Assembly: GCA_027491435.1 (NCBI GenBank)
Contig: JAOZFG010000019.1
Location: 1-10,144, forward strand
Origin: Thermoproteota archaeon
GTDB lineage: Archaea > Korarchaeota > Korarchaeia > Korarchaeales > Korarchaeaceae
DNA length: 10,144 bases
Direction: 5' to 3'
Made by a program: the position numbers and the translations under genes
Notes under the pieces: model-generated
Databases searched by the model: none
Told to the model about the DNA's origin: nothing
The model's input: the letters and a program-made list of their open reading frames with translations, nothing else
Shown here: positions 1-10,144 of the stretch, piece by piece
Numbering within the stretch: the first letter of the stretch is position 1
Layout of the letters: every line of letters starts with the position of its first letter

Positions 1-290
1 CCGCTTGAGGCCTGTAAAATCACTATCGGTGATAAATGGTCACACTTTTTCTCCTTAGCCTTCTTAGGAGGATCAGCTCCCTCGGCTCTTACTTACTAAA
101 CAACCTTAGAGCTCTGTGTTCCGCGCTATCCAGCAACGGCTAGGGGAAGTTCATCACAGCTTCGTCCGCAACGTCCCTTTAAGGTCCTCCTTTCCACAGA
201 TGGCAGCGGCCCCTTCAGAACATTAATTTGTAGTACCACCCTCGGTTATTAGGACAAATTTTTGACTTAAATGGATGGCAACTAACTGAC

Positions 291-306
291 ATAAAATTTA
301 AAAGTA
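291..306 (+). promoter_or_regulatory. Putative archaeal promoter (A-rich BRE-like stretch + TTTAAAA TATA-like box) for the operon
   Basis: ATAAAATTTAAAAGTA lies ~55-65 nt upstream of the ATG at 359, in an AT-rich intergenic stretch. Position and consensus only. Confidence 0.4.
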
Positions 307-343
307 TACCCCCCTGATGGATTTCACGTTCTAGCTATTGATA

Positions 344-351
344 GGGGGTGA
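344..351 (+). promoter_or_regulatory. Shine-Dalgarno-like site GGGGGTGA
   Basis: 7 nt upstream of ATG at 359. It matches the archaeal-type SD also seen before cmr4 (GGAGGTG 2090-2096) and near the cmr5 start (GGGTGA 2974-2979). Confidence 0.55.
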
Positions 352-358
352 ACAATCC

Positions 359-970
359 ATGACTTCTGGGAGCTCTCCACAGGGAAGTAGTGGAGATGAC
401 TGTGCTAAAATAAATTTCGAGAAGAACTTATGTGAAGATAAAGGTAAAGATATATCCGAAATGTTTGGGAAGATATGGGGTGTAACCGATTCATCCTTAA
501 TAGTAGTGAGAGATATTATAGAAATAAGCAACGGACAAGGGGCAAAGAAATTAGCCATAAATAATGATAAAAAGAACGAGAAGAACGAGAATATAGATAA
601 CAATACAAGGATTAAAAAGATCTTCATATTATTTTGTAAATTAAGTAAGAAAACCTATATAAATAGCTTATTCGATAGTAATTTCTCTATAGGTAGCAAA
701 TCTATTATTAAATTTCTAGACTTCTGTTACGAAATAAACAATAGTAAGTTGTGTATAGCGGGTGATGCCATAGCCACCGACGTATGTGGTTCAGTGTACG
801 GCTTCCTGAAAATCTGCTTCGATTTGTCGAGCGGGCAATCAGAAGGACAGTCGAGTAACTCCAAAAAATCGAGTAACTCCAAAAAGGTAGTAGGGAAACT
901 TGTGCTACTGGTGGAGAAAATAGATTCGAGCACAGACAAGCCAGCCAAAGGAAGGACAACAACTAAGTGA
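359..970 (+). CDS. Hypothetical protein (~203 aa), first gene of the cmr operon; candidate Cmr-associated accessory protein
   Basis: The ORF track starts at TTG 338, but ATG 359 has a good SD. The stop is 7 nt before the cmr3 start, on the same strand. Low-complexity Ser/Gly/Lys/Asn termini and loops, 7 Cys, no motif I recognise. Confidence 0.7.
   Translation: MTSGSSPQGSSGDDCAKINFEKNLCEDKGKDISEMFGKIWGVTDSSLIVVRDIIEISNGQGAKKLAINNDKKNEKNENIDNNTRIKKIFILFCKLSKKTYINSLFDSNFSIGSKSIIKFLDFCYEINNSKLCIAGDAIATDVCGSVYGFLKICFDLSSGQSEGQSSNSKKSSNSKKVVGKLVLLVEKIDSSTDKPAKGRTTTK
572..589 (+). repeat. 9-bp in-frame tandem duplication AAGAACGAG x2 (KNE KNE)
   Basis: 572-580 and 581-589 are identical. Confidence 0.75.
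851..886 (+). repeat. 18-bp in-frame tandem duplication TCGAGTAACTCCAAAAA(A/G) x2 (SSNSKK x2)
   Basis: 851-868 vs 869-886, 17/18 identical. Confidence 0.9.
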
Positions 971-977
971 GAGAACC

Positions 978-2114
978 ATGACGGATGGCCTTACCCCCTA
1001 CGTGATCCTTCCCAACGCCCCCCTATTTCTAGGGTCAGGCAGGGGCTTCTCCCCATCCACCTCCTTCTGGGACGTCACTTTACCCTTACCTACTCCTTCC
1101 ACCCTGTTTGGGGCGTTTGGCAGGGCAATTTACGAGAACCTAGGCGTTAAAGAATGCGACAGATCTTGCAGAGAGGAGATACTGGAGAAAACGCCCAAGT
1201 TCATACCTTCGATAGCGGAGGTCAGCGGTGATGAGCTAGAGAATCTATATAGCGGGAACGACGTTAAGGCCAAGCTGTACCTGCCATCTCCCCCGATCGT
1301 GAGGAGAGGTGAGTGTATAAGCCTGCCCTGCCTGTCAGAATCAGATCGTTTACTGTTCAGCCCAAAATCACCAGACTGGATTTCCCTTGAGCAGCTCGTC
1401 CATCTGCTTAAATTTAGACGCCTTGAAGGAGAGCTAGACGCCATAGAGTTAGGTGAGGCCCTCTCCTTCGATGACAGGGTCGGGATTAAGCTCTCAGCCG
1501 ATAGGACGGCAGAGAAGGGTTACTTCTACAGGATCACATTGGTGAGTCCTAGGATAGACTTTGATGAGGAAAGGGCCTTCTTCCCTTCATTCCTGGCTGT
1601 AAATGAGGGAAATCAGGAGATAGAAGATTACATGCAGGTAACCTTGGGAGGGGAGAGGAGGGTCGCCATCGTAAGGAAGGTCGAGGTAGAGGGACTAAAT
1701 GACTTAGTTGACCTGCTAGCCAGGGAGAGCAGGTACTACCTCCTGCTGACCCCCGGCATATACTTGGAAACCCCTTGCAGCTTCTCTGAACTCTACACTA
1801 ATAGATCCTTTATAGGCTACTCTCGAGCTAGCGTTTTAGATAGGAGCTCGAGGAAATTCCCATCGAAGTATAGCTCTGTTCTAAGCTGTAGAAAGACGCT
1901 CCCAGCCCCAAAAGGGTTTAAGGCTTACGTGCGAAGGTGGGTGAGCCTACCTCTCACCCTCTGGCATAGGACCCAGGAGAGGGTACTTCTAAGAGCGGTT
2001 TCCGAGGGATCCGTACTGGTTGGAGATGAAGTTGATCGTAGGCCGGTATCCTTTGCTGAGGAGATTGGCTTCGGTTTTACGGTCTCTATGGAGGTGTGTG
2101 AATGTTGCACCTGA
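978..2114 (+). CDS. cmr3: Type III-B CRISPR RAMP protein Cmr3 (Cas5 group)
   Basis: N-terminal PLFLGSGRGF...LPLPTPSTLFGA, central RVGIKL..DRTAEKGYFY, TLGGERR glycine loop, YLLLTPG, C-terminal RAVSEGSV...IGFG. 378 aa; operon context. Confidence 0.9.
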   Translation: MTDGLTPYVILPNAPLFLGSGRGFSPSTSFWDVTLPLPTPSTLFGAFGRAIYENLGVKECDRSCREEILEKTPKFIPSIAEVSGDELENLYSGNDVKAKLYLPSPPIVRRGECISLPCLSESDRLLFSPKSPDWISLEQLVHLLKFRRLEGELDAIELGEALSFDDRVGIKLSADRTAEKGYFYRITLVSPRIDFDEERAFFPSFLAVNEGNQEIEDYMQVTLGGERRVAIVRKVEVEGLNDLVDLLARESRYYLLLTPGIYLETPCSFSELYTNRSFIGYSRASVLDRSSRKFPSKYSSVLSCRKTLPAPKGFKAYVRRWVSLPLTLWHRTQERVLLRAVSEGSVLVGDEVDRRPVSFAEEIGFGFTVSMEVCECCT

Positions 2115-2998
2115 TCATGGTGACTCTAACTCCCCTCCTGCCCTCCAGCGGGTTGGGCAGGGGAGTCATAGATAGGCCCGTTCAGAGGGACCAGGCCACG
2201 GCCTTGCCCACCATATACGGGAGCAGCGTTAAAGGCGCCATAAAGAGTTACCTGATCAGGAAAGGTCATAGGGAGAGGGCTGAGAGGGTGTTGGGAGGAG
2301 AGGAGGGAGGAAAGACTATACCATCGAAGGTTTCCATAGGAGACGCCCTTCTAATGGCCTTGCCTGTGCCTTCAAGGGATCGCTTCATCGTATGGCTGGT
2401 CCCAAAGATCAACCTGCTGAGGATGCTTAGCTACATTAGGGACTTCCGGCCCTGTGAAAGGGATTCGGAATATGAGGTCAAGGAGAACTTCAACCTTTAT
2501 ACTATGGCAGGGCCTGACCCTAACGATTCTGACCCTAATAATGAAAAAATTAATGTGATGGATTCGGTGATTCCGTTAAAAAAGTTAGAGAATAATGAGT
2601 TAAATCTTAAGAAGGTAACGGGTATCTTAGTTGACTCGTTAGACAAGACCTTCGGGGAGATGTTCGAGGAGTACAACGTGATCCTGTTGGAAAATAAGTA
2701 CGTGAGGCACTTCGTCGAGAAGGGGCTCGGAAAAAGGGCCAGAATAAAGATAGACTACGAGACTGGAACTGTGGAGTCTGGAAAGCTCTGGTACGAGGAG
2801 TATTATCCACCCTACACGGTGTTTTTCGTGCCGGTACTTCCAACGAGGACCTGTGAGCACCGAAACCTCCCTGAAAGGGGCGTATGTGAGCTCTTCCGAG
2901 ACCTTTCAGGTAGAACTGTGCCCTTCGGTGGCTCCTTAACCGTCGGGATGGGCTTTACAAAAGTCTACATGTTGGGTGATATGCTTGACCTTATATGA
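2102..2998 (+). CDS. cmr4: Type III-B CRISPR RAMP protein Cmr4 (Cas7 group, target-RNA-cleaving backbone subunit)
   Basis: VIDRPVQRD (D24 aligns by eye with the catalytic Asp), LPTIYGSSVKGAIK, DALLMALPVPS, RIKIDYETGTVESGKLWYEEY, GGSLTVGMG. SD GGAGGTG; overlaps cmr3 by 13 nt. Confidence 0.93.
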   Translation: MLHLIMVTLTPLLPSSGLGRGVIDRPVQRDQATALPTIYGSSVKGAIKSYLIRKGHRERAERVLGGEEGGKTIPSKVSIGDALLMALPVPSRDRFIVWLVPKINLLRMLSYIRDFRPCERDSEYEVKENFNLYTMAGPDPNDSDPNNEKINVMDSVIPLKKLENNELNLKKVTGILVDSLDKTFGEMFEEYNVILLENKYVRHFVEKGLGKRARIKIDYETGTVESGKLWYEEYYPPYTVFFVPVLPTRTCEHRNLPERGVCELFRDLSGRTVPFGGSLTVGMGFTKVYMLGDMLDLI

Positions 2999-3452
2999 CG
3001 GAATCTTCTACAGTAAGGAGTCTTATAAGGCGGCCTTAGTGGCCATCAACTCACTAGGTAAGGCCTACTCGCCGACCGTAAAGAAGTACCTGTTCATGCT
3101 AGAGCTAAGGGGCGTCGCCCCAACTCTGCTGAACCTGATAAAGAGCTCAAAACTTGATAACGGAAGATGTAAAAGCTTCTATGATAATCTGATCAGCTAT
3201 CTAAATGAAGAGGTAATTAGAGAGCCGGCTGACGGGGAGGATATTTTGCTCATACAGGTGCTCTCCCTAATTATAAGGATGAAGCCTGAGAGGTTCCGAT
3301 GCAAAAACTTAAGGGTCCTCCTCTGGTGCCTCATCGATGAGCTCATTCACGATTACCAGTTTAACCTGGAGGTCTACAGCTTGATCAAACCATTTCTTGA
3401 GAATTTAGCTGAGATATCAGAGGCCCTAGAGAGCGTCAGGGGGTTAAAATGA
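2976..3452 (+). CDS. cmr5: Type III-B small subunit Cmr5 (Cas11 group), divergent
   Basis: Small, helical-looking protein between cmr4 and cmr6. YSPTVKKYLFMLELRGVAPTL resembles the Cmr5 Y..vKk....I...Gl..Tl motif; C-terminal helix FLENLAEISEAL. Start uncertain (GTG 2976, or TTG 2985 after GGGTGA). Confidence 0.75.
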   Translation: MICLTLYDGIFYSKESYKAALVAINSLGKAYSPTVKKYLFMLELRGVAPTLLNLIKSSKLDNGRCKSFYDNLISYLNEEVIREPADGEDILLIQVLSLIIRMKPERFRCKNLRVLLWCLIDELIHDYQFNLEVYSLIKPFLENLAEISEALESVRGLK

Positions 3453-4309
3453 CAGAAAATGAGGTGAAAAATCCCCTGTACCCGATTTACTTCGTTCCGG
3501 AAGAACTTTTAAGCTCTAAAGTCGACTTTCCAAAGCTCCCTATAGAGCTAGTAGAGATAAAAGATAAGCATAAACATAAGAAAAAAGGGAAGGATTTCCG
3601 TAATATGTTAGGGGAATCCTCTTATTTTATCGAGGAAAGAGGAATTACTAAAAAATACTATGAGGCGGTGGTGAAGTCTCTTTCAGGGCTTCAAGATATC
3701 ACCCTAGTTGAAGTGACCGCCGTAACTGAGACGAGGCTTCTCGTAGGGGCCGGCCTTCCCCTGGATAATCTGGGCATATTCCTGGAGTTCCCTCACGGTT
3801 TACCCGTCATACCCGGTTCCTCCCTCAAGGGGTTTATCAGGAGCTACTTAAGGGCGGAGCTCTTTCAGGGATCTAAGTGCTTCCAAGAGTACGAGGAGCT
3901 GTTGTTCGGCAGTTCAGGTGAGGAGGGCTTTTCAGGCTCTGTTGTATTCGTTGGAGGCTTTCCCGTTGAGAGCGAGTCCGGCTTCTTCGACTTGGACGTG
4001 TTAGCCCCCCATTACTCGAAGTACTACAGGAATAGGGGTTCCATTGGCCCTGATGATTTTAAGGATGATGTTAAGCCCGTAAGGTACGTGGTGGTTAAGC
4101 CCGGAGTCACTTACAAGTTCTTGCTGCTTTTCCGGGATTTTCAGAAGTTGCCTTCCACTCTATTCTGCCGGTTCATCTCGGAATTTCAAAGGGCGTTAAA
4201 GGAGTACGGAGTTGGTTACGGGATCTCCAAGGGGTATGGGGTGTTCTCCTCGAAGGGGGTGAAGATAATCGATGAAACCGAGGGAGAGCTCATGCTTAGA
4301 AGCTGCTAG
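3449..4309 (+). CDS. cmr6: Type III-B CRISPR RAMP protein Cmr6
   Basis: RLLVGAG, HGLPVIPGSSLKGFIR, LLFGS, GSVVFVGGFP, LDVLAPHYSKYY, PVRYVVVKPG, GVGYGISKGYG. ATGA overlap with cmr5. Confidence 0.93.
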   Translation: MTENEVKNPLYPIYFVPEELLSSKVDFPKLPIELVEIKDKHKHKKKGKDFRNMLGESSYFIEERGITKKYYEAVVKSLSGLQDITLVEVTAVTETRLLVGAGLPLDNLGIFLEFPHGLPVIPGSSLKGFIRSYLRAELFQGSKCFQEYEELLFGSSGEEGFSGSVVFVGGFPVESESGFFDLDVLAPHYSKYYRNRGSIGPDDFKDDVKPVRYVVVKPGVTYKFLLLFRDFQKLPSTLFCRFISEFQRALKEYGVGYGISKGYGVFSSKGVKIIDETEGELMLRSC

Positions 4310-7300
4310 GATCTGGGGCCTCCTGCACGATCCTGTCATTAAGCCCATTATCATGAGAAGAATATCTCATAAAGAAGTAGCTCAAGAAATATGTAAAAAA
4401 TTATTTGGGGAAAGAATCAAAATTAAAATGCCCTTGGAGATTGAAGAACATCCGGATTTAATAGCTTCCGGCAGCGACAGGGAGCTTCCAACAAGCCGTC
4501 TTTCAGTGACATGGGCACATGAGGAAAGCATAGAGGTGCTTCACCCCCTATCCTACAGGAGGCTAGGATGTTCTAGGGATAAATGTTTAAATTATAGGAG
4601 TCCTGAGGGGATATCAGATTCGGAATTGCTACTAATGTCAATATTAGTTAAATTATCATTGGCAAGTAACTACAAAAAAACAAATAAATTCTCAGATTTC
4701 TATAAGAGTGTAGTCCCTGAAAAATTCAAGGAAATTGCCTACAGATTGTTGGGCTTCTTCGGCGATAACCCGGCTAAGGACCTCTGCTCAGATAACGATG
4801 GGGTTCCGATAACCTCTTCTCTCCTGTGGAGGGCTCTCCCCAAGATAACTGCTTGCCTCTACCTTTACAGCAAGGATTACTTTAAAGAGAGTGCGTTTGA
4901 GGATCTCCCCTTTGATGAGAAGCACGTCGGGTTTGTGGTTAAGAATCTACTACCTGCAGACACCAGATTTCCTTACAACCCTATTTATGACCATTTGGAA
5001 GCCACGATGGCCATAGCCCCTCTCTTGATGTTTGAGAGAGAAAAAGACGACTTCATCCACTACCTAATTTTCAAAGTTGATTCTATCGATGAGTTCTTGG
5101 CTGAATCGAGGACTACCGCAGACTTTTGGGCCTCTAGCATGTTGGTAAGCCTGATAACCTGGAAGGCAATTTACGACATAGTGAAACCCGAGCCAGATAA
5201 CCCTCACAGCTTGGCTAACGTAGTTTATCCCTCCCTTGACGGCTCTGTGTGGGCAGACCTTTATTTAGCGTCACTGATTAAGGATAAAAGAACCAGAAGT
5301 TGCTTCTTGAGGAACGTCGTCTGCGATAGGAGGCCCCTCCACGAGCTGCTGCTGAGGCCTGAGCTTCCAGGCACGTTCTTGGCCTGGGTGAGCAAAAATT
5401 ATTTGAACGATAGGGTGTTTATAGAAGATTCATATGAAGATTTAGTCGGCGATATAGTACGCAATTTCCTAAAATTGATCGAAAATGCCTCTGGTGGAAG
5501 CTCTAGCGATATGGAGAGCCCTCGGGAGGTCGTGCCTGCCACCGGCCATACGAAAAATGCCTCTGGTGGAAGCTCTAGCGATATGGAGAGCCTAAAACTG
5601 ATAGAGGGAGAGGCCATAGTACAGCTTGAAAGCACCCTGCCTAAAGTTAAGTACGAGCTGGTAGATTGGTTAACCGGACAGACCTACCGTAAAGGCTACG
5701 TTTTCAATAAAAATAAGTTAGGAGGGCTTATTTGCCAGATGGAACGCCTGAGTAATGAGTTATCCTACTATTCCGACTACCACGGAGATAATGCCAGAAG
5801 ACACGTCGGAGTTATAGAACGGCTTAGAGACCTCTTCTACTCCAAAGTGGCTGTAGGTGAGATCTACCCGGAGATTCACCACCTTGCCAAGTTCAGGCTA
5901 ATCACCCAGCCCAGCCAGGAGAGCTGGTCCGTTCAAAGGGCGCCTATGTGCACGGTCTGTGGGAAGAGGACGGCGCTGTTCGATAAAACCTTTGACCCCT
6001 TGGACCTGATTAGGCCTAGGGAAAGGCTTTGCGCCGTCTGTTACATGAAGAGGTCTTTAAGGAAGGTGAGGGACGACGACTCCCTCCTGGTGAGTTTGCT
6101 AAAAAGAGTGGGAATCCTAGACGACTCGTGTCTGTTTGAGGACAACATCAAGAATGAGTTAAGGAAGAGGTACCCTTCAACTGATGACTTGGCAGTGGCT
6201 CCCTACCTAAAATTATACCGTGATAGATTGGAAGATTTTATCAGTAAAATTAGAGAAGAATTAAGAAAAGAATTGGGAGAAAGGAAAATAAATGAAGAAA
6301 AGTTTGGAGAGAAAGAACTAAAGGAAAAAATAAAGGAATTGAAGAACGAGTTGAGGAAGAGGGATAAAGGGGAATCTAAGTGCAATGAGAGGGGGCTAAG
6401 GGAGACAGTCCAGAGTTTGGATAGCCTGATCTCCTACCTCACTTACTACGAGTGGTTTTTGGATTCAGAGCCAATTCCCGGGAGCCTCCTCTACAGGGAA
6501 GTGCATGAGGGAGCCCTTGAGGAAATAAAAAACCTGAAAAGGTTGGAATGTCTGCAGGGCGACTTTCAGAACCTAGATAAAGTTAGTAATCTGGCTAGTA
6601 GCGCCTTAAATAAATTGAAGGAGGTATACGGGGACGTGGGAGCTCCCAGCGATTATTACGCTGTCTTAATAGCCGACGTCGACGGAGTTGACGACTACAT
6701 CATGGGGGTGTTCGGGCCCTCCCTCAAGGAGGGAGTGCACTCCGGGGTCCTTAAGCTCATCGAATCAATAGAGGACTTCACTTCCTGGGTAGTCCCCACC
6801 AGGCATAAAGCGTTAAGTAGGCTCCTTAGGGAGTTCTGTCTATACCTAGGGCCTAAAGTAGTTGAGGAGAACTTAGGAATAACCGTTCTAGCTGGCGGCG
6901 ATGAGATCTACGCTCTGCTCCCTGGAAGCGAGGCTTTAAACGCTGCAGTTGTGATTGAGAGGGAGTTTTCAAAGCCCATCGTTGATTTGGGCGACAGGTT
7001 TATCTTCGGATCCGACAAATCGCTCACCGTCAGCTCCTCGATTGTCATAGCCCACAGGATGTTCCCCGTCGGCCAGGCATTCAGGAAGGCTAAGGAGCTC
7101 CTTGACAGGGTTAAGGCCTTTAGGAAGGGCTACGGGAGGATGTGGCCCGAAAGGATACGTCTCAGATGCAGGAACGTTGAGGGGGTTGAGGGCTGGATTG
7201 GGGTTAAGCTGATCAGCAGGGGAATGAAGGAGACAGAAGCTCTGCTGCCAGCCTCCGTGGCATCCTTGGCCCTCGACTTGATAAAGGTGGTGGAAGGCAG

Positions 7301-7628
7301 AGGGCCATGCCTCTTTTGCCTTGATGGGAATGGCCGTAGCAAGTTAAGCAGGAACTTTCTGTACGACGTTCAAGACGTCAAGAGGCATTGGGATAGATCT
7401 CAGGACTTGAGAGACCTCGTGAAGGTGCTTATCTGGAGGTGGATTGACAGGAACAGTTTAGAGCCTTCAGGGGTAGAGGACGTCAAGGGCTTAGTGGGAA
7501 AGGCGTTAAGCAAGTTGTACTGGTACGAGGACAACTTCGCTGAAAAGGGAGGAGAGCCTCAGAACCTCGTTGAACAGTTCCTGAATTTCCTGCTGATAGC
7601 TGATAAGGCCACGAGGGGAGGGACATGA
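4272..7628 (+). CDS. cas10: Cas10/Cmr2 large subunit with N-terminal HD domain, Zn-finger and variant Palm (GGDE) motif
   Basis: LLHDP..K (HD at 4326-4331), DLIASGSDR, HPLS, LPADTRFP....DH, Palm1 FLAESRTTADFWASS, CTVC...ERLCAVC.KR, YPST, YYAVLIADVD, HKALSR, AGGDEIYALLP, IVIAH..P. 1118 aa. Confidence 0.96.
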   Translation: MKPRESSCLEAARIWGLLHDPVIKPIIMRRISHKEVAQEICKKLFGERIKIKMPLEIEEHPDLIASGSDRELPTSRLSVTWAHEESIEVLHPLSYRRLGCSRDKCLNYRSPEGISDSELLLMSILVKLSLASNYKKTNKFSDFYKSVVPEKFKEIAYRLLGFFGDNPAKDLCSDNDGVPITSSLLWRALPKITACLYLYSKDYFKESAFEDLPFDEKHVGFVVKNLLPADTRFPYNPIYDHLEATMAIAPLLMFEREKDDFIHYLIFKVDSIDEFLAESRTTADFWASSMLVSLITWKAIYDIVKPEPDNPHSLANVVYPSLDGSVWADLYLASLIKDKRTRSCFLRNVVCDRRPLHELLLRPELPGTFLAWVSKNYLNDRVFIEDSYEDLVGDIVRNFLKLIENASGGSSSDMESPREVVPATGHTKNASGGSSSDMESLKLIEGEAIVQLESTLPKVKYELVDWLTGQTYRKGYVFNKNKLGGLICQMERLSNELSYYSDYHGDNARRHVGVIERLRDLFYSKVAVGEIYPEIHHLAKFRLITQPSQESWSVQRAPMCTVCGKRTALFDKTFDPLDLIRPRERLCAVCYMKRSLRKVRDDDSLLVSLLKRVGILDDSCLFEDNIKNELRKRYPSTDDLAVAPYLKLYRDRLEDFISKIREELRKELGERKINEEKFGEKELKEKIKELKNELRKRDKGESKCNERGLRETVQSLDSLISYLTYYEWFLDSEPIPGSLLYREVHEGALEEIKNLKRLECLQGDFQNLDKVSNLASSALNKLKEVYGDVGAPSDYYAVLIADVDGVDDYIMGVFGPSLKEGVHSGVLKLIESIEDFTSWVVPTRHKALSRLLREFCLYLGPKVVEENLGITVLAGGDEIYALLPGSEALNAAVVIEREFSKPIVDLGDRFIFGSDKSLTVSSSIVIAHRMFPVGQAFRKAKELLDRVKAFRKGYGRMWPERIRLRCRNVEGVEGWIGVKLISRGMKETEALLPASVASLALDLIKVVEGRGPCLFCLDGNGRSKLSRNFLYDVQDVKRHWDRSQDLRDLVKVLIWRWIDRNSLEPSGVEDVKGLVGKALSKLYWYEDNFAEKGGEPQNLVEQFLNFLLIADKATRGGT
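5482..5592 (+). repeat. Perfect 39-bp direct repeat separated by a 33-bp unique segment, in frame within cas10
   Basis: AAAATGCCTCTGGTGGAAGCTCTAGCGATATGGAGAGCC at 5482-5520 and 5554-5592. Period 72 nt; encodes NASGGSSSDMES twice. Confidence 0.95.
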
Positions 7629-8590
7629 GGGCTAGGGCCGTAGTGAGGTCCATAACTCCACTCCTAATAGGAGGGTGGTGCGGTAAGGCCAGGTGTGACG
7701 GCTCAGATGAGGGGCTTAGGCCCTCTTCCGTGAGAGGCGTCGCCAGGGAGTTCTTCAGGAACGTGGCGTATCGCATGATCCCTGAGAGAAAATGGGAACA
7801 GGTCTACAGGTTGGAATCAAGGCTCTTCGGGAGCACCGAGCAGGCATCCCCTTTCATCGTGAGGATCAGGCCTAATGGGATTGTGTACGATGTAAGGCCC
7901 TGGTGTACAGCCGCTGGTAGGGTATATAAGGGCAACAACAGGATATCTAGGATGTTCTACCCGTTAAGACAAATGGACAACGTTAGCTGCTACAGGGATT
8001 TCACTATAGACGTGCTTCCAAGAAGGTCCATCCTCAACAGGTTGTCCAGCAGGGAAGAAGATCAAGAGAGCCTCCTTAGAACGTTCGTCCTCTCTATAAC
8101 TACTTCCCTAGCCATCTTAGGAGTAGGAAAGAGGAGAAGCAGGGGGATGGGGAAGCTCCTACCGATAGAGGTTGAGGTTAACGGAGAAAACTTGTTGAAG
8201 GATGCTGTTGACCTTCAGAAGGCGTTGTGGTGTCGTAAATCAGATGAAGATGGCTGGGCACCCTTTAAGAATTCAGTGAAGTCTCTGGGAGGTGCGGAGC
8301 CAGATCACCCTAGAGGATTGTGCGTGGATTACGTCAAGTCCTTAGAGCTATGTCCCCTAAATAACTTTCTCACCGAAATCAGGAGAGTTGTTAAGGCGTG
8401 TCGAGATAAGGTCTTCGTGACAGTATCCGTTGAGGATTACCTGTTAAGGAACGATTATCAAGTGCCCTGCACGAACCTAACAAGAAAGAGTTATCTTATC
8501 GGAAGGCTACAGGGGTTCTACCTATTCGTTAAGGACAGAAAAGTCATGGAGAGGGATAGAGCAGTAAAGAAAGTCGTAAAGACTACCTAG
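7625..8590 (+). CDS. cmr1: Type III-B CRISPR RAMP protein Cmr1
   Basis: ITPLLIGG, LRPSSVRGVAREFFR, ESRLFGST...SPFIVRI, LGVGKRRSRGMG. ATGA overlap with cas10; C-terminal half divergent. Confidence 0.88.
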   Translation: MRARAVVRSITPLLIGGWCGKARCDGSDEGLRPSSVRGVAREFFRNVAYRMIPERKWEQVYRLESRLFGSTEQASPFIVRIRPNGIVYDVRPWCTAAGRVYKGNNRISRMFYPLRQMDNVSCYRDFTIDVLPRRSILNRLSSREEDQESLLRTFVLSITTSLAILGVGKRRSRGMGKLLPIEVEVNGENLLKDAVDLQKALWCRKSDEDGWAPFKNSVKSLGGAEPDHPRGLCVDYVKSLELCPLNNFLTEIRRVVKACRDKVFVTVSVEDYLLRNDYQVPCTNLTRKSYLIGRLQGFYLFVKDRKVMERDRAVKKVVKTT

Positions 8591-9341
8591 AGTGCAAGGA
8601 GAGGTAAGAGAAAGACATCTAAGGGGGGCCCTAGGAAACTTCGGTAATTCTGGGCTCAAAGGCACTAATGCTTTTAGCCAGCGTGACGATCGGCTGCTCC
8701 CTAGGCGACTTCAACCGATGTGAAAGTAGGGTGGTGCTGTAACCTTAAGGTCCCCCGGCTTTGACCACAGCAAGAGTTTTCAGTTATAGGCCGATAGCAG
8801 CGTTATGGCTCCCTATTATACGTGAAAACGAAGTTCAGGACGTGAACCCCAAGCCCTCCCAACCGTAAGGTGGAGCTCGCTGAACAGAATAGAACGCCTG
8901 TCCTGGCCTCTAGACTATGGCCCCAAATCCACGATCAGCCTGTAGGGTACACTCTCTTACGCGTGAATACCTGAGCACTTCCCAGGGAAGGCTAGCAACC
9001 CACCTCCGTCGCTTCTCGCCACATCAGCGTGAGTATGGAGCCGCCCGATAAACCTCATAGCGGGTCCAGCCGTCTCGTACTCAGAGCTGCCACTTTAGAC
9101 GAGCTGGCTCAAACCGTATCTTTATTAACCTCACGGCCCCTCTAAAGTGTGAGGTCAAACTGGTTGGCACGCCGTTGAGTTGGACGCTGAGAGTAAGGGA
9201 GCTAGAAGGTCCCTTCAACCTTCCTATAGGGCTCTAGCATACCACATCTCTCCCTGGGAAGGCCGCCAGGGTGTTAGCCGGTACAGGGAAGTTTCCTCAG
9301 GGGGTCACCTAAGATAGGGCAGTGGGATATACCTGGCCCCC

Positions 9342-9697
9342 TTTGAAGAGAGATCAATTTCGAAGATGCTGCTTGAAGGCAAGGTTGGGGAAGGGTCTAC
9401 TACGACTCCCCGGTATGAAATACCTCTTCAGTGAAGATGCAATGGAATTCCAGCGAGCTAGTTGCGATGGTCTGGCTGCTCTTAGAGGAGGTAAACCTTC
9501 TGGAGCATCAGGGGATCTGTTAGACCAGCTATAGTTGCCAGAAACTAGAGTGTCGTACCACAGGAAGATTTGAAGTACCCTGAGGAGGTATTGTTAAGGG
9601 TTAACTTTACCTAGATGAGGGGATTGAGAAGGATTATCGGATGTGTAGGGCTTTTTTGGAAAACGGGCGACGTTCCTTTTTGAAGAGAAATCAATTT
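9342..9697. repeat. Two copies of 19-bp motif TTTGAAGAGA(G/A)ATCAATTT
   Basis: 9342-9360 and 9679-9697, 18/19 identical. Each contains a TTGA-N7-TCAA dyad. Confidence 0.75.
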
Positions 9698-9853
9698 AAG
9701 AGGTGATTAGGGCGGTGAGGGTTCCCATAATAGTTTAGGTTCAAACTAAGGGGCCCCCATAAGTTACTAGGGAGCGTCCTTCGACTAGAGCTGTCGTGAG
9801 GCAGGAGGGGCTCTGTATACTCAAAGTTAAATAATGTGCTTAACATCAATTTT

Positions 9854-9868
9854 CCATTTTATAAATGG
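9854..9868. promoter_or_regulatory. Palindromic TATA-like element CCATTT-TAT-AAATGG in an AT-rich island
   Basis: A 6-bp inverted repeat overlaps TTTATAAA (9858-9865) inside AT-rich ~9815-9900. No clear associated gene in the window. Confidence 0.35.
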
Positions 9869-10144
9869 CAGATAAAGAACATAATTCAACCTCATAAAAC
9901 TGGTGCTGTCAACTTAAAGCCACCTCCACGCTTTAACGCCAGCGTGAGCATTTTCTACATTCTGGGCCTGACACAAGGTACTGGCTCCCCCTGAGGGTCA
10001 TGTGGCTGACGAAGTTTAAGACATGAACCGAAGCCTTCCTAGCCGTTAGCAGGTAACGCTTGCTGTGAATAGACGTCGAATCCCCTAAGCCTCTTTATGG
10101 TCTCTATGATCTTAACGTAGCTCCTCTCGCCACCGCTCATCATG

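Follow-up and report, generated by a model that had tools for sequence, protein, structure and literature searches.

Loss of cyclase function by Cas10, with retention of the HD domain, is a known and recurrent event that is described for the III-C, III-G as well as III-H subtypes in the available parts of PMC12669027 and PMC11229360; some 97% of Cas10 proteins are predicted to be active (PMC12669027). In EiCsm1, as presented in the accessible text of PMC11734703, the ATP bound on the Palm1 side has its adenine held by Gln261, Ser280 and Tyr580, with Asp530 and Asp584 as metal ligands. Departures from the GGDD motif are also documented. In a type III-D2 Cas10 that is active, GGDE serves as the catalytic motif (PMC13294483), and both GGDE and AGDE occur among the motif variants found with known effectors in the available portion of PMC11229360, GGDQ being absent from the variants given there. 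SAM-AMP synthases differ from cyclic oligoadenylate (cOA) synthases by acidic pocket residues (PMC10600005). Here, a Cas10 with an altered Palm pocket, encoded in an archaeal metagenome-assembled genome of the Crenarchaeota, is compared with these proteins.

Results

Organisation of the variant operon

The window, a stretch of 10,144 nucleotides, is the whole of a 10-kb contig, one end of which lies in a dispersed repeat. Judged by its predicted genes (Table 1), it carries all of an effector operon of type III-B (Cmr), in divergent form and with the gene order cmr3-4-5?-6-2-1, in which Cmr1, Cmr3, Cmr4 and Cmr6 are recognised by their families and Cmr5 is assigned by position only. The cmr3 product scored 52.4 bits with TIGR01888, under the 100.4-bit cut-off of that model. 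The GVIDRP motif of Cmr4 pairs with GVVDQP of P. furiosus Cmr4 (4wnz) in a phmmer alignment, which places D24 opposite D26, which we take to be the catalytic aspartate of the P. furiosus protein. The candidate small subunit, ORF158, had no HMM, PADLOC or PDB match and no BLASTP similarity to the canonical Cmr5 of the source genome; ESM Atlas gave 0.86 at best and pointed to no informative family, and the single-sequence AF2 model is all-helical with a pLDDT of 46.7. Similarly, sequence searches of Pfam, NCBIfam, PADLOC and PDB gave no match for ORF210, which is weakly similar (BLASTP E 3e-5, 35% over 57 aa) to a 191-aa ORF (ORF191) situated directly upstream of the orthologous cas10 in a second genome of the genus, G002. 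AF2 modelling of ORF210/ORF191 returned a pLDDT of 34, i.e. an unusable model.

Neither a CRISPR array nor an effector gene was found in the variant locus, and an Rfam search of the window gave no match. The GC content of the contig is 0.479, compared with 0.49-0.58 for the other contigs of the genome; this lower value had suggested a plasmid or virus, for which no support was found. Membership of subtype III-C or III-G was rejected, since the Cas10 protein scores over the cut-off of the Cmr2 model and the aspartate of Cmr4 is retained.

Table 1. Position of the genes and Cas10 motifs in the window.
Feature	Coordinates	Strand	Basis or remark
ORF210, no family match, possible accessory gene of variant module	338..970	+	Adjoins cmr3 upstream
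cmr3 (Cas5 family)	978..2114	+	PF09700 E 3.2e-16; PADLOC Cmr3 E 1.5e-19
cmr4 (Cas7 backbone RNase), putative catalytic Asp D24 kept	2102..2998	+	TIGR02580 145.9 bits, cut-off 87
ORF158, candidate small subunit (Cmr5/Cas11)	2976..3452	+	Position only, between cmr4 and cmr6
cmr6	3449..4309	+	TIGR01898 97.9 bits, cut-off 51.1
cas10/cmr2 (P0001)	4272..7628	+	1118 aa; TIGR02577, PF12469, PF22335
HD dipeptide H19 D20, N-terminal nuclease domain	4326..4331	+	Aligns with LLHDP of canonical Cmr2s
Palm1 motif FKVDSIDEFLAESRTTADFWASS	5070..5138	+	D273 where near-invariant Gln expected
In-frame internal duplication (NASGGSSSDMES x2), variable insert	5482..5592	+	Perfect 39-nt direct repeat, 72 nt apart
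Zinc finger CTVC (C560-C563) ... CAVC (C587-C590)	5949..6041	+	Aligns with canonical Cmr2s
Palm2 strand 1 ADVDGVDD	6672..6695	+	Replaces xDGDxMGx; D802, D804 kept
LAGGDE (L873, E878)	6888..6905	+	Replaces YAGGDD
K948, near-invariant Lys, kept	7113..7115	+	K in 148/152
cmr1	7625..8590	+	TIGR01894 32.1 bits, cut-off 28.65; PADLOC Cmr1

The Cas10 protein (P0001) scored 125.9 bits with TIGR02577, the curated Cmr2 family model (cut-off 79.4), 66.2 bits with PF22335 (cut-off 27) and 51.3 bits with PF12469 (cut-off 25), and matched P. furiosus Cmr2 (PDB 4w8y) with an E value of 1.9e-24 in phmmer. In the latter alignment ADVDGVDD pairs with MDGDDMGK, LAGGDEIYALLP with YAGGDDVLAILP, and KVDSIDEFLAESRTTADFWASS with KIVPVQPFIANSRKQLDLWASS. 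An earlier note on this DNA had drawn attention to the Palm motifs, and translation reproduced its readings to the base: gcc gac gtc gac gga gtt gac gac at 6672-6695 encodes A801 D V D G V D D808, ggc ggc gat gag at 6894-6905 encodes G875 G D E878, and the Palm1 reading DSIDEF is confirmed by F267 K V D S I D273 E F L (KVDSIDEF) from 5070 onwards. The HD motifs and zinc finger are retained, as the note had also stated. H19 D20, D62, D69-R70 and H91 align with the residues of canonical Cmr2s, the columns of the HD dipeptide holding His in 128 and Asp in 126 of 152 Cmr2 representatives, and C560, C563, C587 and C590 do not vary across alignment A1. Assignment of an HD nuclease domain comes from the HD motifs only, an HD-domain HMM having matched neither P0001 nor the canonical Cmr2 of the same genome (P0008). 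The 39-nt direct repeat within the gene was not reported by Tandem Repeats Finder.

Conservation of the Palm motifs

The Palm motifs were examined by column counts in a MAFFT alignment of P0001 and 151 other Cmr2 proteins, drawn from 1380 hits. Fifty positions of this 152-sequence alignment are at least 88% conserved, and P0001 is off consensus at 13 of them, the highest figure of the 152 (median 2); the canonical paralogue deviates at 2 of the 50. By these counts the departure of P0001 from the consensus is greater than chance would give, and the motifs that the earlier note had called usual for Cmr2 are indeed so, since the column counts agree with them. The changes include Q273D, G803V, G807D, Y873L and D878E. 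The Gln of the Palm1 VQxF motif is present in 138 sequences and replaced by Asp in 2; the residue preceding AGGDD is Tyr in 143 and Leu in 5, the present clade included. At the first Gly of DGDxMG the counts are G 142, A 7 and V 3, the three valines belonging to P0001 and its two closest relatives (below). The second Gly of that motif is conserved in 141 sequences, and the Asp at this position (D807) is unique to P0001. A valine at the first of these glycines is often found in type III-A Cas10s.

The fourth position of GGDD is D in 145 sequences, E in 4, Q in 2 and G in 1, and three other Cmr2 representatives (P0025, P0077 and P0066) combine GGDE or AGDE with otherwise normal motifs. Given also its occurrence in active and effector-linked Cas10s (PMC13294483, and the available part of PMC11229360), GGDE on its own is not diagnostic of altered chemistry. 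Nor are the SRTTAD, WASS and LPGTF variants special, although the earlier note had listed them: T281, A283 and S288 occur in 15, 12 and 29 of the 152 sequences, respectively, and the column of the Asn in LPNxF (N 121, G 5) holds Gly (G367) in both P0001 and the canonical paralogue, so that, on the alignment, these variants are ordinary lineage variation or common to GGDD-bearing sister sequences. The informative changes are those at the adenine-holding Gln (D273) and Tyr (L873) and at the two DGDxMG glycines (V803 and D807).

Residues were mapped to EiCsm1 and LlCsm1 by motif register as opposed to superposition. In this register, with roles taken from the accessible text of PMC11734703, D273 and L873 occupy the positions of Gln261 and Tyr580, and D802 and D877 those of the metal-binding Asp530 and Asp584. 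The strand-1 metal Asp is D in 151 of 152 Cmr2s, and K948, invariant among P0001 and its two relatives, would be the equivalent of the catalytic Lys648 of EiCsm1. Hence the earlier statement that acidic metal ligands are kept and pocket residues changed holds, the latter changes being coordinated and clade-specific; P0001 retains what appear to be all of the residues for two-metal chemistry (D802, D804, D877, E878 and K948). The column of G367 probably corresponds to Pfu N300 / Bfr D70, and the region of Pfu R436 aligns poorly, to S548 of P0001 in a 4.2-bit segment (phmmer).

A clade of three sequences

Only two proteins, P0002, which is encoded on an ENA contig of 35.9 kb, and P0003, were found to be relatives of P0001 at clade level in a collection of ~15 billion proteins, and the clade is thus defined by three sequences, one of them a fragment. 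A word-indexed search (5 hits among 7999 scored candidates) and an exhaustive search of representatives (5 of 1380 hits at E<=1e-30) revealed no further members, and a search for proteins shorter than 614 aa with the Palm2 region added none. Among 36 genomes of the family, 2 match P0001 at E<=1e-35, the source genome (G000) included; 9 of 61 relatives match at E<=1e-10, with G002 alone at clade level. A scan of GTDB contigs identified one locus, that of G002, and a scan of JGI metagenomes five, of which only the same G002 contig is at clade level. Plasmid and phage collections contained no tblastn match at 1e-10.

The three proteins form one clade with a support of 1.0 and a long stem (0.82), within which P0002 and P0003 are sisters. 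Since the sister group of the clade takes in the source genome's own GGDD Cmr2, the clade states are derived. P0002 deviates at 12 of the near-invariant columns and P0003 at 10 of the 36 that it covers. Although P0001 and P0002 are only 33% identical overall, their Palm motifs are 84%, 80% and 68% identical in 25-residue windows, the best-conserved such window (residues 273-297, 84%) overlapping the Palm1 motif. All three members have V803, L873 and V933, and the HD residues are kept throughout. Position 273 is acidic in each (D/D/E), whereas position 270 reads D/R/D and position 807 D/N/N, so that a change of several pocket residues to Asp, taken as a feature conserved across the clade, is only partly borne out. 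P0002 and P0003 both read GGDQ, and P0002 also has Asn in place of the strand-1 metal Asp (NVD); by alignment, P0001 keeps its Palm catalytic residues, and substitutions among them are seen in P0002 (N, Q) and in P0003 (Q). The fourth GGDD codon is GAG in P0001 and CAG in G002, one step apart, which, with GGDQ in the sisters, fits a change from D to E on the stem followed by E to Q. The earlier note had asked whether close homologues conserve the substitutions: they do at V803, L873 and the acidic 273, and do not at GGDE, the GGDQ of both relatives and the strand-1 Asn of one fitting decay better than conserved new catalysis.

Genomic company and effectors

The source genome carries a second, canonical Cmr locus on contig C43, with a GGDD Cas10 (P0008), and P0001 is, from its sequence, the large subunit of this genome's other type III-B complex, which is of a very rare kind. 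G002 encodes an AGDE Cas10 13 kb from the clade cas10, such that a second Cmr locus is present in both of the clade genomes with known context, which belong to the same genus. Searches with Pfam, NCBIfam and PADLOC found no CARF or SAVED effector on the contig, nor was one found beside the G002 orthologue, and neither locus has a neighbour recognisable as a candidate sensor gene. Elsewhere in the source genome there are three CARF-type genes, encoding two Csa3 proteins and one small APE2256-family protein, and no match for Csx1 HEPN, TM1812, Card1 or Cas02710. The source genome gave no match to SAVED, a weak negative because the model matched none of the control genomes, and three sub-threshold matches to CorA (PF01544; best 21.4 bits, cut-off 27), which is weak evidence because CRISPR-associated CorA proteins are divergent. 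The effector search proposed earlier therefore yielded CARF proteins, and neither SAVED nor CorA over cut-off. The absence of an effector from the window, previously said to fit either outcome of the note, carries little weight because the window is a single 10-kb contig with a dispersed repeat at its end and a canonical Cmr and CARF-type genes are located elsewhere.

Discussion

The reading favoured here, with a probability of roughly 0.55, is that P0001, P0002 and P0003 represent a clade of Cmr2 paralogues in which cOA synthesis has been lost, or nearly so, and which works via Cmr4 and the HD nuclease, P0001 being, as part of the same reading, its least decayed member. The clade would have branched from ordinary crenarchaeal Cmr2s, with remodelling of the pocket between the two Palm domains on its stem: Asp/Glu and Leu would have taken the place of the Gln and Tyr that hold the Palm1-side adenine, Val and Asp/Asn that of two DGDxMG glycines, and GGDE that of GGDD. 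We infer that this remodelling abolished or strongly reduced cOA synthesis, and that the metal ligands drifted afterwards, to GGDQ in both relatives and, in one of them, from Asp to Asn on strand 1. The variant complex would still be guided by crRNAs from the shared arrays of the genome, with target RNA being cut by Cmr4 and the conserved HD domain of Cas10 presumably conducting target-RNA-activated DNA cleavage, any signalling being left to the co-resident canonical Cmr. The sequence features, rarity, conservation pattern and genomic company of the clade were observed directly, and that most of the changes in P0001 appear common to the clade counts for this reading. So do the derived states on the long stem, the GGDQ of the relatives, absent from the variants given with known effectors, the HD residues kept in all three members, the other Cmr locus in both genomes of known context and the precedent of recurrent cyclase loss in other subtypes. 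The earlier note had envisaged two outcomes, a signalling-dead, HD-only Cmr or a Cas10 whose product is a different messenger; of these, the first is favoured by the evidence, the second keeping a smaller share.

The features that stand against a loss of cOA synthesis are those expected if P0001 were an ordinary, active cOA synthase in which GGDE and the other changes are tolerated and the products sensed by the CARF proteins of the genome. P0001 itself keeps every acidic ligand together with the near-invariant Lys; GGDE is catalytic in the type III-D2 Cas10 (PMC13294483), is found in effector-linked Cas10s (PMC11229360, available part) and, with AGDE, accompanies normal motifs in the three representatives noted above. 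The Palm motifs, moreover, are the best-conserved parts of the clade, which is contrary to free decay, although this could reflect structural roles of the Palm core. However, this alternative has to accommodate replacement of the Gln and Tyr conserved in 138 and 143 of 152 Cmr2s, the substitution of branched or charged residues for glycines present in 142 and 141, and GGDQ and NVD in the relatives. It also lacks an effector gene on the contig or beside the G002 orthologue, and the canonical Cmr can account for the CARF genes. It is considered possible, if on balance doubtful.

A remodelled pocket that is still functional, whether in the synthesis of a new messenger or as a receptor gating the HD domain in a two-complex relay, seems unlikely; such a relay has, to our knowledge, yet to be described for type III systems. 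In the first version P0001 would be a nucleotidyl transferase with a changed nucleophile-side substrate, Palm2 binding ATP and metals and the Palm1-side pocket, remodelled to an acidic 273 in place of the adenine-reading Gln and to Leu 873 in place of the stacking Tyr, taking a substrate other than ATP, to give a non-cOA messenger in the manner of the SAM-AMP synthases. The combination of retained catalytic residues with altered base- and phosphate-contacting residues would be expected of such an enzyme, as would an acidic position 273 in all three members and pocket motifs conserved more strongly than any other part of the clade; the acidic pocket residues that set SAM-AMP synthases apart (PMC10600005), one of which uses GGDE (PMC13294483), offer a precedent. 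Conversely, GGDQ in the relatives and Asn at the metal Asp of one make a conserved catalytic function unlikely for the clade, position 270 is not conserved, and the position probably matching Pfu N300 / Bfr D70 is a Gly common to the canonical paralogue. With no CorA match over cut-off in the source genome and no candidate sensor gene recognised beside either locus, a changed substrate is regarded as distinctly improbable.

In bacterial signalling proteins, GGDEF domains that have degenerated serve as receptors. That the Palm pocket is likewise a non-catalytic ligand sensor gating the HD nuclease, perhaps by reading the cOA of the co-resident Cmr, is very improbable. Pocket motifs strongly conserved in relatives that have lost catalytic residues would suit a sensor, as would a second Cmr locus in 2 of 2 genomes with known context; but folding, together with contacts that the Palm core makes to Cmr3, crRNA handle and target anti-tag, accounts for the conservation just as well, and the two genomes are of one genus.

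The clade constitutes a natural series from which to learn which residues set substrate choice as opposed to catalysis, and lets one ask what an HD-only Cmr adds beside a signalling Cmr. Should the pocket be active on another substrate, a messenger class would be added; should it be dead, the clade would be a tidy yet unsurprising case of reductive evolution. Similar variants may already be present in the Cas10 motif tables of PMC11229360 or data file 3 of PMC12669027.

In comparison with canonical Cmr2 (4w8y and P0008), P0001 has the same succession of HD, Palm1, zinc finger, Palm2 and C-terminal domains, exceeds the TIGR02577 cut-off, lies in an operon with cmr1, 3, 4 and 6, and keeps the near-invariant Lys along with two aspartates, that of strand 1 and the first one in GGDD. 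It differs from P0008 in the number of near-invariant columns changed (13 versus 2 of 50), and its operon differs from the canonical locus on C43, which has the order cmr2-3-4-5-1-6, in gene order and in a small subunit that is unrecognisable. The AGDE / Gln-to-Gly Cmr2 lineage (P0066 and the Cas10s of G007 and G002) resembles P0001 in having E as fourth residue and in the loss of the Palm1 Gln; unlike P0001, it keeps DGDxxG and Tyr-Ser-AGDE and sits on a different branch. This lineage, of the same genus, falls in the sister group of the P0001 clade.

With the type III-D2 SAM-AMP Cas10, P0001 shares GGDE (PMC13294483), and with SAM-AMP Cas10s generally the entry of acidic residues into the Palm1-side pocket while the catalytic acids are kept (PMC13294483, PMC10600005). 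In SAM-AMP Cas10s, however, the acidic residues match Pfu N300 and R436 in position (D70 and E151 in Bfr), whereas the acidic change in P0001 is at the Gln equivalent and apparently not at the equivalents of those two, the match to N300 being a probable one and the region of R436 aligning poorly. In contrast to the B. fragilis III-B and III-D2 proteins, P0001 has an HD domain, its genome is without a CorA match over cut-off, and its relatives read GGDQ.

The Cas10s of III-C, III-G as well as III-H, as far as the available text of PMC12669027 and PMC11229360 describes them, resemble P0001 in that pocket residues are replaced and the HD motif kept, in loci devoid of effector and CRISPR array, and in genomes whose other CRISPR loci could supply crRNA. 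Unlike them, P0001 keeps its catalytic acids, which only its two relatives lose, scores as Cmr2 and belongs to a full Cmr1/3/4/6 operon; and Cmr4 of the variant operon keeps D24, whereas the Cas7 catalytic aspartates are lost in III-G and III-H. Cyclase loss here would seem to be an event of its own, within a III-B operon that is complete in other respects, and appears to have been caught early, with the substrate-reading residues gone, the metal ligands intact in P0001 and eroding in its relatives, and a canonical Cmr present in the same genome.

Motifs of the window's Cas10 compared with canonical Cmr2

The motifs that the earlier note reported for P0001, the window's Cas10/Cmr2 protein, were found in the DNA at exactly the positions given for them (Table), and phmmer comparison with P. 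furiosus Cmr2 (4w8y; E 1.9e-24) pairs them with MDGDDMGK, GGDD and IVPVQPFI. An alignment of P0001 with 151 other fetched proteins (152 sequences; the exhaustive search matches 1380 in all) bears out the motifs taken as usual, the canonical residues being near-invariant: the fourth residue of GGDD is Asp in 145 sequences (Glu in 4, Gln in 2, Gly in 1), the Gly of DGD is retained in 142 (Ala in 7, Val in 3) and that of xMG in 141, the Gln of VQxF in 138 (Asp in 2), the Tyr preceding GGDD in 143 (Leu in 5, Phe in 4) and the strand-1 Asp in 151 (Asn in 1). At 50 consensus columns, each at least 88% conserved, P0001 departs from consensus at 13, the highest value among the 152 sequences (median 2); P0008, the canonical Cmr2 of the same genome, departs at 2. 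Retention of the HD motifs and zinc finger is likewise upheld, with H19 D20, the companion residues D62, D69-R70 and H91, and all four zinc-finger cysteines aligning with canonical Cmr2 sequences. Conversely, SRTTAD and WASS had been thought unusual, but T281, A283 and S288 are common Cmr2 variants; the same applies to LPGTF, since G367 is common to the GGDD-bearing P0008 and is thus a lineage trait.

Between Palm1 and the zinc finger, a variable insert contains a perfect 39-nt direct repeat, the copies 72 nt apart; it encodes NASGGSSSDMES twice and reflects a recent duplication in frame or else an artefact of assembly. A Lys/Glu-rich insert (REELRKELGERKINEEKFGEKELKEKIKELKNELRKRDK) between the zinc finger and Palm2 aligns poorly with relatives of P0001 and is probably a coiled coil.

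Relatives and conservation of the pocket

An exhaustive search of 1.84 billion representatives recovered only two proteins above the ordinary Cmr2 level (∼1e-32), namely P0002 (1158 aa, E 3.5e-120) and P0003 (a 642 aa fragment, E 2.3e-78). A word-indexed search returned the same pair and none beyond, a shorter-fragment search found no relatives, scans of GTDB and JGI contigs added no clade members, and the family's 34 remaining genomes gave no match at E<=1e-35. The gene encoding P0003 is divided between the ends of two contigs in the congeneric genome G002; P0003 itself covers the C-terminal half, and the N-terminal half was taken from contig C10 of that genome. In a midpoint-rooted FastTree phylogeny (152 sequences, 774 columns) the three proteins form one clade with support of 1.0 and a long stem, within which P0002 and P0003 pair with each other. 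P0008 falls in the sister group of the clade, indicating that the unusual states are derived from an ordinary crenarchaeal Cmr2.

Conservation of the substitutions among homologues, which the earlier note had proposed as a check, is partial. V803, L873 and V933 are common to all three proteins, position 273 is always acidic (D, D, E), position 807 is never Gly (D, N, N), and the string ESRTTADFWASS is unchanged, but the fourth GGDD residue is Glu in P0001 and Gln in both relatives, and position 270 differs (D, R, D). In P0002, Asn replaces the strand-1 Asp. The codon for the fourth GGDD residue is GAG in the window and CAG in G002, so that the cheapest history is D>E on the stem with E>Q later. 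Between P0001 and P0002 it is the Palm motifs that supply the best-conserved windows of 25 residues, with identities of 84%, 80%, 72% and 68% against an overall identity of 33%.

Operon, contig and genomic company

The window is one complete contig (C25, 10,144 bp) of a genome of 1.64 Mb in 43 contigs (completeness 99.5%), and it carries the variant module as seven plus-strand ORFs at 338-8590, six of which could be named, five by HMM and the small subunit by position only. Cmr4 retains the Asp aligning with P. furiosus D26, which we take to be the catalytic residue. ORF210 and a 191-aa ORF of G002 each adjoin a variant Cmr module and have in common a weak motif, L.I.G.....D.CGSV.GF (BLASTP E 3e-5); neither has a family match, and on this likeness they may represent a clade-specific accessory subunit. 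AF2 models of ORF210 and the small-subunit ORF were too poor for use, and searches with the latter in Atlas, and with both against PDB sequences, were blank. Plasmid and phage collections gave no match (tblastn, 1e-10).

Features of the window and of related loci.
Feature	Position	Strand	Basis or remark
ORF210	338-970	+	no match
cmr3	978-2114	+	HMM
cmr4	2102-2998	+	HMM
small subunit, 158 aa	2976-3452	+	position only, no match
cmr6	3449-4309	+	HMM
cas10/cmr2 (P0001, 1118 aa)	4272-7628	+	HMM
FKVDSIDEFL	from 5070		read from DNA
39-nt direct repeat	5482-5592		inside cas10
Lys/Glu-rich insert	6190-6390		inside cas10
ADVDGVDD	6672-6695
GGDE	6894-6905
cmr1	7625-8590	+	HMM
region downstream of cmr1	8591-9900		∼1.3 kb
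dispersed repeat	9902-10144		last ∼240 bases
191-aa ORF	L018:1463-2038	-	G002
second-lineage cmr2	L018:14323-17667	-	G002
667-aa ORF	L003:3272-5275	-	contig C43
noted with 667-aa ORF	L003:1821-2654	-	contig C43
CRISPR array	C4:10202-10520		contig end
CRISPR array	C15:37-704		contig end

The final 1.5 kb of the window contains no ORF longer than 70 aa and no Rfam match, and the region downstream of cmr1 has no DNA match among 20 genomes of the genus. The contig ends in one copy of a dispersed repeat with 16 other matches in the genome (71-91% identity, many at contig ends) and 2 more in G020, which belongs to the same genus; the repeat is likely to be a small mobile element at which the assembly breaks. 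With a GC content of 0.479 (0.40 in its first 1 kb), the contig lies below all 42 others of the genome (0.49-0.58), which hints at recent acquisition.

Because the contig breaks off in a repeat found at many contig ends, the absence of an effector from the window, previously said to fit either reading, is only weakly informative. A family search of the whole genome did find CARF proteins (two Csa3-type genes and one APE2256-family protein of 251 aa with a weak ring-nuclease match), but no Csx1 HEPN, TM1812, Card1 or Cas02710, CorA matches below cut-off only, and no SAVED, the last a weak negative since the model matched none of the control genomes.

On contig C43 the genome has another Cmr locus, ordered cmr2-3-4-5-1-6, and its Cas10, P0008, reads LHDP, GGVQKF, DGDRIG and GGDD. 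Directly after its cmr6 lies a 667-aa ORF that matches nothing in Pfam, NCBIfam or PADLOC and is a candidate for an unrecognised ancillary effector. Beyond this ORF come a ClpP-like serine protease of the SDH type and a coiled-coil protein that weakly matches PD-(D/E)XK. CRISPR arrays of a single repeat type stand at two contig ends. The repeat contains CTTTCAATCCCCTTTTCGGG, and the complement of the repeat contains ATTGAAAG, presumably the usual 8-nt archaeal crRNA handle; either Cmr complex could use the arrays.

In G002 the variant cas10 lies 13 kb from another Cmr locus, whose Cas10 reads AGDE and GGVGKF. This second Cmr2 lineage, present also in G007 (L016), combines AGDE in Palm2 with a Palm1 motif of GGVG.F (Gln to Gly) and retains DGDxVG and the Tyr; cyclase-motif variation thus seems common in the genus.

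Interpretation

The most economical reading of the sequences, to which we give a probability of about 0.55, is that P0001 is a Cmr2 paralogue in which cOA synthesis would be lost or weakened, defence proceeding through cleavage of RNA and HD-dependent cleavage of DNA. The paralogue would have lost the residues that read the Palm1-side ATP, cOA synthesis would then have been lost or greatly weakened, and the metal ligands would since have been eroding, differently among members, with the HD motif fixed throughout; the variant complex would defend beside a signalling-competent Cmr. Two findings count against this loss of cyclase function, namely that P0001 retains every catalytic residue and that conservation of the pocket motifs within the clade is strong, and these leave room for three alternatives. 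Ordinary activity of P0001 is the likeliest of these, though doubtful, and action on a changed substrate is unlikely. That the pocket has become ligand-sensing is more improbable still.

Comparison with known systems

This comparison draws on excerpts of the published papers. In E. italicus Csm, Asp530 and Asp584 hold two Mg ions, Lys648 also contacts triphosphate, Gln261, Ser280 and Tyr580 hold the adenine of the Palm1-side ATP, and Asp256, Ser258, Lys382 and Lys385 bind its triphosphate (PMC11734703); the matching loop of L. lactis is D253-M254-S255-G256-V257-Q258 (PMC13294483). By motif register, Gln261 (Gln258 in L. lactis) would correspond to D273 of P0001, Ser258 (Ser255) to D270, Tyr580 to L873, Asp530 to D802 and Asp584 to D877. 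On this mapping, the contention that acidic ligands were kept and pocket residues changed appears sound (D802 and D877 versus D273 and L873); the near-invariant K948 is also retained. However, GGDE can no longer be taken as a sign of unusual chemistry: it is among the motif variants that occur with known effectors, from which GGDQ is absent (PMC11229360), and is the catalytic motif of a SAM-AMP-making type III-D2 Cas10 (PMC13294483). SAM-AMP synthases are set apart from cOA synthases by acidic residues matching Pfu N300 and R436 (PMC10600005), whereas the probable N300 column of P0001 is Gly, as in P0008; its R436 region aligns too poorly for a comparison.

A full-text search for GGDE-bearing Cas10 proteins gave only PMC11229360 and PMC13294483, and the excerpts lack the combination of Gln>Asp/Glu, Tyr>Leu, DVDxV[DN] and GGD[EQ]. 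By prediction, approximately 97% of Cas10 proteins are active (PMC12669027; PMC11229360). Membership of subtype III-C, III-G or III-H was rejected for the window locus, which passes the Cmr2 model, has a full Cmr set and retains the Cmr4 Asp. The locus is best filed as a new and very rare variant within III-B, possibly at an early stage of the reductive route by which these subtypes lost the cyclase.
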